NCBI GenBank assembly: GCA_030635145.1
Contig: DAOVZK010000005.1
Location: 16,694 to 80,693, forward strand
Reading direction: 5' to 3'
From: Planctomycetota bacterium
GTDB taxonomy: Bacteria; Planctomycetota; Phycisphaerae; SM23-33
Length of the DNA: 64,000 bases
Below, piece by piece: positions 1 to 64,000 of this stretch. The position numbers and the translations under genes were made by a program. The notes below the pieces were generated by a model. It searched no databases, was not told the origin of the DNA, and saw nothing but the letters and a program-made list of their open reading frames with translations. Positions within the stretch are counted from its first letter, which is position 1, and each line of letters opens with the position of its first letter.

Positions 1-1152
1 TCGGTGTTGGAGGGCATGGTTATTGGTGCCTACGCTATCGGGGCCGACCGCGGTTATATTTACGTGCGGATGGAGTATCCGCTGGCGATTGAAAATCTTC
101 GAATCGCTATTGATCAGGCAACTCAGCGCGGGGTGTTGGGCGAGAACATACTCGGTAGCGATTTTAGCTTTAACGTGAAAATTTCGCGCGGGGCAGGGGC
201 GTTTGTCTGCGGCGAATCGACCGCACTGATGGCTTCTATCGAAGGGCTTACCGGCGAACCGCGTGCCAAGCATATCCACACCAGCGAAAAGGGCCTGTTC
301 GGTAAACCCACGAACCTCAACAACGTCGAAACCTGGGCTAACGTTCCGGTAATTATCGACAAGGGCGTCGAGTGGTACACGAGCATCGGCACGGAAAATT
401 CCAAAGGCACGAAGGTGTTTTCGCTTGTGGGTGCCATCAACAATACCGGGTTAGTCGAAGTGCCGATGGGCATTACGCTGCGGGAGATTATTTACGATAT
501 CGGCGGTGGGATTCCCAAGGGTCGTCCGTTTAAGGCTGTCCAAACCGGCGGGCCTTCCGGTGGATGCCTACCAGAAAACATGCTCGATTTACCGGTGGAT
601 TTCGATCAACTTACCGAGGTCGGGTCGATGATGGGCTCGGGCGGAATGATTGTGATGAACGACCACACATGCATGGTCGAAATCGCGCGGTACTTTACCG
701 ACTTTCTGCGGCGCGAGTCGTGCGGAAAATGCACACCCTGCCGCGAGGGCGTGCTGCGGATGTACGAAATTCTCGACAGCATCACAGCTGGGCGCGGAAA
801 GATGGAAGATATCGATCTGCTGGAGGAGATTTGCGGATACGTGCGGGACAACAGCATCTGTGGGTTAGGCAAGACCGCGGCGAATCCGACGCTCAGCACG
901 CTGCGATTTTTCCGCGATGAATACATCGCACACGTAAAAGACCACAAATGCCCCGCCGGGGTCTGCCAAGCACTGACAACATTCATCATCGACGAAAAAA
1001 CCTGCAAAGCATGCGGTGCCTGCCTCAAAGCATGCCCCGTTGAGGCAATTAGCGGCGGTGCGAAGAAAAAACCCGCGAAAATCGACCAGGACAAATGCAC
1101 CACCTGTGGCGCCTGCCGCGAGGCCTGCCTCTTTGATGCAATTATGACATAG
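1..1152 (+). CDS. NuoF-like NAD(P)H-binding flavoprotein subunit with a C-terminal 2x[4Fe-4S] ferredoxin domain (5' partial; probable electron-input module of a CODH, hydrogenase or formate dehydrogenase)
   Basis: The ORF runs off the window start. It carries NuoF/HoxF-type motifs (Gx[19 protein letters not shown]) and two CxxCxxCxxxCP ferredoxin motifs at the C-terminus. Confidence 0.8.
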
Positions 1153-1173
1153 ACGACAGTAACACAAGGAATT

Positions 1174-1407
1174 TTTAGACAGGATAACAAGATGAAAACT
1201 AAATCATGTTAATCCAAAAGAAAAAGAAGGTTCACCACAAAGAACACATAGATCGCAAAGAAAGATGTTTTTGCATGACGTTTTTCTTTTGCGTTCTCTT
1301 GCGGTGAATAATATTCGCTTACTGAAACCTGATTGCTGATAACTGAAAACTTAAAATAAATAACTATCCTGTGATCCTGTCAAAAAGATTCTTTTGATTA
1401 ACAGGAA
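1174..1407. repeat. Cluster of 'ATCCTGT'/'ACAGGAT' motifs (MITE-like element or operator array), copy 1
   Basis: Left end 'tttagacaggat' (1174-1186), right end 'ctatcctgtgatcctgtcaaaa' (1364-1385) and 'tgattaacagga' (1396-1407). The same motifs and an internal 'gatg(g)tgtttgca...ttttctttt' stretch recur at 26213-26377. Confidence 0.4.
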
Positions 1408-1426
1408 AAGGCCGTGAACAATCGAA

Positions 1427-2209
1427 ATGGACATGATAAAAACGACAATTGACGGGCGAGAAATAGAAGTTCAGCGAGACCGCTGGGCGCTGGAAGTCGC
1501 ACGCGAAATGGGTATAGAAATTCCAACGCTCTGCCATCACTCCGCCCTGGAACCCTACGGAGCCTGCCGCCTCTGCGTAGTTGAGGTTACCAAGGGTAAG
1601 TGGACGTGGTTAACGACGTCATGCGACTTGCCGATCCGCGAAGGGCTTACGATTCGCACCGACACACCCGCGGTAATCGCTGCCCGCAAGACGGCGTTGG
1701 AATTGATGCTAGCTCAGGCACCGGACGCCGAGGAAGTTCGCCAACTCGCCGAGCAGCTTGGCACGAAGTCCCCGCGATTCCCCGACCGCAATGAAAGCAA
1801 CGCGTGCATTTTGTGCGGATTGTGCGTGCGGGTGTGCAAGGTAGTGACGGGGAAGATGGCGATTTGCTTTTCCAATCGCGGTACAGACCGCAAAGTCGGT
1901 CCGCCGTTTGATCGCAGCTCCGACGAATGCATCGGGTGCAACGCTTGCGTGGACATCTGCCCGACGGGTTGCATCGAGTCGCGGGACGAAGCAGGGATTC
2001 GAAAAATTCCCATGCTTAAAACCGAGCTGAAATTGGCTGACTGCGAGGTCTGCGGAAAACCCTTCGCGCCGATCAGACAGCTGGAACATATGCAGGCTAA
2101 GCTCCGTGAAAAATTCGGAGACGATTTTGAGGCAGGGTGTATTTGCCCTGTGTGTAGACGAGAGCAAACGGCGGCGAGATTGCATAACGTCGCAGAAAAA
2201 ATTGGATGA
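1427..2209 (+). CDS. Fe-S protein with an N-terminal 2Fe-2S ferredoxin domain (NuoG/HndD N-terminal-like), two 4Fe-4S motifs and a C-terminal Cys-rich ribbon
   Basis: CHHSALEPYGACRLC 2Fe-2S motif; CILCGLCVRVC and CIGCNACVDICP 4Fe-4S motifs; CEVCGK...CICPVCRRE at the C-terminus. It lies between the NuoF-like gene and acsB. Confidence 0.7.
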   Translation: MDMIKTTIDGREIEVQRDRWALEVAREMGIEIPTLCHHSALEPYGACRLCVVEVTKGKWTWLTTSCDLPIREGLTIRTDTPAVIAARKTALELMLAQAPDAEEVRQLAEQLGTKSPRFPDRNESNACILCGLCVRVCKVVTGKMAICFSNRGTDRKVGPPFDRSSDECIGCNACVDICPTGCIESRDEAGIRKIPMLKTELKLADCEVCGKPFAPIRQLEHMQAKLREKFGDDFEAGCICPVCRREQTAARLHNVAEKIG

Positions 2210-2272
2210 ATTGATCTGACCGCTAAAAAGTGGTGAGATGTTGAAACAGTCTTTAGAATGGGAGACGCTGTT

Positions 2273-4453
2273 ATGTCACACGAGGTAATCTCGAGCGTTA
2301 TTCGCGGAGCAAACGTTTTCGTCGACGAGGCGGAGCAAAAATTGGCCGAGGCCATCAAAAGTAAGGGTGAGGATCATCCGGTGAGTTTTCCGGAGACGGC
2401 CTTTCAGTTACCGATGGTTCATGCATTGATGGGTCTTGAGGTTACGAAGGTCGGGCAGCTGAAAGATGTCGTCGCCCATGCCCGCGAGCTTGCTCCATCA
2501 CCACCGGCGGCAAAGTTATGGCTGCCGTACCTTGGCGACGGACTCGACGCCGGTATTGCGACGTTGCTGGCGCAGGAAGTTACGTGCGCACTGCGATATG
2601 TTAACGAAGAACCCATCGAGGAAGGGTTTACGGGATTTATTTCCGACACGATTCTTCGCGAGTTGGGCATTCAGTTAGTTGACGGGCGATTACCGGGCTT
2701 CGCCGCAATTCTCGGCCCTGCACCTACGGAAGAAATCGCCCTCAACACCATTCGCGAATTCCAGAAAAACAGCATCCTGACATTCATCCTCGCCAATCGC
2801 GACGGTGTGAGCATGCGCGACCAACTCGTCAAGCAGGGTGTCGAGCTGGGCTGGGACACTTATGTGGTACCGGTCGGCCGCGATACGCATTCGGCGATTT
2901 ATATTCTCGACTGGGCGATCCGCGGGGCACTTACGTTTGGCGGGCACAAAAAGGGCGACTGGGAATCCTGCCTGCGTTATTGCCGCGAGCGAATCTTCGC
3001 GTTCGGGCTGACGTTCGGCCCCATCCCCGACGACTGGTACGCCGTCGGCGCTGCCGCCATCGCCATGGGCTTCCCCGTAATTTCCGACCACGAATCTACC
3101 CCCGAAGTTCGCGCCACCGGCGTGACGACGTACGAAGCTCTCGTCCGCCAAACCGACCCCGAAAAACTCGTTGCCACCTGTATCGAGGTGCGCGGTGTGC
3201 AGGTCAAAATCGAAAACGTCGACATTCCGGTTTCGTACTCACCAGCCTTCGAGGGCGAACGCGTCCGCAAAGAAGACATGCAGGTGCAGTTCGGTGGGAA
3301 ATATTCCGGCGGCGTCGAGTTGCTCGAAACCGTTCCTGCAGACGATATCAACGACGGTGAAATTATCGTTAGCGGAAAAGATTTCGACGAAACCGAGGTC
3401 GGCGGCGTGCTCGATCTGGGAATTCTCGTGAAAGTCGCCGGGCGAAAAATGAAACAGGACTTCGAGGGAATTTTCGAGCGGCAGATGCACAGGTATCTCA
3501 ACGAAGCGATGGGGTTCATGCACACCGGCCAGCGGAATATGATCTGGTGCCGCGTCAGCAAAGCCGCCGTCGCCGCCGGGCTTCGATTAAAACACATTGG
3601 CACGATCGTCCACGCCAAAATTCACGACGAGTACGGCGGACTTGCCGAGAAAATTTCCGTTACCGTTACGACCGATCCCGACGAGGTCAAAAAGCTCGTC
3701 GAAAAAGCCCAGCCCGTCTACAGTGCCCGCGACGACCGCGTTGCTGGGATGACCGACGAATCAGTCGATACGTTTTATTCATGCACGCTCTGCCAGTCGT
3801 TTGCCCCGAACCATGTTTGCATGATCACCCCCGAACGCCTGGGTTTGTGCGGTGCGTATAACTGGCTGGACGGGCAGGCGGCGTACGAAATCAACCCCAC
3901 CGGATTCAATCAGCCGGTAACGAAGGGCAACTGCCTAAACGAGCGCACCGGCGAATGGGAAAACGTAAACAAATTTGTTTACGAGCATTCCAATCGCAGC
4001 ATCGAGCATTTCAGTGCGTATTCGCTGATGGAAAACCCGATGACGTCGTGCGGTTGCTTCGAGTGCATTTTGGCAATCGTGCCGGAGGCTAACGGCGTGA
4101 TGATCGTCAACCGCGAGTATCCCGGTGATACGCCGATTGGTATGCCGTTTTCCACATTGGCCGGTAGCGTTGGCGGCGGTGCGCAGACCCCGGGATTCCT
4201 TGGCGTCGGGCGATTGTATCTCACGAGCAAAAAATTCATCAGTGCCGAGGGCGGACTGAGTCGGCTGGTGTGGATGCCGAAGGAACTGAAGGAAAGTATG
4301 CGTGAGCGGTTGTCGCAGCGTGCAGATGAACTCGGGCTTGACGGGCTTGTCGACAAAATTGCCGACGACAGCACCGCGACGAGCTCCGAGGAGTTGCTGG
4401 AATATCTCGCAAAAGTCGAGCATCCGGCACTGGCGATGGAAGCAATGTTCTAA
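2273..4453 (+). CDS. acsB: CO-methylating acetyl-CoA synthase (ACS, A-cluster subunit) AcsB
   Basis: The 727-aa product is collinear with Moorella AcsB: HPVSFPETAFQLP, FEG..RKEDM, TFYSCTLCQSFAPNHVC, and the A-cluster motif SCGCFEC. The start at 2273 is chosen because a GGGAGA RBS sits 9 nt upstream; an alternative ATG lies at 2258. Confidence 0.9.
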   Translation: MSHEVISSVIRGANVFVDEAEQKLAEAIKSKGEDHPVSFPETAFQLPMVHALMGLEVTKVGQLKDVVAHARELAPSPPAAKLWLPYLGDGLDAGIATLLAQEVTCALRYVNEEPIEEGFTGFISDTILRELGIQLVDGRLPGFAAILGPAPTEEIALNTIREFQKNSILTFILANRDGVSMRDQLVKQGVELGWDTYVVPVGRDTHSAIYILDWAIRGALTFGGHKKGDWESCLRYCRERIFAFGLTFGPIPDDWYAVGAAAIAMGFPVISDHESTPEVRATGVTTYEALVRQTDPEKLVATCIEVRGVQVKIENVDIPVSYSPAFEGERVRKEDMQVQFGGKYSGGVELLETVPADDINDGEIIVSGKDFDETEVGGVLDLGILVKVAGRKMKQDFEGIFERQMHRYLNEAMGFMHTGQRNMIWCRVSKAAVAAGLRLKHIGTIVHAKIHDEYGGLAEKISVTVTTDPDEVKKLVEKAQPVYSARDDRVAGMTDESVDTFYSCTLCQSFAPNHVCMITPERLGLCGAYNWLDGQAAYEINPTGFNQPVTKGNCLNERTGEWENVNKFVYEHSNRSIEHFSAYSLMENPMTSCGCFECILAIVPEANGVMIVNREYPGDTPIGMPFSTLAGSVGGGAQTPGFLGVGRLYLTSKKFISAEGGLSRLVWMPKELKESMRERLSQRADELGLDGLVDKIADDSTATSSEELLEYLAKVEHPALAMEAMF

Positions 4454-4459
4454 TTAAGA

Positions 4460-4540
4460 AGGGACTAGGGAATAGGGACTGGGCACTAGAGCCTAATTCC
4501 TAACCTCTGATCCCTAGTCCCTAATTACAGGAGTTTTTTT
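4460..4540 (+). terminator. acsB-acsC intergenic 12-bp perfect inverted repeat (agggactaggga ... tccctagtccct) followed by a T7 run; candidate partial terminator or processing hairpin
   Basis: The arms lie at 4460-4471 and 4511-4522; the ttttttt run is at 4534-4540. Confidence 0.4.
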
Positions 4541-4617
4541 AAAAAACTATCAAGCGAGTTAGACGTTTAGCTTTTTAAGAATCATAAATCTTTAAATTTT
4601 AATATAGGAGTAAGGAG

Positions 4618-5961
4618 ATGGCACTGACAGGACTGGATATTTTCAAATCTCTTCCGAAGACGAATTGCAAGGAATGCGGCGTGCCGACATGTTTGGCGTT
4701 TGCGATGAAAGTCGCCAGCGGTCAGGCTGGGCTGGACGATTGTCCGAAGCTGACCGACGACGCCCGCTCGTCGCTAACCGAAGCCTCCGCACCCGCCCAG
4801 CGATTGGTGAAAATCGGCAGCGCCCCGCACTTAATCGAGATCGGGCAGGAAACGGTTCTGTACCGCCACGAAGAACGCTTCCATCATCCCACAGCTGTTG
4901 CGCTTACCATCAACGACACCATGAGCGAAGCGGATCTGACGCAGGCGTGCGAAAAATTCAAGGCGCTTTCGTTCCATCGCGTCGGAGAAACGCTTACCTC
5001 CGACATGGTCGCCCTGGTCAACGACTCCGGTTCGCCCGACAACATGCAAGCCGCCGCCGAAACCATCTACAACGCACTCGGAGTTCCGATGGTTCTGATG
5101 AGCGACTCGCCGAATACGCTCTCAACCGTCGCTATGGGGCCACTGTCTGGTGGTGCCGTGGTGCTGTACTGCACCGGCCCCGCCGAGGTCGTCGATCTTG
5201 TCGCCATGGTCAAAGACACCGACGCAAAACTTTGTGTTGACGGTACAATCGAATCCGTCGCCGGGCAGGTCGAGAAGCTAAACGAACTTGGGGTTAAGGA
5301 TATCCTTATTTCACCGGGTAAGGTGTCGGCGGGCGAGACGTTGGAGTTTCTGACCAAGTCGCGGCGAGGTACGCTTTTGAAAAAATTCCGCCAACTCGGT
5401 TGCCCCGTGCTGACGCTCGCGGTCGGAGACGATTCCGTGGCAGCTGCCCTCGATGCCTGTGCGTTTGTGTGCAAGTATTCCGGTATTGTGGTGTCCAACG
5501 CGTGGGAGGGGCACTTGCTGGCGCCGATTCTCACGACGCGACAGAACATTTACACCGACCCGCAGAAACCCGTGCAGGTTGAACCCAAAGTTTATGACGT
5601 CGGTGACGTGTCGGCTGACAGTCCGCTGCTGGTGACCACGAATTTCTCGCTGAGCTATTACTCCGTCGAGTCGGAAGTCGAAAGTGCCCGCGTACCGTGC
5701 CGCATAATCGCGGTCGATACTGAAGGCACGAGTGTTCTTACCGGCTGGGCGTCGGATAAGTTCAATCCCGAAACGATCACACAGGCGATGAAAACCGCGG
5801 GGGTCGATCAGTTGGTATCTCATCACAAGGTCGTTATTCCGGGTCACGTTGCGGTAATCGCGGCGCAGCTGGGGGAGGAATCGGGATGGAATGTTCTGGT
5901 CGGCCCGAAAGACGCGGGGGGCATAGGAGCGTATTTGAAAAACGACTGGAAGAATGTTTGA
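4618..5961 (+). CDS. acsC: Corrinoid iron-sulfur protein large subunit (CFeSP gamma) AcsC
   Basis: N-terminal CKECGVPTCLAFAMKVASG [4Fe-4S] motif, with a TIM-barrel remainder collinear with Moorella AcsC. An AGGAGTAAGGAG RBS precedes the start. Confidence 0.9.
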   Translation: MALTGLDIFKSLPKTNCKECGVPTCLAFAMKVASGQAGLDDCPKLTDDARSSLTEASAPAQRLVKIGSAPHLIEIGQETVLYRHEERFHHPTAVALTINDTMSEADLTQACEKFKALSFHRVGETLTSDMVALVNDSGSPDNMQAAAETIYNALGVPMVLMSDSPNTLSTVAMGPLSGGAVVLYCTGPAEVVDLVAMVKDTDAKLCVDGTIESVAGQVEKLNELGVKDILISPGKVSAGETLEFLTKSRRGTLLKKFRQLGCPVLTLAVGDDSVAAALDACAFVCKYSGIVVSNAWEGHLLAPILTTRQNIYTDPQKPVQVEPKVYDVGDVSADSPLLVTTNFSLSYYSVESEVESARVPCRIIAVDTEGTSVLTGWASDKFNPETITQAMKTAGVDQLVSHHKVVIPGHVAVIAAQLGEESGWNVLVGPKDAGGIGAYLKNDWKNV

Positions 5962-5994
5962 AATCAGGCAATAGGCAGTAGGGACCATGTATTA

Positions 5995-6063
5995 GTAGGG
6001 TCGGCCATTGCCGACCAATCCATTGACGGTATGCCTGAAAAGGTCGGCAGTGGCCGACCCTAC
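5995..6063. repeat. Twin hairpins (GGTCGGC-n4-GCCGACC, twice) nested inside a 12-bp perfect inverted repeat in the acsC-acsV spacer
   Basis: Hairpins at 5999-6016 and 6042-6059; the outer arms gtagggtcggcc and ggccgaccctac are exact reverse complements. Confidence 0.5.
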
Positions 6064-6080
6064 AAAACTTGGAAATTTTG

Positions 6081-8042
6081 ATGAGTAAAAAGTGCAAAGT
6101 ACATTTTGTTCCCGACGACATAACCGTCGAAGTGCCGGTGGGGTCTACATTGCTGGCTGCTGCCAACGCAGCTGGGGTTTACGTCAACAGTCTTTGCGGT
6201 GGGGACGGTGTCTGCGGGCGATGCCGCGTGATACTTCGCAGCGGAAAAACCACCGGTGAGTCGACGGAGTATTTCACCCACGACGAAATCCGCGCCGGAT
6301 ATATCCTTGCCTGCGAAGCCCGCGCAGAGTCGGACGTCGAAGTTGAAATCCCGCCCGAAACCCGCCAAACCCAAACTGCACCCGAGCACGAAAAACTCAA
6401 AAGCGAAGTTCCGCAACTAAAAGACCTTTCCCGGGGTGCGCAGCGGCAGATCAAACTCGCCCCGCTGATGCAGAAACACTACGTGGAGCTCCCGAAACCC
6501 ACGCTCGAAAATAACGTTTCCGATTTGCAGCGGTTAGAGCAGGAACTCCATAAAGTAGTCCCCGCCGAGGGTTTCCAGATGGGTCTGAAAGTTACGCGGC
6601 GATTACCGAAGATTCTTCGCGACGCTGATTGGAAACTCACCGCAATTACCGGGCATCGCGGGCCGTTGACGGAAATCGTTTCTGTCGAATCCGGCGACAC
6701 CCGCCGCCGCAACATGTGCATAGCAGTCGACATCGGAACGACCACCGTTGTCTGCCATCTCGTCGATCTTCGCGACGGGCAAACGCTCGGGCAGGAGGCG
6801 AAGTACAACTCGCAAGCCAACTACGGTGCCGACGTCATCCGGCGAATCATCCACGCCTCAACGCCCGACGGAGAAAAAGCCCTCCGCGAGGCGATTGTCG
6901 GTGACATTAACGAGCTGATTCACGGGCTTACGCGGCGGTATCATCTCACACAAAACGACATTTCGTTCATCTCGGCAGCGGGTAACACCACGATGCTGCA
7001 TCTGCTGCTGGGGTTACCGTCGGAGAACATTCGCAAGGAACCGTACGTCGGCGTGGCGTATCGGTTACCGGCGTTTCGGGCGGCTGAAATGGGGTTGCAC
7101 ATTAATCCGCGTGGGCTTTTGTATTGCCTCCCATGCGTTGCCGGTTTTGTCGGGGCCGACACCGTAAGCGGAATTTACGCTAGCGGAATGTGCACCAGCG
7201 ACGACGTGCGAATGCTCATCGACATCGGCACTAACGGAGAGATCGTCGTGGGCAACAAAGAATTTCTGGTTTGCGCCAGTGCGTCGGCGGGTCCGGCGTT
7301 TGAAGGTGCCGAGTGCAAATGCGGCATGCGAGCCACCGCCGGTGCCATAGACCATATCCGCCTGCACGACGCCGACCACGTGATGAGCTACTCGACCATT
7401 GGCTCGTCGCCGCCGTTGGGATTTTCCGGTACCGGATACGTAAACATGATCGCCGAAATGCTCCGCGCCGGTGTCATCGACAAAACCGGACGCATGAATC
7501 CCGACGCCTCGAAAACGCAGCTGCGAGAGAGCGAATTCGGCGAGCTGGAATATCTGGTGATACCGGCCGCCCAGACCGGCAACGGAAAAGATATTACCGT
7601 TTCGCAGGGTGACGTAAAAAACATTCTCCGCGCCAAGGCTGCCATTTACGCAGCTGCCACCGTTCTGCTACGTTCGCTTGATATGAGCTTCAGCGACCTG
7701 ACCGAAATCCTCGTGGCCGGTGCGTTTGGAAATTTCCTCAACGTCGACAACGCCGTCTGCATCGGCCTGCTGCCGGATATTTCGCCCGAGCGTCTGCGAT
7801 TTGTAGGTAACAGTTCGTTGGCGGGTGCGAAGTTGGCGGCGCTGTGTTGCGACTGCTACGACGAAATCTTCAATATCGCCGACCGCACCACCTACTTTGA
7901 ACTCAGCACGCAACCGGATTTCATGGACGAGTTCGTGTCGGCGAGTTTTTTTCCGCACACGAACACGGAATTATTCCCATCCGTAAATCTTTTTCCGAAA
8001 ATGCCGAAGATACCGAAAACACAATCCTCGCGAAAGGAATAG
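6081..8042 (+). CDS. Reductive activator of the corrinoid protein (RACo/AcsV-type; N-terminal 2Fe-2S ferredoxin plus ASKHA ATPase)
   Basis: N-terminal CGGDGVCGRCRV plant-type ferredoxin motif, then an approximately 600-aa body typical of the acs-cluster orf7/RACo proteins. The position between acsC and cooC is conserved in acs operons. Confidence 0.8.
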   Translation: MSKKCKVHFVPDDITVEVPVGSTLLAAANAAGVYVNSLCGGDGVCGRCRVILRSGKTTGESTEYFTHDEIRAGYILACEARAESDVEVEIPPETRQTQTAPEHEKLKSEVPQLKDLSRGAQRQIKLAPLMQKHYVELPKPTLENNVSDLQRLEQELHKVVPAEGFQMGLKVTRRLPKILRDADWKLTAITGHRGPLTEIVSVESGDTRRRNMCIAVDIGTTTVVCHLVDLRDGQTLGQEAKYNSQANYGADVIRRIIHASTPDGEKALREAIVGDINELIHGLTRRYHLTQNDISFISAAGNTTMLHLLLGLPSENIRKEPYVGVAYRLPAFRAAEMGLHINPRGLLYCLPCVAGFVGADTVSGIYASGMCTSDDVRMLIDIGTNGEIVVGNKEFLVCASASAGPAFEGAECKCGMRATAGAIDHIRLHDADHVMSYSTIGSSPPLGFSGTGYVNMIAEMLRAGVIDKTGRMNPDASKTQLRESEFGELEYLVIPAAQTGNGKDITVSQGDVKNILRAKAAIYAAATVLLRSLDMSFSDLTEILVAGAFGNFLNVDNAVCIGLLPDISPERLRFVGNSSLAGAKLAALCCDCYDEIFNIADRTTYFELSTQPDFMDEFVSASFFPHTNTELFPSVNLFPKMPKIPKTQSSRKE

Positions 8043-8045
8043 TTG

Positions 8046-8807
8046 ATGCCAGGAAAAATGATAGCGATGACTGGAAAGGGCGGGTCGGGTAAAACCACAC
8101 TCGCCAGTATGCTCATTCGCCAGCTGGTTCGCACAAAGCGAACCCCGGTGCTTGCTATCGATGCCGACCCCAACGCCACGCTCGGGCTGACGCTTGGTGT
8201 GGATGTCCCGTCGACGATTGGGGATCTTCGCGACCGCATGGGCGAGGCTGCTTTGGACGTAACAGAGATTCCCAAAGAGCGGTTAATGGATCAGTGGTTG
8301 AGCGACATACTTACCGAGGAAGTCGGGTTCGATTTACTTACGATGGGGCATCCCGAAGGGCCGAAGTGTTACTGCTACGTGAATAATCTGCTGCGACGCT
8401 ATCTGCAGATGCTTCGCGGGAATTATCCGTATGTGGTCGTCGACTGCGAGGCTGGGATGGAGCATCTTTCGCGACTGACGATTGACGATGTCGATACGCT
8501 TTTGATCGTCGCCGAGCCTACAGGGGTGGGAATGGCGACGGCGGCGCGGATTTCGAAGATCGTCGACACCCTGCCGCTCAAAGTTAACAACCGCATACTC
8601 GCGATCAACAAATCCGCTACCGATGAGCTACCCGACACCAGCAACATTGCCGCCGACAGCGTCATACGAATTCCGTTTGATAGCGACCTCGCCCAGCGAT
8701 CCGCCCGCGGTGAACCCGTCGACGACATCGCCGGTTGCGAAATGCGAGAAACCATAACCGAACTGCTGGATTTGTGCCTGAGGGCACCTCAAAACGCAAA
8801 CTCATAA
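8046..8807 (+). CDS. acsF: CooC/AcsF-type Ni-insertion ATPase (CODH/ACS maturation)
   Basis: MinD/ParA-type P-loop MTGKGGSGKTT and a CYCYVNN (CxC) metal motif. The start overlaps the RACo stop; an alternative start lies at 8058. Confidence 0.85.
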   Translation: MPGKMIAMTGKGGSGKTTLASMLIRQLVRTKRTPVLAIDADPNATLGLTLGVDVPSTIGDLRDRMGEAALDVTEIPKERLMDQWLSDILTEEVGFDLLTMGHPEGPKCYCYVNNLLRRYLQMLRGNYPYVVVDCEAGMEHLSRLTIDDVDTLLIVAEPTGVGMATAARISKIVDTLPLKVNNRILAINKSATDELPDTSNIAADSVIRIPFDSDLAQRSARGEPVDDIAGCEMRETITELLDLCLRAPQNANS

Positions 8808-8827
8808 CGAGCGAAGGAGATAACGAT

Positions 8828-9817
8828 ATGACAACTACTACAGATGTATCAATAGCGATCCCGGACGTTGCCGAAAAATGGGGCGGGGGGATTAACGAAG
8901 TTACGATTGGCGCGACGGCCGACAGCGGCGGGTCGCGTGGTAGCACCGTTACGATTGGCGGGAGCAAGGCCGTGCCGTTTATGAGCTTCGAAGGTTCGCT
9001 CGGTTGCAAACCTGCTATCGCCGTTGAGGTCTGGGACATTGCTCCCGACGCCTTGCCCCCCCAGCTGTCGGAAGCCTATGGAGATTCGCTGAACTCACCC
9101 GGGGCGTGGGCGAAAAAGGCTGTCGAGTTTGGGGCTGAGCTTATCTGCCTGCGACTGATGGGTGCACATCCCGACGTCGCCGACAAATCGCCCGACGACT
9201 GCGCCGCCGCCGTGAAAGAAGTCTTACAAGCCGTCGACGTGCCGCTGATTATCTGGGGGTGCGATGTCGACGAGAAGGATAACCAGATTCTTCCCGCGGT
9301 TTCGTCGGCTGCCAATGGCGAGAACTGCCTCATCGGTACCGCCAAGGAAAAAAATTACCGCACGCTGGTGGCGGTCTGCCTTGCCGACGGTCACAAATTA
9401 CTAGCCGAAAGCCCGCTGGACATCAACATCGCAAAACAGGTCAACATCCTCTGCAGCGACGCCGGGTACCCGCTGGAAAATATCGTGGTTTTTCCCACGA
9501 CCGGTGCGTTGGGATACGGAATCGAATACGTTTACAGCATTCAGGAACGCGGACGGTTGGCGGGGCTGAGCGGCGATAAGCAGCTGTCTCAACCCGTGCT
9601 GTGCAATGTGGGGTACGAGGCGTGGCGGGTGAAGGAGGCAAAGGATCCGCCGTTTGATTGCGTGACCGACGAAAATCGCGATCAGTGGGGCGTGATGTGG
9701 GAGGCATCGACTGGAGTGGTGCTGCTGCAGTCGGGTGTGGAACTGCTGGTGATGCGGCACCCCAAGGCGATCGAATACATCAACGAGGCTATCAAAAGAT
9801 TTTTGCCCGATAAATAG
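8828..9817 (+). CDS. acsD: Corrinoid iron-sulfur protein small subunit (CFeSP delta) AcsD
   Basis: Collinear with Moorella AcsD (GATKD/GATAD, FEG, GENCLIGTAKEKNY, PLDINI...QLNIL). A GAAGGAGA RBS precedes the ATG at 8828. The track ORF begins at 8735, inside the acsF/cooC coding region (8046-8807); that in-frame extension is rejected. Confidence 0.85.
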   Translation: MTTTTDVSIAIPDVAEKWGGGINEVTIGATADSGGSRGSTVTIGGSKAVPFMSFEGSLGCKPAIAVEVWDIAPDALPPQLSEAYGDSLNSPGAWAKKAVEFGAELICLRLMGAHPDVADKSPDDCAAAVKEVLQAVDVPLIIWGCDVDEKDNQILPAVSSAANGENCLIGTAKEKNYRTLVAVCLADGHKLLAESPLDINIAKQVNILCSDAGYPLENIVVFPTTGALGYGIEYVYSIQERGRLAGLSGDKQLSQPVLCNVGYEAWRVKEAKDPPFDCVTDENRDQWGVMWEASTGVVLLQSGVELLVMRHPKAIEYINEAIKRFLPDK

Positions 9818-9855
9818 AGTTAATTTCGCGGCATCAGAGGAAAGGATTTTGAAAA

Positions 9856-10644
9856 ATGTTCGTAATTGGAGAATGCATTAACGGAACGACTCCTGCTGTT
9901 AAGGAAGCGATTCAAAACAAGGACGCCGAGTTCTTTCGCGATCTTACGCGCCGACAAGAAGCCGCCGGTGCCAGCGCCATCGACGTAAACGTAGGCCCAG
10001 CTGTCAGCGACCGCAAGGCAGGACTGCTGTGGTTAGTCGAGGTCGTCCGCAGCGTTACCGATTTGCCGCTGTCGATCGACACGGCAAAATGGGACATCAT
10101 GAAAGAAGTCGTCCCGCAGGTTCCGGGTGAGATTGTAATCAATTCCACGAAGGCAGACCCCGAGCTGGTGAGTGACTACGTGGGGTTGGCTGTCGAGCAT
10201 AATGCACGGCTGATCGGGCTTACAATCGACGCCGACGGTGTGCCGAGCACGACGGAAAAACGCGTCGAGCTTGGTGCGCAGATTGTGGCGATGGCGATGG
10301 AAGGGGGGCTGGACATTGACCGCCTCTACATAGATACGATTATCCTGCCGGTGAATGTTTCGCCAAAAACTCCGCTGGTGTGCCTGTCGGCCATCTCGCA
10401 GATACGAATGTTTTCGGATCCGTCCCCGCACATGGTTTTAGGGTTGTCGAACGTTTCGCAGCGATGCAACAATCGCGGGTTGATCAACAGCACTTACCTG
10501 GCGATGGCGATGGGGCACGGCCTCGACGCGGCCATCATGGATCCGCTGGATACGGAACTCATGAACACCGTGATTACCGGCGACCTGCTGAAAGAAAAGA
10601 TGATCTATTGCGATTCGTATCTCGAAGCAGCGAGGGGCAGCTAA
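9856..10644 (+). CDS. acsE: Methyltetrahydrofolate:corrinoid/iron-sulfur protein methyltransferase AcsE
   Basis: 262 aa with a pterin-binding DHPS-like fold; MFVIGECINGT and DVNVGP motifs match MeTr. Confidence 0.85.
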   Translation: MFVIGECINGTTPAVKEAIQNKDAEFFRDLTRRQEAAGASAIDVNVGPAVSDRKAGLLWLVEVVRSVTDLPLSIDTAKWDIMKEVVPQVPGEIVINSTKADPELVSDYVGLAVEHNARLIGLTIDADGVPSTTEKRVELGAQIVAMAMEGGLDIDRLYIDTIILPVNVSPKTPLVCLSAISQIRMFSDPSPHMVLGLSNVSQRCNNRGLINSTYLAMAMGHGLDAAIMDPLDTELMNTVITGDLLKEKMIYCDSYLEAARGS

Positions 10645-10645
10645 G

Positions 10646-11275
10646 TTGCAACGCGACCCGCGAATTTCAATTCCCCCGTCACAAAACAACTACGCCGACG
10701 CGGTGCAGCACGCCGTTGCGCATTTGGGCGCTCAGGGTAGCTCTCAGCTGGAACTGTTGGGGGCCAAACCCAACGGAAATTTGTGGCAGCTGCCCGTCCT
10801 GAACGACACGTTTGATGTCGACACAAAAACCGGATGCGTGGGGGCAAGTTCGGGGCAGCCTGTGGGGTTGCCGTGGAGGATACTTACGTTGCATTATCTC
10901 GCAGTTCGCGGGAATGTCGAAAAGCAAATCCCGTCGGTAGGGTTTGCGGATATTTCGGCTGGGCGGAGTTATGCGGGGGTTTACAAAGCTCGCGTGATTT
11001 CGCGATTGTGTGCAACAGTCGGCCGCACCGCCGAAACCCTGTGCTCCGCCGCTGACAATATTGGTGGGGTTGCGATCGAAGATTCAGACCTCGGATACGA
11101 CTTTGATATTTTTCCGCAAATCACCCTTCGCCTGCTATGGTACGCCCCGGACGACGAGTTTCCGGCGTCTGCGTCGCTTTTATTGCCGAAAAATATTTTG
11201 TCATTTTTCAGCGTGGAGGATACAGTTGTACTTTCGGAATCGTTGATCGCCCGATTGTCGGGTAAAGATTTTTGA
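10646..11275 (+). CDS. Conserved hypothetical protein in the acs operon (possibly DUF3786-like)
   Basis: 209-aa ORF with a TTG start 1 nt after the acsE stop. No recognisable catalytic motif; its operon position is the only functional clue. Confidence 0.45.
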   Translation: MQRDPRISIPPSQNNYADAVQHAVAHLGAQGSSQLELLGAKPNGNLWQLPVLNDTFDVDTKTGCVGASSGQPVGLPWRILTLHYLAVRGNVEKQIPSVGFADISAGRSYAGVYKARVISRLCATVGRTAETLCSAADNIGGVAIEDSDLGYDFDIFPQITLRLLWYAPDDEFPASASLLLPKNILSFFSVEDTVVLSESLIARLSGKDF

Positions 11276-11313
11276 GCGAAACTTTCAACTGTGCTCAGTT
11301 ACAGGATAAATGT

Positions 11314-12408
11314 ATGAAACCTTTATTTATAGCCGGTACCCAGAGAGATGTAGGAAAAACCACACTTTCGGTGGGGTTGTTGCGGGCATTTCAGGATCGT
11401 GGCCTACGCGTTGCCTACGCCAAGCCGCTCGGGCAGCGAATCAATACGATTGAAGGGCAGGAATTGCACGACGATGCACTGGTAGTGTCGAAAATTATCG
11501 GGCAGGAGAAATCCGAACAAGCTGCGATGGTCATCGGGCTTGGTAAAGGCCGCGTCGAAAAAGAAATCTTCGACATGAAAACTCCGCAGCTCGTCGAAAA
11601 AGTGCGGAAGTTATGTGCCCGGTTAGAGCAGGAATATGACGCCGTTATCATTGAAGGAATGGGCCACGTCGCCATGGGGTCTTGCCTCGGACTTTCCTGT
11701 GCCGACACCGCCCGCGTCGCCGGTGCCAAGGCGCTGCTGGTTTCACCCGGTGGTATCGGAAGTACGATCGACGAAATTGCGCTGTGCTCGACGTTTATCA
11801 AGTCTCGCGGTGTGGAATTTCTCGGTGCCATCATCAACAAGGTGTGGGCAGAAAAATACGACCGGATCGATGCCGCCACCCGCAAGGGCCTGGACAACAT
11901 TGGAATCACGTCGTTCGGTACGGTTCCGTATGACGAGTCGATGGCGTGTCCGACGATGCGGCAGGTTGTGGAACTGATGGGCGGTGAGCTGGTTGCGGGC
12001 AAGGATCATCTGGATAACGTCGTGAAAAATACCATCGTTGCGGCGATGGAGGCACGCCATATGATTCGATACCTCAAGGAGGGCACGCTCATGATAACCC
12101 CCGGCGACCGGGCCGACAACGTGCTGGCTGCGATGGGCGCGAATCAGCTTGGGGATGCCTGCTCTCCTACGCTGTCGGGCTTGCTGCTTACGGGCGGTTT
12201 TCGCCCGGATGGCGTGTGTATGCGACTGATAAAAGAGTCCAATCTCCCCGTGATTCTCGTTAAAGGTGACACCTACGCCGCCGCCAGCCGCTTCCGTCAA
12301 AAAACGTTCAAAATCGAACCGTCCGACGAAGAAAAAATCGCCTCGGCTGTCGAACTCGTCGCCAAATACGTTGACGTCGACACCATCTTAAAAAGTCTTG
12401 CTGAATAG
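11314..12408 (+). CDS. Stand-alone phosphotransacetylase-N-terminal-like protein: BioD/CobQ-type AAA P-loop domain plus DRTGG domain, with no PTA_PTB catalytic domain
   Basis: MKPLFIAGTQRDVGKTT P-loop at the N-terminus; LMITPGDRADNVLAA matches the DRTGG motif. An alternative TTG start at 11272 overlaps the upstream stop (TTGA). Confidence 0.7.
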   Translation: MKPLFIAGTQRDVGKTTLSVGLLRAFQDRGLRVAYAKPLGQRINTIEGQELHDDALVVSKIIGQEKSEQAAMVIGLGKGRVEKEIFDMKTPQLVEKVRKLCARLEQEYDAVIIEGMGHVAMGSCLGLSCADTARVAGAKALLVSPGGIGSTIDEIALCSTFIKSRGVEFLGAIINKVWAEKYDRIDAATRKGLDNIGITSFGTVPYDESMACPTMRQVVELMGGELVAGKDHLDNVVKNTIVAAMEARHMIRYLKEGTLMITPGDRADNVLAAMGANQLGDACSPTLSGLLLTGGFRPDGVCMRLIKESNLPVILVKGDTYAAASRFRQKTFKIEPSDEEKIASAVELVAKYVDVDTILKSLAE

Positions 12409-12507
12409 CATCTTCCGCGTATCGCACTCATATCTCTAACAGGGGGGGGTAAAATGTCTCTGAATACGTGTTTTTGTAAAATTTTGTGAAGTTTTTCCCT
12501 CTATTTC

Positions 12508-12535
12508 TTGACATCTCGCCTACAGCCTGTATTAT
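12508..12535 (+). promoter_or_regulatory. Candidate sigma70-type promoter TTGACA-N16-TATTAT upstream of the FNT gene
   Basis: ttgacatctcgcctacagcctgtattat. It is followed by a tandem AACCTTAA(A)CTT repeat at 12538-12561 in the leader. Confidence 0.4.
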
Positions 12536-12579
12536 CTCCAACCTTAAACTTTAACCTTAACTTGTCAGGAGACAAAAAA

Positions 12580-13422
12580 ATGCCCAGTGTAAATTCATAT
12601 CACCCGAGTCTGAGTCACAAAGACGCAACCAAAACGATTGCCAAGCTGGGGGTCGATAAGGTCAAGCCCAAAGCTTGGCAGCTATTCCTGTTGGGAATTT
12701 TGGCTGGGTTGTACATTGGTTTTGGCGGGCAGCTGTTTATGGTTACCGTAGCTGCCGGAGCTGGTACTATACTGGCAGGGCTTGCTAAGGTTTTTGGTGC
12801 GATGCTGTTTAGCGTTGGACTTATTCTGGTCGTCGTTGCCGGAGCAGAACTGTTTACTGGTAACGTTGCAATTATTATCGGTGTCATGGGTGGTATTGTC
12901 ACCAAACGCCGTATGCTGAAAAACTGGGTTGTCGTTTACATCGGTAACTTTGTGGGATCGGTTATTTTTGCAGTGTTAATGGCCAAATCCGGGTTGTTTG
13001 GAGGCACTGATGCTCTCAATGCCCTGGGTGAGCTTGCAAGTAAAATTGCCGCTGCGAAAATCAGCATACCGTTCTGGGAGGCGTTTATCAGGGGCATTTT
13101 CTGTAACATGCTTGTTATCCTGGCGATTGTTATGGCGATTATATCGAAGGATGTTATTTCCAAAATCTTCTGCATCGTTTTCCCCATCACCTGCTTTGTA
13201 GCCTGCGGGTTCGAGCACTGCGTCGCCAATATGTACCTCATTACGGTTGGTATGCTGGTTGACGGAACACCACTCTGGGAAACTTATCCCATGTTTACCA
13301 ATCTGATTCCGGTAACACTGGGTAATATCGCTGGTGGGCTGGCGATTTTGCTGATTCACCCTAACAGAATCAGGCAGATCAGCGTCCTGCTGAAAAAGAC
13401 CCACAACGCTAACGCGAAATAG
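12580..13422 (+). CDS. Formate/nitrite transporter (FNT) family channel, FocA-like
   Basis: Six-TM FNT fold with the conserved FCIVFPITCFVACGFEHCVANM region. A GGAGA RBS precedes the ATG at 12580. Confidence 0.85.
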   Translation: MPSVNSYHPSLSHKDATKTIAKLGVDKVKPKAWQLFLLGILAGLYIGFGGQLFMVTVAAGAGTILAGLAKVFGAMLFSVGLILVVVAGAELFTGNVAIIIGVMGGIVTKRRMLKNWVVVYIGNFVGSVIFAVLMAKSGLFGGTDALNALGELASKIAAAKISIPFWEAFIRGIFCNMLVILAIVMAIISKDVISKIFCIVFPITCFVACGFEHCVANMYLITVGMLVDGTPLWETYPMFTNLIPVTLGNIAGGLAILLIHPNRIRQISVLLKKTHNANAK

Positions 13423-13450
13423 ACGCGCGAGTAACATAAGTAGATTATGC

Positions 13451-13486
13451 AGCGGGTGCGATTTTGCCCCGCTGCTTTTTTTTGCG
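13451..13486 (+). terminator. Rho-independent terminator after the FNT gene
   Basis: gcagcgggtgcgattttgccccgctgc stem-loop followed by tttttttt. Confidence 0.6.
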
Positions 13487-13512
13487 CAGATCCACCCGGT
13501 CTGATGAAACCG

Positions 13513-14382
13513 CTATCGCCGTTTGTTGTTATGATGTCTCGTGCGGGTGTAGTCGTCGTTGTCGTATGCCCCGTCGTGGGGTTTGGTTCCATCGACGCGG
13601 ATAAGTTCGCAGGCGGTGGCTTTTTTTGTGATGGTGTCGACTGTCGTAAGCAGGGCGTACATTCGGGGTGAACCGTCGGCCATATCGAATTTTTGGGGCA
13701 TTCCGGTCGACATGAATTTCAGCACGCGATCTTTTCGCCGCCCCAGCACGCTGTCGTACGGCCCCGTCATCCCAACGTCCGAAATAAACGCCGTGCCCCC
13801 ATCCAGCACCTCGCAGTCGGCTGTCGGTACATGCGTATGCGTGCCGAAGACAATCGACGCTCGGGAGTTACAGTACCAACCCATGCCGATTTTTTCGCTT
13901 GTGACTTCGGCGTGCATGTCGATGATGCTGATGACATCGCTGGGAATTTGCGCAAGGAAAGTATCCACAGCTTCCCACGGTGAGTTGCTGTTGCCCATAT
14001 TCACCTGCCCCAGCACGCAGGTCACGGCTACTTGCGCATTGCCGCTTTTCGTTGGCAAAATCGTCGATCCACGCCCAGCTGACGACTTGGGAAGATTCGC
14101 CGGGCGTACCAAGCGGTCGGATGAGTCGAGAACCGGAAAGATGTCCGACTTGCGATAGCAGTGATCGCCCAGCGTAACAACATCGACGCCGTAATTGATG
14201 ATCTTTTCGTAGATCGTTGGGGTTAGCCCGCTGCCACCGGCGGCGTTTTCGGCGTTGCAGACGACGAAATCGATATTTTTTGACTCGATCAGGGGTTTGA
14301 GATGCTCGGCGAGCACATTCCGCCCAGCCTTGCCGACAACATCACCAATACACAAAATATTAATAAGCATGTAGTGTTTCAC
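13513..14382 (-). CDS. YmdB-like metallophosphoesterase (2',3'-cyclic-nucleotide phosphodiesterase family, TIGR00282-type)
   Basis: ILCIGDVVGKAGR, NAENAAGG, GDHCY and GTHTHVPT motifs typical of YmdB. Confidence 0.8.
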   Translation of the reverse strand: MKHYMLINILCIGDVVGKAGRNVLAEHLKPLIESKNIDFVVCNAENAAGGSGLTPTIYEKIINYGVDVVTLGDHCYRKSDIFPVLDSSDRLVRPANLPKSSAGRGSTILPTKSGNAQVAVTCVLGQVNMGNSNSPWEAVDTFLAQIPSDVISIIDMHAEVTSEKIGMGWYCNSRASIVFGTHTHVPTADCEVLDGGTAFISDVGMTGPYDSVLGRRKDRVLKFMSTGMPQKFDMADGSPRMYALLTTVDTITKKATACELIRVDGTKPHDGAYDNDDYTRTRHHNNKRR

Positions 14383-14607
14383 TTTCTAGTGTTTACCCAC
14401 AACGGGTAACCGAGAGATTATAACACCACGCACGGGGCGAATTCCAGAACAACAAACGCAGCTGTGAGCAAATAATTCCCACAAATTCTCACTTGGCGTT
14501 GCAATATGGAAATCCGATGGTATAGAATACCCATAGTGGTTCCTGAAAATAGTTGTAGCTACTGCGGTGCGGATATTGTCCGGTTTCGCGGTATTCACGG
14601 AGAATTA

Positions 14608-14967
14608 ATGATGATTCAATGCAGCGAGTGCGAGTTTTTTAAACGTGGTGAAAACGGCGAGGTCGGGTTTGGTTGTGATCCGTTCAGCAATGTCAAGGAA
14701 CCCGAGTGCCTGGTCAAATGGCAGCTGATTAAAATCAATCAGATGGTCGCGGGGTATCAGGCGACTATGAAGTACAACGAGAAAATGGCTCCGCTTCAGG
14801 AAAAGGTATTCAACATGATGGAGCGAGAAATCGACGCTATAGACGAGACCGAAAAATGGAAAAGCGACGACGACGATGATGAATTTGATATTCTGGAAGA
14901 TTCTGGTGGCGACGATGACGATGGGGATGGCGATGGGGAATATGAGGACTGGCGAACCTCGCTGTAA
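14608..14967 (+). CDS. Small Cys-rich zinc-ribbon-like protein with a poly-Asp/Gly acidic C-terminal tail
   Basis: MMIQCSECEFF...C..C with a GGAGA RBS; the tail is DDDDDEFDILEDSGGDDDDGDGDGEYEDW. Confidence 0.45.
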   Translation: MMIQCSECEFFKRGENGEVGFGCDPFSNVKEPECLVKWQLIKINQMVAGYQATMKYNEKMAPLQEKVFNMMEREIDAIDETEKWKSDDDDDEFDILEDSGGDDDDGDGDGEYEDWRTSL

Positions 14968-15338
14968 TTGCAGCCAATCGATCCCGTAGGTTCTGCACAA
15001 ATGCTCGAAATTCACCGAGCGACAGCCCAAATGCGTGTGTTTCGAGAATAACCCTCGGGAAATGCAGGTGTTGTGAGTATTTTTAAAAAGATTCCAAAAG
15101 ATAAAAAATATCTTTTTTTTGCGTCCGATATGATAGGACAAGGGTTTCAAATATGAAGCAGATTTGGTGATGCGTACAGCTAAATCTGCTTTTGTTGACC
15201 ATATGATACCGTATAATGTACGGCCCTGAGTGCCGTGATGGTTACTGTTTGTTTTTGAGTTTTTGCGAGATTCATATTTCGGTAGAACCGAGTTTGGAGT
15301 ATCGAGTGAAGTTTTGTTTTGGATTGAATGCCTGTGGT

Positions 15339-18011
15339 ATGAAGCGGGTTGCGGGTAAGGCCCGCATGAGCGTACTGCTTTTGGGACTGATTGCCGGGTT
15401 ATGCACCATGCTGTTTGTCGGTTCGGCTTTGCAGGGTGATCCACCTACTACTCAACCAGCGATAACCACCGAACCTGCGTCTACGGTTTTAAGTGACGAG
15501 CAAAAAGCCGCCGACCTCTGTGATGCCGGGCTAAACGACGCCATTGCAGGGCGATTCACCGAAGCGATTCAAAAACTGAACAAGGCGCAAAAGCTCGACC
15601 CGGAGAATATGATTTCCGCTCATGCGTTAGGGCTTCTGAAGTCTTACACCGGGCGACAGGCGGAAATGCAGGCAGAACGCAAGGATGAGTACCAGTATGA
15701 AGTTAACCGGGTGAGTTATGCGTTTTTGGCCCAGGATTATGCAGAGGCCCTCAAGGCGCAGCCGTACTACAAAGAGTTTTCGATCCAGGTTCGCAAGAAT
15801 CTCCAGCAATTCTACAAGGCCATTGGCACAGCCCGAGGTTTCGAAGAAAGCACTTCAGTTACCGCCGCTGAAATGAAACACACCAGCATCAAAGAAATCG
15901 ATAAATGCGTGGCGGCTTTAAAAGCGGGTGTCGAGTTGCTGAAAGATAACAAAAGCGATTTCGCCGACGAATTCCGCCGCGAAGCCAAAATTCTCGACAA
16001 GTACTTCAAAGACTATCGCAGCATTTGGTCGCAGGTTGATCCCAAAACGACAAGAACTCGCTGGGAAGGTGCATGGAAACTTCGCAAAATCGAAAACGAC
16101 CTGCTGGATAAGCTCGCCGACGTGGAAACGCTGGCAGCCCGCAAACCCTGGAAAATCGCGATCTATCATGGGCGGTTGGCAAAGGAAATTGCACCAGAGG
16201 GTATCGACGTCGGGAAGCAAAAATGGTACCAGAAACTTCTTGCCGATGCGGAAACGCGTGGCAAAACAGCCATCGAAAACGCAAAGTGGTACGATGCACT
16301 CAGTGCCTACTACTCGCTGACGGAACTCGAGCCCGACAACAAAAATTTCGATGACCAGTACACCAAAGTCCGCCGCCACGTACGCGTTTTGCAACTATAC
16401 GGAAACGGCGATGACACGGACACCGATGAGGACGCCGATGTTTTAAGCGCCGACGAGCTTCAAGAGGATATCGTCGAGAAAAAGGACGATTCACCCTGGA
16501 AGGAGATCGTCCGCGGGGTCGACTCGAAAATGGTAACGTCGGCCATTAGAAAACTGGGTAGCAGCTACGTCAAGTCGGTGGACTACCGTAAACTTATCCG
16601 CGGTGCGCTGAACAGTATCGAGGTGCTGGCCAATACACCGCAGGCTGAAAAATCGTTCCCTGGATTGAAAGACGAGAAAAAACGCAAAGCCTTCCTCGCA
16701 GCCATCGCTCATGAGCTGCAGCAGATGAAAAAGCCCGACAGAATCGACCATCGGCATTTGCAGATGGCGCTTGAAGCGGTGAACTTAAGCTCTGAGTCGA
16801 CGGTGGAAATTCCTCTGAGCGTAATCGCCGTTGAATTTGCTGACGGTTTTCTTGGCGAGCTTGATCAGTTCAGCAGCATGATCTGGCCGTACGATGTGAC
16901 TAAATTTTATAAGTCCACCATGGGCGAGTTTACCGGTATTGGCGTCCAGATCAGCAAAGGCCGTGACAAATATCTCAAGGTTGTCTCCCCGCTGCTTGGG
17001 ACCCCGGCCTATAAGGCTGGTATGAAGGCCGGCGACGTTATCCTGAAAGTCCGCGACACCGAAGGTAACGACGTCGACACCCGTGAGCACAGTATCGACG
17101 CGCTCGTTAGGCTCATAATGGGCCCGCCAAACACGTTTGCGTATCTCACCATCAAACGCCGCGGAATTTCCGAGCCCTTCGTGCTGGAAGTCAAACGCAA
17201 AAAAGTGCTGATTCGCACAGTTAACGGCTGGGAGCGTGGCGAGGATGGCCAGTGGGCGTATATACTCGACGACGCCCACAAAATCGGCTATATCCGAATC
17301 AAGCAGTTTTCGGACATCACGCATAAAACCCTGAAGCAGGCATTGAAGCAAATGAAAGCCCAGGGCGTTATGTCGCTCGTGCTGGATTTGCGGTCGAATC
17401 CCGGTGGGTTGCTGCGAAGTGCCGCCGACGTTGCCGACGAATTTACGAAGCAGAAACGTCGCATCGTTTCAACGCGAGGCCGGCAGACGGCGAGAAGACC
17501 AATCAAGTCGCGCCGCCGCGGTTCTTACACCGAAGGTGACGGCGACCTCGTCGTACTGATCGACCAGAACTCCGCCAGCGCCGCCGAAATTCTCTCCGGT
17601 GCCCTGAAAGACTGGAATCGCGGATTGATCATCGGGCAACGATCGTTCGGTAAGGGTAGCGTGCAAAACGTTATTCCCGTGCGGAATGAAGCTGCGTTTT
17701 TGAAGCTCACGACGTCGTACTACTACCTCCCCAACGGAAATTGCCTCCACCGCGAAAAAAACGCCAAAGACTGGGGCGTCAATCCCCATATTTCGGTGTT
17801 TATGACGCCGAAACAATCACGAAGATGGATGTTGATTCGCGGGCGAACCGAATTGCTGCAGGAAGTTGTTCCCGACCTCTACGCCGCCGATCTGAAAAAG
17901 CAATACAACGCCGACCTTCAGCTCAACACTGCGGTACTCGTGCTGGAGCTTATGAAACTTCGCGACGAAGCAGAAACCGCGAAGAAAAAATGGGTCGCGA
18001 AAAAAAGCTAG
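15339..18011 (+). CDS. S41-family C-terminal processing peptidase (PDZ plus peptidase S41) with a long N-terminal TPR-like extension; secreted
   Basis: Signal peptide MKRVAGKARMSVLLLGL, a PDZ region, and S41 motifs VLDLRSNPGG ... LIDQNSASAAEI ... GQRSFGKGSVQ. Confidence 0.8.
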   Translation: MKRVAGKARMSVLLLGLIAGLCTMLFVGSALQGDPPTTQPAITTEPASTVLSDEQKAADLCDAGLNDAIAGRFTEAIQKLNKAQKLDPENMISAHALGLLKSYTGRQAEMQAERKDEYQYEVNRVSYAFLAQDYAEALKAQPYYKEFSIQVRKNLQQFYKAIGTARGFEESTSVTAAEMKHTSIKEIDKCVAALKAGVELLKDNKSDFADEFRREAKILDKYFKDYRSIWSQVDPKTTRTRWEGAWKLRKIENDLLDKLADVETLAARKPWKIAIYHGRLAKEIAPEGIDVGKQKWYQKLLADAETRGKTAIENAKWYDALSAYYSLTELEPDNKNFDDQYTKVRRHVRVLQLYGNGDDTDTDEDADVLSADELQEDIVEKKDDSPWKEIVRGVDSKMVTSAIRKLGSSYVKSVDYRKLIRGALNSIEVLANTPQAEKSFPGLKDEKKRKAFLAAIAHELQQMKKPDRIDHRHLQMALEAVNLSSESTVEIPLSVIAVEFADGFLGELDQFSSMIWPYDVTKFYKSTMGEFTGIGVQISKGRDKYLKVVSPLLGTPAYKAGMKAGDVILKVRDTEGNDVDTREHSIDALVRLIMGPPNTFAYLTIKRRGISEPFVLEVKRKKVLIRTVNGWERGEDGQWAYILDDAHKIGYIRIKQFSDITHKTLKQALKQMKAQGVMSLVLDLRSNPGGLLRSAADVADEFTKQKRRIVSTRGRQTARRPIKSRRRGSYTEGDGDLVVLIDQNSASAAEILSGALKDWNRGLIIGQRSFGKGSVQNVIPVRNEAAFLKLTTSYYYLPNGNCLHREKNAKDWGVNPHISVFMTPKQSRRWMLIRGRTELLQEVVPDLYAADLKKQYNADLQLNTAVLVLELMKLRDEAETAKKKWVAKKS

Positions 18012-18057
18012 GCCGTTAAGTTCGCCAAGTCGAAATTTCTCATAGCCTGGGATTATC

Positions 18058-18196
18058 TGTCATTGCGAGGAGCGTAGCGACGCGGCAATCTAAACGGCGG
18101 TGGTAAATAACTCCCCGCGGAGTGGGCGATGTGACCGTAGCCGATTATTGCTTCCGCTGCGAGTGGCGAGATTGCTTCGCTACGCTCGCAATGACA
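18058..18196. repeat. Palindromic 'TGTCATTGCGAG...' repeat element, copy A (two inverted arms around a roughly 70-nt spacer)
   Basis: Arm 18058-18097 and its imperfect reverse complement 18168-18196. The same arms occur inverted at 39231-39306. The element gives rise to the spurious '...RYARND...' ORFs on the track. Confidence 0.6.
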
Positions 18197-18246
18197 CGCG
18201 GGAACAGCCAGTCCCATTATTCGCTGATGATTTTTTCGGTCGTCTA

Positions 18247-20103
18247 TTACTTTTTGGCGTCGGAATCTTTGGTGGTATTGTCGGGGGAATCCGTTTCATC
18301 CGAGGCGTTGTCGTCCGGTTTCGATATGGCGTTTAGTGTTTGATCGTCCGGTGTGATTTTGGTTACGGTTTTTGCGTTAACCACCGACGTTCTCGCCATC
18401 ATATCGCCCAGTCGCTGATTGTATCGCGTCAGGATCGGGAATATCAGCATGATGACACCAAGTATCCCATAGAATGCCTGCGGTGCCGGTGAGAGCATAG
18501 AAAGCTCTATAAATTTTGTAACATTCCGCAATACGACTTCGCGAAACTTGGGTGCTTTTCCTTCGTCAGCAAGCACCCGCAGCCCTACGATACGTTTCCC
18601 AACCGTCCAGCCTAATCGCCACTCCATGATTACGCAGTAGATGATGTATGCAGTTGTGGCAGCCATGCTGGCATATAATTGCCTGTCAGAGTATAAAATG
18701 TCGGGAAATTTTGCCTTTGACGCTATAGACTTTGGGTCGTTAATAATATTGCGTAGCAACTCAAATATTTCTTGGTGTACGGAAAAAATAAACCATGAGG
18801 CGACAACAAATGGTAAAGAATCGATCAAAAATGCGACCACTCTCAGCAGTAGATTCCCGGGTTTTACACCTTCGGGTAGCAGGAAGGGTTTGGGAGCCGT
18901 TCGAGGCCGAGGCCAGAGGATGGCGATACCAATGACGATCATGATCCCCCAGAGGTAGTACTGCGATATTTCCTCGAGTCTTTCCATATCAGGCAGGGCG
19001 GCGAGGCTGTCGGCGAGATTTTCCTGCTGCAGCACTTTTCCCTGCAAATTCGATTCCGCCAGAATTTCGCCCTCGCCGGTTTTCCACAACATTGCGAGGT
19101 TCTCGCCACTTTGCGCAAATTTCGGCAGATCGGTGTTGGCCCACGTCAAATTCTTACCGTCCTGCTGTATGGGCGATGGGGCCGGTATTGTATTTTGTTT
19201 CGTATCGTAGGAATGCACTCCCAGCTGCAAAACCTGCTTCGCCGGATCAGCCCCGGGTTCGTTTGCAGTAGGCCCGGCCGTCAGCAGAAGCAGTTTGTCG
19301 TTTATCCCAATTATTCCGCAGAATTTTCCGCTTGGGGGATAGGTCGGTAACGGCTTGCCGGTGGGTTTTGGGGTTACCTCGACCCACGTCGTAAGATTTT
19401 CCAGCCGCGAGAGTTTGATGTTCTGCTTTTCGCCGTTTTTGCTTTGCCAAACATCAAGACGGAAGACCGACGCCCCGGCCTGAGCGAGATGTATCTTCGG
19501 TGGATTTAGCAGGTGCTCGCTGGGGATCGGCTGAATCGAGACCAGCTGCCATTGCGTCCCAAAATTTCGATACAAGGCATATTGCGGGACAGAAGGGGCA
19601 GTTAGTTTTGTTGCCGCCGCCGTTGCAATTGCCGGCGTCTTGGGAACCACCGCGGATGCCTCGACAGGTTTATCCGTCTGAACCAGCATAAGCACGCCCG
19701 CACCCTTGCCACCAGCAAAGTCGGCTGTCTCGCAAGTCGCCAGAATTTTGCCGGGAGCGTTTTGACCTTGATTGGGCCCAGCAGATTCGACCTCGAAAAT
19801 CTGATAGACACCACTGCTGTAGATCAGGTGCAGTTTGTCACCGGCAGCCTGCATCAGCAGCGGTTGGCCTTGGATCGATTGGGCGGCCGAGGAAAATTTA
19901 TCACCGACCTTGCGTGCGTAAATGTCGAAACTGGCTTTTTTATCTCCTTCTGCCGGATTCGTTTTGGTTATCCAGAGCAGCGTCTTGCTTCCGCTGATAA
20001 GCTCGGAAGATTGCGATGCCCGGACATATCCTGCAAAAAGGGTAAGGGTTAACAAAACTGCTGCGATTGTTGTATATTTTTTATTCACTGTCAGTTGATC
20101 CAT
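18247..20103 (-). CDS. RDD-family membrane protein with a large N-terminal periplasmic domain
   Basis: Signal/TM at the N-terminus; a C-terminal polytopic region with an RDD-like motif (GKRIVGLRV ... RLGDMMARTSVV). Confidence 0.6.
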   Translation of the reverse strand: MDQLTVNKKYTTIAAVLLTLTLFAGYVRASQSSELISGSKTLLWITKTNPAEGDKKASFDIYARKVGDKFSSAAQSIQGQPLLMQAAGDKLHLIYSSGVYQIFEVESAGPNQGQNAPGKILATCETADFAGGKGAGVLMLVQTDKPVEASAVVPKTPAIATAAATKLTAPSVPQYALYRNFGTQWQLVSIQPIPSEHLLNPPKIHLAQAGASVFRLDVWQSKNGEKQNIKLSRLENLTTWVEVTPKPTGKPLPTYPPSGKFCGIIGINDKLLLLTAGPTANEPGADPAKQVLQLGVHSYDTKQNTIPAPSPIQQDGKNLTWANTDLPKFAQSGENLAMLWKTGEGEILAESNLQGKVLQQENLADSLAALPDMERLEEISQYYLWGIMIVIGIAILWPRPRTAPKPFLLPEGVKPGNLLLRVVAFLIDSLPFVVASWFIFSVHQEIFELLRNIINDPKSIASKAKFPDILYSDRQLYASMAATTAYIIYCVIMEWRLGWTVGKRIVGLRVLADEGKAPKFREVVLRNVTKFIELSMLSPAPQAFYGILGVIMLIFPILTRYNQRLGDMMARTSVVNAKTVTKITPDDQTLNAISKPDDNASDETDSPDNTTKDSDAKK

Positions 20104-21106
20104 TTTTTGGTTGGCCCCGACCCATTAGATGAGCGTCGAGGCATTTGATTTTCGTGATGTTGTTATTTTTCAGATGATAGCGAAGGCTGTACGCCAGCGG
20201 GATATCTTCGGAGTCAATTTTCGTATCCGTCGTTGTCATTTTGTAGAGTTTCAGGTCAAGCTCGGCGCCGTCCTTTTCGCCGTCTTTCCATTTCAGTCGT
20301 ATATCCGTGGGCATTACCGGGAGCAGCTTGCGAATTTCCGGGTCGTTGTCGGAATCGTTGCCGGTTGCGATCGGCTGATAGTTGCTGAGCTTCGCCGTCA
20401 GTACCACAACACCTCGATTGTCCAGCAGTTCCACCTTAAATGGACGCGGTGGCTGCGTTACCGACCATGTGCAATGGATTCTTCGCGTGAAAAGCAGCTT
20501 ACCGGAAACCGGCTGACGTTCAACATAGGTCAGCACGTAGGCAGGGGGGGCAAGGCTTATCGTTTGCCCGACAAACGGCACCTGCGAAAAAACGCTCGGC
20601 AGTTCGCAGACCGTCAGCACGCTTAGCAGTTGCACGGGATTGATGCGGATATTCTCGAGGCCCTCCGCCCCGGCCAACGCCAAATGCCCCCAAACACAGC
20701 TGGGATTGTCGTCAACCTTCATCCACATGTAGTAGGCGCTTTCGCGGGTGGAAATTCCGACTCGCCCGAGTTCCTCGCCGCTTTTTTTGAAGATCAACGC
20801 AAAATCATGCACGCCGGTAACACCGGGGGTTTTGTTCAACATCAAGATACCATCGGCCCCGAGGGGAAACCCGCCGGGCTTTTCGCGAAACGTGATATCC
20901 GCCCTCGCCCAGAGCTGGGGAATTTTGGCGGCGTTGCGATTATGCTCAGCTACGATTTTGTCGACTGAAACCAGCGTATCCAGCGAGGGATGACTCGGAG
21001 GGCATCCGATCAGCATCAGCGACCCCAGCAGCAACACCAGCAGTAACCCTGTTCGCAGCTGTGCGTTCGATATGTTAGATGCCTTTGGTACTTTTGAAAA
21101 AATCAT
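20081..21106 (-). CDS. Lipoprotein of unknown function
   Basis: Signal peptide ending in a lipobox (LMLIGC). No recognised domain. Confidence 0.5.
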   Translation of the reverse strand: MIFSKVPKASNISNAQLRTGLLLVLLLGSLMLIGCPPSHPSLDTLVSVDKIVAEHNRNAAKIPQLWARADITFREKPGGFPLGADGILMLNKTPGVTGVHDFALIFKKSGEELGRVGISTRESAYYMWMKVDDNPSCVWGHLALAGAEGLENIRINPVQLLSVLTVCELPSVFSQVPFVGQTISLAPPAYVLTYVERQPVSGKLLFTRRIHCTWSVTQPPRPFKVELLDNRGVVVLTAKLSNYQPIATGNDSDNDPEIRKLLPVMPTDIRLKWKDGEKDGAELDLKLYKMTTTDTKIDSEDIPLAYSLRYHLKNNNITKIKCLDAHLMGRGQPKNGSTDSE

Positions 21107-21747
21107 TCGAAATCGCCCTCCATAATTTCGCCCAGTGATGCACTGACTTCGGATATCTGCTCTTCGTCGAGTTTCGGATCGATAACCTTATAAAATCGTT
21201 CCGTTCCGCGCAGCCGCATCTTCCAAATATCGACACCATCTTCCGTCGTCATTCCTTCGTAGTTCAGCAGGCGTTTCCGCATGAGAATCAACGTCAGCAC
21301 ATAGCGAAATTTCAGCTTGCTGAGGTCTTCATGCCCTTCGAGTCGCTCGAAAAAATTCACCAGTAACGCGTTGTCGATCAGAAGTTTTTTCTTTTCTTCG
21401 GGATGCGGAATATGCGTCCGCCAGACTCCCAGGACATTCGGGTCGTCCTGCGGATTTTCAAATTTTTCAGCCGTACTCTCCGCCGGTGCGTTGTCTTGAG
21501 GACTTTTGTTTACGGTCTCGGTTGACGTGTCTTCTGCCGTATCAACCGCCTCATCGCCCTGTGCATCAGCGATGGGTTCGGCAGGTTCACAGTCACCACC
21601 CGCCCAGCACCCCAGGTGAAAGTCCTGACGCTGGAGTTCTTCTGCCCCTGCACGAACGAGCGCAAAAATCTCCTCGCCCGGTTCGAGGGGTTGCTCGCAT
21701 TTGCTGCAAACACCTTGCGTTTTTGCTATTTTGAAATCTTTAGCCAT
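21103..21747 (-). CDS. Hypothetical protein with an N-terminal zinc-finger motif and an acidic linker
   Basis: CSKCEQP...HLGC; its start overlaps the fchA-like stop. Confidence 0.45.
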   Translation of the reverse strand: MAKDFKIAKTQGVCSKCEQPLEPGEEIFALVRAGAEELQRQDFHLGCWAGGDCEPAEPIADAQGDEAVDTAEDTSTETVNKSPQDNAPAESTAEKFENPQDDPNVLGVWRTHIPHPEEKKKLLIDNALLVNFFERLEGHEDLSKLKFRYVLTLILMRKRLLNYEGMTTEDGVDIWKMRLRGTERFYKVIDPKLDEEQISEVSASLGEIMEGDFE

Positions 21748-22376
21748 TAGTCCAAGTGTTCCTTGACTGCTTCTTCGATTTCAAGTGCCAGCCCCGCCGC
21801 CGCGAGGCGGTCCTTCGTGCTGCCCTCGCGAATTTCATTTGCCACAGCTTTGTCCGAAAGGCTGCGTGCGTTGATGCGAACGTTCATGTCGCACAAAACC
21901 GTAGTCCCCGACGCCAGTGCTGCCCCGGCGACCAGATCGCTGACGAGAAATCGATTAGAGCAGGTCGTCAGGGTTTTGATGTCCTGCATGACGGCGAGGC
22001 AGAGTTTTGCCATTTCGCGGGGCACGTTTATCGCAGCTGCCAACGCCAATTCCAGAGCGGCGTCTTTTTCTGCACCGTCAGGCAATTGGGTAGCTTCACC
22101 GTACATCGAATACGCGGTGATGTCGTCGGCGACGAGGTCGAGAAACATTCCGCGTGCTTTTTCGAGGCGGGAAGAAATGCTGGCGTGCAGTTCGGCAAAT
22201 TCGGCGTACTTTTTCTTACCGATAGTAAAGTTAAGCGCCATTTCCCCAAGGCCCGTGGCCAATGCACCCACCAAACCAGCTACGCTCCCACCGCCAGGTG
22301 TTGGCTGCTTTGCCGCCGTGGCAGCAGTGAATTCCGTAACTGACAATTTCAACATCTGTTTGCTATCAACCATCAA
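21747..22376 (-). CDS. Methenyltetrahydrofolate cyclohydrolase-like protein (formiminotransferase-cyclodeaminase family, FchA-like)
   Basis: PTPGGGSVAG ... TIGKKKY ... ADDITAY are collinear with Methylobacterium FchA. Confidence 0.75.
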   Translation of the reverse strand: MMVDSKQMLKLSVTEFTAATAAKQPTPGGGSVAGLVGALATGLGEMALNFTIGKKKYAEFAELHASISSRLEKARGMFLDLVADDITAYSMYGEATQLPDGAEKDAALELALAAAINVPREMAKLCLAVMQDIKTLTTCSNRFLVSDLVAGAALASGTTVLCDMNVRINARSLSDKAVANEIREGSTKDRLAAAGLALEIEEAVKEHLD

Positions 22377-22574
22377 ACTCGCTCCTGTTAATTGAGTTGC
22401 ATCTTAAAGCGTTGAAAATACACAGAAACTCCCCGACAAGCCAGCAAAAAGTCGACGTTGCCCCAAGTGCAGTTCATCCTAAAAAACGAAATTAAATTGC
22501 AGTTTGGCAGGGAAAAAGTTACAAACCCTGTTGGAATTTTGTTTAACAAGGCTAATTGCACGGAAAAGATAGAT

Positions 22575-23444
22575 ATGGAAGTTCGCCCCCACATTTTGTC
22601 AAAAATTTCGATGGATACTTTCACGCTGCTGGGATACAGCGTCGGGGGCGAGGAGTCTGTGGTTGTTGCCCCGGAGTTGGATGTTTGTTTCGATATCGGG
22701 CGATGCCCGCATGCGGCGCTGACGGCGAACAATGTTTTGCTGACGCACGGGCATACCGATCACAGCGTCGGGCTGGTGTACTATTTCGCGCAACGCGATT
22801 TTCAGGGTATCGAGGGCGGAAAAGCAATCGTGCCGAAGCGGTTAGTCGATCCGCTGGAAAATCTGATTCGTGCGTGGGGGCGTGTGGACGGGCAGATACC
22901 CCCGTATCATCTGATTCCGGTTACCGACGGTGACGACTACGAAATTCGTCGCGGACTAATCGCACGCTGTTTCGCCACGAAGCATGTCCCCGGAAGCCTC
23001 GGGTTTTCGGTTATCGATGTCCGCCACAAACTTAAATCGGAGTTCACCGAACTGACCGGCCCCGAGCTTGTCGAGCAGAAGAAAAAGGGCGTGGAAATCA
23101 CAAACCGCATCGAAGTACCGCTGGTTGCGTATCTGGGCGATACTGCTGCGGATAATTACTCCGACTTGCCCTGCGTTCGCGATGCCAAGGCGTTGCTGGT
23201 TGAGTGTACGTTTTACGAGAAGGATCATCTCGACCGTGCCAGGGCGGGGCGGCATGTGCATATCAAGGATTTGCCCAAAATTCTCGAGGGCATGAACAAC
23301 GAGCGGATTATCATCACGCACGTTACGCGGCGGACGCATATCGGGGCAGCTGCCAAGATGGTTCGCAAAATTCTGCCCGCCGAATTGCAGGAAAAAACCT
23401 GCTTCCTCATGAGCCGCGAATTTGCCCCCAAAAACGACGAGTGA
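22575..23444 (+). CDS. MBL-fold metallo-hydrolase, RNase Z/RNase BN-like
   Basis: HGHTDHSVG metallo-beta-lactamase motif with the following beta-CASP-less architecture. Confidence 0.65.
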   Translation: MEVRPHILSKISMDTFTLLGYSVGGEESVVVAPELDVCFDIGRCPHAALTANNVLLTHGHTDHSVGLVYYFAQRDFQGIEGGKAIVPKRLVDPLENLIRAWGRVDGQIPPYHLIPVTDGDDYEIRRGLIARCFATKHVPGSLGFSVIDVRHKLKSEFTELTGPELVEQKKKGVEITNRIEVPLVAYLGDTAADNYSDLPCVRDAKALLVECTFYEKDHLDRARAGRHVHIKDLPKILEGMNNERIIITHVTRRTHIGAAAKMVRKILPAELQEKTCFLMSREFAPKNDE

Positions 23445-23447
23445 TTC

Positions 23448-23610
23448 TAGAAGCTATCCCCAAACATGGACTCAGCCGAAATCGAGCGTTTTTTCGAGAC
23501 GCAAGGAAGAAAAACGGTTGCATATTTGTAGATATTCTAGCGTTTTTCTGACGCAGCAGCTCGGAAAACAAGCCGATTGTAGGCCAGTCAAGGTTTTGGG
23601 ATAGCTTCTA
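23448..23610. repeat. 18-bp inverted repeats (tagaagctatccccaaac / gttttgggatagcttcta) flanking a 127-bp spacer between two convergent stop codons
   Basis: The arms at 23448-23465 and 23593-23610 abut the RNase Z-like stop and the DJ-1 stop. Confidence 0.45.
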
Positions 23611-23611
23611 A

Positions 23612-24130
23612 TTACGCCAGCCCCTCGATGATCGCTTTGCAAAAGGCAGGGAGGTCGTCGGGTTGGCGGGCGGTGATGAGCTTCCCGTCGACGACGCATT
23701 GTTCGTCAACCCATGTTGCTCCGGCGTTGATTATGTCGTGCTTGATGGCGACGAAACTTGTGGCACGTTTTCCGCGTAGGGCGTCGGTGCAGCAGAGCAT
23801 CCAGCCACCGTGGCAGATGGCGGCGAGTACGATGTCGGCTGAGACGCATTGCTGCATGAAGCGAATCATTCGCTCGTCGCGCCGCATAAAGTCGGGACAC
23901 CATCCACCGGGGATGACAACGGCGTCGAAATCTTCTCCGCTGACGGTGTCGACGGAGTTTGTTGAAACGCACGGGTAACCCAATTTGGACATGTAGGTTT
24001 TACCGGCCTGCGGTGCGATGAATTCCACATGCCCCCCGGCCTCAAGAAAACGATAGTACGGGTACCAGACTTCCAACTCCTGATATTGCTCGTCCAACAT
24101 GATTGCGATTTTCTTACCGGTGATATCCAT
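23612..24130 (-). CDS. DJ-1/PfpI-family protein (class I glutamine amidotransferase-like)
   Basis: AICHGGW nucleophile elbow; 172 aa. Confidence 0.8.
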   Translation of the reverse strand: MDITGKKIAIMLDEQYQELEVWYPYYRFLEAGGHVEFIAPQAGKTYMSKLGYPCVSTNSVDTVSGEDFDAVVIPGGWCPDFMRRDERMIRFMQQCVSADIVLAAICHGGWMLCCTDALRGKRATSFVAIKHDIINAGATWVDEQCVVDGKLITARQPDDLPAFCKAIIEGLA

Positions 24131-24223
24131 CAGGTTCTCCCAAGTTTTGCGGAACCGCCGGCGGCGGCAAAATTACCGTACGTGTACCTTCTGCCTTTAC
24201 CGCCACCCCGGTTGCCTAAAAAA

Positions 24224-24296
<73 letters not shown>

Positions 24297-24413
24297 AGAA
24301 TACTCATTTAATTGTAACGCGAAACAATCGTCGCGATGTTGCTGTCCGAGAAGTATAGCGAAAACTTTCCGCATGAAAAGTGTTAATCGCCTCAGCTGTA
24401 AAAATACTCGCGG

Positions 24414-24860
24414 TTACTTCTCGTCGTGGAGTTCCGTAAGTGCCTCCAACGCCGAGATCGGATCCTCAATCGAAGACCCACCAGATTTGTCCGTCGGGAT
24501 GAGTTCTTCGTTGCCCTCGATGACGGGGCTGGAGGCGAAGGCCTCGCTGGCGGTGATGTCGGCGGGTTGTCCGTCGATTTGAACCGTCAATACGATCGGG
24601 CCGATTGTGATGCGGTCACCGGCGTGAAGCTCCGACTCGCTGACCTGGATGTTGTTGACAAACGTGCCGTTCGAGGAACCATTGTCGACGATTTTCAGGG
24701 CGTTGGAGTCTTTAACAATGTTGCAATGCTCGCGAGAACAGCTTTCGACGGGAATTCGGATATCGCAGCTGTTACCTCTACCGACGGTCATGACCGCTTT
24801 TTTCATCTCGATAGTTTTTTTGTGCCCGTTTGCGTTGAAAAATACCAGATTCACTTCCAT
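24414..24860 (-). CDS. FHA-domain protein
   Basis: TVGRGNSCDIRI ... SREHCNI ... DNGSSNGTFVN FHA signature. Confidence 0.75.
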   Translation of the reverse strand: MEVNLVFFNANGHKKTIEMKKAVMTVGRGNSCDIRIPVESCSREHCNIVKDSNALKIVDNGSSNGTFVNNIQVSESELHAGDRITIGPIVLTVQIDGQPADITASEAFASSPVIEGNEELIPTDKSGGSSIEDPISALEALTELHDEK

Positions 24861-24999
24861 AAGATAATTCCTGTATGTTCAGTTTTTGTGACAGTTTTTC
24901 AAGGACCCATGCTCCGCAACGAACGCAAAAAACTTTGCGTTGCGACCTGTCGGCCGAATTATCAGACGCAAAGAGTTGATTCTGCGGGGCGTTAACGCT

Positions 25000-26187
25000 A
25001 TGTATTCTAATATGCTAGAACATTTCTGCAAGCAAAATCATTCGCAAGTTTCCCGCAGCGTCGGAGCGTTATACGTTCACGTGCCGTTTTGCGTGCGCAA
25101 ATGTCGATATTGCGATTTTTATTCGCAGACCGACGGCCAGGCTGCAAAGCAGCGATACGTGGCCGCTGCCATCGGCGAGCTGAAACTTAAAGGCGACGTT
25201 CTGGCAGCCCCGGCGGCGAGCATTTTTGTCGGTGGGGGGACCCCGACATCACTGGAACCTGATCTGCTGGACGAACTTTTGGCCCAGCTGCACCGCTACG
25301 CCGATGGAGAGACAGAGTTTACCGTCGAGGCCAACCCCGGAACAATCGACACCGCGACCGCCGACGTGCTGGTGCGAAATGGGGTTAATCGTGTTTCGCT
25401 GGGCGTGCAGAGTTTTGATGCGAAGTTGCTGGATGTGCTGGGGCGGATTCATACTCCGCAGCAAACGCACGAGGCGTTGCGGATTTTGCGTGGCGCGGGG
25501 GTTGGCAATATTTCGCTCGATCTGATTTACGGCATCCCGGGGCAGAGCCTGGAGATGTGGTCGCGTGACCTCGACGAAGCCCTCGCAGCCGACACCGAAC
25601 ATCTCAGTGCCTACGCCCTGAGTTTCGAGGAAAACACCCCGCTGTGGGATGATCTCGAGGCCGACCGTGTCTCGCCCGTAAATGACGAGCTTCAGCGGGC
25701 GATGTACTATCATCTGATCGAGACCACCGCCAGCAGGGGGCTTGAGCAGTATGAGATTTCCAATTTCGCAAGGGCGGGGAGACGGTGCAAGCATAATATC
25801 ACGTACTGGTTAAACAAGGGATATCTCGGGGTCGGCCCGGCCGCGGCTAGCTACATAGGCGGGCGGCGCAGCGTCAATGCCCCCGACTTGCAGGATTATC
25901 TCGAGCGAATCGAAGCAGGAACGCCGCCGCAAGCCGAGTGCGAGCAATTGGTCGGCCGATCTGAAATGGGCGAAACCCTGATGCTGCAGCTGCGTTTAAC
26001 TGAAGGTGTAAAGATTGCTTCGTTCACCAAGCGTTTTGCGGTTAGTCCCACGGAGGCCTTCCCGCGAAGCATCGGCCGATATTTGCAGTCGGGAGCGTTG
26101 GTGGAAACAAAAACGCATATTCGTTTGAGCAGGGAGCATTTTTTTACCGCTGATACGGTATTGGCGGATATATTGGCGGAAGTCTGA
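25000..26187 (+). CDS. hemW: Radical SAM heme chaperone HemW (coproporphyrinogen III oxidase-like)
   Basis: HVPFCVRKCRYCDF radical-SAM CxxxCxxC motif with a HemN-like C-terminal domain. Confidence 0.85.
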   Translation: MYSNMLEHFCKQNHSQVSRSVGALYVHVPFCVRKCRYCDFYSQTDGQAAKQRYVAAAIGELKLKGDVLAAPAASIFVGGGTPTSLEPDLLDELLAQLHRYADGETEFTVEANPGTIDTATADVLVRNGVNRVSLGVQSFDAKLLDVLGRIHTPQQTHEALRILRGAGVGNISLDLIYGIPGQSLEMWSRDLDEALAADTEHLSAYALSFEENTPLWDDLEADRVSPVNDELQRAMYYHLIETTASRGLEQYEISNFARAGRRCKHNITYWLNKGYLGVGPAAASYIGGRRSVNAPDLQDYLERIEAGTPPQAECEQLVGRSEMGETLMLQLRLTEGVKIASFTKRFAVSPTEAFPRSIGRYLQSGALVETKTHIRLSREHFFTADTVLADILAEV

Positions 26188-26212
26188 TTTATTGTAACCA
26201 TTTACGCAAAAA

Positions 26213-26377
26213 TTTAGACAGGATCACAGGATAGAATATAGGCCTAAAAAATCCTGTTAATCAGGATTAATTTTCATAGCAACTTGTATTCGTTGCGATG
26301 GTGTTTGCAATTAAGAGAGCTTATATTCTGCTTTTCTTTTTAATAATTCGTGGCTAATCCTGTAATCCTGTCAAAAG
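26213..26377. repeat. Cluster of 'ATCCTGT'/'ACAGGAT' motifs (MITE-like element or operator array), copy 2
   Basis: tttagacaggatcacaggatag (26213-26234), the palindrome atcctgTTAATcaggat (26251-26267), and ctaatcctgtaatcctgtcaaaag (26354-26377). Shares motifs and internal sequence with 1174-1407. Confidence 0.4.
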
Positions 26378-26567
26378 AGGACTTTTTAATAAAAATTGGA
26401 TTTACAAGATAAAAAGCGGGAACGGTTACAATCTGTTGAGCCGCCGCCGAAAAAAAATACTGATTATGGCTAAAAGAACCGATACAAAACTAGAGCATCT
26501 CAATTTTTCAATGCTCTAGAAGTCGTTACAAAACCTTAGACTTGACTTATCTTCATGGGAGATTAAT

Positions 26568-27782
26568 ATGCAAAAAATGCAAAAAATGCGGAAATTACAA
26601 TTCATTCTGGCGGTGTCTGTTCTTTGTGGCGGGGTTTTATTTTTACCTGAGGCTTTCGGGCAAAAGAAAGCGGCCCCAAAAAAGGCAGCAAAGGTAGAGA
26701 AGGCAGAAAACGTTCCCAAGGATGTGTTCAAAGAGATCAAAGCTCAATTTCCGCCCCGAAACATGGATCCTGTCGCACAAAAGCGAATTCTACCTGCAAG
26801 GATGCAAAAAGTTCTGGAGCTGGGGAAGGATGCGGAAACGAAATATCCCAAGGCAGAGAATCTGTATCAGGTTCAGACGATTATGCTGCACGCGGCTGGG
26901 TATCTTGCGAGGCAAAAGAATGGCAAAGTAACCGAAAAGCAATATCAGGAAATTGCCGATAAAATTCTTACCTCAAATGCGCCCGTTGAAGATAAAGTGA
27001 ATACCGAGTTTATTGTTTTGTCCCGTGAGGTGCTTGCGAACAAAATGCCTGAGCAGCAGATGGGTAAAAAGCTCGAGGGACTGGTCAAAAAGTACGAAAA
27101 AACTCCAGTAGCTCCCAAGGTGCTCATCAACGCCGTGGTTCTTTCATATCAGACAAAAAATCAAGAATTGGCCGACAAATATCTGGATATCCTTAAGAAA
27201 AAATACCCCGACAATCCGGATACGAAAGAATTAATTGCGGCGATTGATCGTATGCCCAAAGCCGGTGGTAAAACAAGTGGGAAAATCTTTGAGGCCAAAC
27301 TCAAGACCTTAGACGGAAAAACGATTACTATGCCGAAAGATACTAAGGGCAAAATAGTCGTGGTCGATTTCTGGGCCTCCTGGTGTGGGCCTTGCCGCAG
27401 GTTAATTCCCCATCTAATAAAGTTTCACGACAAGTACGCCAAAAATGCGGATGTCATGATTATCGGGATCAGCCTCGATAAGGATGAAGCGGCTATGAAA
27501 AAATATATTAAGGACGCCAAAATTCCATGGGCAATCACCTATACGGGTAAGGGCTGGGGCGATCCGACAGTTAAAAAGTATGGGATTGACGGCATTCCGT
27601 CGGTGTGGATTATCGGGAAAGATGGAAAAGTTGTCTCGACTGATGCTGCGGGCAACGAAGATAAAATTGTTGCCAAGTTACTCGCGGAAAAACCTACGAC
27701 CCCACCGGATAAAGCCGGTAAACCAGGCAAGTCCGCGTCTGCAAAAACTCCGAATAAACCAGCAGCCGATAAGGATAAATAG
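26568..27782 (+). CDS. TlpA-like thiol:disulfide oxidoreductase (thioredoxin fold, WCGPC) with a long Lys-rich N-terminal extension; secreted
   Basis: Signal peptide; FWASWCGPCR active site and a C-terminal Lys/Pro-rich tail. GGGAGA RBS. AT-richer codon usage than the rest of the window. Confidence 0.8.
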   Translation: MQKMQKMRKLQFILAVSVLCGGVLFLPEAFGQKKAAPKKAAKVEKAENVPKDVFKEIKAQFPPRNMDPVAQKRILPARMQKVLELGKDAETKYPKAENLYQVQTIMLHAAGYLARQKNGKVTEKQYQEIADKILTSNAPVEDKVNTEFIVLSREVLANKMPEQQMGKKLEGLVKKYEKTPVAPKVLINAVVLSYQTKNQELADKYLDILKKKYPDNPDTKELIAAIDRMPKAGGKTSGKIFEAKLKTLDGKTITMPKDTKGKIVVVDFWASWCGPCRRLIPHLIKFHDKYAKNADVMIIGISLDKDEAAMKKYIKDAKIPWAITYTGKGWGDPTVKKYGIDGIPSVWIIGKDGKVVSTDAAGNEDKIVAKLLAEKPTTPPDKAGKPGKSASAKTPNKPAADKDK

Positions 27783-27811
27783 GCCTGCTCGAATTTGGAA
27801 AGGTGACCCTA

Positions 27812-28318
27812 ATGCGAATGCAAAAAATCTTGACGTTGTCGTTGATGCTGCTTCTTGTCGCTGTGATTTGCGCTGCGGGTGGGTGTAAAAAACAATCGAA
27901 GTATGCCGGGCAGGATTTTTCCGCTGATTTGACGACCCTTGATGGTAAAACGTTTAGCATTCCGCAAGATACTAAGGGCAAGGTCGTGGTCGTTGACTTT
28001 TGGGCCGCATGGTGCCCGCCTTGCCGCAAGCTGGTTCCTCATATGAAGCAGATTCACGAAAAATATAAGGACAAGGACGTCGTTATTGTCGGAATCAGCC
28101 TTGATGCCGACAAGGCGAAGCTACAAAAATTTATCGCCGACGAAAAAATGAACTGGGTGCAAACCTGCTCCTGGAAAAAATGGGAAGATCCGACTGTCCA
28201 AAAGTATGGGATTGATGGAATTCCCGCGGTGTGGGTTATCGGCAAGGACGGAAAAGTTGTTTCCACCGACGCTGCCGACGCCACCAGTGAAATTATAGAC
28301 AAGGCCCTGAAACAATAA
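27812..28318 (+). CDS. TlpA-like thioredoxin lipoprotein (WCPPC), paralog of the C-terminal half of the upstream gene
   Basis: Lipobox AAGGC; FWAAWCPPCRKL. The domain is collinear with 26568-27782 (LDGKT..PKDTKGK.VVVDFWA.WC.PCR ... YGIDGIP.VW.IGKDGKVVSTDAA). Confidence 0.8.
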   Translation: MRMQKILTLSLMLLLVAVICAAGGCKKQSKYAGQDFSADLTTLDGKTFSIPQDTKGKVVVVDFWAAWCPPCRKLVPHMKQIHEKYKDKDVVIVGISLDADKAKLQKFIADEKMNWVQTCSWKKWEDPTVQKYGIDGIPAVWVIGKDGKVVSTDAADATSEIIDKALKQ

Positions 28319-28369
28319 AGCCCGGCGATTGAGACGGGAAATAGATTTCGGCCGAAAGGATTTGTGAGA

Positions 28370-28822
28370 ATGAAATTTTTTGTATTGCCTTTGATTATGA
28401 TGCTCGCATTATCGGTCATGTTCGCTGGATGCGGCGACATGAAAAACAGCGGTAAGAAGTCCGAGAAAAAAACCGCAGCGAAGGCTGACGGCAAAACCGG
28501 TAATGAAATTGATGAACTACGATTTGCCAACCGCCAGCTGAAAAAGGAAAACGAAACTCTCAGAATCGCCAACACAGACATGCAGGATCGTCTGACGAAT
28601 CTGGAAAAACGAGATGAGCAGCTTACACAAAAGATAAGTAAGCTCCGGATTGACCTGAAGCAGCGAAAACTGCTCACTGACGGGCTGCTGGCAGATAAAA
28701 AGCAACTACAGAAAACCAACAAGGATCTTACCGCCCAGATCGAGAGACTTCAGAGAAATCCCGGTGTGAGTAAAAAGCCCCCAGCCCCCACAGCAGCAGC
28801 GAATTCGACAAAATCGCAATAA
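28370..28822 (+). CDS. Coiled-coil lipoprotein
   Basis: Lipobox MFAGC, followed by heptad-rich sequence. Confidence 0.55.
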   Translation: MKFFVLPLIMMLALSVMFAGCGDMKNSGKKSEKKTAAKADGKTGNEIDELRFANRQLKKENETLRIANTDMQDRLTNLEKRDEQLTQKISKLRIDLKQRKLLTDGLLADKKQLQKTNKDLTAQIERLQRNPGVSKKPPAPTAAANSTKSQ

Positions 28823-28953
28823 TTCGGCGAAATCAGCAACAAAGGGCGTTCTACGCAAAAAACCACCGCGTGATTTATCTGCTTGGATACGCTTGAACCC
28901 CTCGCCTCGGTTGGACAGTTGGTCAGTGCGAGACAGCACCCTTGGCAAGTCTA

Positions 28954-29172
28954 CTACCCCGTGATGATGTCATCGATTTCGGATTTTTCCACCATTTGCT
29001 GCGACAGCATCTCTTTTCCGAGATTATCACCGGGGAGCTTCGATTCATGCGACGATCCAGCGTCAGCGTTATCGATGATCATTGCGAGTTTTCGCACGTG
29101 TTTCGCTGCGATTTCAGCTAAAACGTCGTCGTCAGACACAAATCCCGAGATGATAGGGCTTATTTCTGCCAT
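28954..29172 (-). CDS. Small acidic hypothetical protein
   Basis: 72-aa ORF with an AAGGA RBS. No homology was recognised. Confidence 0.25.
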   Translation of the reverse strand: MAEISPIISGFVSDDDVLAEIAAKHVRKLAMIIDNADAGSSHESKLPGDNLGKEMLSQQMVEKSEIDDIITG

Positions 29173-29775
29173 GAAAAATCCTTTGAACCAATCTAAAAGC
29201 TTTTTAATTAACGTCCTGTGGACGAACGTTATCGCCCCTTCCTCAACGCGGGGGCAATAAATACAAATTCCTATACAATTGAAATATTATACCAGAAAAC
29301 CCGCTGAAAAAGGGGGGAATTTTTGTCCACATTCCCCGTGGTAGCTAAATGCAGCAAAAAATCCAGAAAACCGCAGCTACCCAAATAATTCCTACAACTA
29401 AAGCAATTGTGCAATCCAAGACCCAGTGCATAAAAACCCCAATCCGGTCACTACCCTTCGACCCTTACGCTTTATAGTAGGGCAGCGGCGGGGCGAAATC
29501 CAGCCCCAATAAGGAAAAATTTTCGCTCCCCATCCCCACCTTCCTGCCAGAAAAGCAGCCCGGGGGACAAATTGAGCGGATTAGGCAGATTTTCAAACGT
29601 TTTTTTAATAACGACTATTCAACTAAGTGACTATATCCCAGGCAGTTACGCGTTATGGCACTGCGATTGCAACAAGGTTTGACCGGTTGGGTTCTGCCCT
29701 CTGCCACCGCAGAGCGAGCTTTGCCCGATACTGATATTAAAAAATATTGAAAAATGCTGAAAATGGGTATTTGAG

Positions 29776-30204
29776 ATGGTTTTAGTGGCAGATTCTGACA
29801 ATCAGAGCAGCGATCCCTTTGAGCTGGTAGTTGCTGGCGAGGCAGAGGATTGGCTGCCCACGCTGGGGCGCGTAGTTGCCCAGCGATGGTTGCACGCCCG
29901 CAGGGTCGGCAGTGGCAGGGAGCTACTCGAAGTTGTCGATCGCGGTGAGATTGACGCTGCCGTCATCGACGACGCTTGCCCATGGGATACCGATGTGCTG
30001 GATTTGCTGCGAGTGGTTCGCCAGATGAACGATTCGCTTCCGGTTGTGGTGGTGACCAAGCATACGGATCGCCGTTGGCTGGAAAAGGCACTTGGGCTGG
30101 ACGTTTTCAGCGTGGTCGTAAAACCGCTGGAGTTTGAACCTTTTGTCCGCCAGATATACGGAATTATGGTTCGCTTAAACGAAGAATTGCGGCGGGGGAT
30201 GTGA
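29776..30204 (+). CDS. Stand-alone receiver-domain (CheY-like) protein, possibly atypical
   Basis: (beta-alpha)5 pattern with a VIDD phospho-acceptor position, a VVVVT Thr and a VVVKP Lys. The N-terminal acidic pair is non-canonical. Confidence 0.5.
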   Translation: MVLVADSDNQSSDPFELVVAGEAEDWLPTLGRVVAQRWLHARRVGSGRELLEVVDRGEIDAAVIDDACPWDTDVLDLLRVVRQMNDSLPVVVVTKHTDRRWLEKALGLDVFSVVVKPLEFEPFVRQIYGIMVRLNEELRRGM

Positions 30205-30353
30205 GTCGGCGACATAGACGCTAACCAACGAATTTGATAACGAAAAATACCTCCCGCACGGTGCGGTGGGTTGATATAGTTTTTTATATAGGAAAAAACC
30301 ACAGCAGCTGCACAGGGCAGCTGGGTGAATGAAACGAAAAGGAGCTACACAAA

Positions 30354-30674
30354 ATGGCAAAGCAAGCCAAAAAGGCAACGAAGAAAATCAAAGTCAAGCC
30401 CCTCGGAGAAAAAGTACTAATCAAACGTCTCGAGGCAGATACCATGACCAAGGGCGGAATCGTACTTCCTGACGCCGCCAAGGAAAAACCCATGCAGGGT
30501 ACGGTTCTGGCAATCGGCGACGGGAAACTCATAGATGACGGAACTCGCAGCAAGCTGCAGGTGAAAGTCGGCGAGAAGGTTCTTTTTTCCAGCTATGCCG
30601 GCACCGACATCAAAATCGACGGTGAAGAACTCATGCTCATGGACGAGTCCGACATCCTCGCGATCATCGACTAG
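30354..30674 (+). CDS. groES: Co-chaperonin GroES with an 11-aa Lys-rich N-terminal extension
   Basis: IKVKPLGEKVLIKR ... GGIVLPD ... GTVLAIGDG. Confidence 0.9.
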   Translation: MAKQAKKATKKIKVKPLGEKVLIKRLEADTMTKGGIVLPDAAKEKPMQGTVLAIGDGKLIDDGTRSKLQVKVGEKVLFSSYAGTDIKIDGEELMLMDESDILAIID

Positions 30675-30677
30675 TCA

Positions 30678-30755
30678 CAACTACAATTTTACGTTTTACA
30701 AATTTTACAGTTTTTACGGTTTTTACGGAAGCTACGTAAGCTACGGAAACAGGAG
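30678..30755. repeat. Tandem short repeats in the groES-groEL spacer (about 5 x TTTTACR followed by 2 x AAGCTACG)
   Basis: attttacgttttacaaattttacagtttttacggtttttacggaagctacgtaagctacgg. Confidence 0.5.
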
Positions 30756-30762
30756 ATAAAAA

Positions 30763-32397
30763 ATGGCAAAGAAGAATATTACATTTGATACCGAGGCCCG
30801 CGAAGCGATTCGTCGTGGTGTACAGCAGCTCACCAAAGCGGTAAAAGTTACGCTTGGCCCGACCGGCCGCGTTGTTGTGTTAGAAAAAAGTTTTGGCGCA
30901 CCTACCGTCACGAAAGACGGTGTCAGCGTCGCGAAGGAAATCGAACTCGAAGACGCAAACGAAAACATGGGCGCCCAGATGGTCAAGGAAGTCGCATCGA
31001 AAACTTCCGACGTTGCTGGTGACGGAACGACGACGGCTACGATTTACGCCGAGGCAATCTTCAACGAAGGCCTCAAAAACGTAACCGCCGGTGCCAAGGC
31101 CATGCAGCTGCGCCGCGGAATCGACCTCGCCGTCACCGCCATCGTCGCCGAACTCGGTAAGATGTCGAACCCCGTGCAGACCTCCAAGGAAATCGCCCAG
31201 GTCGGCACCTGTGCCGCAAATCAGGACGTCGAAATCGGCAAGATGATTTCGCAGGCGATGGACAAAGTCGGCAAAGACGGCGTGATTACGGTTGAAGAAG
31301 GCAAGGGCCTCGACACCTACGTCGACCTCGTCGAAGGTATGCAGTTCGACAAAGGTTACATCAGCCCTCACTTCGTCAACAAACCCGAAACGATGGAAGT
31401 CGATTTCGAAAAACCGTTCATTCTGATTTTCGAGAAGAAGATTTCGACCATCAAAGACCTTGTCCCGCTGCTGGAAAAAATCGCACAGTCAGGCCGACCG
31501 CTCGCGATCATTGCCGAAGACGTCGACGGTGAAGCACTCGCGACTTTGGTCGTCAATAAGCTTCGCGGTACATTCCAGTGCGTAGCCATCAAGGCCCCGG
31601 GCTTTGGTGACCGCCGCAAAGAAATGCTCAACGACATTGCCGTCCTCACTGGCGGCAAGGCCATCATGGAAGACATGGGCGTCACGCTCGAGAGTCTCGA
31701 AATTTCCGACCTCGGAACCGCAAAGCGTCTCCGCGTTGACAAGGAAAATACGACCATCATCGAAGGTGCCGGCGCCGAAAAAGACATCGTCGGCCGCATC
31801 GAGCAGATCAAGGCTCAGATCGAAGCGACGACCAGCGACTACGACTGCGAAAAACTCGAAGAACGCCTCGCCAAACTTTCCGGCGGCGTAGCCCAGATCA
31901 ACGTTGGTGCCGCCACCGAAGTTGAAATGAAGGAAAAGAAGGCCCGCGTCGAAGACGCCCTGCACGCCTGCCGTGCTGCCGTCGAAGAAGGCATCCTCCC
32001 AGGTGGTGGCGTTGCCGTTCTGCGAGCCATCAAGGTTCTCAATAAGGTCAAGTGCAGCGACGACGACATCAAAACCGGCGTCGACATCATTCGCCGTGCA
32101 CTCGTAGCCCCCATCAAGCAGATCGCCTCAAACAGCGGACTCGACGGTGCCATCGTCGCCGCCAAGGTCATCGACACCGACGAACAGAACTTTGGTTACA
32201 ATGCCCTTACCGCCAAGTACTGCGACCTTGTCAAAGACGGCGTTATCGTACCGACCAAGGTCGAACGTACGGCCCTCCAAAACGCCGCCAGCGTCGCCGG
32301 TTTGCTGCTGACGACAGATGCAATCGTCTCGGATATCCCCGAGAAAAACGCAGCCCCAGCTATGCCCGACATGGGCGGAATGGGCGGCATGATGTAA
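30763..32397 (+). CDS. groEL: Chaperonin GroEL
   Basis: Full-length 544 aa with an AAVEEG ... GGG-M C-terminal tail (GGMGGMM). Confidence 0.95.
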
Positions 32398-32435
32398 TAG
32401 CGAAATCCGCATAATGCGGGTTGACTGATACAGAA

Positions 32436-32488
32436 ACGGCGGGTTGTGGTTGCCTTCAATAGCTCCCACGGCCCGCCGTTTTTTTTGT
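32436..32488 (+). terminator. Rho-independent terminator after groEL
   Basis: acggcggg ... cccgccgt stem followed by a T8 run. Confidence 0.55.
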
Positions 32489-32543
32489 ACTGGTGCGCTT
32501 TTAAGTTCACACTATTGGTGAATTTGTCAGGTATGGATAATGG

Positions 32544-33152
32544 CTATTGGGGCGTACCTAATTCCGAAGCAGCAGATGTGTAGACTATCATTGTAAGTTC
32601 ACAATCTTTTAATGCTCGGTGAGCCCCTTTCGTTGATAGACCACCAGTTTTGGCTAAATCACCCAGTTTGTAACTTTTTAATCCCGGCCAAGCACGCCTT
32701 GCCATTTTTAAAGCACAAGAGCTTGGGTTATTAATTGTAAGGCCATAATTTTTTGCTGCTGTTTTGAGAAAGCTCATATCAAATTTAGCGTTATATGCAA
32801 CCAAACGTAGATCACCAAAAAATTCCATGAATTCCTTTATTACTGATTCGAGATTTTCACCATCTCTTTCAACCATTTCTTGGGATATGCCAGTAATCTG
32901 TGTGATCTCATTAGGAATTTTTTTACTTGGTTTTATTAGAGCATGAAGGGAGGTGTGGTTATCTGAATCGCGATTTACTTTTACAGCCCCGATCTCAATA
33001 ATTTCATGTTGTGTAGGATCAAGTCCTGTTGTCTCCAAATCAAGAACTATAAATTGCTTTGGGAGCATAGAGAAATTTGCTTTTCTTTTTTTAAATCGAA
33101 AGAAAAGATAAATTCCAGCTACTACCAAGACTAAAATAATAACCCATTCCAT
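32544..33152 (-). CDS. Membrane-anchored DnaQ-like DEDDh 3'-5' exonuclease
   Basis: N-terminal TM helix (WVIILVLVVAGIYLFF); Exo I VLDLETTGL, Exo II AYNAKFDMSFL, Exo III HRALKDCE. Markedly AT-rich gene. Confidence 0.75.
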   Translation of the reverse strand: MEWVIILVLVVAGIYLFFRFKKRKANFSMLPKQFIVLDLETTGLDPTQHEIIEIGAVKVNRDSDNHTSLHALIKPSKKIPNEITQITGISQEMVERDGENLESVIKEFMEFFGDLRLVAYNAKFDMSFLKTAAKNYGLTINNPSSCALKMARRAWPGLKSYKLGDLAKTGGLSTKGAHRALKDCELTMIVYTSAASELGTPQ

Positions 33153-33376
33153 AGTTTCTCCTTCGATCTAACGACAATTCAAGGTTGGTTAATTGATTTT
33201 ACTTTTTCTCCCGTTGGTTTGAGGTCACAAATTGCAACAATGGTATTGTCCTTTTTTACAGCGGGGAAAGCACGTGTTAAATGTGGTAAAATCCCGGCCG
33301 AAAGAAACGACAGGGGCATGGTTAACGCAAATCCGACGGCCATGAACGACCCACCCGCAATCTATGGGGCCTACGT

Positions 33377-34819
33377 TTACTTGCATTCAAGGATCTCTTT
33401 TCCGGAGACTGCCCTATAGAATGTTCTAATAACCGGATGTTCCAGATAAGCGGGTTTTTCGTCGCCCTTGAACTTGAACTCTAAGAGCGATTCGATGTTT
33501 TTATTCGTAAGCGTCTTGAGGAAGCCGTTCCACTGGGCAGCCTCGTCTACAGTCAATCCCTTCGACCAGGCGATATAAGTCATCAAGTCTTTACCGTTTA
33601 GAAAAACCTTCCCGAACTGTTTTTTCTGGATATTTTCGTTGGGCTCAACCCACAGGGCGTAGCAAATGGCGGGGGCTTGTAATTCGTTATTATGAACAGG
33701 AGCATTCCAGGCGATGGTTTTTTTATCTTCATACCATTTCCCGTTGGTGTACAGAGGTTCGGAGGGAACAGCGAGTGATGCGGTCAACTTGTCGGATACG
33801 CCAATGCCGAATCCTAAAGCTGATTGCATGATGTTACCTGTATACTCATTAATAATATCTTTGTCAGGGTTGGCAGAAAAATCTAATTCTTCTTTTTTCT
33901 TACGAAGATATTCTTTTTTGAATTCCGAAAATCCTTCAGTGGATTTTACCGCTTTTTGGAATGCCTCCTCCAAATTTTTTTCAGGATTTTTGATGCAATC
34001 GATCAGGGCAACGGTGAGCGGACCATCTTTTTTGAGGCCGACCTTATTTACCAGAGATTCTCGCAGCACCTCCGAGTAGAGTTTTTCCTTGGACGAGTTT
34101 GAAACAAAGGTATCGTATAGCAGAGGCGGAACCTTTTGGATTGAAACGTAGTTATGCCCAACAAGAAACTGTATCAGGCGGGCGCTTGCGGTGTTTTCCG
34201 GTTTGGGCACAATATCGCGAGCTAATTTCAAATTCTCAGACGATTCAGACACGGGTATGCCCGGTTTTGCTTCGGCGAGTTGATTTTGCGTCGTCCACAT
34301 AAGCAGCAGAAGGGTTTTGCAATCCTTTCGCAGCTGGGTATTGACAAACTTGTCGAGCTTTTCAAACTCGTCCATATCGGCGAATTTTTGCTTGAGAGTC
34401 AGCTGTAAAATATCGACGAGTTTGTCGCCCGCCTCCAGTCGCGTTTTGGCTTGCTCGTACAGATCGTCACTGCCGCCGAAATTTTCAACGTATCCCGTAA
34501 CTGATCCATACTGGCAGGTGTCGTAGGCAACACTACCGTTACCGCCGATATCATTAGGGGTTTTATCTGTGAACTGTCCCTCGAATGTTACTTCACCACC
34601 AACTTTTTTGAAGGCTTTGCGGTTGTAAAGTTTTGCGATGCGATTCGCAATTTCGAGACGTTCATTTTTCATTTTTACAAATTTAACCGTTAGTTTCCGG
34701 TTCAGCACATTGCCCTTGGTGGACATTGTAAGCGTGTATTCTTTGTGCGGACAGCCAGCCAGCAAAAAGACAGACACTGAAAGCAGCAGGGCAATAGCGA
34801 TGTGATGTTTTTTCATCAT
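33377..34819 (-). CDS. Large lipoprotein of unknown function (480 aa), AT-rich
   Basis: Lipobox LLAGC. No recognised domain. Co-located with the exonuclease in an AT-rich islet. Confidence 0.55.
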   Translation of the reverse strand: MMKKHHIAIALLLSVSVFLLAGCPHKEYTLTMSTKGNVLNRKLTVKFVKMKNERLEIANRIAKLYNRKAFKKVGGEVTFEGQFTDKTPNDIGGNGSVAYDTCQYGSVTGYVENFGGSDDLYEQAKTRLEAGDKLVDILQLTLKQKFADMDEFEKLDKFVNTQLRKDCKTLLLLMWTTQNQLAEAKPGIPVSESSENLKLARDIVPKPENTASARLIQFLVGHNYVSIQKVPPLLYDTFVSNSSKEKLYSEVLRESLVNKVGLKKDGPLTVALIDCIKNPEKNLEEAFQKAVKSTEGFSEFKKEYLRKKKEELDFSANPDKDIINEYTGNIMQSALGFGIGVSDKLTASLAVPSEPLYTNGKWYEDKKTIAWNAPVHNNELQAPAICYALWVEPNENIQKKQFGKVFLNGKDLMTYIAWSKGLTVDEAAQWNGFLKTLTNKNIESLLEFKFKGDEKPAYLEHPVIRTFYRAVSGKEILECK

Positions 34820-35077
34820 ATTTCTCCCGTTGGTTTGAGTTTGTAAAACTTAACGTATTATCTGTTTTGGCAGTAACGAATGCACTCAAAAAATGCAGGA
34901 TTGCCGCCGCCGTTTTTTGTGCCATCATAACGGCGATAAAAGCCGTAAATGTTGCTGGTTTACTGCTGGGAAATTTTGCGAAATGTGTTAAAATCCCAGC
35001 GATGAGATCGGCCGTAGTATAAATGGAGTTTTGAAATTGCCTCCAGGCCGATCAGGGGTTAAAACAGGGAGATAAAT

Positions 35078-35482
35078 ATGATTACCCAAGAATTCAGTAT
35101 CAGCACAACCAGTCACGACGCAATGGTCGACATCACTACGGAAGTCGCACGCATGGTAGCCGACAGCGGAATACGGGACGGAACCGTTACCGTTTATACC
35201 CCGCATACGACTTCGGCGATCACGATCAACGAAAACGCCGACCCGGACGTTATTCACGACGTTTTGATGCAGCTGGACAAGATGGTCCCGTGGCATCAGC
35301 CGTTCTACGATCACTGCGAAGACAACAGTGCCGCTCACGTCAAAAGCTCGATGATCGGGGCAAGCGAAACGATCCCTCTCAGTGCCGGGGAAATGACGCT
35401 CGGTGTGTGGCAGGGGATTTACTTCTGCGAATTCGACGGGCCACGCGGCAGAAGATTCATCGTCAACATAACCGGGCGATAG
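35078..35482 (+). CDS. YjbQ/UPF0047-family protein (secondary thiamine-phosphate synthase-like)
   Basis: VTVYTPHTTSAITINEN ... SAAHVKSS ... GVWQGIYFCEFDGPR. Confidence 0.85.
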   Translation: MITQEFSISTTSHDAMVDITTEVARMVADSGIRDGTVTVYTPHTTSAITINENADPDVIHDVLMQLDKMVPWHQPFYDHCEDNSAAHVKSSMIGASETIPLSAGEMTLGVWQGIYFCEFDGPRGRRFIVNITGR

Positions 35483-35808
35483 TCGTAGCACGACAGGCGA
35501 TAGTGGCGGTGGCAAAATAATCGCCGCGGTCGCACCGCTAGCACGACAGGCCGCGAGCCGCGGTTGCATTTAATAATAGCCTCCACCGCTGGTGAGCCTC
35601 CACCTCCAGTGCTACTGGTGCCTATCCCCTAATCCCTATTTCTGCTGGCGGCTCTTTGGTTCCATGAGTCGCATGTCAATTTGCGGCTGGATGGAGTTGG
35701 CAGCAACCAGGCCGGTGAAACCTATCACGCGAACAAGATCGGCCGTGCCAACTATCTTTGCATTAGCGGGAGATGTTACATAGTCAAAGAAACGTTTGAC
35801 GCAGGTCT

Positions 35809-36135
35809 TTGCTTCCTCATCAGGCTGAATGTTGGCGATGTACGGGTGTCCGGACGCAGTGTTCTGTTTTTAATGACGAAGGTGCGATTGCTGCGTATCG
35901 GGCGTTCCGCGACTTGTCGCTGAGTATTCCAGGTGATGTTGCGATTGTCGGCTGTAATGGTATAGAGGATACGGAATATCTGGATGTTCCTATCAGCACG
36001 CTAATGATGCCCTCGGATGAATTAAGCAGTGTGGCGTGGGACTTTATGGAACGGCGGATGTGGAACTCAGACGCTCCCCGCCAGGAAATGATATTAAAAC
36101 CCAAATTGGTTATTCGTGAATCTTCACAGGCATAG
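35809..36135 (+). pseudogene. C-terminal fragment of a LacI-family regulator (ligand-binding domain tail only)
   Basis: PGDVAIVGCNGIEDTEYLDVPISTL matches the LacI C-terminal consensus (PeDisvvGfDd...PpLTTv). No in-frame upstream continuation exists. Confidence 0.4.
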
Positions 36136-36286
36136 TATTTCGCATAGAAATGAAAGGCGATTGAAGGGTTACGACAAAAGAGGAGCCTGGAGATAGCTTA
36201 GGAGCAGACGGGAAAATCCGCTACCACAATTGCAATAGCCCACTCTGAAGATCAACGCGTTACAACAGCAGGTTCGCCGTAACGCT

Positions 36287-36898
36287 CTAGACTTGCCGGA
36301 TCACACCGATAACGACGCCCTGTACGGTAACATCGTCTACATAAATGGGATCGTATTTTTCATTCGCCGGTTGGAGGCGCACTCGCCCATCTTCGCGATA
36401 CATTTTCTTAAGCGTAGCATCCCCATCCGGGAGCAACGCGACGACAGTCTCGCCATTTCTCGCGGTATTACGCTGCTGGCAGATCACAAGATCGCCATTG
36501 CAGATATGATCCTCGACCATACTATCGCCGCTGACCTCCAGCACAAACGTATTACCATTGGCGGGGAACATATCTCGCAGGTCGATAGTCTCCGGCCGCT
36601 CAACCGCCTCGATTGGATTTCCCGCGGCAATCCGCCCAGCCAGGGGCAGCTTATTTTCCATGTCCTGCTGATCGGGAAGCTCTACGTCATCAGACAGCTG
36701 TAAAGAGCGAGCGCTGTGTTTGGCTCCCCGCGACAGCAGACCTTTTTTTTCTAGTGCTCCGACGTGCTCGAACACGGTTACCTTTGTTAGACCCAAGTGA
36801 TCCCCAATCTCCTGCATCGTCGGGGAATAACCGTGCTGCATCCGATAATTCTGTATCAGCTGTAAGATTTCGAGTTGTCGCGGTGTTACAGGTTGCAT
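36287..36898 (-). CDS. lexA: LexA repressor
   Basis: N-terminal wHTH (LTPRQLEIL ... GYSPT.QEIG) and a C-terminal S24 peptidase with the AG cleavage site and Ser/Lys dyad (GDSM ... KKM). The start at 36898 is preceded by a GGAGAA RBS. Confidence 0.9.
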   Translation of the reverse strand: MQPVTPRQLEILQLIQNYRMQHGYSPTMQEIGDHLGLTKVTVFEHVGALEKKGLLSRGAKHSARSLQLSDDVELPDQQDMENKLPLAGRIAAGNPIEAVERPETIDLRDMFPANGNTFVLEVSGDSMVEDHICNGDLVICQQRNTARNGETVVALLPDGDATLKKMYREDGRVRLQPANEKYDPIYVDDVTVQGVVIGVIRQV

Positions 36899-37412
36899 TT
36901 TCGTTCTCCTGTTGGTTTGCACTCGGATGCGTCTTTTTATCCAAGCTATCCAAGCTATCCAAAATGGGCATATCGCTCTCGACACGCTGCGAAGTTCGCT
37001 TTATCATAGCGACCTGTTCAACCGGGCACGACGCCTCGGCCAAAACGCAGGAACTGCTATGCTGCAGCGGTAGTGTCGCCAGTTTCGCGTCGGCAGCTGC
37101 AATCTGCGAAGCCACCAACTGCTCGTCGCTCATAGCAGCGGGACTAATGCGCCGCAACACATCCAGCACCGACTTGACAACGCCCTTGACCTGCGAAGAC
37201 TCTTCCTTCTTCCGCCAAGTCAAACCAGCAGCACTTGTGCTGACTAAATCCGGCTCCAGGCCGAGATCCGCCGCCAGCCGTGCAAAGCCTTTGCGTTTTT
37301 GCTCTTCTAAATCAACGTCATGTGGAATCACATCGCCCGACTTCGGCCAGGCCTTCCTGTAATCTCCACCCGAACCAAACTGGCATAATGGAGGGTTATT
37401 CATGGTATCCAT
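36899..37412 (-). CDS. Hypothetical ORF upstream of lexA (3' end uncertain; the reading frame runs about 200 nt into lexA)
   Basis: The track ORF 36690..37412 has no stop before lexA. The tandem TGGATAGCT repeats at 36941-36960 fall inside it (coding DSLDSLD). May be non-coding. Confidence 0.25.
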
Positions 37413-38004
37413 ACCTTTCGTTGCCTGCTACATCTTTGCCCGTCGAACACAAAACACCCACCGCCTTTGCGGTGGCACGAGAACGCTCATAAACTCTGCC
37501 ATCGCCGCAAACAGCCCTAATTCCATTCGCTGTCGCATCAAAAGCAATTTTTACAAGTTCCCGCAGTTTTTGTATCCGTCGGCCGTGGCAATTCCGATAA
37601 CCCAGATTCGACCAGTGGTATATCCTTAAAAGGTCACATATTTGGTTTTTGTTCGTACTCATTATGTCCTAACATCGTCCAAACGTCAAGCCCGACGTTA
37701 GGGATTTGTTAAAAAATTTTGACTTTTTTTTTAACGGTCTTTGGAGCATACATAGAGACAGACACCCGCAGAGCAGTGCGGCCCCGCCCTTCTACATTCT
37801 CCATTCCTCGATTCCCATACCCAAGATATTGAATAGCTGGGTTAGTGCAGACACTACCCATAGACAATTATCGGTAAGGGCTGGTTTGGAACTCCACTAA
37901 AAGTCGCAAAAAAATTCCCCGAAAATCCGCGCACAAAAAAGCGGCCTGATTTTCTCAGACCGCCTTTAATTGCATGTTCGTGCAGAGCGCACGCGCCGCC
38001 GGGG

Positions 38005-38298
38005 CTATGCCCAGCCGTTATTCGGGTCGGTATCTTCAGAATCGCTACCGCTCCGCGGTTCCGGTGGTCGCATCTCCAGCATCTGCCTCAGATACCGGTT
38101 CTCCCGATGCGACGCTTCCAGGTCGAACATGAGATATTTTATTTGCAGCCGAAGCTGGTCGGCAACTTCATCGATACCAGCGACACCCTGCGACACATAC
38201 ACCCCCGCCGAGCAAGGTTCGTCTTCCGGGGTATCGAAAGAAAAATCAATGATATTCGACAATTCGAGCAATTTGTCTTTTAATAATGCATCATTCAT
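38005..38298 (-). CDS. Small coiled-coil hypothetical protein
   Basis: 97-aa ORF followed by a rho-independent terminator on the minus strand at about 37934-37965. Confidence 0.4.
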   Translation of the reverse strand: MNDALLKDKLLELSNIIDFSFDTPEDEPCSAGVYVSQGVAGIDEVADQLRLQIKYLMFDLEASHRENRYLRQMLEMRPPEPRSGSDSEDTDPNNGWA

Positions 38299-38513
38299 TT
38301 TTGGTGCGTCCTCTCTTAAAACAACGTGAATTTATTATACCACATTTTTTTATTTCGTGGGTTTTTGTAGCAAATTTTTTTGCCTTTCCACGGCCGACGC
38401 CTCCGCTGGCGTCATCTGGCATCTATATAGTAAAACGAGCAGGTGCGCAAAATAGTTCATTTTTTCTGCCGAGAACCTGGAAATTTCTGTTTTTTCCCGC
38501 AAAATAAGGGGTT

Positions 38514-39197
38514 ATGGCGATTTTAGGGAGGGCTGTTTTTTGCCTCTGTCAGCCCCGGCGGCGCTATTGCAATCTTATCCGCAGAGGTTATCATCACAGC
38601 GTGAGCGATTTGCCAATCGATAATTTGCCCAAGCTGATTTTGGGGTCTTCCAGCCCGCGGCGGTGCGACCTGCTGACCGCGGCCGGTTACGAGTTTGAGG
38701 TTGTTCCGCCCCACCTTCCCGAACCAACCGACTTACCCGCACACCTGTCGCCAATCGACTACGCTCAGCAGCTGGCGCATTTCAAGGCGCGCTGCGTGGC
38801 CGAGTCGCACGGTGATGCGTGCGTGCTGGGGGCAGACACGGTTGTCGCCGTTAACGGAAAAATTATCGGCAAGGCCGACGACGAAAAACACGCCACCGAA
38901 ATTCTCACCGAACTTTCGCACACTCCACACAAAGTAATTACCGGGCTTGCCCTGCTCGGGCCGGGGAAAAAGTTCAGCCTCGCCGCCGAGACAACCGTCG
39001 TTACGATGAAGCCGATGACCACGCGCGAAATTCGGGGCTACATCGATTCGGGTGAATGGATCGGCAAGGCCGGGGCCTACGCCATTCAGGAAACCGCCGA
39101 CCGCTTCGTCGAAAAAATCAACGGAAGCTTTTCAAACGTCGTCGGCTTGCCATTAGAGCTGCTGGCGCAACTCCTCAAACTTTCCCGCCGGTCGTAG
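38514..39197 (+). CDS. maf: Maf-like nucleoside triphosphate pyrophosphatase
   Basis: LILGSSSPRR ... LGADTVV ... KP ... AGAYAIQ. The true start is probably the GTG near 38592. Confidence 0.8.
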   Translation: MAILGRAVFCLCQPRRRYCNLIRRGYHHSVSDLPIDNLPKLILGSSSPRRCDLLTAAGYEFEVVPPHLPEPTDLPAHLSPIDYAQQLAHFKARCVAESHGDACVLGADTVVAVNGKIIGKADDEKHATEILTELSHTPHKVITGLALLGPGKKFSLAAETTVVTMKPMTTREIRGYIDSGEWIGKAGAYAIQETADRFVEKINGSFSNVVGLPLELLAQLLKLSRRS

Positions 39198-39230
39198 CAC
39201 GACAGGCAATAATGTAGCATCATCCCTTCT

Positions 39231-39306
39231 TGTCATTGCGAGCAAAGCGAAGCAATCTCATTTTCAGCCGTTTAGATTGCCGCGTCGCTACGCTCCTCGC
39301 AATGAC
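39231..39306. repeat. Palindromic 'TGTCATTGCGAG...' repeat element, copy B (inverted relative to copy A, minimal spacer)
   Basis: 39268-39306 is the exact reverse complement of 18058-18097. It is preceded by a GTCGTAGCACGAC hairpin at 39191-39203. Confidence 0.6.
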
Positions 39307-39437
39307 AAAACAGTTATCGCTTAGAGTCGGCGGGTGCCGTGGTTGCGGTGTTTGCAACCACGTTTGATCTGGGTGGCCTTCTCTTCATATTATCATGGTT
39401 ACACCCAAGGATAGAAAGGAGCGGGCAAATGATAGTT

Positions 39438-39839
39438 TTACCGAGCAGAAGATCCGCAGTGAGGGCATTTTGCAGCGTGGCTAACATCCCTGGCTACTGG
39501 CACGAGAATCTTTTTTGCGGAGTAACATGCTGGGCAAAGGTATGTCCCTGCCTTAATTCCTCTGTAATCTTCTTTAAGGATAGTGCTTCCAGACGTAATT
39601 TCTATTATCTTACTAATATCCTCAAAGGCTTCAAGTTCCGCATTTCGTTGCTTCAAACGCACGATTTCTTCATTGGCGTCAGCAAGTTCCAGCTTGACGT
39701 TAGCCGCAGCACTAATGATGTCAGCCAACATGGCCTTCAATTCTGCTTGTTTAAGAGAGTCCGCAATTTTCTTGGCTTCTTTTGTAAGAGAGATGAGCGT
39801 ACTGGCTGTCTGTACGGCAGTTGCAATTTCTGGAATCAT
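39438..39839 (-). CDS. Coiled-coil protein with a C-terminal zinc ribbon (CPAC ... CPHC), AT-richer
   Basis: 133-aa ORF whose stop overlaps the start of the upstream membrane-protein gene (ATGA). Confidence 0.45.
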   Translation of the reverse strand: MIPEIATAVQTASTLISLTKEAKKIADSLKQAELKAMLADIISAAANVKLELADANEEIVRLKQRNAELEAFEDISKIIEITSGSTILKEDYRGIKAGTYLCPACYSAKKILVPVARDVSHAAKCPHCGSSAR

Positions 39840-41071
39840 ATTTTTGTCCCTTTCCGAATGCTAGTTGGCTGGAGGGTAATTTCTTCCTGTTCCGCCTGCT
39901 CCAACGCTGCTTCCATTTCGGCGGGCTTGGGGAGTTTCGGCCCGGTGATGGCCACGACCAGACCCGGGAGCGACCAGAGAATCGGGATGAAGCGTGCCAG
40001 CATCGCCAGCGCGATAATCGCACTTGCCCCGACCGTGACGCTCGCAAACGCCCCAACGTAAAGATTCTCGACGATCCCCACCCCGCCGGGTGTTATCGGC
40101 ACTGCCCCGAGAATGTAAATCAGCGGGAGGTACACGAGGAACGTCAGCATCGCCGTATCCATGCCCATCGCTCGGCCGAGAAATCCGATCGAGCAAAACA
40201 TGCACAGGTGCGCGACGAATGTCATGCAGACGGCGGCGACGAGCGAACCCGGCCGGCTGCGATAAACACCGACTGCCTCACCGGCGGCCTCGAAGTGATG
40301 CGCTATCGGTAAGCGTTTGTAAAATTTATCGAGATGGCACCAGCGGCGCAGCGTAGCCGAGAGCATGAACACCAGTCCCCCGCCGAGGAGTCCCCCGACA
40401 ATCACAACTGTGATGACGGCCGGCCGCATTTTCTCCATCGACTCGAATCCGCACAGCAACACGATGCACAACATCACCGCTGCGATTATCGCCATCGCAA
40501 TCAGCCCGAGTATGCGGTCGAGAAAAATGCTCACCAAAACCGGGGCCGTCTTATGCTCGTGCTTGCTGACGTACCACGCCTTGACCAAATCGCCCCCCAC
40601 CGTACCCGGAACGATGTTGTTGAAGAACAACCCCAGATACGCCAGTCGCAGGACTTCCCACAGCGGAATCTTCACGCCCAATACGCGCAGCAGATACCAC
40701 CATCGCAGCGAGACGATGATGTACGTGCACCCGAACCCGACAATCGTCAGAAGTATCCACGAAACGCGGATGTCTTCGAAGCTGTTTTTGATTCCGCGGC
40801 GGATGAGTTGCGCACCGGCGGCGTCGCAGGATTTGATTTCGGCGTATGGCACTGTGCGGGTTTGGCCCCACCAGAGCATCCCACGCGATACGGAAAACTC
40901 GGCGGCGGTGTCGCTTTGCCCGTCGGTCAGCGTCCATGTTTGGCCCCCGAACTCCGGTCGCAGCTGAACGTAGTCGTTCCAGTGTGCCTTGGACAGCACC
41001 CACACCAGCAGGCCTACCGCCAGAACGATTTTCCCAACCAGCAATACTCGCTTGAGTTTTTTACTTTTCAT
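39836..41071 (-). CDS. Polytopic membrane protein, lysylphosphatidylglycerol-synthase-TM-like (UPF0104/flippase-like)
   Basis: Eight or more TM segments with GxxGG motifs typical of the LPG_synthase_TM family. The start at 41071 has an AAGGA RBS. Confidence 0.6.
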   Translation of the reverse strand: MKSKKLKRVLLVGKIVLAVGLLVWVLSKAHWNDYVQLRPEFGGQTWTLTDGQSDTAAEFSVSRGMLWWGQTRTVPYAEIKSCDAAGAQLIRRGIKNSFEDIRVSWILLTIVGFGCTYIIVSLRWWYLLRVLGVKIPLWEVLRLAYLGLFFNNIVPGTVGGDLVKAWYVSKHEHKTAPVLVSIFLDRILGLIAMAIIAAVMLCIVLLCGFESMEKMRPAVITVVIVGGLLGGGLVFMLSATLRRWCHLDKFYKRLPIAHHFEAAGEAVGVYRSRPGSLVAAVCMTFVAHLCMFCSIGFLGRAMGMDTAMLTFLVYLPLIYILGAVPITPGGVGIVENLYVGAFASVTVGASAIIALAMLARFIPILWSLPGLVVAITGPKLPKPAEMEAALEQAEQEEITLQPTSIRKGTKI

Positions 41072-41379
41072 CAGCGTCCTTGTTTCGACCCGGATTGTCG
41101 CGATCATGTTCACACGTGGTTACAAACACCGCAACCACGGCACCGGCCGCCACGATAATGCAACCCGCAGATTATATCCCCACACCCCCGCAGCTGAAAG
41201 ATATTAACCGCAAAAAGCGGCGTGTGATCTTCAGTAGGCTGGCATCTTTCCCTGTGTTATTCCGGGCTTGACCCGGAATCCAGGGGACTTAGTGCGACAT
41301 GGGAAATTTCCCTGGATGCCCGATCAAGCCCCCAGCGGGGGTTGCAAAAGGCATGACAAAAAGAATCGCATGGGTTCCA

Positions 41380-43884
41380 TCACGCCACATTTTGCCATTT
41401 GCGGCGGAGGTACCATTCCGTTGTCAGCAATACCACGAACGCGATAAACAGTATCGGGAAATTATACAATCTTCGTGTGCGGGCGGCCTTGCTGGTGGAA
41501 ATTTGCGACGAACCATCAAGCCCGATACCAGCGACGCGGGTTTGCTTCGCGATGATCTCGTCGAGCAGGTCGGGGAAGGCTGCGATGTCGGCGAATTTCC
41601 CGCGGGTGGCGTAGGCGATTTGCTGCAGCAGTTTGTCGTTTCGCGTGAGGTTCGCCAGTTCACCCGACCCGGCAAAAACGCTGACCGGCAGGGCTGCGAA
41701 ATTCGGATGGATATCCACTGGTGCGCCGGTAAGTTTAACGACGTATCGCCCCGGACTTTTCGGCGTCCAGCTGCCTTTATACAACCCGCGTGATGCCCCC
41801 GGTTCAAGCGTAATCGTTTCGAAGGTTTTGTCACCAGCCAAAACGTCGCACGTAATTTTTGCATTCTCACCTGCCGGCGCGGCACTCGGGTCGCGCGTAA
41901 CCTGCACGGTAACACCAAGCGGTTCGGCACCGACGCGTGCATGATTGCTACTGACCCGCAAAACCGCTGCCCCGCCACCGCTTTTAGTTTTCGCATCCAC
42001 ACCCGCAACCCATCGCACCATCTGTCCCCAAAATCGAAAATACGGACTCTGTTGCCCCATCGATCGCATCGGGAGATACCACTTCCACGTGGTGTCGGCA
42101 GTGAAGGCAACGCTGCGTCCTGCCCCGAATTTTTGCACGGTGAGCGTCACGAGCGGGCTATTCGCATTGCTGTCGTTGGGATCGATGGCGAGTGTCTCGG
42201 CGGCGCGTTTGGCGCGGGTAACTCGCACGCATCCGCTAAGTGGTGGAAGCTTTGGCAGCGCCGCATCTGGCGCACGCCCGCCGGGGCCTGGAAAGAACCC
42301 CGCTATCCCCGCAAAAATCGGATGCGCCTCGCCAGCTGCCGTCAGTTGCGGAACAAACGCAACGGAACTCTGCTGATTACCGTCGTCGCGCGGCGGGATT
42401 TCTACAGGCAGTATGTCGGCTAGTGGCGTGGCGGCGTATCCACCGGCCCCGAAACTATTTCGCCCGCCGAGCATTATCACGCCCCCACCATCAGACACGA
42501 ATTTCTTCAGCCCCGCCAGCTGCGACTCGGTGAAAAACGAACTGTCGATATCCCCGAGGATAATCACGTCGAACATAGCGAACTGCTTATCATTTTGCGG
42601 CAACCCAGCCAGTTGCTTTCCGTCGATTGAACCCTGTGCCCAGAATTTATTTTCAGCCACCCGCACCAACCCAAAAAATTGCACATTGGGATCGCTCTGC
42701 AGCATACGTTGCAGGTATTTGTACTCGGGGCGAATCGTGCCCTCTACATAAAGCACGCCCAGCTGCGGGTTCGTCACGAGCATGTGCAATTCGCTGGTGT
42801 TGTCGGAGAGGTTCGTTTCCTGCGGGGCGGTGGTGGCGGAAATTCGCAACTTGCAAAGCCCCGGTTTGCCGGTGGTGGTGAAAATTCGCGGTGTCCATTT
42901 TAGCGTAGCGGTGAGGGTTTCGGAGTCGGCGGTAGGAGTGATGGTCGTTTCGGCGGTGGCCGTTGTGGCGTCGGCCTCGAAAAGCTTAACCGTGCACAGC
43001 TGACCCGCAAGATTCGTCGCCGCTAAATTAACGGTGAGTTCCGCAGCGTTATTCCCCGAAGCCGCCATCGGTGCGTCAACCCCGAGCAATTGCAGATTCG
43101 TTGCCCCACTCCCCGCGCGCGTCTGCTGCGACCCAACACCAAGCGTGTAAACCGGAACCTTCAGCTGGGTGCCCGCGGTGATGGGATCAGGGCCGTTGTT
43201 GATACCGTCGCTGATTAGCACGACGGCGGTGAGTCCTTCGGGTTTGGGATTGGCGATGACATCGAGGGCGGCGGAAAAATTCGTTGCCTCCGACCCGCCC
43301 CCGCTCGGTGACAGCTCGGCCAGTGCGCCGAAAGATTCGACCCTATCCGCCCCCGATCCAAAACCGTACCAACTCGTGCGAAAATTTTTCTCTATACGTT
43401 TCTGCTGCGAGCGGAGCATACGCAAACTTTGCGAGTATCGATCCGGGGTCGAAGGTTCGTCGATAACGCCCATCGAACCCGAGCGGTCGACAGCTATCGC
43501 GATCAGCCCGCGGGTATCGGTATCCCCAAGCGGAAGGATAATCGCGGGTTTAAGCAGAATCAGCAGCAGCGCGAAAATCGCAGCTCCCCGCAACAGCAAA
43601 AGCAGCGTCCATTTTTTCGGCCCAAGCGAAGAGTAGCTCGAAACGTAAACGCCCACCATAACGGCGAGCAGCTGAACGATCAGCACCGGAATTTTCGCAC
43701 CCGGAAAAAACGCTGACAGCACAATCAGCAGACCCGCCGCGAGCAATCCGCCGCCGCTGGCCCATCGCCGCCGTCCCATCTGCACCGAACCCAATGTGCA
43801 CAACACCAGCGACACCCCTATCAGGATCGTCCAGATAGGGACAAGCTCCCCGCCGCCGTGAAAATCCAACACCATTGCGATCAT
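41380..43884 (-). CDS. Large membrane protein with a vWA domain and a C-terminal ThuA/GATase1-like domain (BatA-like)
   Basis: N-terminal TMs; vWA DRSGSM ... SDG; C-terminal VIILGDIDSSFF ... GGGVIMLGG ... LADILPV. Confidence 0.6.
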   Translation of the reverse strand: MIAMVLDFHGGGELVPIWTILIGVSLVLCTLGSVQMGRRRWASGGGLLAAGLLIVLSAFFPGAKIPVLIVQLLAVMVGVYVSSYSSLGPKKWTLLLLLRGAAIFALLLILLKPAIILPLGDTDTRGLIAIAVDRSGSMGVIDEPSTPDRYSQSLRMLRSQQKRIEKNFRTSWYGFGSGADRVESFGALAELSPSGGGSEATNFSAALDVIANPKPEGLTAVVLISDGINNGPDPITAGTQLKVPVYTLGVGSQQTRAGSGATNLQLLGVDAPMAASGNNAAELTVNLAATNLAGQLCTVKLFEADATTATAETTITPTADSETLTATLKWTPRIFTTTGKPGLCKLRISATTAPQETNLSDNTSELHMLVTNPQLGVLYVEGTIRPEYKYLQRMLQSDPNVQFFGLVRVAENKFWAQGSIDGKQLAGLPQNDKQFAMFDVIILGDIDSSFFTESQLAGLKKFVSDGGGVIMLGGRNSFGAGGYAATPLADILPVEIPPRDDGNQQSSVAFVPQLTAAGEAHPIFAGIAGFFPGPGGRAPDAALPKLPPLSGCVRVTRAKRAAETLAIDPNDSNANSPLVTLTVQKFGAGRSVAFTADTTWKWYLPMRSMGQQSPYFRFWGQMVRWVAGVDAKTKSGGGAAVLRVSSNHARVGAEPLGVTVQVTRDPSAAPAGENAKITCDVLAGDKTFETITLEPGASRGLYKGSWTPKSPGRYVVKLTGAPVDIHPNFAALPVSVFAGSGELANLTRNDKLLQQIAYATRGKFADIAAFPDLLDEIIAKQTRVAGIGLDGSSQISTSKAARTRRLYNFPILFIAFVVLLTTEWYLRRKWQNVA

Positions 43885-44192
43885 CGTCAATACTTTCGCA
43901 TAAAGCGTCGATATCTGCACGAAAGTTTTCGGGAGGCTGGGAGATTTCGGGAGATTTGGGCATGTGGGGTAGAGGCCTGAGCGGCGAAAACGAAAAAAAA
44001 CCGACAACCCACTACCGCTGGGCATCCGGTAAGGTTAGAATACGTAGCTGGGTTTTAAATGTCACACGGGTTGAGGTATTGTCATGATGAAAATCTTTCT
44101 ATCGTCACAGGCCTGCAAATTGAGTTGTCGCACACATGGGCGGGTCAGCTTTGGGGTATCAATCGCAACACAGCTGCGCATTTTGGTGCAGA

Positions 44193-45470
44193 ATGTCGAG
44201 GGGGCCGATCGTGAGTAAATCTGATTCACTGAAAAATAAATACGCCAAGAATCTCAAGAGCGTCGCGAGTGAAAAAACCGACGCCGACAAAATCCTTCTG
44301 CTGTCGGATGAGGATCTGGCACGCGAGCTGGTTCTGCGTCTCGACGGTACAGAGCTGACCTGCGTTTGCAACGAAGACGAGGCGTTGGCGGAACTGTCGC
44401 GGCGGACGTATTCCACGGTTATGCTGGCGGCTAATCGCGAAAATCTCGAAGATATAACGGCGGCGATTCGCAAGCTAAACACTCACGCGAAGCTGCTGGC
44501 GATTTGCGAAACCCATCACGACCCAGCCGAGGGCTTGTCGGACTATTTCGACTTCGTTTGCAAGGTTCCGACGACGCGCGTTGAGGCTCAGAGATTGCTG
44601 CGCGAAATTGACGGTGATAAAGATGTGGCGCCATCGACAAATATCGATCTGGAACTTCCGCTGCTGTCGGAACTGATATCGGGCACGAGCGATACGGAAA
44701 GTCTCGAGGCGGCGATCATCAGCGTCCTTAAACGAAAACTCAACGCCGATCTGCAATGGGTAAAACCCGACGAGCTACCGCAAGGGGCTGCGGCGTTGCT
44801 GACGAACCCGGCGACGGAATCTTTGCTGATCGTCAACGCCCTCGCGAATCTGCCTGACGGTTGCGAAAAAATGCTCGACGATTTTCAGCAACTGCTCAAC
44901 CCGCTGTGTGCCGTAACCCGCCGCATGGAAGCACTGCACTGCCTCGCAATTACCGACTATCTCACCGGTGCTTACAACCGCCGCTACTTCTACTACCTCG
45001 TGGACAACATTCTTCGCGAGTCTCGCACGGAAGATTTTCGCGCAACGCTGCTGCTGTACGACATCGACAATTTTAAGCAGTACAACGACCAGTTCGGACA
45101 TGCCGTCGGTGATGAAATCCTTCGCGATACCGCCGCCATGATGAAAAGCATTTCGCGCGATCAGGATATCGTCGCCAGAATCGGCGGTGATGAATTTGCG
45201 GTGCTGTTCTGGGATCGCGGGCTGCGGTCACCAACATCAAAACAGTTAGAAGATGCCCTGGATCTTGCCGACCGCTTCCGCAAGGCCGTCGAGAGTTTGG
45301 AGTTTGAATCGCTCGGGCCCTCAGCCGGCGGTGCACTTACAATTTCGGGCGGGTTGGCAAACTTCCCGGAGCACGGGCAAACATGTCTGGAGCTGCTGCG
45401 GCAAGCCGACCGCGGGCTGCGAGACGCGAAAAAATCCGGTAAAAATAACGTTCGATTGGTTGGTGAATGA
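44193..45470 (+). CDS. GGDEF-domain diguanylate cyclase with an N-terminal receiver-like/sensory region
   Basis: YNRRYF ... DIDNFKQYND ... GHAVGDEIL ... RIGGDEFAV. Confidence 0.8.
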   Translation: MSRGPIVSKSDSLKNKYAKNLKSVASEKTDADKILLLSDEDLARELVLRLDGTELTCVCNEDEALAELSRRTYSTVMLAANRENLEDITAAIRKLNTHAKLLAICETHHDPAEGLSDYFDFVCKVPTTRVEAQRLLREIDGDKDVAPSTNIDLELPLLSELISGTSDTESLEAAIISVLKRKLNADLQWVKPDELPQGAAALLTNPATESLLIVNALANLPDGCEKMLDDFQQLLNPLCAVTRRMEALHCLAITDYLTGAYNRRYFYYLVDNILRESRTEDFRATLLLYDIDNFKQYNDQFGHAVGDEILRDTAAMMKSISRDQDIVARIGGDEFAVLFWDRGLRSPTSKQLEDALDLADRFRKAVESLEFESLGPSAGGALTISGGLANFPEHGQTCLELLRQADRGLRDAKKSGKNNVRLVGE

Positions 45471-46765
45471 TGCGTCGGTACATGTGTAGAGTTTACGTTG
45501 CAGTTTTTTCACTGGTTTTGGTGTGCTGTTTTGCGGATCGAAATCTTCGCGCTGCCGACTCCGACGACATGATTCGTATCCGCGCGAAGTATCACATCAT
45601 TTACACCGATATGCCACGCGAGATGATCTACGAAGCCATTGCACGCCTCAATGCGATGGCCGAGCAGTATAATCAGCGTACCAAGGGGTTCGGGGGCAAG
45701 ATTTCGCGGCGGCTATCGTTTTACATGTTCAGCACATATGACGGGTACCTCAACTCTGTCGGGCGACAATTTCGCGGATCGGTCGGAATTTACAACCCCA
45801 ACACAAAAACTCTCAAGGCCGCCGCCGACACCTCGAAATTTACCGAAGGGCAGATATGGCACACCATTCAGCACGAAGGATGGCACCAGTTTGCCAACAT
45901 GGTCGTATGCAAAAACAAACACCAGTTGCCAGTCTGGTTAGATGAGTCGCTGGCTGAGTATTTCGGCGAGGCCGTCTGGACGGGCGACCGTTTGGTTTGC
46001 GGTATAATAGACGTCGAGGGCCATCAGCAGAAAAGGGGCAACAAAATTTACATGGTTCCACGACGTTTGGGGCGGATTCAGAAGAATATCGAGGACAAAA
46101 AATTCCGAAGCTTTGCGGATATGATCGAAATGTCCCACAGCAGATGGAACAACGATATGAACGCCCAAAATTACGACCAGGCATGGTCGATGGCGCATTT
46201 TTTCATCCACGCGAAAGATGGAAAGTACCGCAAGGCGTTTCAGAAATACATCGAAGACATGGCTGGGGGTAAGCGGAAATCGCTACCGGCGTTTCGCAGG
46301 CGGTTCAAAACAAATATCACGACCCTGCAGCAGGAGTACAACAAATGGTGGACGGACTTAAAGGGCGATCCCACGGCGCAGCTGCGTAATGTAATCATGC
46401 TCGAGACGCTGATGGCGTTTCTCGGGCGGGCCGACATGCAGGGTATTCGGAATATTCGGGAAAAGAACTTCGAGACAGCTGACGAGTTTTTCTCCGCAGC
46501 ACGCGACGGAAAATGCGACCTGAATATAAACAATCGCAAAATTCGCGCGATGTGGCTACCCCGGTCGCTGCTCAAGCGAGCACTCAACAGAGTCAAGAAA
46601 CATCCCGAATGGAAGTGGGAGCTTGAAACAGACCGCAAGGGCAGACCGCAGCTGCAACTCACAACCCCCGACGGAACCGTCTACTTGTGCAAATACACAC
46701 CGAAGCTCGACAAAAAGGGTAAAAAAATCGGCGTCAATGCAGTGGTGGAAGTAACTGAGAAATAG
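45467..46765 (+). CDS. Secreted HExxH-motif protein (putative zinc metallopeptidase; resembles the planctomycete DUF1570 family)
   Basis: Signal peptide; HEGWHQF and a downstream E (DESLAEYFG). Confidence 0.45.
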   Translation: MMRRYMCRVYVAVFSLVLVCCFADRNLRAADSDDMIRIRAKYHIIYTDMPREMIYEAIARLNAMAEQYNQRTKGFGGKISRRLSFYMFSTYDGYLNSVGRQFRGSVGIYNPNTKTLKAAADTSKFTEGQIWHTIQHEGWHQFANMVVCKNKHQLPVWLDESLAEYFGEAVWTGDRLVCGIIDVEGHQQKRGNKIYMVPRRLGRIQKNIEDKKFRSFADMIEMSHSRWNNDMNAQNYDQAWSMAHFFIHAKDGKYRKAFQKYIEDMAGGKRKSLPAFRRRFKTNITTLQQEYNKWWTDLKGDPTAQLRNVIMLETLMAFLGRADMQGIRNIREKNFETADEFFSAARDGKCDLNINNRKIRAMWLPRSLLKRALNRVKKHPEWKWELETDRKGRPQLQLTTPDGTVYLCKYTPKLDKKGKKIGVNAVVEVTEK

Positions 46766-46899
46766 CGGCGACTCTCAAATTTCAATTTCGTCGATTTTCA
46801 TCCCCCGTCCTGCCGATAACTATGTAAGGATGATTCCCTGGGTGCGCGTGGGAAACATCCGTTAACATAAACGAACGATTATCCAGTGAAAGGTGCGTA

Positions 46900-48111
46900 A
46901 TGATGATTGGTACGTCGCGATATATTGCGATTATGGCTGTCGTGTTGGTTGCGGTTTTGGGCGGATGCAAAAAAAAGCCCCCACCGGCGCCACCGGGGCC
47001 TAAGGTTACGGTCGCGGTTCCCACAATCCAAACCGTCACACGTTATTACGAATTCACCGCCCGCACCCAAGCCGTCGCCACCGTCGAGCTGCGTGCCCGC
47101 GTCAAAGGATTCCTGCAATCGGTAAACTTCCGCGACGGTGCCGTCGTCAAAAAAGGCGACCTGCTATTTGTGATCGAACCCGAACAATATCAGGCGGCGG
47201 TGGATCAGGCACAGGGCAGACTCGAAAACTGTCAGGCCAAATACCGCGACGAAAAATTCAACTATGGGCAATACAAAAAGTCGTACGAGAAAAAAGTTGC
47301 GACCATAACCGAACTGATGAACGCCAAGACGGCCTACGAAACATCCAAGGCCAACGTCGACAGCGCCAAGGCCGACCTGGAAAACGCGAAAATCAATCTC
47401 AGCTACACCCACGTCTACGCACCCGTCGACGGAAAAATGTCCCGCCATATGGTTGACATCGGCAATCTTGTCGGCGACGGGTCGGCCACGCTGCTGGGAA
47501 CTATCGTCACGCAAAAACCGATCTACGCATATTTCTACATCAGCGAACCGCAATGGCTATCAGCGGCGGCGCACGCCGAGCAGCAGAAAATTAAGCTCAT
47601 CAAGGAAGGCAAACCACTCGAAAGCGAAAAAAAATATCCGGTCTCGCTACGAGTGTCGGATGAAGAAAACTTCCCGCATAAGGGCCATCTCGATTACCTG
47701 TCCAATCAGGTGCAGTCCAGCACGGGCACGATCCAGACCCGCGGGATTTGGCCGAACGAGGACGGGAAGCTAATCCCCGGAATGTTCGCCCGCGTCCGAA
47801 TTCCCATCAGCCACGACGAAAACGCCATGACCGTCCCCGAAGCTGCACTCGGGCGAAACCAGTTCGGGGCGTTTTTGCTTGTCGTCAACGACAAGAATAT
47901 CGTCGAGCAACGCCGCGTAAAAATCGGCCCGGTGGAAAAAGGCATGCGAGAAATCACCAGCGGAATAACCGCAAAGGACCATGTGATAATCGACGGGCTG
48001 CAACGCGCCCGGCCTGGGAATCCGGTGACCCCGGAACTGAAGCAACCACAACCGCCCGCCAGCGGCAACGATAAAAATCCCACAACGAATCCAACGACCA
48101 AACCCGCATAG
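46900..48111 (+). CDS. RND efflux periplasmic adaptor (membrane fusion protein)
   Basis: Lipobox LGGC; biotinyl-lipoyl-like, beta-barrel and hairpin regions typical of AcrA/HlyD. Confidence 0.8.
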   Translation: MMIGTSRYIAIMAVVLVAVLGGCKKKPPPAPPGPKVTVAVPTIQTVTRYYEFTARTQAVATVELRARVKGFLQSVNFRDGAVVKKGDLLFVIEPEQYQAAVDQAQGRLENCQAKYRDEKFNYGQYKKSYEKKVATITELMNAKTAYETSKANVDSAKADLENAKINLSYTHVYAPVDGKMSRHMVDIGNLVGDGSATLLGTIVTQKPIYAYFYISEPQWLSAAAHAEQQKIKLIKEGKPLESEKKYPVSLRVSDEENFPHKGHLDYLSNQVQSSTGTIQTRGIWPNEDGKLIPGMFARVRIPISHDENAMTVPEAALGRNQFGAFLLVVNDKNIVEQRRVKIGPVEKGMREITSGITAKDHVIIDGLQRARPGNPVTPELKQPQPPASGNDKNPTTNPTTKPA

Positions 48112-48123
48112 CAGAGTAAGCGA

Positions 48124-51100
48124 ATGTTAAGCAAATTTTTCATCAATCGGCCGGTATTCGCGATGGTCGTTTCCATCGTGATCGTAATCGCCGGGCTTGT
48201 CACAATGTTTACCCTGCCGGTTTCGCTATACCCGGATATCGCACCTCCGACGGTAACGGTTACCACAAGCTATCCCGGTGCCAGCTCGCAAGTTCTAGCC
48301 GACACCGTCGCTCAGCCGATAGAAGAACAGGTAAACGGCGTCGACCATATGCTCTATATGTCCAGCGTTTGTGCCAACGACGGGTCGTACAAGCTGACGG
48401 TTACGTTTGAAGTCGGCACTAACCTGGACATCGCCTCCGTGCTGGTGCAAAACCGCGTTTCCATCGCCTTACCCCGCCTGCCGCACGAAGTCCAACGTCA
48501 GGGCGTCGTCACGCTGAAACAGTCGACAGATTTCGTCGTTTTCATCTCCCTGTACTCACCCGACAAATCCATCAGCAAAATCGACCTCGACAACTACGCT
48601 ACCATCAACCTCGTCGACCCGCTTACGCGAATCAAGGGTGTTGGTAGCGTCGCGCTGTTGGGCGGAAACCCGTACGGTATGCGAGTCTGGGTCGACCCCA
48701 ACAAAGTCCAAAGCCTCGGAATGACCATCGACGACGTTGTCGACGCCATCCGTGCCCAGAACGTGCAGGTAGCAGCTGGTGTGATCGGGCAACCCCCCGT
48801 GCCAAAGGGGCAAGACTTCCAGTACAATATTTCGGTACTGGGGCGTTTGTCCGACCCGCAACAGTTCGCCGATATCATCATCAAAACCGGCAACGACGGG
48901 CAGGTAACTCGCGTCAAAGACGTCGGAACAGTCGATCTTGGTGCCCAAAACTACAACACGTATTCGGAGCTTAACAGTTCACCGGCCAGCGTCGTAGCTG
49001 TCTATCAACTTCCCGGTGCCAACGCCCTGGACGTCGCCCGTGACTCGCGCGCATTGATAGAAGACATGTCCAAAAAGTTTCCCGAGAACATGGAGTATCA
49101 AATTACCTACGACGCGTCGTGGTTCGTCAATGCCTCCATCGACGAAATCAAAAAGACGCTATTCATTGCGGTACTTCTCGTGATCGCAACGGTGTTCGTG
49201 TTTTTGCAGGACTGGCGGGCGTCGTTTATCACAGCCATTACAATTCCGGTTTCACTGATCGGAACTTTCGCGCTTATGGGTATGTTGGGATTTTCTATCA
49301 ACACGCTGACGATGTTCGGACTGGTACTCGCCATCGGCATTGTGGTTGACGATGCGATTATCATCGTCGAAAACTGTACGCGCAATTTAGCCGACCGCGG
49401 CGGGTCACCGCGCGAAGCCGCCATCGCCGCCATGAAAGAAGTCACCGGGCCCATCGTTGCAACGACACTTGTACTGATGGCTGTCTTCGTTCCGACCGGA
49501 TTCATGAGCGGAATCACCGGGCAAATGTACCGGCAGTTCGCTCTGACCATCGCCGCGTCCACGCTGATCAGTGCCATCAACGCTCTGACGCTAAGCCCCG
49601 CACTATGCGCCCTGCTGCTGCGAGTGCCCGACCCGAATAAGAAAAAGAATCTCTTTTTCCGCGGTTTTAACTTCGGGCTGGAAAAAACCCACAATGTTTA
49701 CATCGGAATAGTCAGCAAAACCCTGCGGCGTGGGGTAATGCTCGCAGTGCTGATGGGTGCGTGTTTTTTGATTACGGGTTGGTGTTTCAAAACTACGCCC
49801 ACCGGATTTATCCCGATGGAAGACCAAGGATATCTCATCGTAAACATTCAGTTACCCGATGCAACCTCGCTGGAGCGAACGCGTAAAGTCGTCGACAAGG
49901 TCACTGAAATCGCCCGCGAAATGCCCGCCACCGAAAACATCATTTCTATCGGTGGATATTCCATGCTCGACGGTACCTGCACCTCGAACTACGGGGCCGT
50001 CTACATTATGCTAAAACCGTGGGATCAGCGAACGAAACCTAAGGACCAGATCAAGGCCCTGATCAAGCACATTAACGAAAAGGCGCAGGAAATTCAGTCG
50101 GCCCAGATCGTCGTGTTCTCACCCCCGGCGATACCGGGATTGGGCATAACCGATGGTTTCCAGTTTCAGCTGGAAGACCGCGGATCGCTCGGGTCGCAGA
50201 TGCTGCAGGAATACGCCGAAGATATGATCGGTGCCGCCAACAGCAAACCCGCGATGTCGAATGTTTACACGACCTTCCGCGCAAATGTGCCGGAAATTTA
50301 CGTGGACATCGACCGCACGAAGGCCATGACGTTGGGTGTGGAGATGGACGATATTTTCGACACGATGCAGGCGTATATGGGTTCGCTGTACGTTAACGAT
50401 TTCAACAAGTTCGGGCAGGTGTATCAGGTGCTGATCCAAGCACAGGGTAAGTTCCGCAACAAAAACAGCGACATCGGTGCCCTCGCCGTCCGCAACCGCG
50501 ACAACCAGACGCTGATTCTCGACACGATGATAAAACTCGAGGAACGTTTCGCCCCGCAGGTAATCACGCGATACAACCTCTACCCCACCGCTACGATCAC
50601 GGGCGGGTCGGCACCGGGGTATAGCTCGGGGCAGGCGATTAAGTTGATGGAGCAAATCAGCAACGAACAGCTCCCCGACTCGATGGGTTATGAATGGTCT
50701 GGGATTTCGTACCAACAGATTAAGGCGGGGAATCAGGCGCCGTACATTTTCGCGTTGGGAGGTCTGTTTGTTTATCTTTTCCTGTCGGCCCAGTACGAAA
50801 GCTTCCGAATTCCGCTGGCCGTCATGCTCTCGCTGCCGTTTGCGCTTTTAGGTGCAATTGTCGGTACGATGATGCGCGGGCTTGACAATAACATCTACAC
50901 ACAGATCGGCATTGTGCTGCTGATAGGCATGGCGAGTAAAATTGCGATTCTGATTGTGGAGTTCGCCAAGACCCGACACGATGAGCATGGCGAGGATCGC
51001 TTCGAGGCTGCCAAGACAGCTGCGAGTTTGCGGTTCCGCGCAATTCTCATGACCGCATTCGCCGGACTGCTCGGATGGTCGCCCCTGCTGATTGCCACCG

Positions 51101-51264
51101 GTGCCGGGGCTGCGTCGCGACGAGCACTCGGCACGGCAATTTTCAGCGGAATGGTCGCCGCCACCGTAATCGGGCTTATATTCATCCCGGGTCTGTACGT
51201 TATCGTGCAGTTCTTCGGTGACTGGTTCGCCGCCCGAAAAGCAAACAGCAGCGACCAAACGTAA
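48124..51264 (+). CDS. RND efflux permease (AcrB/HAE1 family)
   Basis: 1046 aa with 12-TM AcrB architecture (MLSKFFINRPVFA ... VVDDAIIIVEN). Confidence 0.9.
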   Translation: MLSKFFINRPVFAMVVSIVIVIAGLVTMFTLPVSLYPDIAPPTVTVTTSYPGASSQVLADTVAQPIEEQVNGVDHMLYMSSVCANDGSYKLTVTFEVGTNLDIASVLVQNRVSIALPRLPHEVQRQGVVTLKQSTDFVVFISLYSPDKSISKIDLDNYATINLVDPLTRIKGVGSVALLGGNPYGMRVWVDPNKVQSLGMTIDDVVDAIRAQNVQVAAGVIGQPPVPKGQDFQYNISVLGRLSDPQQFADIIIKTGNDGQVTRVKDVGTVDLGAQNYNTYSELNSSPASVVAVYQLPGANALDVARDSRALIEDMSKKFPENMEYQITYDASWFVNASIDEIKKTLFIAVLLVIATVFVFLQDWRASFITAITIPVSLIGTFALMGMLGFSINTLTMFGLVLAIGIVVDDAIIIVENCTRNLADRGGSPREAAIAAMKEVTGPIVATTLVLMAVFVPTGFMSGITGQMYRQFALTIAASTLISAINALTLSPALCALLLRVPDPNKKKNLFFRGFNFGLEKTHNVYIGIVSKTLRRGVMLAVLMGACFLITGWCFKTTPTGFIPMEDQGYLIVNIQLPDATSLERTRKVVDKVTEIAREMPATENIISIGGYSMLDGTCTSNYGAVYIMLKPWDQRTKPKDQIKALIKHINEKAQEIQSAQIVVFSPPAIPGLGITDGFQFQLEDRGSLGSQMLQEYAEDMIGAANSKPAMSNVYTTFRANVPEIYVDIDRTKAMTLGVEMDDIFDTMQAYMGSLYVNDFNKFGQVYQVLIQAQGKFRNKNSDIGALAVRNRDNQTLILDTMIKLEERFAPQVITRYNLYPTATITGGSAPGYSSGQAIKLMEQISNEQLPDSMGYEWSGISYQQIKAGNQAPYIFALGGLFVYLFLSAQYESFRIPLAVMLSLPFALLGAIVGTMMRGLDNNIYTQIGIVLLIGMASKIAILIVEFAKTRHDEHGEDRFEAAKTAASLRFRAILMTAFAGLLGWSPLLIATGAGAASRRALGTAIFSGMVAATVIGLIFIPGLYVIVQFFGDWFAARKANSSDQT

Positions 51265-51281
51265 TTATTCGGCAAACGTAA

Positions 51282-52298
51282 TTATCCGGTCACTTCATTT
51301 CCGACTTTGCGGGCACGCACGGTTTCGTCCAAGCTGATACCGAGCGACACTCCGATCTCGACGAGTATGTTCCAACCGGCCGCGAGGAATACGTACGGCG
51401 TCATGACTCCGGCGTCTTCCACGAGAATCGTGTCAAACGGCGTGGGTTTTGTGGAGATCGCAACGACCTTCATCCCGACACCCTCGACGAGCACTTCCTG
51501 GAATTTCGCGATTTCTTCTTCGAACGGTTCGATGACGAAAACCACGTCGCTGGGATCCATGATTTCTTCGATACCGTGGACGGCGTAGGTTCCTTCGAGA
51601 TAGTCAGACGGTTTGCGGGTGATCTCGTTGGTTTTGAGTGTGAGTTCCTCGGCGACCCCGTCGTTATAACCGGCGAAGTAGATGGTTTTGGCGGCGACGG
51701 CAGCGGCGGTGATTTCGGGGGCAATTTCCTGCGTCAGTGCCGCCTCGACTTTGTCGCCGATGTTATCAAGGGCGCAACCGACGCATTTTCCGGCGATGTG
51801 GCAGAGGACGGCTTGGTAGATCAGGGCCTGCTCAACGACGCTCTTGGTGGCGGCGACGGCGTTTTCCCACCCGCAGTTCAGCACGAGGGTTTCGACGGTG
51901 TGGTTTTGCAACAGGTTGTCGGGCTTGGCACTGACACCAAAGAGATTCTTGTTGCCCTCGGCTTCGAGTTTTTGCAGGAGCTTTACGACTTCTTTCGTTC
52001 GCCCGCTGTTGGAGGCAGCCAGCACGGCGAATTTCGACAAGTCATACGTCGCCGCCTGTCGCGACCCATCGGTGACGATCTGAATGTCGACGCCGTCGGT
52101 TAGTGCTCTGCGTATCATGTTCTTAGCGGGGAAAATTCGCGACGATCCTTCACCGGTGGCGAAAACTCTTCCGACTTTTGCGATGGCGTCGGCGACGGAT
52201 TTTACGGAACCGGGATTAAAGTTGCGGATTACGTCGGGGGTTTCGAGCATTTCGCGGCAAAGCGAAAACTGCGTGTATTTTTTGTCGTTTGAATTCAT
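51282..52298 (-). CDS. SIS-domain sugar-phosphate isomerase/aminotransferase-like protein
   Basis: Two SIS repeats (ATGEGSSR ... AASNSG). Confidence 0.65.
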   Translation of the reverse strand: MNSNDKKYTQFSLCREMLETPDVIRNFNPGSVKSVADAIAKVGRVFATGEGSSRIFPAKNMIRRALTDGVDIQIVTDGSRQAATYDLSKFAVLAASNSGRTKEVVKLLQKLEAEGNKNLFGVSAKPDNLLQNHTVETLVLNCGWENAVAATKSVVEQALIYQAVLCHIAGKCVGCALDNIGDKVEAALTQEIAPEITAAAVAAKTIYFAGYNDGVAEELTLKTNEITRKPSDYLEGTYAVHGIEEIMDPSDVVFVIEPFEEEIAKFQEVLVEGVGMKVVAISTKPTPFDTILVEDAGVMTPYVFLAAGWNILVEIGVSLGISLDETVRARKVGNEVTG

Positions 52299-52381
52299 TG
52301 TAAATTCCTTTCGGTTTTAGTGTTCAGTCATCAGTAGTCAGTTGTCAGTAAGAGAGTTTGGTATCTTGATTTTCTTTCTGA

Positions 52382-53590
52382 TTACTGATTACTGACACCT
52401 GAATACTTTAAATTTGCGTACTCTGGAAGTTCCCCGACCAGCGGGCGGAGGTAGTCGAAGAACGCATCGGTTACAAAGTTGCCCGCGGCGTTGATAAATT
52501 CGTCGGGCATGGGTTTGGCACGGACGGCTACGTCGCAGAGCGGGGTCTCACCGGTAGTGCATTTGTAGGGATCGTTGCTCGTACGTTCGAGCGAAACCAT
52601 GACGCCGCTTTTGTTTTCAGCTGCCAACTTGACCGCCGCCGCTCCGCACATGTATGCTTCGTCGATGTCTTGCGCGACGGCTCGGTCGGCGGCACACATC
52701 GGCAGCGATTCGGTAATCTGAAACTCGCCTCTCCAGCTAAACTTGTCGGATATCATGCGGTGCAAATTCATCCCAACGCTTGTTCCGCCCATAGCTCCGA
52801 ATTCGATGTTCGCGAACTTATCTCGCGTTTCCGATGCCGACACCGGCACCCCATCGGCATACTTTAGGCCTTCACCGCAGGCGATTGAAACGAACCCGTA
52901 TTTGGCGTAAGCCTGCTCAACGTCAGATAGAAACTTGTCTTTATCAAAAACACGTTCGGGAATGTACAGCAGGTGCGGGGCTTCGCTTTCGTCGCGTTTT
53001 GCAAGGGCCGCCGCCGCGGTCAGCCATCCGGCGTCGCGGCCGATGCTTTGGTAGATCACGAACTGGTCGACCTTCTGCATATCGCGGGCCAGTCGCCCGG
53101 ACTGCTGCACGCTCAGTGCGGTAAACTTTGCCGCCGACGCGTAACCCGGCGTGTGGTCGGTGCCGAACAAATCGTTGTCGACGGTTTTGGGAATGCCGAG
53201 GCCGCACATTTCGTAACCCTGCGAGGCGGCGTATTCGGTGACGCGATGAATCGTATCCATCGTATCGTTGCCACCGATCAGGAAGAATGTTCGGATGTCG
53301 AATTTTTTCAGCTGCTCGAGAATCAGCGGCATGTCGGCGTCTTGAACTTTGTGGCGCGACGATCCCAGAATCGACGACGGTGTCTGTCGCAGCAGTTTCA
53401 CGGTCGCAGAATCCTCGGCCGACAGGTCAACAACGTCGCCCTTCATGAAACCCTCAATGCCCCACCGCATGCCGCAAACTTTATTGATATCAGCGACGTC
53501 GCGGGCGGTTTCGATGATTCCGGCGAGGCTGGAATTGATGACGCTGGTTGGCCCACCAGACTGCCCGATGATTACGTTTCCCTTTAACAT
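52382..53590 (-). CDS. 6-phosphofructokinase (probably the PPi-dependent type)
   Basis: GGPTSVINSS ... IGGNDT ... PKTVDNDL ... MGG PFK-A signatures. Confidence 0.8.
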   Translation of the reverse strand: MLKGNVIIGQSGGPTSVINSSLAGIIETARDVADINKVCGMRWGIEGFMKGDVVDLSAEDSATVKLLRQTPSSILGSSRHKVQDADMPLILEQLKKFDIRTFFLIGGNDTMDTIHRVTEYAASQGYEMCGLGIPKTVDNDLFGTDHTPGYASAAKFTALSVQQSGRLARDMQKVDQFVIYQSIGRDAGWLTAAAALAKRDESEAPHLLYIPERVFDKDKFLSDVEQAYAKYGFVSIACGEGLKYADGVPVSASETRDKFANIEFGAMGGTSVGMNLHRMISDKFSWRGEFQITESLPMCAADRAVAQDIDEAYMCGAAAVKLAAENKSGVMVSLERTSNDPYKCTTGETPLCDVAVRAKPMPDEFINAAGNFVTDAFFDYLRPLVGELPEYANLKYSGVSNQ

Positions 53591-53652
53591 TTTTTACTTC
53601 CTTAATCTTAAGCGAGTTGACAATTTCATCCGCGAACCTTACTCTTTCGTTC

Positions 53653-54450
53653 ATGATGAACAAACAACCATGTAAAAATTTCGGCGGCGGTGACGGTAAA
53701 AAAATCCTCTACGCCGGTGACACAACCCTCGACTCGGGGGCTGCGTATCTCGCGGGAATTCTAACCCATTACGGGCTGGATTTCGACTATCTCGCGAGCG
53801 ATCAGCCCATCTCCTCGGGGGAATGCCTAACGAACTACGAGTTATACATAATTAGCGACTATCCTGTCAACAACTGGAACGAAAAGGATTTCGCAGACGT
53901 CGTAAAATCGGTCGAAAACGGGGCAGGATTGATCATGCTGGGCGGCTGGGAGAGTTTTTACGGGCTGGGCGGGGAATATCACGACTCGCTGCTGGCCGAC
54001 GTGCTGCCGGTGACGATGCAAAACTCCGATGACCGTGTGCAGTCGGCCACGCCGTACGTAATTCAGCCGACCGGGCAGCATCCGATAACCGATGGGCTGC
54101 CGTTCGATCATCCGCCGATTGTCGGTGGATTCAACCGTATCGCACCAAAACCCGACGCCACGACCGTAATGCAAATGCGCCCGCTGGAAATTGATGCAGG
54201 AGCTGACGGAAAATTGTCGTTTACCCCCGGTGATCCCCTACCGCTGCTGGTGACGGGAACGTTCGGGACAGGCAGAACCGCTGCACTTGCTACCGATGTT
54301 GCCCCGCATTGGGTCGGCACGTTCGTCGACTGGGGCACACCGCGCATAAACGCCCAGGGGCCCGGCGCAAATGAAGTGGAAATCGGGTCGCACTACGCAG
54401 AATTTTTCGCCCGGTTAGTAAACTGGGTCGCCCATGGCAGGGGTTACTAA
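53653..54450 (+). CDS. ThuA-like/DUF1355 class-I glutamine amidotransferase-like protein
   Basis: YELYIISDYP ... GAGLIMLGGWESF ... LADVLPV. Paralogous to the C-terminus of the 41380-43884 gene. Confidence 0.55.
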   Translation: MMNKQPCKNFGGGDGKKILYAGDTTLDSGAAYLAGILTHYGLDFDYLASDQPISSGECLTNYELYIISDYPVNNWNEKDFADVVKSVENGAGLIMLGGWESFYGLGGEYHDSLLADVLPVTMQNSDDRVQSATPYVIQPTGQHPITDGLPFDHPPIVGGFNRIAPKPDATTVMQMRPLEIDAGADGKLSFTPGDPLPLLVTGTFGTGRTAALATDVAPHWVGTFVDWGTPRINAQGPGANEVEIGSHYAEFFARLVNWVAHGRGY

Positions 54451-54704
54451 TTATTTACATGCGGTGTTACCGCCCACCAGCGGTGGAGGCTAAATTACAT
54501 GCTACCTTACCTGTCGTGCGAAATTGTTCCATCTGGGATGAAATCCAGGGTAAAACACCACCCAGAGGACATGGGCTTGGCATCTCACCGGTAAATTGCT
54601 TCAAGATTTTGTTTTGCGTTTTTTCACGGCCATCCACTTCATTGTCGAAAAAAGTCTTTGCACCAATTCCCCATGTGTTTATAATGTCGCGACTGAAATC
54701 ACAC

Positions 54705-54778
<74 letters not shown>

Positions 54779-55201
54779 TAGGTTGCGGTTCTCTGTTTTC
54801 GCAGGGAGCCGCTTGTTTATGCATAGGCCTGCAAACAAAGGGTTTGCTCACATCGCGATTTTTTCCATGCGAACCAGTGCGAGCCGAAACGGCTGTGGAC
54901 TGCACCGGAAAATACACCGCTTTTTCAAAGTGATCTTCAGTTACCTGCAGATAATGCTTGGCTGCGACAGCTGGGCTCTTCCAGGCGAACGCACTTACGG
55001 ACATCTTCCATAAATTTGTAAATTCATATAATCAATCTCCACGTTCAATATTTGCCATCAAAACCTTCGACATCAATTGGATAACATCTAAACTTCTGGC
55101 TAAATTGAAACGAGGTTTGGCTTTTATTTCAAATTCCGATAACGACGAGAATCTACCTATCATCAATGCCTTCTTTGCACAAGTATAAGGCCATCCACTG
55201 T

Positions 55202-56074
55202 CTAAAGTTTATTTTCGATCAGTTCCATAAACTTTCGGCCGTAGCTGATGTAGTTCTCGTATCTAATATGCTCTTCGGACTCTACGCTGTCGTCATGGAA
55301 CACGACGGCCAGGTGAGGCTCCATTGAAATCCCGCCATCATAGCCGTTGTCGAGGAGGTCCTTGACTATTCGTTTCACATCACCGTCGCCCTCACCGGCA
55401 AAGGTAAACGCGCATTTGTTTTCTTCAGCATTCCACACACCATCCTTGATATGAACATAAGCGATATGCTGTTTTACGTTTTTATAAAACTCCCAGGCAG
55501 ACTGCTTAGGATAGGGTTGAGGTTTGGTGCGGTCGTCAGTGAAGACGGGATTACCTGTGTCGAATACAAGTTTCAGGTCGGGGATTTTCTCAACGAGTTC
55601 CAATGTATATGTCCACCCCATCCCCCCGTAATTCATGCAGTTTTCGTGGACGGGCAGAATACCTTCGTCAGTGAACATTTTGCATACTTCACTGACACGT
55701 TTGACACGTTCGTCAAACATTTGGTCATCAGGGCTGCGATCCGGAAGGACGGCGTAGCTCATAATGCGGACGAGTTTGGTTCCGAGTTTTTTCATGCGAG
55801 GAATGGCACGGCCGACTTCTTCAAGCGAAGTATCGTCCTCGAGTTTGTCTATGTGCTTGCCCCAATTACAAATAGTCGAGCCGAAACAGTTAACCTTCAC
55901 CCCGGCATCGGCTAGCTTTCCATAGACAACATCAAACTCTTCGTCCGAAATATCCGTAATGTTTTTCCCGTCAATATTGCGAGATTCAATATTGTTCCAA
56001 CCAAGCTCGAGGGTGGCTTTGATCTGAATATTTATGCTGCTTCCAGCTTCGTCGGCAAATCCTGTAAGGTACAT
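55202..56074 (-). CDS. Sugar-phosphate isomerase/epimerase (xylose-isomerase-like TIM barrel)
   Basis: AP-endonuclease-2/XylA-like TIM pattern. Lower-GC gene. Confidence 0.7.
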   Translation of the reverse strand: MYLTGFADEAGSSINIQIKATLELGWNNIESRNIDGKNITDISDEEFDVVYGKLADAGVKVNCFGSTICNWGKHIDKLEDDTSLEEVGRAIPRMKKLGTKLVRIMSYAVLPDRSPDDQMFDERVKRVSEVCKMFTDEGILPVHENCMNYGGMGWTYTLELVEKIPDLKLVFDTGNPVFTDDRTKPQPYPKQSAWEFYKNVKQHIAYVHIKDGVWNAEENKCAFTFAGEGDGDVKRIVKDLLDNGYDGGISMEPHLAVVFHDDSVESEEHIRYENYISYGRKFMELIENKL

Positions 56075-56106
56075 TTAATTCTCCAATAAACGATTATGAA
56101 TTTCGT

Positions 56107-57270
56107 TTAGTAGGTGCCTTTTGTGTCCAGCACGTTATTTTTATTGGGATCTTTATCAGCCTTCGAGTTTGCGATCTTTTCCTGTAGTATCGAGAAGAAC
56201 AGGTCGTCGTCAAAGCTCTCCAGTTCAATCATTTTATCAGTCCATGATGAAAGAAGCATGGCATTTGAAAGCATCAGACTATTAAGCCCTTCGGTTCCGG
56301 GAGCCAGCAGTTTGCTGCCAGTATTGATCGAATCTACCCAGTTTTGAAGGATTGTTTTGTGCTGCTCAGGATTTATTCCATCAACGGGAATTTCACACTT
56401 CCAGCACTCTGGCGCCCCGAACCCGCCAGTGAAGGTTTTGTTAAATTTGCGTTCTGAAACACGGTTTCGCCAGAATGTTATTTTTCCGTCTTCGAACACT
56501 AGCTTTCCGTTGTCTGCAGCAATTTCAAATCTGTTTGAACCTGGGGCTTCGCCAGTCGCACTAATGAATACTCCCGTTGCTCCGTTTTTGTATTCGACAA
56601 ACGCCGTCACATCGTCTTCGACTTCAATATCATGATATTTACCAAAGGAGCAATGGGCTCTGACTGTTGCAGGCATCCCGCACATCCACTGCCACAGATC
56701 AAGTTGGTGTGGGCACTGGTTGAGTAAAACCCCGCCGCCTTCACCTTTCCATGTCGCACGCCATCCACCGGAATCATAATAACTCTGAGGGCGATACCAG
56801 CTGGTTATGATCCAGTTGGTACGTTTGATTTCACCAAGTTCACCCGAGTCGACCAGATCTTTAATTTTCTGATGAGCAGATATCGAACGCTGGTTGAACA
56901 TGATCCCGAAAACCTTGCCTGACTTTTCGGCCGCCGCGTTCATCTCTCTGACATGCTTCGTATAAACACCGCTAGGTTTTTCGATCAACACGTGTTTGCC
57001 TTTATCGAAAGCCTTTATCGCCATCTCAGGATGAAAATAATGTGGTGTGGCAATCAGTATCGCATCAAGTTTCGCACTGTCAAGCATGGCGTCAATATGA
57101 TCAAACACATCAACTTCCGAGCGGAGTTCCTTGTTAAACAATTCCAACTTTTCCGGTGCGATATCGGACACCGCCACCAGTTTTCCGCCTTCAATTGTTT
57201 TGATGTTGTCGGCATGAGTTTTGCCCATGTTGCCGTATCCAACCAATCCTATTTTTACTTTTTCAGACAT
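56107..57270 (-). CDS. Gfo/Idh/MocA-family NAD(P)-dependent oxidoreductase
   Basis: N-terminal Rossmann fold (IGLVGYGNMG) and a C-terminal alpha/beta domain. Confidence 0.85.
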   Translation of the reverse strand: MSEKVKIGLVGYGNMGKTHADNIKTIEGGKLVAVSDIAPEKLELFNKELRSEVDVFDHIDAMLDSAKLDAILIATPHYFHPEMAIKAFDKGKHVLIEKPSGVYTKHVREMNAAAEKSGKVFGIMFNQRSISAHQKIKDLVDSGELGEIKRTNWIITSWYRPQSYYDSGGWRATWKGEGGGVLLNQCPHQLDLWQWMCGMPATVRAHCSFGKYHDIEVEDDVTAFVEYKNGATGVFISATGEAPGSNRFEIAADNGKLVFEDGKITFWRNRVSERKFNKTFTGGFGAPECWKCEIPVDGINPEQHKTILQNWVDSINTGSKLLAPGTEGLNSLMLSNAMLLSSWTDKMIELESFDDDLFFSILQEKIANSKADKDPNKNNVLDTKGTY

Positions 57271-57307
57271 TTTCGTTCCTAATTTACATAGTTTATATTG
57301 ACGTGTA

Positions 57308-58087
57308 TTATTTTAATCCTTTGGATGCCAAGAAATTATAGCTGCTGGCCAGACACTCGAATGGATCTCGGCCGTAACATTCATCCTGCTCTATGAGATA
57401 CCATCTGCAATTGCTTTCGGCGGCGGCTGGGAGAATTTCATCCCAGTCGAGATTTCCCTCGCCAATGGCAGCCATCCTCTGCTCTCGTTTAGTACCGTCA
57501 AAAAATATCGACATATCCTTGAGATGGAACAGCGGCTGGCGATTGGGATATCTACGCACCCATTCAGCCGGGTTTCCACCACCCGCCTGCACCCAATACG
57601 TGTCAATTTCGGCTTTGAGCATTTCAGCAGGCGCTGTTTCGTAAAGCGATTCAAGCCATAACTTACCGTCGTATTTCACGAACTCATGGTTGTGGTTGTG
57701 GTATGAAAAATCAAGGCCGGCCGCCGCAAGTTTTTCCGCTACTGGTCCGAGTTGATCAACAAAACGCTTTATAGCATCAAGCCCGATCCAGTCCGCGCCA
57801 AACAGCCCGCCGATAGCAGCGTGCTTGCAACCCCATGTCAAATGCTCTTCGATTACGGCGTCGGTCTCGTTGAGAAAACGATCCCATGCCATGTGTGTAC
57901 CAGCTACGGTGATTTGATTATCCTGGCAAATCTTCGCCACATCCTGGGGGTCGAGCGGGCCGATTGCGGATATCTGCACAGCGGTATAGCCCATCGCTGC
58001 GATTTTTTTGATCGTTTGCTCAAAGTCTACCAATGTCTGCGTAAATTTACGCACCGTATACAATTGAACGCCTAGTACATTTTGCAT
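57308..58087 (-). CDS. Sugar-phosphate isomerase/epimerase (xylose-isomerase-like TIM barrel)
   Basis: TIM pattern with a GGAGA RBS before the ATG at 58087. Confidence 0.7.
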   Translation of the reverse strand: MQNVLGVQLYTVRKFTQTLVDFEQTIKKIAAMGYTAVQISAIGPLDPQDVAKICQDNQITVAGTHMAWDRFLNETDAVIEEHLTWGCKHAAIGGLFGADWIGLDAIKRFVDQLGPVAEKLAAAGLDFSYHNHNHEFVKYDGKLWLESLYETAPAEMLKAEIDTYWVQAGGGNPAEWVRRYPNRQPLFHLKDMSIFFDGTKREQRMAAIGEGNLDWDEILPAAAESNCRWYLIEQDECYGRDPFECLASSYNFLASKGLK

Positions 58088-58248
58088 TTGCAAGATTCTC
58101 CAAAGTTTGGTATTGAACAAGAGATAAAGGCAATACCCAAGCACTTAAACTAACCTATTAATGGAAATATTTCTAATCTCTTTTAATCAAAAACTTGCTC
58201 AAAATGATCATTGTGCTTTTTGCAATTCTTGTTAAACTGAAGCATATC

Positions 58249-59031
58249 ATGGCTGAATATCCTATCAATGTAATAAGCTTCAATATAAACAGTGCAGGCA
58301 AGGATTATTGTGTCCCGCCGCATAGACATAATTTTTGGCAGTTCTATTACTTAAAAGATGGTGATGTAGAAATGACGGTTTCCGAAAATAAGTTTTGTCT
58401 GACAAACGGCAACAGCATCCTCATTCCACCAAGAGTTATACGTTCGCCAAAATGTATTGGTAAGCCTCCATATTACATGTTCGTGTTATTCAAAAATATT
58501 TGCCTTGATATCGATGGGATGCGCGAAAAAGTACTTCATGCCCAATCCGAACAGCAGGATCAGGCCCAAAAAATATTTGATGAAATCAAAATGCCAAAAG
58601 ATATGAATTCATCGTACCTCCTGACTTCCACTCTGATTAATTTGCTTATTGAGTTGCGGCGGATGCTGGAGCAGAAACAAACTTTCAGCGAGGAGTATTA
58701 CGACGAAATCGTCTCAAAAGTAGACATGTACATGCGAAGTAATCTTCACTTACCGCTGCGGCGAAAGGATATTGCACATATTGCTCATGTCTCTCCGCCA
58801 CATCTGGCCAGAATATTTCATCATGTTCTGGGAATGCCACCCCTGAAAAGGCTGACACAATTGCGGATGCAACACGCCAAGTTCCTCCTCAGCCAAAGCA
58901 CCCAGCCCATAACAACAATTAGTGCGAATGTTGGATATGAATCGATAAGCCATTTTTCGCGATTGTTTCGAAAACACTCAGATAAATCTCCACGCCAGTT
59001 CCGAAAAGAGTTTTTCGAAAATTTAACGTAG
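58249..59031 (+). CDS. AraC-family transcriptional regulator (N-terminal cupin plus C-terminal HTH)
   Basis: The C-terminal helices IAHIAHVSPPHLARIFH and ISANVGYESISHFSRLFRK match the AraC HTH signature. Confidence 0.8.
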   Translation: MAEYPINVISFNINSAGKDYCVPPHRHNFWQFYYLKDGDVEMTVSENKFCLTNGNSILIPPRVIRSPKCIGKPPYYMFVLFKNICLDIDGMREKVLHAQSEQQDQAQKIFDEIKMPKDMNSSYLLTSTLINLLIELRRMLEQKQTFSEEYYDEIVSKVDMYMRSNLHLPLRRKDIAHIAHVSPPHLARIFHHVLGMPPLKRLTQLRMQHAKFLLSQSTQPITTISANVGYESISHFSRLFRKHSDKSPRQFRKEFFENLT

Positions 59032-59182
59032 CCCCAGCAAGACATAGTGCCATTTTTTAATCTGTCAATCCGAGGGCGAGAGTTTAACGCAGATAGAATA
59101 ATTCTGAAAGGAAGAAGAATCGCAAAAAGCATCACAACCAATAGCGATTTACCTATCCTGGTTCCATGATGATTAATGTCCC

Positions 59183-59254
59183 TGACTCCTCGAGTAGGAC
59201 TCGAACTTACAACCTAGCGGTTAATCAGCCTGCGGCTGACTCGCTCTACCAATT
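59183..59254 (-). repeat. Degenerate duplicate of the 3' two-thirds of tRNA-Asn (att-like direct repeat of 60122-60197)
   Basis: 59183-59254 aligns base for base with 60122-60190 apart from about 6 substitutions and a 6-nt insertion, then diverges where the tRNA 5' acceptor strand would be. Confidence 0.6.
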
Positions 59255-59439
59255 TTTGCATCCAGCCACTGGCGTCCGGCACCGGATTTAAGCCATTTTT
59301 CACGGGTCATAGCTTCAGCTCGGGTTTGATACTCTTCTGAATGGGCCAATTCCCATGTACCCGAATATTTGCTGGTGAAACGGAGAGCTTCAGAGAGTTT
59401 TCGTTCCGCAAATGGGGATTCTGTGGCAGAGCGTGGAAA
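59221..59439 (-). pseudogene. C-terminal fragment of a GIY-YIG (UPF0213/YhbQ-like) nuclease; no start codon
   Basis: ...KYSGTWELAHSEEYQTRAEAMTREKWLKSGAGRQW matches the GIY-YIG C-terminal consensus (ELVYSEEFETRSEALKRE.QIK). The frame opens just after a stop, and its 3' end runs into the tRNA-Asn fragment. Confidence 0.4.
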
Positions 59440-59538
59440 TCACACCGCCAGAATAGAACGTCAGAGAGCCAGCGAGAAGGTGGGGGAATCGCCCTAAGTC
59501 TTTGATAACATTGGGACTTTAACTGGTCTCGATTGTAC

Positions 59539-60039
59539 TCATTCAGCGTTAAGTTGTTTCAGTCCATTCGAGACGGCGTCCAACAGTATACCAAGAACCA
59601 GTTCTCCCCCAAGGATCAGGCGATTGTTGTCCGAGTCTACATGAATTCCATGAGATAATTTGTTCCAATCAATCTGAACGGCATACCCTGTTTTATTGTC
59701 AAGTTCCAGTTGATCACCTTCGTGTACGAGTGGATTTCTTAGAAATTTGTAAAGGATTTGCTCAAATGGCAAAATTTCCCCCGTGTTGGGAACTTGAATA
59801 TTATGAACTTGAGATCTTCCTGGCCTCCGCATTTGTTTCTTCAAAAAATCTTCGAAACGAACTCCAACCTTTTTTTCATTTGGAAAGTGTTGTCTTGCAA
59901 GGGCATCAACGGCACACAGGAGCAGGAGCATGGCACTATATTTCCGTTGGAAATTCAGAAGGCCAACGGCATCCTGAAGCATCCACCCTACATCATTATG
60001 AGGTAGTTTTATCTCAGAGTCAGACATCGGTATCTCCAA
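59539..60039 (-). CDS. Hypothetical protein (166 aa, AT-rich) inside the tRNA-Asn-bounded remnant
   Basis: Intact ORF with visibly lower GC than its surroundings. No recognisable domain. Confidence 0.45.
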   Translation of the reverse strand: MEIPMSDSEIKLPHNDVGWMLQDAVGLLNFQRKYSAMLLLLCAVDALARQHFPNEKKVGVRFEDFLKKQMRRPGRSQVHNIQVPNTGEILPFEQILYKFLRNPLVHEGDQLELDNKTGYAVQIDWNKLSHGIHVDSDNNRLILGGELVLGILLDAVSNGLKQLNAE

Positions 60040-60121
60040 ATGACAAAAAGCCTGCCTGATTTTTCAGACAGGCTTTTCGCCGTTAACTTTAACAGGGCGT
60101 TTTTACGCACCTGATTGATTT

Positions 60122-60197
60122 TGGCTCCCCGAGTAGGACTCGAACCTACGACCTAGCGGTTAACAGCCGCTCGCTCTACCAATTGAGCTATCGGGGA
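60122..60197 (-). tRNA. tRNA-Asn (anticodon GUU), CCA encoded
   Basis: TCCCCGATAGCTCAATTGGTAGAGCG ... CTGTTAA anticodon loop ... GGTTCGAGTCC ... CTCGGGGAGCCA. Confidence 0.9.
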
Positions 60198-60556
60198 AAA
60201 CTCCACCAACTCTGAAATTGAGGGACAGTACAATTTAGTGATTCACGGGGAAATGTCAAGCGATTTGGGATACTTAAGGGATTTTTTTTCGGTTTACGGG
60301 CGGTAACACTGCTTGTTTTTAAAGTTGTCGGTTATCTGTATTCAGCGTGCAGAAAGACCTATGAGCACCAAACCCTAGAGCAATTAACGATTAAGATGTG
60401 GGATGCCGCCGCCGCAGCCAGCATGAACCCCGCAGGTCAAGCGTTAATTGCCCTAATATCCAGAAGAACCATCGGCAGGCGGAATTCATTGGGAATTGGG
60501 AATTGGTCATTTTCTATCCCGGCCGATGCCACTTACCACGGGATAAAATCCTGCCC

Positions 60557-61477
60557 TTACTTGCCTTTGGGTTTCTGAAGCACCTGCAGTTCCGGGGACT
60601 CCTGAATGACTAAGCTGTTCGGGGCGACGGATTCGAGGATGTACACGTTACCACCGATCGTCGAGCCTCTACCGATAACCGTTTCGCCGCCGAGAATCGT
60701 GGCGTTGGGGTAAATGGTGACGTTGTTCTCGATCGTCGGGTGCCGTTTGGTGCCCTTAATGACGCGGCCTTTGGCATCCTTCGGGAAACTCTTGGCCCCG
60801 AGCGTTACGCCCTGATAAATCTTCACGTTGTTCCCGATTTTCGTCGTCTCGCCGATGACAACACCGGTGGCGTGGTCGATGAAGAACCGCTCACCGATGT
60901 TCGCTCCCGGGTGAATGTCTGCACCGGTAATGCTGTGGGCGTGCTCGCTCATAATTCTCGGCATGAGCGGAACGTCCAACGCCAGCAATTCGTGCGCGAT
61001 GCGATAAATGGTAATCGCGTAGAAACCGGGATAGCAGTAGATGATCTCGTCGTGATTTTTGGCCGCTGGGTCGCCGTCTAAAAATGCATCCGCATCCATT
61101 GCAAGCGCGGCGCGGATGTCGGGGAGTTTCGCGAGAAACTTTCCGACGATGCGGTCGGCTTCGGGGTCGGAGCGGACACCTTTGTGGCAGTTGAGGCAGG
61201 GGCTTTTGGCGAGGCAGTTGAAAATCTGCTCGGCGAGCTCTCGACCTGTGCGGGCAAGGAGGTTACCGATATGATATTGCAGATTTTCCTCCGTCAGTTC
61301 CTTGTGTCCGAAGTATCCCGGAAACAGCAGCTGACGGATTTCTTCCACAACCGCAACGATCCTCTCGTGCGACGGTAGGCACGCCTCGTCAACACGCTGA
61401 ATGTGCTGATGCTTGCGATAACTTTTTTGCAGCTGTTTCGTAAGGTCGCTTAGTTGTTCTTCAAATTCTGCATTCAT
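60557..61477 (-). CDS. cysE: Serine O-acetyltransferase
   Basis: N-terminal SATase helical domain and C-terminal hexapeptide repeats (GADIHPGANIGERFFIDHATGVVIGE). Confidence 0.85.
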   Translation of the reverse strand: MNAEFEEQLSDLTKQLQKSYRKHQHIQRVDEACLPSHERIVAVVEEIRQLLFPGYFGHKELTEENLQYHIGNLLARTGRELAEQIFNCLAKSPCLNCHKGVRSDPEADRIVGKFLAKLPDIRAALAMDADAFLDGDPAAKNHDEIIYCYPGFYAITIYRIAHELLALDVPLMPRIMSEHAHSITGADIHPGANIGERFFIDHATGVVIGETTKIGNNVKIYQGVTLGAKSFPKDAKGRVIKGTKRHPTIENNVTIYPNATILGGETVIGRGSTIGGNVYILESVAPNSLVIQESPELQVLQKPKGK

Positions 61478-61546
61478 GATATTTCCCGCAAATTAACGGT
61501 TTGTGTTGGCGTTCAACGCAGCGTCAACAATTGCCAGTGAATGACG

Positions 61547-62047
61547 CTATTTGATCTCAGAAAATTTGTTACCGGGTACGTGGCAGATCGGGCATTTTTC
61601 CGGCGCGGCGCCTTCGACGGTGTTACCGCAGACGGGGCACACGAAAATCGGCGTAGCTGTCAGATCGCCTCCGCCTTTAACGGCGTCGAGTGCCTTGGAG
61701 TATAACCCGTGATGGATTTCTTCGACAGCCATCGCATTCTGGAACGATACTTCCGCCTGCTTATTGCCTTCTTGCTGTGCCTCTGCGATGAACTTCGGAT
61801 ACATTTCCTGGAACTCGGCGCCTTCACCGGCGACGGCGGCTTCGAGATTTTCGGTAGTGGTTTTGACTCCGCCCATCACGCGAAGGTGTGCATGTGCGTG
61901 AACGGTTTCGGCAGCTGCGGCGGCACGGAAAAGTTTCGCCACTTGCGTTAGTCCGTCGGTGTCGGCTTTCTTGGCGAAGGCGAGATATGTGCGATTGGCT
62001 TGGCTTTCACCGGCGAAGGCTTCCTGAAGATTTTCCATTGTGCTCAT
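61547..62047 (-). CDS. Rubrerythrin (ferritin-like di-iron domain plus a C-terminal rubredoxin-like CxxC ... CxxC)
   Basis: E ... ExxH di-iron ligands; CPVCG ... CPICH. Confidence 0.85.
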   Translation of the reverse strand: MSTMENLQEAFAGESQANRTYLAFAKKADTDGLTQVAKLFRAAAAAETVHAHAHLRVMGGVKTTTENLEAAVAGEGAEFQEMYPKFIAEAQQEGNKQAEVSFQNAMAVEEIHHGLYSKALDAVKGGGDLTATPIFVCPVCGNTVEGAAPEKCPICHVPGNKFSEIK

Positions 62048-62182
62048 TTGATGTCATCCTTTCGGGATTTGTAGTCTCATTTTGGGCGCGACACAACCTT
62101 CGCCCCGTCCGCCGCCAATCCTATGTCACCCCGCCGCTAATATCAATAGTCTATTTGGTTTGCTGGGGGCGGAAAAAAACGC

Positions 62183-63529
62183 CTACGCGAAGAAATGTCG
62201 CATGCTGCTGGCGATGGAAAAGAAAATCAGGATGCTGGAAATGTCCATGAGGCAGGATATAAACGGGCCTGACGTGACAGCTGGGTCGATGCCGATGCGT
62301 TTGAAGATAAACGGCAGCATCGATCCGAGAATGTTCGCCAACGTCACAGCTGCGATCATCGCGATGCCGACAGCCAGCGCGATTCCGGGTTCATGAGAAA
62401 ACACCATCGCGATACTACCCGCCAGCACCGCCAGCACCACGCCCATGACAACTCCGCGTGACGCTTCACGCGTAAGCACTCGCAGCCAGTCGCCTAAGCT
62501 GATTTCGTTTACGGCGAATCCGCGAATCATAAGCGTTGAGATTTGTGCCCCGGTATTACCGGCCGCGGCGTTAATCAGCGGCATAAACATCACGATCAGC
62601 ACGAGCAGTTCGGCAAACCCGTCCAGCAGCATCACCGCGAAAGTTTCCACGAGCAGCAGCAAAAGCAACCAGGGCAGACGCTTTGTCGCCATCCGCATGA
62701 ACCCGGTGGCGAAGTAGCTTTCGTCCATGACCACGAGTGCCGCCATCTTCTGCATGTCCTCGGTGGTTTCTTCTTCCTGAATGTCCATGATGTCGTCGAC
62801 GGTGACGATGCCCACCAGCGTACCTCTTTTGTCGACAACGGGCAGCACGAGGGCGTCGTACTTTTTGAATTCTTCGACGGCGACTTCCTGGTCGTCGGCG
62901 GCATCGAGGCTTGAGACCTGATTGTCCATGATGTCCGCGACGGTCTGGTCGGGTTCGGCGAGTACGATGTCTTCCAGCTGGATTTCGTCGAGCAGCTTCC
63001 AGTGGGCGTCGACAACATAGATGACGTTGAATGTTTCGCGCGTTTTGGCAAGCTTGCGAATCTGTTGCAGAACTTTTTCGATCGTCCAGTCTTCGCGGAC
63101 GGCGATATAGTTGGGCGTCATCAACCGCCCGATGCTGTCTTCGGGATATCCCAGCAGGGTCCGAGCGATTTTCAGCTGTTCACCACGCAGCTGGTTCATT
63201 AACTTCTGCACCATTTCGCCCGGAAGTTCTTCAAAGAGTTCCGTCCGGTCATCGGGGGGCATTTCGTTGATGATATCGGCAACTTTTTTACCGGACAGCC
63301 TCGTCAGCAAATCTTCCTGCTTGTCGAGTTCCAATTCGCCTAGAATTTCGGCGGCCCGTTCGGTGGGTAAAAGACGAAACGCGATGGGGAGCTCATTTTC
63401 CTCGTCGAGTTCAGCGAGAACCTCGGCGAGGTCATGGATTTCCATTTCGCCCAGTTCAGACTTGAGCTTGAAGAATTCACCACCTTCAATCAATGATTTG
63501 ATATCGAGTTGTGAGGTTTCTTCAATCAT
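62183..63529 (-). CDS. mgtE: Magnesium transporter MgtE
   Basis: MgtE_N domain, two CBS domains and a C-terminal 5-TM region (PLINAAAGNTGAQ). Confidence 0.85.
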   Translation of the reverse strand: MIEETSQLDIKSLIEGGEFFKLKSELGEMEIHDLAEVLAELDEENELPIAFRLLPTERAAEILGELELDKQEDLLTRLSGKKVADIINEMPPDDRTELFEELPGEMVQKLMNQLRGEQLKIARTLLGYPEDSIGRLMTPNYIAVREDWTIEKVLQQIRKLAKTRETFNVIYVVDAHWKLLDEIQLEDIVLAEPDQTVADIMDNQVSSLDAADDQEVAVEEFKKYDALVLPVVDKRGTLVGIVTVDDIMDIQEEETTEDMQKMAALVVMDESYFATGFMRMATKRLPWLLLLLLVETFAVMLLDGFAELLVLIVMFMPLINAAAGNTGAQISTLMIRGFAVNEISLGDWLRVLTREASRGVVMGVVLAVLAGSIAMVFSHEPGIALAVGIAMIAAVTLANILGSMLPFIFKRIGIDPAVTSGPFISCLMDISSILIFFSIASSMRHFFA

Positions 63530-63582
63530 GATATTACCGGGGGCTTTGTAGTAACTGATGTTCGTGTTTCAAAAATACTGGC

Positions 63583-64000
63583 TTACTGGAAAGAATTTTT
63601 CCACCATTCGACAAAAATTTCGATTCCGCGTTTGAACTTTACTTTCGGTTCGTACCCGAGGAGTCTTTTTGCTTTTTTGATATCGGCGTAGGTTTGCTGG
63701 ACATCTCCAGGTTGTTGCGGAAGGCGTTTGATGTTGGCGTTGCGTTTCGTGACCTGCTCGATGGTCTTTATCATTTCGTCGAGCGGGATCGGCGTTTCGC
63801 TTCCGAGGTTTATGATTTCGAATCCTTCGCAGCGTTCGATGGCGGCGACGGTTCCGTCGATTACATCAGAAATATAGGTGTAGTCGCGGGCGGAATCACC
63901 AGCACCGAAAACTTCGATAGGTTCGTGGCGCAGGATGTTCGCGGTGAACTTGTGTATCGCCAGGTCCGGGCGTTGCCGCGGGCCAAAAACCGTAAAGTAT
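63583..64000 (-). CDS. NAD-dependent epimerase/dehydratase (3' portion; continues beyond the window end)
   Basis: C-terminal ... LLGYEPKVKFKRGIEIFVEWW motif typical of GalE/RfbB-type SDR proteins. The frame stays open to position 64000. Confidence 0.6.
   Translation of the reverse strand, partial: YFTVFGPRQRPDLAIHKFTANILRHEPIEVFGAGDSARDYTYISDVIDGTVAAIERCEGFEIINLGSETPIPLDEMIKTIEQVTKRNANIKRLPQQPGDVQQTYADIKKAKRLLGYEPKVKFKRGIEIFVEWWKNSFQ

Follow-up and report, generated by a model that had tools for sequence, protein, structure and literature searches.

Next to lexA in a Phycisphaerae MAG lie two genes of low G+C content, one for a small exonuclease and one for a large lipoprotein, which raises the question of whether they work together or are neighbors by accident. 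The stretch of DNA analysed, referred to here as the window, is 64 kb long. A sequence-only reading had described the pair as an AT-rich islet of horizontal origin and as a candidate SOS-linked or anti-phage nuclease module. The coordinates and lengths it gave for the two open reading frames, both on the minus strand, were confirmed, and the genes concerned are the following.

32544-33152, minus strand: exonuclease coding sequence, a 202-aa DEDDh (DnaQ/PolC-exo-like) 3'-5' exonuclease.
33377-34819, minus strand: lipoprotein coding sequence, 480 aa, with lipobox LLAGC, outside the cassette described below.
35078-35482, plus strand: yjbQ (UPF0047; PF01894, E=2.7e-41), the conserved divergent neighbor of the lipoprotein gene.
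36287-36898, minus strand: lexA, with Pfam LexA_DNA_bind and Peptidase_S24 from residue 30 of a longer open reading frame; the true start is probably the ATG at 36898.

Windowed GC across the region was not uniform, dipping to 0.34-0.48 at 32.4-35.0 kb, whereas the flanks with groEL, yjbQ and lexA have 0.52-0.58. The dip is real, but a single AT-rich islet is not; in composition the two genes are far apart. The exonuclease gene stands out most in the whole window, with a GC of 0.368 and a GC3 of 0.266, the lowest among about 55 open reading frames, in a window where genes typically have a GC3 of 0.63-0.69 (about 0.65). The lipoprotein gene, with a GC of 0.448 and a GC3 of 0.509, belongs to a low tail that includes about 10 other open reading frames of the window. 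An Rfam search of the window between 28 and 40 kb returned no match.

The 480-aa protein is predicted to be a bacterial lipoprotein. Its N-terminus, MMKKHHIAIALLLSVSVFLLAGC, is a signal peptide that ends in the lipobox LLAGC and agrees with the pattern [LVI][ASTVI][GAS]C, and an equivalent lipobox cysteine is present in all eight homologs with a complete N-terminus. No match was found in Pfam, NCBIfam or PADLOC, in a profile search of PDB sequences, or by Foldseek against the PDB. The protein had been called an orphan lipoprotein of no recognisable domain; the second half of that description stands but the first does not, because a profile search recovered 1,109 full-length representatives at E<=0.001, 731 of which reach E<=1e-30. 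Only a few of them are named, and these come from Planctomycetota or Phycisphaerae. The family, with more than 1,100 representatives and no annotated domain, is a sizeable unannotated group of predicted envelope lipoproteins. In its three closest relatives (L006, L010 and L011) the gene is divergent from yjbQ, as in the window, and in L010 it is followed by a gene for dihydroorotate dehydrogenase, not for an exonuclease. In each of the three genomes compared (the window, L006 and L010) the lipoprotein gene has a lower GC3 than yjbQ, so that its composition looks intrinsic, and horizontal acquisition of this gene was rejected since the deficit recurs in L006 and L010. Foreign origin, once proposed for both genes, holds for the exonuclease gene but not for its neighbor. 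Judged from gene order and composition, the lipoprotein is a resident, predicted envelope protein of its lineage, kept beside yjbQ.

A module acquired horizontally as a pair, acting in the SOS response or in anti-phage defence and co-regulated with lexA through a common leader, would explain why the two genes stand side by side on one strand with no terminator predicted between them by a consensus scan, why the GC of both is below that of the flanks, and why a 16-nt motif stands upstream of both genes and of lexA. Such a module is nevertheless very improbable. None of 201 fetched loci holds both genes, so that no synteny of the pair was found elsewhere; in L010 and L011 the lipoprotein gene is syntenic with yjbQ in the absence of the exonuclease gene; homology of the exonuclease locus stops about 200 nt before the lipoprotein gene; and GC3 is 0.27 in one gene and 0.51 in the other. 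The motif itself has another origin, which involves two further features.

33205-33298, minus strand: duplicate of the lipoprotein promoter and 5' leader, 94 nt, host DNA outside the cassette.
34820-35077, no strand assigned: intergenic region between the divergent yjbQ and lipoprotein genes, with a promoter element at 34981-34997 and the leader motif at 34822-34837.

Aligned over 93-94 nt with the DNA between yjbQ and the lipoprotein gene at the L006 ortholog, the duplicate shows 85-86% identity; it holds both GGGATTTTACCACATTT (33279-33295) and CAAACCAACGGGAGAA (33206-33221); a yjbQ remnant beside it was looked for and none was found. The 16-nt motif, CAAACCAACRGGAGAA, has three copies in 64 kb, a number of matches reached by no shuffle, and the third copy lies at 36904-36919, upstream of lexA. 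A leader in common with lexA is correct to the extent of these three copies, but the copy ahead of the exonuclease gene lies outside the transferred unit, in the duplicated lipoprotein leader, and the 94-nt duplication explains two of the three. The motif combines an A/C-rich leader with a Shine-Dalgarno sequence rather than forming a palindromic operator, so that an SOS link drawn from it is not supported. For Phycisphaerae no consensus of the LexA operator is known to us, and the proximity of lexA to the two genes has no demonstrated meaning. The two genes are unrelated and adjacent by accident; the SOS-linked two-gene nuclease module is not real and is not to be pursued as such.

The exonuclease matches PF00929 (RNase_T) with E=1e-35 and 124 bits against a cut-off of 24. 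Its catalytic residues D38/E40, D125 and H178/D183, corresponding to Exo I DxE, Exo II D and Exo III H-x4-D, are invariant in an 18-member alignment, and the protein ends about 10 residues past Exo III. A signal-anchor helix at about residues 3-19 is followed by the basic cluster RFKKRK; the helix is present in 106 of 120 homologs, with a net charge of -0.21 before it and +2.88 after it. The description of the product as a DEDDh exonuclease with an N-terminal membrane helix is borne out by these results. From the positive-inside rule, the catalytic domain is predicted to be cytoplasmic, the protein being held at the inner membrane by its N-terminal anchor. With dN/dS values of 0.085-0.235 against homologs and all catalytic residues kept, the gene is still under purifying selection. 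Matches among PDB sequences were PolC exo (2e-28), DnaQ, Cas2-DEDDh and DinG exo, and the protein is placed in the clade of DnaQ, PolC exo and Cas2-DEDDh. The matches to PolC exo, DnaQ and Cas2-DEDDh (PDB 2p1j, 8h18, 8fy9), at E values of 2e-28 to 6e-24, are the best among solved structures, which suggests an exonuclease that probably acts on DNA 3' ends.

Could the gene be a vertically inherited housekeeping DnaQ paralog with odd codon usage? Its open reading frame is intact and under purifying selection, and it passes the generic dnaQ subfamily-domain model TIGR00573 (94.7 versus 71.5 bits); however, this is the only such model it passes. Its scores stay under every epsilon and PolC equivalog cut-off, and for the DNA polymerase III epsilon models the gap is wide (97.6 versus 196 for PRK05711; 96.8 versus 222.7 for TIGR01406). 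Together with its GC3, its identity to copies in unrelated contexts (80-81% for protein and 83% for DNA), an identity of at least 60% to copies in other phyla, the location of its relatives in cassette arrays, and the boundaries of its own unit, this makes a housekeeping paralog hardly conceivable. Matches to PADLOC-DB 2.0 concern the domain only, namely a generic Cas-associated DEDDh model and an effector exonuclease model, and PDC-S48 is matched over just the first 160 of 411 positions; no partner genes of PADLOC defence systems are present. These matches give a defence role no direct support. As a two-gene unit the anti-phage candidate falls with the pair, but the exonuclease by itself may still have a defence-type role.

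What the exonuclease gene is becomes apparent from its relatives. Sixteen exonuclease loci have no neighbor gene in common, and in most of them both flanks are richer in GC than the gene. The family comprises at least 120 protein clusters at >=52% identity, with named members from several phyla, and its hosts are Acidobacteriota, Betaproteobacteria, Desulfobacterales and Planctomycetota. In L007, L009, L025, L185, L187, L191 and the window, GTTRRRY stands 20-25 nt before the ATG and RYYYAAC 10-20 nt past the stop codon. R'' is fully complementary (6/6) to the first hexamer of the cassette in L007, L025 and L187, and likewise in L012, where the two covary, TGCTAAC pairing with TTAGCA. The attC bottom strands of the relatives fold into an R box, a spacer and a bulged L box, with z scores of -5.9 (L191) and -6.2 (L187), and RNAalifold gave 13 pairs, five of them with compensatory changes. 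A scan for generic attC by regular expression and folding matched many coding regions and did not discriminate; a covariance model, R1, was used instead, built from five attC sites (L191, L187, L007, L012 and L009; 50-70 bits). R1 matches 19 sites, all on the same strand, and 10 further sites outside the building set also score; among the untrained matches are the attC of the preceding cassette in L007 and L025 and, with E values of 1e-9 to 6e-5, five sites in L191. The core site of L007 is the R' end of that preceding attC, which the model located at 3382-3439. No recognisable attC was found in the family members L026-L028. A divergent integron-integrase fragment (TIGR02249, E=2.7e-26) adjoins the array in L191 and L193-L198, the homolog P0047 is the third cassette in an array of at least eight attC sites beside the intI fragment, and L185 has a 48-aa integron-integrase remnant. 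A group II intron adjoins the attC of L185.

Searching genome contigs with the single exonuclease protein gave one close relative (L012), the rest being distant DEDDh genes, and a metagenome search gave about nine close loci, mostly on short contigs. No family member at >=55% identity was found in phage and plasmid collections, or among the matches listed for the viral (IMG/VR) collection. The matches there (for IMG/VR, among those listed) were generic DEDDh domains at <=43% identity with no match to the N-terminal anchor, and thus give no evidence for a phage- or plasmid-borne family.

The window carries one copy of this cassette, with the following parts.

32497-33171, minus strand: cassette-derived DNA of about 675 bp, with its own ribosome-binding site, open reading frame and first half of attC.
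33166-33172, minus strand: integron core site GTTAGAT (GTTRRRY), with the crossover between G33172 and T33171, the 5' boundary of the cassette.
32526-32532, minus strand: remnant of the attC inverse core site R'', ACCTGAC (ACCTAAC in relatives).
32497-32525, minus strand: decayed attC interior, consisting of an AAA spacer, the hairpin TTCAC/GTGAA and AAAAGC, with no L' or R' partner.
32434-32481, no strand assigned: G+C-rich hairpin with a T-run on the plus strand (inverted repeat I10), the putative groEL terminator.

Blastn homology of the exonuclease locus to L007/L008, L009 and L189 is confined to 33174-32515, with DNA identities of 83% over 661 nt for L007/L008, 79% for L009 and 70% for L189. 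Beyond the open reading frame it extends about 25 nt upstream and about 45 nt downstream only; in the alignment of exonuclease loci, similarity at the 3' side reaches AAAAGC at 32502-32497, and the flanks of the unit are unrelated between loci. At the position of the core site, relatives have GTTAGGT (L007, L025, L187, L191), GTTGGAT (L009) or GTTAGAC (L185). The remnant of attC does not fold significantly (z=-0.05), and R1 gave it 3.7 bits (E 1.8, filters off, at 32465-32532). No attC site was found by R1 at E<=1, and no IntI by tblastn, in the whole 64-kb window. About 16 nt separate the truncated attC from the predicted groEL terminator hairpin. The window copy hence has two marks of an integron cassette, a GTTRRRY 5' boundary and a context-independent open reading frame with homology limited to the cassette, and lacks two others, a foldable 3' attC and an array or intI within 64 kb. 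Because of this, its cassette nature rests on the homologs with attC and integrase, on the 5' core site and on the R'' remnant. Since the 3' half of attC is lost, excision by an integron integrase is no longer possible.

On this evidence the exonuclease gene very probably derives from a stranded integron cassette, brought by chance beside a resident and unrelated lipoprotein gene. The source would be a low-GC lineage of a widely circulating cassette family; the cassette would have landed alone in the Phycisphaerae genome and lost the 3' half of its recombination site. Insertion at this spot would have been by an integrase, although the 3' junction that could show it is destroyed. Arrival of the cassette-derived gene without integron-integrase recombination at this site is unlikely, yet it accounts for several details. 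By one such route, a relative would first have gained the cassette, inserted near the start of the relative's lipoprotein gene, at its 5' end, and a segment made of lipoprotein promoter, a few codons and exonuclease would then have been moved or duplicated by homologous or illegitimate recombination. The promoter copy is closer to the region upstream of the L006 ortholog (85-86%) than to that of the window's own lipoprotein gene (76% over 76 nt), the approximately 30 nt between the end of the duplicated leader and the core site loosely resemble the first lipoprotein codons, the 3' half of attC and any target-site junction are missing, and there is no integrase within the 64 kb to which the integron search extended. 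On the other hand, homology to other cassettes starts no more than 3 nt from the canonical crossover between G and TT, and an insertion of about 86 nt in the window's own lipoprotein promoter lowers the similarity there, so that the comparison of promoter copies is not decisive.

Whatever the route, the stranded cassette came to lie behind a host promoter. Cassettes lack promoters, and transcription of the exonuclease gene would therefore probably start in the duplicated 94 nt of lipoprotein promoter and leader, which we infer to be active; transcripts running on from the lipoprotein gene are another possibility. A scan for the sigma-70 consensus found no minus-strand promoter upstream of the exonuclease gene, for which reason its expression is spoken of here as probable only.

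As to function, the membrane-held exonuclease would most likely trim or destroy nucleic-acid 3' ends, for instance those of incoming foreign DNA, which would make it a single-gene defence-type cassette. More specifically, and only tentatively, it may be an undescribed single-gene, integron-borne immunity determinant that digests, from the cytoplasmic side of the inner membrane, the 3' ends of entering nucleic acid. If this somewhat doubtful reading were true, the targets could be phage genomes or the single-stranded DNA of transformation or conjugation, the conservation of the cassette (55-80% protein identity in at least four phyla) would be explained, and the window would show such a cassette fixed outside an integron by capturing a duplicated host promoter. 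Apart from this, membrane-anchored DnaQ-like exonuclease cassettes are very widespread and uncharacterised, and could reasonably be included when integron defence cassettes are screened for function.

In comparison with known systems, the beta-sheet part of the 480-aa lipoprotein weakly resembles the mycobacterial lipoprotein LppM (Rv2171, PDB 2nc8), but at 12% identity, with no sequence, Pfam or Foldseek match, and the Planctomycetota protein has three times its length and carries a large helical insert. PolC exo, DnaQ and the Cas2-DEDDh trimmer have the same DEDDh fold and catalytic residues as the exonuclease, which differs from them as a stand-alone 170-aa domain with an N-terminal anchor and with no polymerase, Cas2, helicase or clamp-binding partner region. 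Mammalian TREX1 is a DEDDh 3'-5' DNA exonuclease tethered to a membrane by one helix with its catalytic domain cytosolic; its anchor is C-terminal and resides in the endoplasmic reticulum, whereas that of the exonuclease is N-terminal, so the likeness is an analogy, with homology at the superfamily level only. Human ISG20 and the bacterial TONDOs are stand-alone antiviral DEDDh exonucleases that trim the 3' ends of viral nucleic acid (PMC13344964). Like the exonuclease cassette, they are described as single-gene DEDDh exonucleases on mobile elements, but they are RNA exonucleases of the ISG20 clade, transmembrane segments are not mentioned in PMC13344964, and ISG20 is absent from the PDB matches of the exonuclease.

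Many integron cassettes of unknown function are phage-defence genes, about one-third of which have transmembrane helices, and one of these BRiCs, Brc128B, has a putative exonuclease domain (10.1101/2024.07.02.601719). By description they are like the exonuclease cassette in being small, of one or two genes, and in about one-third of cases membrane-spanning; they come from clinical mobile integrons, whereas the exonuclease family comes from environmental chromosomal arrays. Solitary integron cassettes and insertion at attG are established, such cassettes being expressed when they land near a resident promoter (10.1101/2022.09.11.507474). The SALIN and attG cassettes of Loot et al. resemble the window copy as lone promoterless open reading frames with a GTTRRRY core site, found alone in the chromosome, and the expression through a nearby resident promoter that is known for them is proposed likewise here. 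The exonuclease relatives, unlike the solitary window copy, sit in true arrays beside intI, and the window copy, having no 3' half of attC, is by definition no SALIN and should no longer be mobile. It differs further in its host, a Phycisphaerae MAG, and in its upstream promoter, which is a local duplicate of the promoter of the neighboring gene. The window is nonetheless a clear example from nature of an integron cassette left stranded in the chromosome of a Planctomycetota bacterium, with its attC decayed and a duplicated resident promoter upstream, and so illustrates how cassettes would spread into genomes by the route put forward by Loot et al. after experiments in E. coli (10.1101/2022.09.11.507474).

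Beside lexA lie a lipoprotein gene that is resident in the lineage and the fossil of an integron cassette, which encodes a DEDDh exonuclease tethered to the membrane. The two minus-strand open reading frames, which the sequence-only reading had joined into one SOS-linked or anti-phage module, are both present. Such a module is not supported: among the 201 loci fetched, an exonuclease homolog was found in 191 and a lipoprotein homolog in 9, and no locus carried both. The features are as follows.

30354-32397, plus strand: groES-groEL, downstream of the exonuclease gene and convergent with it
32434-32481, no strand: hairpin (inverted repeat), by appearance a putative groEL terminator
32532-32526, minus strand: ACCTGAC, R'' remnant of an attC, the cassette recombination site
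32544-33152, minus strand: ORF of the 202-aa exonuclease
33172-33166, minus strand: core site G/TTAGAT, at the 5' edge of homology
33205-33298, minus strand: duplicate of the lipoprotein promoter and leader, 85-86% identical to the intergenic region of locus L006
33377-34819, minus strand: ORF of the 480-aa lipoprotein
35078-35482, plus strand: yjbQ, divergent from the lipoprotein gene
36287-36898, minus strand: lexA, start taken at 36898

The pair had also been described as AT-rich and horizontally acquired. In fact, windowed GC falls to 0.34-0.48 over 32.4-35.0 kb versus 0.52-0.58 in the flanks, but the two genes do not share this dip equally. The exonuclease gene (GC 0.368, GC3 0.266) is the lowest among about 55 window ORFs, whose GC3 is typically 0.63-0.69, whereas the lipoprotein gene (GC 0.448, GC3 0.509) lies in the low tail with about ten others. 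Acquisition likewise stands for the exonuclease, with its cassette ends and homology limited to the cassette, but not for the lipoprotein, with its yjbQ synteny and intrinsic GC3. Between yjbQ and lexA, a 108-aa ORF (35809-36135, plus strand) matches PF13377, a LacI-type periplasmic-binding-like domain, in its C-terminal half alone (positions 82-167 of 167, E=1.3e-14); it seems to be what is left of a truncated regulator and suggests a past rearrangement in this stretch.

The 480-aa protein carries a lipobox, LLAGC, retained in its homologs, and, as anticipated, no known domain was found in it by Pfam, NCBIfam or PADLOC. It had been called an orphan, a description that fails: 9 relatives were recovered by a word-indexed search, and 1,109 by a profile search of 1.84 billion representatives, 731 of them at E<=1e-30, all full length. 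Named members belong to Phycisphaerae or Planctomycetota. The orthologs in L006 (66% identity) and L010/L011 (36-37%) are transcribed away from yjbQ, the very arrangement of the window, the next gene after the lipoprotein in L010 being dihydroorotate dehydrogenase; remoter members lie in unrelated housekeeping contexts. Recent transfer was considered for this gene and ruled out, since it has a lower GC3 than yjbQ in each of the three genomes compared (0.509 vs 0.689, 0.466 vs 0.559 and 0.664 vs 0.756), so that the low GC is intrinsic. An AlphaFold model (pLDDT 77.8) displays a beta-sheet domain into which a helical bundle is inserted.

Comparison with its homologs shows the exonuclease gene to be a mobile unit complete in itself. 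At least 120 protein clusters of about 201 aa share 52-100% identity with it, named members coming from Phycisphaerae, Betaproteobacteria, Terriglobia and Candidatus Acidoferrum; the 100% match is named as a Phycisphaerae metagenome-assembled genome, and an additional homolog came from a Desulfobacterales MAG. No neighbour gene was common to 16 loci with close homologs, and at most of these the gene's GC is under both flanks (L187, 0.46 vs 0.62-0.65). DNA homology to the window (83% over 661 nt in L007/L008, 79% in L009, 70% in L189) is confined to 33174-32515, from about 22 nt ahead of the ATG to about 30 nt beyond the stop, the 3' similarity reaching about 32497 once aligned.

At the position of the window's core site, the relatives carry GTTAGGT (L007, L025, L187, L191), GTTGGAT (L009) or GTTAGAC (L185), and all these 5' edges fit the integron core site GTTRRRY. 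The relatives also carry ACCTAAC (RYYYAAC) 10-20 nt beyond the stop, a complement of the hexamer that opens the cassette, as would follow if a single attC had given rise to both; in L012 the pair covaries (TGCTAAC with TTAGCA). Bottom strands of the downstream sequences fold into an R box, an unpaired spacer and a bulged L box (L191, -28.8 kcal/mol, z -5.9; L187, z -6.2; two adjoining cassettes in L191, z -8.7 and -2.8). The consensus of seven such sites contains 13 pairs, 5 with compensatory changes, and a covariance model trained on this alignment matched 19 sites in 18 sources, all on the same strand, including five untrained L191 sites (E 1e-9 to 6e-5). The model also picked up, in L007 (E 2.6e-4) and L025 (E 0.004), the attC that belongs to the cassette in front of the exonuclease. 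Furthermore, the family member P0047 occupies third place in a cassette array that has at least 8 attC sites and begins next to an integron-integrase gene (TIGR02249, E=2.7e-26), which is divergent and interrupted, and L185 keeps a 48-aa integrase remnant.

L191 (1-5923; also L193-L198 and L192) is a metagenomic integron with at least 8 same-strand attC sites, whose integrase reading frame is split, with about 150 nt inserted, and appears interrupted; encoded by its cassettes are, among others, an Imm-NTF2-2 immunity protein, a membrane protein of 120 aa, the exonuclease and a methyltransferase. In L185, a group II intron (RF02005, 174.7 bits, 7776-7995) lies about 80 nt past the exonuclease cassette's attC, and its reverse-transcriptase ORF is at 8103-9578 of L186.

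In the window, what survives is limited to the 5' core site, R'' and some 30 nt from inside the attC, and this remnant directly abuts the terminator-like hairpin. The L' and R' boxes are absent (fold z -0.05); the attC model, run with filters off, scores 3.7 bits where the site should be. Over the whole 64 kb it finds no site at E<=1. No IntI-like sequence was detected in the window by an approximate IntI1 probe that caught integrase fragments in other loci. Judged by these remains, the gene is cassette-derived, yet the copy has neither an intact attC nor an integrase nearby and should be immobile as it stands. Just 5' of the core site, AACCAAC-N11-GTTAGAT (33166-33190) is a weak match (6.7 bits, E 0.25) to the model's R boxes, arising either by chance or perhaps from a former cassette upstream whose attC has collapsed.

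The encoded protein is, as first read, a DEDDh exonuclease with an N-terminal transmembrane helix. It matches PF00929 (RNase_T) at E=1e-35, and D38/E40, D125 and H178/D183 are invariant in the family (alignment, n=18). The solved structures nearest to it are the PolC-type exonuclease domain 2p1j (E=2e-28), DnaQ (8h18), Cas2-DEDDh (8fy9), the DinG exonuclease domain, Pol III epsilon and ExoX; its PADLOC matches are limited to the exonuclease domain. A replicative proofreader was ruled out because it scores far under all epsilon and PolC equivalog cut-offs. The N-terminal segment MEWVIILVLVVAGIYLFFRFKKRK is a family-wide feature, with a hydrophobic 17-residue window ahead of the DxETTG motif in 106 of 120 homologs and a mean net charge of -0.21 before the helix and +2.88 over ten residues after it. 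By the positive-inside rule, this would be an uncleaved N-out/C-in signal anchor, with the catalytic domain predicted to face the cytoplasm. The gene is intact and under purifying selection (dN/dS 0.235 vs L007, 0.165 vs L009, 0.085 vs L189). Outside the canonical Exo motifs, the family alignment A3 shows little or no variation at C146, at C184 (window protein numbering) and in the motif SCALKMARRAWPG. In L029 and L031, the exonuclease frame runs on into ORFs of 359 and 463 aa, possibly fusions with an extra C-terminal domain.

A leader shared with lexA had been offered as a regulatory link. The motif CAAACCAACRGGAGAA occurs exactly three times in the window (33206-33221, 34822-34837 and 36904-36919, all minus strand), every copy holding a Shine-Dalgarno sequence, and the lipoprotein and lexA copies ending 2 and 5 nt, respectively, ahead of an ATG. 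The exonuclease-side copy, however, lies outside the cassette, at the end of a 94-nt block that matches the whole yjbQ-lipoprotein intergenic region of the L006 ortholog. The element GGGATTTTAMCACATTT, of which the window contains two full copies and no more, occurs both in this block and in the lipoprotein promoter of the window itself. Local duplication therefore explains two of the three motif copies, and the shared leader is no evidence of SOS control. The duplicate is possibly the remnant of a second lipoprotein copy, struck by the cassette and then lost along with half the attC; alternatively, it was possibly imported as a pre-assembled segment from a relative. Integron cassettes carry no promoter. 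Inserted cassettes are expressed when close to resident promoters (10.1101/2022.09.11.507474), and on both counts the duplicated promoter probably transcribes the exonuclease gene; a sigma-70 consensus scan detected no minus-strand promoter in this region. Between yjbQ and the lipoprotein gene the window has 258 nt, versus about 110 nt in L006, with about 86 nt extra between promoter element and leader (34838-34980).

The lexA copy stands just ahead of an ATG, which makes 36898, preceded by AGGAGAA, the likely start and not the upstream GTG. The mechanical lexA ORF (36287-36985, minus strand) begins at that GTG, 29 codons upstream. A 240-aa ORF without Pfam match (36690-37412, minus strand) overlaps the lexA 5' end in a different frame, so the overlapping readings cannot both be fully real. 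A tandem repeat, GGATAGCTT GGATAGCTT, lies some 40 nt ahead of the lexA start.

As to the role of the exonuclease, the guess that appeals most is a defence-type function at the membrane, which is rather unlikely. The cassette family encoding it is a useful lead; no earlier account of a family of DnaQ-like cassettes with a membrane anchor came up in a limited literature search. Solitary cassettes outside integrons (SALINs) and integrase-mediated insertion at genomic GWT sites (attG) have already been described (10.1101/2022.09.11.507474). Among cassettes whose function is unknown, many are phage-defence genes, and transmembrane helices occur in about a third of the latter (10.1101/2024.07.02.601719). 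Stand-alone DEDDh exonucleases are capable of defence against RNA phages (PMC13344964), but these belong to the ISG20 clade, whereas the best PDB matches of the window exonuclease do not.

Follow-up and report, generated by a model that had tools for sequence, protein, structure and literature searches.

A repeated motif upstream of lexA and neighbouring genes in a Phycisphaerae contig, read as a probable ribosome-binding site with a duplicated leader

A 16-nucleotide motif (CAAACCAACRGGAGAA, read on the minus strand) occurs three times in the 64,000-nucleotide stretch of DNA analysed here (the window). We consider it likely that this motif is an ordinary strong or extended ribosome-binding site (RBS) that was additionally copied by duplication of a leader of about 95 nt, and that the copy before lexA is a look-alike and not an SOS operator. 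What we observe are the sequences, their homology and conservation, their gene contexts and their recurrence elsewhere; the explanation draws on elements of already known kinds, RBS and leader duplication.

Read on the mRNA, the motif would be an extended Shine–Dalgarno (SD) sequence (R-GGAGAA) after an unstructured C/A-rich tract (CAAACCAAC), of a kind known to aid loading of the 30S subunit and presumably acting as an enhancer here. The bidirectional promoter-leader (~95 nt) between a UPF0047 gene and a lipoprotein gene would have been duplicated, and one duplicate (R1, Table 1) would no longer be joined to its original start codon and coding sequence. An exonuclease cassette, which probably arrived by horizontal transfer and brought along a short leader and SD of its own, now lies downstream of R1, so that the motif copy in R1 would be a relic RBS in a presumed 5′ UTR; we infer the order of duplication, replacement and insertion. 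The likeness between the lexA and lipoprotein RBSs would reflect convergence on the preferred template of this genome (AAAC…RGGAGAA) and not shared regulation.

Table 1. Features of the motif-bearing region, in window coordinates.
Feature	Position	Strand	Remarks
TM-anchored DEDDh (RNase_T/DnaQ-like) 3′-5′ exonuclease gene	32544..33152	-	Pfam PF00929, E=1e-35; 37% GC
Exonuclease's own short leader and SD, …TTGAATTGTCGTTAGATCGAAGGAGAAACT-ATG	33153..33190	-	pieces recur in leaders of homologues
Copy 1	33205..33223	-	classed as relic RBS; 3′ end of R1, in presumed 5′ UTR of exonuclease gene
R1, putative duplicate of UPF0047/lipoprotein bidirectional promoter-leader, 94 nt	33205..33298	-	homology to L130
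Lipoprotein gene, 479/480 aa	33377..34819	-	very small family, no Pfam domain
R2, proximal leader of lipoprotein gene	34820..34895	-	diverged paralogue of R1, about 55-63% outside the 19-mer
Copy 2	34821..34839	-	working RBS of lipoprotein gene: CTCAAACCAACGGGAGAAA, then T-ATG-ATG
Box A, extended -10-like TGTTAAAAT	34981..35000	+	presumed UPF0047 promoter, function assigned purely by consensus
UPF0047/YjbQ gene	35078..35482	+	divergent from lipoprotein gene; RBS AAAACAGGGAGATAAATATGAT
lexA, 203 aa	36287..36898	-	PF01726 and PF00717
Conserved unannotated ORF upstream of lexA	36690..37412	-	contains copy 3; overlaps lexA by ~209 nt
Copy 3, lexA RBS, GAGTG-CAAACCAACAGGAGAA then CGAAA-ATG	36904..36924	-	21-mer conserved in relatives
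Conserved ORF-lexA operon promoter, TTGACG-17-CATAAT	37650..37689	-	conserved spacer; dyad TGTTAG-N13-CGAACA flanks the -10

The motif and its leader background

The three occurrences are exactly as a sequence-only reading of this DNA had described them. On the plus strand, copies 1 and 2 read TTCTCCCGTTGGTTTG (33206-33221 and 34822-34837) and lie within an identical 19-mer, tttctcccgttggtttgag, whereas copy 3 is TTCTCCTGTTGGTTTG (36904-36919 in plus-strand coordinates, with the minus strand as sense strand). Whole-window shuffles predict 0.04 matches to the 16-mer where three are seen, and any further match in the window carries four or more mismatches. The shuffle statistic overstates the case for the third copy once an RBS-aware background is used. 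For this background we compared 861 pairs of window leaders. The lexA and lipoprotein leaders agree at 15/16 positions and form the best pair, at the top of a continuous tail; a crude extrapolation of this tail predicts about 0.14 pairs at this score. Pairs of unrelated leaders also reach 14/16 and 13/16.

All three copies contain a GGAG or GGGAG core on the sense (minus) strand, which is complementary to the 16S rRNA if a canonical anti-SD (CCUCC) is assumed. Their orientation is constant and the motif has no dyad symmetry. The lexA gene starts as GGAGAA-CGAAA-ATG (ATG at 36898-36896), with 7 nt between GGAG and the ATG. The lipoprotein gene starts as GGAGAA-AT-ATG-ATG, where GGAG stands 4 nt before the first ATG and 7 nt before the second; other annotations take this second ATG as the start (479-aa product, P0121). 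The claim that the motif lies just before start codons is correct for these two genes, but not for the exonuclease gene, which uses its own SD (GAAGGAGAAACTATG). The reported distance of about 70 nt to the exonuclease start is right if counted from the 5′ end of the motif (70 nt), but its 3′ end is only 52 nt from the ATG (33152).

Of the functions that had been proposed for the motif, that of a translational enhancer or RBS context is the one supported by its anatomy, by its recurrence in metagenomes, by a tendency among window leaders and by predicted structure. More than 120 metagenome contigs, with GC contents from 31 to 69%, carry CAAACCAACRGGAGAA-N2-7-ATG before unrelated proteins. Among 100 distinct metagenome matches listed, 60 have an ATG that begins an ORF of 80 aa or more, compared with 19% of random ATGs (p=1e-18). 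Within the window, 10 of 34 leaders (those of groES, groEL and UPF0047 among them) have AAAC in the 12 nt that precede the SD, against a background of 6% (p=2e-5), and the trend persists when the lexA and lipoprotein leaders are left out (8/32, p=5e-4). The C/A tract CAAACCAAC contains neither G nor U and is mostly unpaired in both the minimum free energy and the centroid folds; the leaders as a whole fold no better than shuffled versions (z-scores -1.2 to +2.2). In spirit, the motif is the common ribosome-binding context that the sequence-only reading had itself named as the counter-case to its proposals.

In enterobacteria, initiation is enhanced by ACA motifs and by single-stranded tracts rich in CA that precede the SD (PMC3879156; PMC5934652). 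The present motif resembles these elements: on the sense strand, GGAG stands 4-7 nt from the ATG and directly follows an unpaired C/A tract poor in G, and many taxa carry the same sequence ahead of real ORFs. It differs in that the published activity is exclusively enterobacterial, with none from Planctomycetota, and the assignment here is sequence-based. Furthermore, copies 1 and 2 read AACG instead of ACA beside the SD, and copy 1 has no start codon.

Several observations speak against a purely generic RBS. The full 16-mer precedes only 3 of about 42-55 window genes, all three copies fall inside 3.7 kb, and the 21-mer at lexA is perfect in one ~89%-identical relative despite flanking indels. 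Since three genes carry the 16-mer and a gap to four mismatches follows, the motif is sharper than a graded RBS preference would predict.

A duplicated leader before an acquired gene

Copies 1 and 2 appear to be identical by descent. R1 is about 84% identical over 94 nt to the intergenic region between the UPF0047 and lipoprotein genes of L130, a related Phycisphaerae contig, and the R2 leader is about 63% identical to the same region. A second block of similarity (33279-33298 vs 34981-35000, 90% identity) places a duplicate of Box A, TGGTAAAAT, in R1; in the window an insertion of ~85 nt parts Box A itself from the proximal lipoprotein leader. Homology thus extends well past the 19-mer and has an orthologous counterpart in L130, which is what a segmental duplication calls for. 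L130 also shares the divergent UPF0047/lipoprotein arrangement, and it carries the identical 19-mer in the same position before a 66-67%-identical lipoprotein. This lipoprotein family is very small (4 proteins among 5.8e9). R1, R2 and L130 agree throughout the 19-mer (19/19), but identity falls to 55-78% over the 60 alignment columns beside it; the RBS end appears to be the part of the duplicated leader kept under constraint. Across the intergenic region, the UPF0047 RBS is 77% like the lipoprotein RBS.

We class copy 1 as a relic RBS because no ATG, GTG or TTG occurs within 20 nt downstream. These ~20 nt resemble decayed first codons of a lipoprotein gene with the ATG deleted.

The exonuclease gene downstream appears to be a horizontally mobile cassette of low GC content. 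Its 1651 homologues include named matches across several phyla, and the gene has 36-38% GC in every context while its neighbours vary (Mrr_cat, CsgG). The elements TTGAATTGT and CGTTAG occur in the leaders of two exonuclease genes that are 79-81% identical (L254, L252) as well as just before the exonuclease SD in the window. The 16-mer is absent from the exonuclease leaders of both relatives.

This arrangement resembles promoter capture: a regulatory segment of ~95 nt is present twice in one orientation, and one copy precedes a low-GC gene of foreign origin with a separate RBS. It differs from promoter capture in that the promoter activity of R1 and the succession of steps (tandem paralogues and then replacement, or another) are inferred here. 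The locus may serve as a tidy example of a promoter-leader re-used before a horizontally acquired gene. It also calls for caution: short perfect repeats before neighbouring genes may be RBSs under common selection or may have been copied with a leader, and composition shuffles of a whole window greatly overstate the significance of such repeats.

The lexA copy and the relation among the copies

The closest named relatives of the window lexA are from Phycisphaerae. The 21-mer that holds copy 3 is fully conserved in L121-L123 and shows a few substitutions in L127 and L128, and more distant relatives carry looser versions (gaaaccgaaacGGGAGAA, caactacAGGAGAA). This copy also lies in a conserved ORF that overlaps lexA and probably starts at the ATG at 37403. 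In the frame of this ORF copy 3 reads S-A-N-Q-Q-E-N, and the substitutions that L128 carries in the motif are synonymous there. The dual constraint of coding and SD function can explain the conservation of the 21-mer.

A shared target could be imagined in which the C/A tract and SD bind either a small RNA that is rich in G and U, like GcvB, or an RNA-binding protein like CsrA, which recognises GGA. Such a factor would co-regulate lexA, the lipoprotein gene and, by way of the relic, the exonuclease gene. The 16-mer is indeed more sharply defined than the general leader template, relatives preserve the 19-mer and the lexA 21-mer but not the flanking sequences, and the exonuclease leader contains two GGA sites, 53 nt apart. 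C/A-rich enhancers are, moreover, exactly what GcvB targets in enterobacteria (PMC3879156), and the motif is like such sites in that more than one mRNA has a C/A-rich sequence right before its SD. We nevertheless regard this explanation as unlikely. Neither a complementary sequence elsewhere in the 64-kb window nor an Rfam RNA in the region was found as a partner, and the 16-mer stands before unrelated genes in many unrelated taxa, a recurrence that ordinary RBS selection explains. The exonuclease gene has the site only through the leader duplication, and its relatives do without. Unlike GcvB-type targets, copies 1 and 2 share their sequence through duplication, and the match between lexA and the lipoprotein gene falls within the tail of the RBS background. 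The more specific proposal of a dedicated post-transcriptional operator, CAAACCAAC-RGGAGAA, in this lineage of Phycisphaerae, through which a putative G/U-rich small RNA or RNA-binding protein would couple translation of the SOS repressor LexA and of a lineage-specific envelope lipoprotein, the exonuclease having joined via the relic, is less probable still.

Copy 3 might instead be related to the other two by descent, if neighbouring leaders had exchanged a short stretch by gene conversion or illegitimate recombination. This fits the rank of the lexA–lipoprotein pair in the leader comparison, with its small tail expectation, and the separation of the two genes by only 2 kb in the window. We consider it a decidedly improbable explanation: the similarity ends at the 16-mer, the A/G difference between the two versions is already established in relatives (L127 and L130, from one sample, and L121), and the ORF that overlaps lexA places the lexA copy under constraint. 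In relatives, an epimerase gene and not this islet follows lexA, and the adjacency of lexA and islet may therefore not be ancestral.

The sequence-only reading had also raised a footprint of duplication, with the 19-mers bracketing the lipoprotein gene like a direct repeat; they are indeed the conserved ends of a duplicated promoter-leader of ~95 nt, but a bracket around a mobile unit is not supported. That they are att-like cores or target-site duplications around a mobile lipoprotein cassette is scarcely credible. Perfect 19-nt direct repeats, 1616 nt apart, do bracket one gene in a region of low GC. However, ~95 nt of homology with graded divergence is the usual pattern for duplicated regulatory DNA but not for a crossover core, Pfam searches found no recombinase or transposase among the neighbouring ORFs, and in L130 the lipoprotein gene has the same linkage to UPF0047 with the leader present once.

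SOS control of lexA

The sequence-only reading had further suggested that the motif is a LexA operator (SOS box) that places the lexA, lipoprotein and exonuclease genes under SOS control. One copy does lie directly upstream of lexA, and its plus strand, which the sequence-only reading had called loosely GTTC-N7-GTT-like, reads GTTC-N7-GGTT, with a loose similarity to the alphaproteobacterial direct repeat. Location near lexA is, however, the only feature shared with LexA operators, and we hold this proposal to be highly improbable. Apart from AAC-C-AAC, the 16-mer has neither inverted nor direct half-sites, and its orientation and spacing to start codons are fixed. It does not match TGTTC-N4-GAACA from Verrucomicrobia, the only LexA box described for the PVC group (PMC4951493), and this box is itself not enriched in the window (16 matches vs 29.6 expected). 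The lexA copy is located at the RBS and within a conserved ORF, and the conserved promoter of the operon lies ~750 nt further upstream. Relatives of the exonuclease gene lack the motif. Among the matches listed, no recA, uvrA or imuA was identified next to the motif.

The promoter block with its TGTTAG-N13-CGAACA dyad occurs at 37650-37689 only and has no counterpart near the other two leaders. By sequence, this dyad is a better candidate than the motif for the real operator. SOS regulation of lexA in Phycisphaerae may best be sought at this conserved promoter dyad, and the conserved unannotated ORF that appears to be co-transcribed with lexA offers a second pointer.

A C/A-Rich Ribosome-Binding Site in Three Copies

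The repeat exists as described but is nothing out of the ordinary: an extended Shine-Dalgarno (SD)/C-A-rich ribosome-binding site (RBS) that was copied once along with its promoter-leader. All three copies of the 16-mer TTCTCCYGTTGGTTTG (plus strand) lie where the sequence-only reading had placed them, with the minus strand as sense strand, and copies 1 and 2 agree over 19 nt without a mismatch. Shuffling of the whole window predicts 0.04 matches as compared to the three present. Because the next-best matches in the window carry four mismatches, the full motif is either present or absent, with no intermediates. The motif had been described as preceding three genes. It forms the RBS of lexA and of the lipoprotein gene, but not that of the exonuclease gene. 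At lexA, 7 nt separate the GGAG core from the ATG; at the lipoprotein gene the distance is 4 nt to the first ATG and 7 nt to the second. No start codon follows copy 1, and the exonuclease gene has its own SD (GAAGGAGAAACT-ATG) 52 nt beyond this copy.

Features between the exonuclease gene and the region upstream of lexA (window coordinates)
Feature	Position	Strand	Remarks
Exonuclease, RNase_T/DnaQ-type	32544-33152	minus	Pfam; N-terminal TM helix
54-aa ORF	33179-33343		contains copy 1
R1, duplicated leader segment	33205-33298		contains copy 1
Motif copy 1	33206-33221	minus	
Second duplicated block, in R1	33279-33298	plus	orphan promoter TGGTAAAAT
Lipoprotein, 479/480 aa	33377-34819	minus	no Pfam family
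Motif copy 2	34822-34837	minus	
Second duplicated block, other copy	34981-35000	plus	
UPF0047 gene	35078-35482	plus	Pfam
17-nt tandem repeat	35578-35611		AGCCTCCACCGCTGGTG / AGCCTCCACCTCCAGTG
ORF fragment	35809-36135	plus	PF13377, profile positions 82-167
LexA gene	36287-36898	minus	Pfam
Motif copy 3	36904-36919	minus	
Upstream ORF (5' of lexA)	37403/37412 to 36690	minus	no Pfam match
Tandem repeat in upstream ORF	36940-36966	minus	GATAGCTTG x ~2.7
Long 5' leader	37404-37655	minus	~190-290 nt
Terminator-like hairpin	37458-37475		also in L121
ORF-lexA operon promoter	37650-37689	minus	
Conserved non-coding block	~37790-37900	minus	

The pattern CAAACCAACRGGAGAA-N2-7-ATG occurs at at least 120 metagenome loci on contigs ranging from 31% to 69% GC. 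The matches listed include no close relative, and the motif stands there before proteins of unrelated kinds, among them substrate-binding proteins, small phage-like proteins and enzymes. Of 100 distinct matches listed, 60 have an ATG that starts an ORF of 80 aa or more, compared to 19% of random ATGs from the same contigs (p = 1e-18). Genome collections returned scattered single matches to the 16-mer in unrelated phyla, among the matches listed. In the window, 10 of 34 SD-bearing leaders have AAAC within 12 nt 5' of the SD core, as compared to a background of 6% (p = 2e-5); with lexA and the lipoprotein gene left out, the count is 8 of 32 (p = 5e-4). The AAAC-bearing leaders include those of groES, groEL and UPF0047, and the UPF0047 RBS is 77% similar to that of the lipoprotein gene. 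The ORF-opening frequency and the AAAC bias support the earlier suggestion of a translational enhancer or RBS. In enterobacteria, initiation is enhanced by ACA motifs and by CA-rich, single-stranded tracts immediately 5' of the SD (PMC3879156, PMC5934652). The C/A tract CAAACCAAC may likewise act as an enhancer of the RBS.

Similarity between leaders was scored as an ungapped 16-nt match in place of the longest common substring, which does not discriminate, since 9-10-mers built on the SD are frequent. The lexA and lipoprotein leaders agree at 15/16 positions, the best of 861 leader pairs. Below this value the scores tail off continuously, with unrelated pairs at up to 14/16 and 13/16. Extrapolated crudely, this tail gives about 0.14 pairs expected at the lexA-lipoprotein level. 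Against this RBS-aware background the third copy is therefore just mildly unusual, and the comparison with shuffled sequence overstates it.

A Duplicated Leader and a Probably Captured Exonuclease Gene

Just 4 of 5.8 billion proteins belong to the lipoprotein family. One member, 66-67% identical, is encoded on contig L130, which comes from the same sample as a contig with a 91%-identical LexA and shares the divergent UPF0047-lipoprotein arrangement. The 110-nt intergenic region of L130 closes with …ACCTCAAACCAACGGGAGAAATACG-ATG. R1, located between the lipoprotein stop codon and the exonuclease gene, aligns to this region over 94 nt with ~84% identity, whereas the actual lipoprotein leader of the window is only ~63% identical and is interrupted by a ~85-nt insertion. 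An independent repeat search found a second duplicated block (90% identity), which contains an extended -10-like TGnTAAAAT on the plus strand, facing UPF0047. On the 3' side of the SD, R1 still looks like the start of the lipoprotein coding sequence from which the ATG has been deleted.

The 19-mer matches at 19/19 positions across R1, R2 (the proximal leader of the lipoprotein gene, 34820-34895) and L130, as compared to 55-78% identity in the neighboring 60 alignment columns. If each site had an identity of 55-65%, 19/19 would arise by chance with a probability of about 1e-5 to 3e-4. Constraint therefore acts on the RBS end of this paralogous leader. The idea of a duplication footprint thus applies to copies 1 and 2, which are the ends of a duplicated promoter-leader, but not to the lexA copy, which is similar independently of the duplication. 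That R1 works as a promoter is inferred, and so is the order in which duplication, replacement and insertion took place.

R1 has kept the extended -10-like UPF0047 promoter as an orphan: no UPF0047 gene follows, and its direction is antisense, into the lipoprotein gene's 3' end. The 54-aa ORF, called as a gene in one assembly, was taken as spurious because it has no Pfam match and overlaps the duplicated promoter segment. Another metagenome contig (L185, ~300-720, minus strand) has the same 16-mer twice, at a distance of 378 nt. Both copies are part of a ~45-nt repeated leader, and each of them precedes a 76-aa ORF, the two ORFs being consecutive. Here the 16-mer RBS was duplicated along with its leader independently of the window.

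The exonuclease family has 1651 members (E≤1e-10), with named matches in Betaproteobacteria, Terriglobia and Phycisphaerae. Homologues with 79-81% identity have 36-38% GC irrespective of contig GC, and their neighbors include genes for an Mrr-type nuclease (L252) and CsgG (L254). Their short leader (…ttgaattgt…aggaaacaatt-ATG) is devoid of the motif. Two fragments of it, TTGAATTGT and CGTTAG, also occur in the window at about 33160-33190, which therefore places the junction between relic leader and cassette near 33185-33190. By these sequence comparisons the exonuclease gene appears to be a captured foreign cassette, and the motif 5' of it is a by-product of leader duplication and cassette capture. 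In L252 (2427-4056) the exonuclease gene lies two genes downstream of the Mrr_cat restriction-type nuclease gene; the constant low GC and this neighbor suggest a mobile, possibly defense-related gene.

The non-coding stretch downstream of UPF0047 contains a 17-nt tandem repeat. The ORF fragment between UPF0047 and lexA encodes the C-terminal part only of a LacI-type periplasmic-binding-like domain. It lies in a rearranged stretch and is probably what remains of a pseudogene. In relatives, a convergent epimerase gene follows lexA instead.

The lexA Leader and Its Upstream ORF

The window belongs to a Phycisphaerae (Planctomycetota) genome, and the nearest named relatives of its LexA are Phycisphaerae MAG proteins. 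In the lexA leader, GAGTGCAAACCAACAGGAGAA is kept in relatives with 89-91% LexA identity, perfectly so in three contigs (L121-L123), and the DNA immediately 5' of the motif in these relatives carries substitutions and a 15-nt indel. More distant lexA leaders contain looser versions only, gaaaccgaaacGGGAGAA and caactacAGGAGAA. The upstream ORF (~240 aa), with the conserved sequence NPPLCQFGPGGDYR…VLAEAS.P, is conserved in all relatives, including those with 69-71% LexA identity, and lies directly 5' of lexA in all Phycisphaerae relatives examined (including L121, L124, L126 and L127). It translates the motif as S-A-N-Q-Q-E-N, and the substitutions within the motif in L128 are synonymous in this frame. 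Without a stop before lexA, it overlaps that gene by ~70 codons in another frame. The ORF belongs to a small family (about 235-250 aa for most of 19 representative clusters) and is skipped by gene callers in the relative loci examined. Copy 3 is the lexA RBS, located within this conserved ORF. A programmed frameshift joining the ORF to LexA was rejected, as neither a slippery site nor a pause codon is present and lexA is equipped with an SD and an ATG of its own. The tandem repeat within the ORF (…DSLDSLDKK…) goes back to 15 nt inserted in frame and is specific to the window.

RNA-Level Regulation and the SOS Question

The orientation and SD spacing of the 16-mer are the same at each functional copy, which is the behavior of an RNA-level signal. 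That the motif stands out so sharply in the window and is conserved at lexA would also fit a shared RNA-level regulator, which we consider improbable. On folding, the leaders are no more structured than shuffles, with the C/A tract mostly unpaired. Rfam searches returned nothing but tRNAs at the gathering threshold and, at permissive settings, two far-sub-threshold chance matches within the exonuclease gene (E 0.17, 0.51).

The sequence-only reading had also proposed a shared LexA operator with SOS control, but the 16-mer contains no dyad, lies at lexA ~750 nt downstream of the ORF-lexA operon promoter and is unlike the Verrucomicrobia box; it is not an SOS box. In the promoter itself, the -35 and the spacer (TTGACGTTyGkACGATGTTAGG) are conserved down to a LexA identity of only ~70% (window, L121, L124, L126), and a variable -10 has the inverted repeat TGTTAG-N13-CGAACA on both sides. 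The arms of this dyad resemble the Verrucomicrobia LexA half-site (PMC4951493). The dyad is a candidate for the clade's true LexA operator; for Planctomycetota we found no LexA motif described (PMC4951493). Promoter block and dyad occur once in the window and do not recur near the other two leaders. The Verrucomicrobia box is not enriched in the window (16 matches vs 29.6 expected), and none of its matches falls at the leaders.

Between this promoter and the upstream ORF lies a long 5' leader. Short blocks within it are invariant (CGAACA…, CTGGGTTATCGGA, GAAAGGTAyGGA..CCATGA), and a terminator-like hairpin is present in both the window and L121. A consensus fold of four sequences gave neither conserved secondary structure nor covariation for this leader, and it has no Rfam match. 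Upstream of the promoter, a non-coding block (…CCGATAATT.TCTATGG.TAGTG…GCTATTCAATATCTTGGG..TGGGAATCGAGGAA.GGAGAAT) is strongly conserved with L121 and partly recognizable in L124 and L126. This block may correspond to a regulatory region or to the gene of a small RNA.

What the first reader, a model, noticed from the sequence alone, without database searches (positions are those of the whole stretch)
59183..60197. tRNA-Asn with a duplicated 3' fragment 0.87 kb away: remnant of an integrated element carrying a GIY-YIG fragment and one orphan gene
The intact tRNA-Asn(GUU) at 60122-60197 (minus strand) has a roughly 72-nt degenerate copy of its 3' two-thirds at 59183-59254, in the same orientation, downstream of the tRNA 3' end. 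This is the classic attL/attR arrangement left by integrase-mediated insertion into a tRNA gene. The bracketed 0.9 kb holds only a start-less C-terminal fragment of a GIY-YIG nuclease (59221-59439) and an AT-rich 166-aa ORF of unknown function (59539-60039). No integrase is left, so this looks like a decayed islet whose surviving cargo gene may be a toxin, Abi-type or otherwise selected function.
Basis: seen in the sequence. Interest (0 to 1): 0.6.

Follow-up and report, generated by a model that had tools for sequence, protein, structure and literature searches.

The report
Decayed tRNA-Asn-linked GIY-YIG nuclease cassette
The half-copy of the asparagine tRNA gene is the tail of a dead copy of a tiny, apparently undescribed cassette: a 90-residue nuclease gene wedged between a working tRNA gene and a palindrome-disrupted partial duplicate of that tRNA, found in many Planctomycetota and some other bacteria.

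Summary
tRNA-Asn(GTT) lies at 60122-60197 (-). A co-oriented copy of its positions 14-73 lies at 59183-59254, with the anticodon-arm bases CGGCTG replaced by a 15-nt palindrome.

The tRNA fragment and the GIY-YIG fragment are one unit. In more than 100 loci from other genomes and metagenomes, an 83-96 aa GIY-YIG gene of the UPF0213/SLX1 type starts 1-18 nt after an intact tRNA. It stops inside a partial second copy of that same tRNA, whose loop is replaced by a TC...GA palindrome. Close relatives use tRNA-Asn. More distant ones use Met, Ser, Arg, Pro or Thr. No integrase is ever part of the unit.

The window holds a dead copy. The nuclease gene lacks its first ~24 codons and 7 internal codons, and the tRNA copy has drifted to 92% identity.

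Best reading: a selfish, tRNA-gene-invading nuclease cassette that keeps the tRNA working by duplicating part of it. The mechanism is inferred, not shown. I found no description of it in the literature.

The parts
60232..60259 (-). Sigma-70-like promoter of tRNA-Asn (TTGACA-16-TAAATT)
   Evidence: Consensus scan, 10 of 12 matches. The -35 element is conserved in L001. Function is inferred.
60122..60197 (-). Intact tRNA-Asn(GTT)
   Evidence: ARAGORN. Rfam RF00005, 72.7 bits.
60045..60121 (-). Native 3' trailer (CCAAAATCAATCAGG...) and intrinsic terminator hairpin (stem-loop 60050-60074, T-run 60045-60049)
   Evidence: Read from the sequence. The hairpin aligns to the terminator part of an Rfam model. 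The same trailer and terminator follow the intact tRNA in L001, but follow the last partial tRNA copy in L086 and L012.
59539..60027 (-). 162-aa gene of the PF27329 (Rv1289) family, a probable HEPN-domain RNase. GGAGA ribosome-binding site at 60033-60037. Rx4H motif (RNPLVH) encoded at 59722-59739.
59464..59538 (-). 3' flank of the HEPN gene shared with L001. Collinearity with L001 ends at 59464.
   Evidence: blastn: 88% identity over 59464-60197.
59407..59463 (-). 57-nt spacer of unknown origin between the shared block and the nuclease pseudogene
   Evidence: No similarity to any fetched locus.
59221..59406 (-). GIY-YIG nuclease pseudogene, covering residues ~25-92 of a 91-aa protein. It has a 7-codon internal deletion and no GIY/YIG motifs. 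The stop codon TAA (59221-59223) and the last ~11 codons (IGRASQPQAD) are encoded by the tRNA copy.
   Evidence: blastx against full-length relatives. Homologues P0026 and P0027 have the same tail. Pfam PF01541 match only at E 0.07.
59183..59254 (-). Partial tRNA-Asn copy ('tRNA*'): D-loop and D-stem 3' side (59240-59254), palindrome in place of the anticodon-arm 5' side (59225-59239), then anticodon 3' side, variable loop, T arm and acceptor 3' strand (59186-59224)
   Evidence: Alignments. The same architecture occurs in L010, L011, L012 and 94 genome stretches.

Best explanation
The 72-nt tRNA-Asn copy and the GIY-YIG fragment together are a dead copy of a compact cassette that lives at tRNA genes.

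What an intact cassette looks like (shown):
- It holds one gene for an 83-96 aa nuclease made of a GIY-YIG catalytic domain only, of the UPF0213/SLX1 type.
- The gene's TTG or GTG start lies 1-18 nt after the 3' end of a functional tRNA.
- The reading frame ends inside a partial second copy of that same tRNA.
- In that copy, a loop is replaced by a 13-23 nt TC...GA palindrome. For tRNA-Asn, the replaced bases are CGGCTG on the 5' side of the anticodon arm.
- The cassette sits between the tRNA and the tRNA's native trailer.
- It can stack in tandem.
- It is also found at Met, Ser, Arg, Pro and Thr tRNA genes.

How it most likely works (inferred): it is a selfish element that invades a tRNA gene at or near the anticodon loop. 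It keeps the host alive by leaving one complete tRNA and displacing a partial copy. It spreads and homogenises through nuclease-induced breaks repaired by homology with the tRNA repeats. The palindrome marks the disrupted site, or is the structure the nuclease recognises.

The window's copy: the nuclease gene is truncated, the tRNA copy has drifted, and 0.87 kb now separates the cassette from the tRNA. That 0.87 kb holds the native trailer, a terminator and a probable HEPN RNase gene. This block is either the ordinary chromosomal neighbour of the tRNA or a later insertion.

Confidence by layer: about 0.9 that the window feature is a decayed member of this cassette family, and about 0.5 that the family is a mobile element driven by nuclease and repair. 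The overall figure given is 0.6.
For: 1. Conserved fusion. Full-length homologues from unrelated metagenomes end in GRAS(Q/P)P(Q/K)AD, encoded by the same palindrome-bearing tRNA-Asn piece.
2. Recurrence. A DNA pattern for the palindrome-bearing piece hits 94 genome stretches, nearly all Planctomycetota with some Chloroflexota.
3. Fixed layout. 5'-type partial copies are always upstream of an intact tRNA-Asn and 3'-type copies always downstream. Of 42 flank-complete loci, 29 have the GIY gene. Its first residue falls at +3/+4 in 14 loci and at +17/+18 in 8. A TTG or GTG start directly follows TCGGGGAGN.
4. Tandem units occur, including two different GIY subfamilies in one array.
5. A protein-based scan that ignored tRNAs found tRNA-Asn, Met, Ser, Arg, Pro or Thr just upstream of the GIY gene. 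It also found a partial copy of the same tRNA downstream: 41 of 45 downstream segments beat all 200 shuffles.
6. Insertion polymorphism. The same trailer and terminator abut the intact tRNA in the window and L001, but abut the last partial copy in L086 and L012.
7. The 3' part of the partial copy is 100% identical to the resident tRNA in 22 of 31 units, including lineage-specific T-stem variants. In the window it is 92%.
8. In the genome loci, every partial copy carries the palindrome and the native anticodon arm occurs only in complete tRNAs.
9. The palindrome stems covary: 94% of cells paired, 24 double-change cells against 5.9 in shuffles, 0 of 500 shuffles as high. There are 62 distinct palindromes, 7 pairs that differ by loop inversion, and 5 perfect palindromes.
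10. Catalytic residues are invariant. Median dN/dS is 0.13. The closest solved structures are UPF0213 proteins and SLX1.
11. The window's copy is a truncated pseudogene.
Against: - No cleavage or mobility has been shown.
- The protein has no DNA-binding domain, so sequence-specific homing of the I-TevI/SegB kind is doubtful.
- An occupied locus still holds an intact tRNA, which is potentially cleavable. Immunity of the carrier allele is therefore unexplained.
- Strong purifying selection and long persistence (dS up to 1.4) would also fit a host-useful gene.
- Eleven loci have only 5'-type fragments and no nuclease gene. My account of these as repair scars is speculative.
- The palindrome sequence is conserved across tRNA isotypes and across loops, which suggests a function of its own that I could not identify.
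- In the window, the cassette is not adjacent to the tRNA, and the event that separated them is unknown.
- I found no occupied/empty pair within a single species. Synteny around the window's locus is broken even in the closest relatives.
Confidence: 0.6

Rival explanations
1. A tyrosine or serine integrase inserted an islet (HEPN gene plus GIY-YIG gene) into the 3' part of tRNA-Asn. The intact tRNA is attL and the fragment is attR. The integrase was later deleted.
For: The geometry is that of attL/attR. The HEPN gene is AT-rich, 43% GC against 52% for the window. The block from the tRNA to 59464 recurs in L001 with different genes on both sides, so it could be a discrete module. Insertion of that block between the tRNA and an older cassette would explain why the GIY gene is truncated at its 5' end.
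Against: The fragment is fused to the GIY gene exactly as in more than 100 loci that have no integrase and no room for one. No second tRNA fragment marks the far end of the HEPN block. L001 has the block without any fragment. The trailer after the intact tRNA is the native one. There is no integrase near the locus: the ORFs listed across 56-64 kb are sugar-metabolism enzymes, an AraC-type regulator, serine acetyltransferase, rubrerythrin and MgtE.
Confidence: 0.12
2. The cassette is not mobile. It is a host or addiction module transcribed with the tRNA. The palindrome-bearing pseudo-tRNA acts as RNA, either as a 3' processing or stability element for the nuclease mRNA, or as a hairpin antitoxin or decoy that binds the nuclease, as the RNA repeats do in type III toxin-antitoxin systems.
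For: The start codon abuts the tRNA 3' end, leaving no room for a separate promoter. Every nuclease gene is followed by a hairpin. Extra hairpin-bearing repeats form tandem arrays upstream. Palindrome type tracks nuclease subfamily: TCCGCC with subfamily i, TCCCGA/TCCCGG with subfamily ii, TCCGGCAG with subfamily iii. The TCCGCC-N3-GGCGGA hairpin is kept across different tRNAs and different loops. dN/dS is 0.13.
Against: Perfect palindromes with no loop, and loop inversions, point to behaviour at the DNA level. The link between palindrome and subfamily could simply reflect tight linkage, and there are exceptions (L033, L161). Some cassettes have no palindrome at all (L147, L158, L170). The same tRNA / gene / partial-tRNA layout at six isotypes, plus the trailer polymorphism, needs repeated insertion events. 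The window shows the gene is dispensable.
Confidence: 0.2
3. An ancestral tandem duplication of tRNA-Asn, followed by decay of the second copy. The intervening genes are ordinary neighbours.
For: Tandem tRNA genes are common (general knowledge). The copy is degenerate in the window.
Against: The 'decay' is the same discrete replacement of CGGCTG by a palindrome in 164 units. The copy always lacks its 5' end and is always fused to a GIY-YIG reading frame. The same layout recurs at other tRNA isotypes. L001 lacks the copy.
Confidence: 0.03

Closest known systems
SegB of phages T4/T6 (free-standing GIY-YIG homing endonuclease in the tRNA gene cluster)
   Same: It is a GIY-YIG nuclease gene lying among tRNA genes. 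It cleaves tRNA-gene DNA and drives preferential inheritance and segmental (tandem) amplification of tRNA-containing segments (PMC2330249; PMC13096335, read). The tandem [GIY + tRNA copy] arrays seen here resemble that amplification.
   Different: SegB is a phage protein about twice as long, with a separate DNA-binding region (from my own knowledge of the Seg family, not tested here). It has no fixed fusion to a partial tRNA copy and no palindrome. The cassette here is chromosomal. In IMG/VR viral contigs only one close relative turned up, at the host edge of a predicted provirus. NCBIfam gives only a weak, sub-threshold match to the N-terminal motif of group I intron endonucleases.
Integrase-borne genomic islands and prophages integrated in tRNA genes (attL/attR)
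   Same: An intact tRNA plus a co-oriented displaced 3' partial copy. Serial stacking at one tRNA. Junctions in the anticodon loop, T loop or 3' end, which are the sublocations known for integrases (the sublocation point is from my own knowledge; the general arrangement is described in PMC9897764).
   Different: There is no integrase. The whole unit is 0.3-0.4 kb with a single nuclease gene. The repeat is interrupted by a palindrome. 5' partial copies also occur upstream of the tRNA.
UPF0213 proteins (BH0048, EF2693) and the SLX1 structure-specific endonuclease
   Same: These are the best sequence matches among solved structures: 1zg2 at 1.4e-14, 1ywl at 1.3e-12, SLX1 at 4e-6. They share the small URI-type GIY-YIG catalytic domain.
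   Different: No tRNA linkage or mobile behaviour is described for UPF0213 proteins in the literature I could search. SLX1 carries a RING/PHD domain and works with SLX4 (my own knowledge).
HEPN-domain RNases (HEPN-MNT toxins, AbiV, Csm6 HEPN domains), compared with the 162-aa ORF only
Type III toxin-antitoxin systems (ToxIN) and REP/RAYT palindrome systems
   Same: Tandem short structured repeats next to a small nuclease gene. Palindromic hairpins flanking a nuclease gene.
   Different: The nuclease folds are unrelated (ToxN is an endoRNase, RAYT is an HUH transposase; my own knowledge). Here the repeats are tRNA-derived and fixed at one tRNA locus. Nothing was tested.

Membership tests
tRNA-linked GIY-YIG cassette (the family defined here) | The nuclease reading frame terminates inside a partial copy of a tRNA | tested here: met
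   In the window, the stop codon at 59221-59223 and the tail IGRASQPQAD are encoded by the tRNA copy. P0026, P0027 and many loci have the same tail.
tRNA-linked GIY-YIG cassette (the family defined here) | A TC...GA palindrome replaces CGGCTG in the anticodon arm of the partial copy | tested here: met
   TCAGCC-GCA-GGCTGA at 59225-59239. There are 164 units with 62 variants elsewhere.
tRNA-linked GIY-YIG cassette (the family defined here) | The nuclease gene starts within ~20 nt of the 3' end of an intact, co-oriented tRNA of the same isotype | tested here: not met
   In the window, 0.7 kb (trailer, terminator, HEPN gene) lies between them and the gene's 5' end is missing. The canonical spacing is +3/+4 or +17/+18. 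The window copy is a rearranged remnant.
GIY-YIG nuclease superfamily (PF01541) | GIY and YIG motifs plus conserved Arg, His and Glu | tested here: not met
   For the window copy, only the C-terminal half survives (Glu of REKWLK is present). GIY, YIG and His are absent and Pfam gives E 0.07. Full-length relatives have all of them invariant and carry PF01541.
Free-standing homing endonuclease gene | Site-specific cleavage of the allele that lacks the gene | not testable with these tools
   Needs biochemistry.
Free-standing homing endonuclease gene | Presence/absence polymorphism at a defined site | tested here: inconclusive
   The same trailer abuts the intact tRNA (window, L001) or the last partial copy (L086, L012). 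These are different species, though, and no within-species pair was found.
Free-standing homing endonuclease gene | A separate DNA-binding domain that gives long-site specificity | tested here: not met
   The proteins are 83-96 aa, a catalytic domain only.
Integrase-mediated tRNA-integrated island | An integrase gene inside the element next to the tRNA | tested here: not met
   None in the window locus. None in intact cassettes of 0.3-0.4 kb.
Integrase-mediated tRNA-integrated island | Direct repeat formed by the tRNA 3' part at both ends | tested here: met
   15/15 plus 36/39 matching positions, same orientation, although the repeat is interrupted by the palindrome.
HEPN RNase superfamily (the 162-aa ORF) | Rx4-6H motif | tested here: met
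   R97-N-P-L-V-H102. R97, P99 and H102 are invariant in 23 homologues.
HEPN RNase superfamily (the 162-aa ORF) | HEPN helical fold | tested here: inconclusive
HEPN RNase superfamily (the 162-aa ORF) | RNase activity or toxicity | not testable with these tools
   Needs experiment.

The most novel reading that the evidence does not exclude
The cassettes are a previously unrecognised class of minimal mobile or addictive element built on a structure-specific (SLX1-like) nuclease rather than on an integrase, transposase or long-site homing enzyme. The 90-residue protein would recognise its own TC...GA palindrome, or the cloverleaf-forming DNA of a tRNA gene, in hairpin or cruciform shape. It would cut there and let homologous repair between tRNA repeats copy, stack and homogenise the unit. 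Alternatively, the palindromic hairpin RNA neutralises the nuclease, as the antitoxin RNA does in a type III toxin-antitoxin system. Either way this would be a new way of parasitising tRNA genes across several isotypes and at least two phyla.
Probability: 0.3. Interest if true: 0.85.

Novelty: new variant of a known kind. Interest (0 to 1): 0.66.

Why it matters
If the reading is right, tRNA genes in Planctomycetota, Chloroflexota and other bacteria host a family of 0.3-kb nuclease-only cassettes. These restore their target by partial duplication, carry a conserved palindrome, stack in tandem and switch between tRNA isotypes.

This would add a third way of exploiting tRNA genes, alongside integrase-borne islands and intron or homing elements. 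It would also give the widespread, uncharacterised UPF0213 type of GIY-YIG protein a concrete biological setting.

There is a practical side too. The palindrome-bearing copies are sometimes called as odd tRNAs by ARAGORN (Cys, Arg, Thr, Phe, Ser). The nuclease proteins carry tRNA-encoded tails. Both are annotation artefacts worth knowing about.

For this window alone the feature is a dead remnant. The neighbouring HEPN-like gene is a candidate RNase toxin of unknown role.

Tried and rejected
- Rfam on the locus and on eight related loci finds only the intact tRNAs. No known RNA family covers the partial copy or the palindrome.
- PADLOC, PHROGs, NCBIfam and the local Pfam copy give nothing for the 162-aa ORF. 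A PDB sequence profile search also finds nothing, and Foldseek against the PDB finds nothing significant.
- I looked for an upstream N-terminal remnant of the nuclease gene in other frames. My by-eye suggestion ('FYSGGVISTLCHRIPICG') was not supported by blastx. The 57-nt spacer matches nothing.
- I tried to find an empty or ancestral site through the neighbouring serine acetyltransferase. The nearest orthologue (87% aa, L187) has no tRNA next to it and shares no other gene with the window. The 69%-identity orthologues lie in a different operon.
- ORF homologues in other loci are not tRNA-linked and do not occur in any cassette locus.
- The idea that the palindromes are a dispersed MITE family was rejected. 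In the genome loci, 136 of 184 TCC...GGA palindromes sit in the tRNA copies. The window has only two unrelated ones.
- The idea that the palindrome arises as P-nucleotide-like repair at a hairpin end was rejected. The same TCCGCC/GGCGGA arms recur in different tRNA contexts.
- My first control for downstream tRNA similarity was flawed, because the random segments contained tRNAs. I replaced it with shuffles.
- Eight literature searches found no description of the cassette.
Full report
**1. The observation**

The window has three tRNA genes. tRNA-Asn(GTT) is at 60122-60197 on the minus strand (Rfam 72.7 bits). A second, co-oriented stretch at 59183-59254 matches it in two blocks. tRNA positions 14-28 match 15 of 15, and positions 35-73 match 36 of 39. 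Between the blocks, six bases of the anticodon arm (CGGCTG) are replaced by a 15-nt palindrome. On the minus strand it reads TCAGCC-GCA-GGCTGA, at 59225-59239.

The local alignment score is 79. The best score anywhere else in the 64 kb is 48, and the median is 14. So the copy is real, and its "degeneracy" is mostly one discrete substitution. Neither ARAGORN nor Rfam treats it as a tRNA.

**2. The two ORFs between the copies**

The GIY-YIG fragment is genuine. blastx aligns 59406->59224 to residues ~25-92 of full-length relatives at E 2e-26. Seven residues, including the conserved His, are deleted, and the N-terminal GIY and YIG motifs are gone. Its last eleven codons and its stop codon lie inside the tRNA copy.

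The other ORF most likely starts at the ATG at 60027, behind a GGAGA, giving 162 aa. It has 25 homologues and a precomputed Pfam family, PF27329 'Rv1289'. It is therefore not an orphan.

**3. The fragment and the nuclease gene are one conserved unit**

A protein search with the fragment returned two full-length 91-aa GIY-YIG proteins from unrelated metagenomes. Both end in GRAS(P/Q)P(Q/K)AD. In both contigs, that tail is encoded by the same palindrome-bearing tRNA-Asn piece. One of them (L011) also has an intact tRNA-Asn plus terminator directly upstream of the gene.

I then scanned for a DNA pattern specific to the piece: GGTAGAGCGAGTC, 6-20 nt, GATTAACCGC. It hit 94 stretches in the species-representative genome collection. 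Nearly all are Planctomycetota (Phycisphaerae/Sedimentisphaerales, Planctomycetaceae, Pirellulales, Kuenenia), with some Chloroflexota. It hit one viral contig.

The units fall into two classes:
- **3'-type copies** lack the tRNA 5' end, are fused to the end of an 83-96 aa GIY-YIG ORF, and always lie downstream of an intact tRNA-Asn.
- **5'-type copies** cover tRNA positions 1 to ~45 with the palindrome, always lie upstream of the intact tRNA, and often form tandem arrays with a period of 80-116 nt (for example L017).

Among 42 loci with enough flanking sequence:

| Content | Loci |
|---|---|
| GIY gene plus 3'-type copy | 18 |
| 5'-type copies only | 11 |
| 5'-type copies plus GIY gene | 6 |
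| All three | 5 |
| Other (3'-type copy only; none of the three) | 2 |

The first residue of the protein falls 3-4 nt after the tRNA end in 14 loci and 17-18 nt after it in 8 loci. A TTG or GTG start codon directly follows TCGGGGAGN.

[GIY + tRNA copy] units also occur in tandem: three in L027 and L076, two in L086 and L068. L033 has two units from different GIY subfamilies.

In this genome set, the native anticodon arm occurs only in complete tRNAs, and every partial copy has the palindrome.

**4. It is general across tRNA isotypes**

A scan of metagenome contigs with a GIY protein alignment paid no attention to tRNAs. It returned 80 loci.
- The closest relatives (53% identity or more) sit just downstream of tRNA-Asn.
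- More distant ones (38-50% identity) sit just downstream of tRNA-Met, Ser (three anticodons), Arg, Pro or Thr.
- Downstream of the gene there is a partial copy of that same tRNA. In 41 of 45 cases the similarity beats all 200 shuffles.
- The copy often carries the same kind of palindrome (TCCGCC-N3-GGCGGA and relatives) in place of the D loop, anticodon loop or T loop. Sometimes it has no palindrome at all, as in L147, L158 and L170.
- Genes with no ARAGORN-called tRNA upstream are mostly preceded by a tRNA 3' fragment. In two independent loci, that fragment starts exactly at position 32 of tRNA-Asn.

In a library of 1.8 billion representative proteins, one family member finds 2660 clusters at E<=1e-3 and 163 at E<=1e-10. 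Many of the best hits carry the GRASPPxAD tail. One ends in GEVAEWSKA, which reads like the 5' part of a class II tRNA.

**5. Evidence that the cassette is an insertion**

In the window and in the related MAG L001, the intact tRNA is followed by a trailer (CCAAAATCAATCAGG...) and an intrinsic terminator. In L086 and L012, the same trailer and terminator follow the last partial copy, with the GIY unit or units lying between the intact tRNA and that copy.

Relative to the empty arrangement, an occupied locus has therefore gained [GIY gene + partial tRNA]. Because of the repeat, this is equivalent to gaining [tRNA 3' part + GIY + D-arm + palindrome] at a point within the tRNA.

The 3' part of the partial copy is identical to the resident tRNA in 22 of 31 units, including lineage-specific T-stem sequences. 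In the window it is only 92% identical. This fits either derivation from the target or continuing gene conversion in live cassettes, followed by drift once the nuclease is dead.

**6. The palindrome**

Across 164 units there are 62 distinct palindromes:
- 47 have an uninterrupted stem of 6 bp or more.
- 5 are perfect palindromes.
- 7 pairs differ only by inversion of the loop.

On an alignment of 22 variants, 94% of cells pair. There are 24 cells changed on both sides, against 5.9 in shuffles, and 0 of 500 shuffles reach that.

Loop inversions and loop-less perfect palindromes point to behaviour at the DNA level, such as template switching in palindromes. Covariation alone therefore does not prove selection for an RNA hairpin.

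Three further points bear on the palindrome's role:
- The outer TCC...GGA and the TCCGCC arms are kept across tRNA isotypes and across loops.
- Palindrome type tracks nuclease subfamily, with exceptions.
- The palindromes are not a dispersed repeat family.

I conclude that the palindrome has a role tied to the nuclease. I could not tell whether that role is as a recognition structure, a disrupted target, or an RNA ligand.

**7. The protein**

Tyr, Tyr, Gly, Arg, His and Glu of the GIY-YIG core are invariant across both subfamilies. Median dN/dS over 21 pairs is 0.13. The best solved relatives are the UPF0213 proteins BH0048 and EF2693, followed by SLX1, a structure-specific endonuclease.

There is no second domain. 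This argues against long-site recognition of the I-TevI/SegB kind. It favours structure recognition or help from another factor.

**8. Mechanism**

Shown: the architecture, its recurrence, the trailer polymorphism, the identity between repeats, stacking, and decay.

Inferred: the cassette is a selfish element that enters a tRNA gene, with recurrent junctions at positions 31-35, the D loop and the 3' end. It leaves one complete tRNA and a displaced partial copy. It propagates and homogenises through nuclease-induced breaks repaired between tRNA repeats. Unequal repair would give the tandem arrays and, more speculatively, the 5'-type fragments.

The closest documented behaviour is that of phage SegB, a GIY-YIG homing endonuclease that co-localises with tRNA genes and drives segmental amplification (PMC2330249; PMC13096335).

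Weak points:
- No activity is shown.
- The carrier allele still holds an intact tRNA.
- The protein lacks a DNA-binding domain.
- Purifying selection would also fit a host-useful or addictive module.

The main rival is an RNA-level reading, in which the hairpin is a processing element or an antitoxin. I give that 0.2.

**9. The window's own history**

The window's copy is atypical. The intact tRNA is followed by its native trailer, a terminator and the 162-aa gene. The truncated nuclease gene and the partial tRNA copy come only after a further 57 nt of unassigned sequence.

The block from the tRNA promoter to 59464 is 88% identical to L001, where both outer flanks differ and no tRNA fragment exists. 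Two histories fit:
- That block was inserted, or recombined in through the tRNA, between the tRNA and an older cassette, removing the nuclease gene's 5' end.
- The cassette is the remnant of a rearranged second locus.

I could not decide between them, because synteny is already broken in the nearest relatives.

**10. The 162-aa gene**

It is therefore a probable HEPN RNase. No partner gene was found and its role is unknown. Its homologues elsewhere are not tRNA-linked.

**11. Novelty**

Eight full-text searches found nothing describing a bacterial tRNA / small GIY-YIG / partial-tRNA cassette or its palindromes. The library lacks most subscription journals, so an earlier description cannot be excluded.

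I file it as a new variant of known kinds, namely free-standing nuclease elements and tRNA-site insertions. The window holds a dead member.

Noticed in passing
window 54700-60400: A low-GC block (0.36-0.48, against 0.51-0.58 outside) runs from tRNA-Met (54705-54778, +) to tRNA-Asn (60122-60197, -). It covers two xylose-isomerase-like TIM-barrel genes, a Gfo/Idh/MocA oxidoreductase, the AraC regulator, the dead cassette and the HEPN gene. It may be an acquired sugar-metabolism islet bounded by two tRNA genes.
   Followed up: no
window 32388-32543 (-): Between groEL and a DnaQ-like exonuclease gene there is a weak match to the middle of subfamily-ii GIY proteins (HQYKKNGGPWELL against KFTHKNGPWELV). 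E is 0.2-0.9, which is not significant, and no tRNA is nearby. It could be a very old remnant or chance.
   Followed up: partly
L012 8038-10069 (-), just past the trailer at ~10690-10780: In the only viral-collection contig with a close relative of the window's cassette, a DUF2924 gene and a large serine recombinase lie immediately beyond the tRNA trailer. The predicted provirus seems to have integrated next to the tRNA-Asn locus, and the cassette sits on the host side.
   Followed up: partly
L010 391-471; L012 245-329 (reverse-complement coordinates); L013, L044, L087, L094, L151 and others: ARAGORN sometimes calls the palindrome-bearing copies as tRNAs with arbitrary anticodons (Cys-GCA, Arg-CCT, Thr-AGT, Arg-GCG, Phe-GAA, Ser-GGA, or undetermined). 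The palindrome plus its flanks has the size of an anticodon arm. This is a source of spurious tRNA annotations.
   Followed up: partly
L017 5845-6300; also L036, L063, L055, L015, L085: Tandem arrays of 5'-type units. In L017 each unit holds tRNA-Asn positions 1-48 with the palindrome, a short spacer, a 16-nt tRNA 5' stub and the tRNA's own upstream flank. The unit repeats four times before the intact tRNA. The origin of these arrays is unexplained.
   Followed up: partly
L024, L018, L023, L034, L051, L099, L100, L101 (3'-type units); L144, L161, L186 (tRNA-Met): A second palindrome of the same kind replaces the T loop of tRNA-Asn copies, or the D loop and T arm of tRNA-Met copies. The palindromes go specifically into tRNA loops.
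   Followed up: partly
L133 2951-2992; L140 101-142: Two independent decayed loci have a partial tRNA-Asn copy upstream of the GIY gene. It starts exactly at position 32 (CTGTTAACC...), has a native anticodon and is preceded by unrelated sequence. A tRNA-Pro copy in L158 also starts at position 32. This recurrent breakpoint lies on the 5' side of the anticodon loop.
   Followed up: partly
P0175 (protein representative): This GIY-YIG protein has the C-terminal tail GEVAEWSKAARC, which reads like the 5' part of a class II tRNA (Ser/Leu-type GGTGAAGTGGCCGAGTGGTCGAAGGC). tRNA-encoded tails are therefore not confined to the Asn subfamily.
   Followed up: no
L001 5760-6564 against window 59464-60260: The module of promoter, tRNA-Asn, trailer, terminator and HEPN gene is 88% identical between two MAGs, while the genes on both sides differ completely (S8 peptidase and URO-D against SAT and AraC). 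The nearest SAT orthologue is only 81% identical at the DNA level, so the module may itself have moved.
   Followed up: partly
L005-L008 (HEPN-family homologue P0020): In these contigs the PF27329 homologue is followed, after 8 nt, by an RNase_H_2 (PF13482) gene and a low-molecular-weight phosphatase gene. This could be a functional partnership. It was not examined.
   Followed up: no
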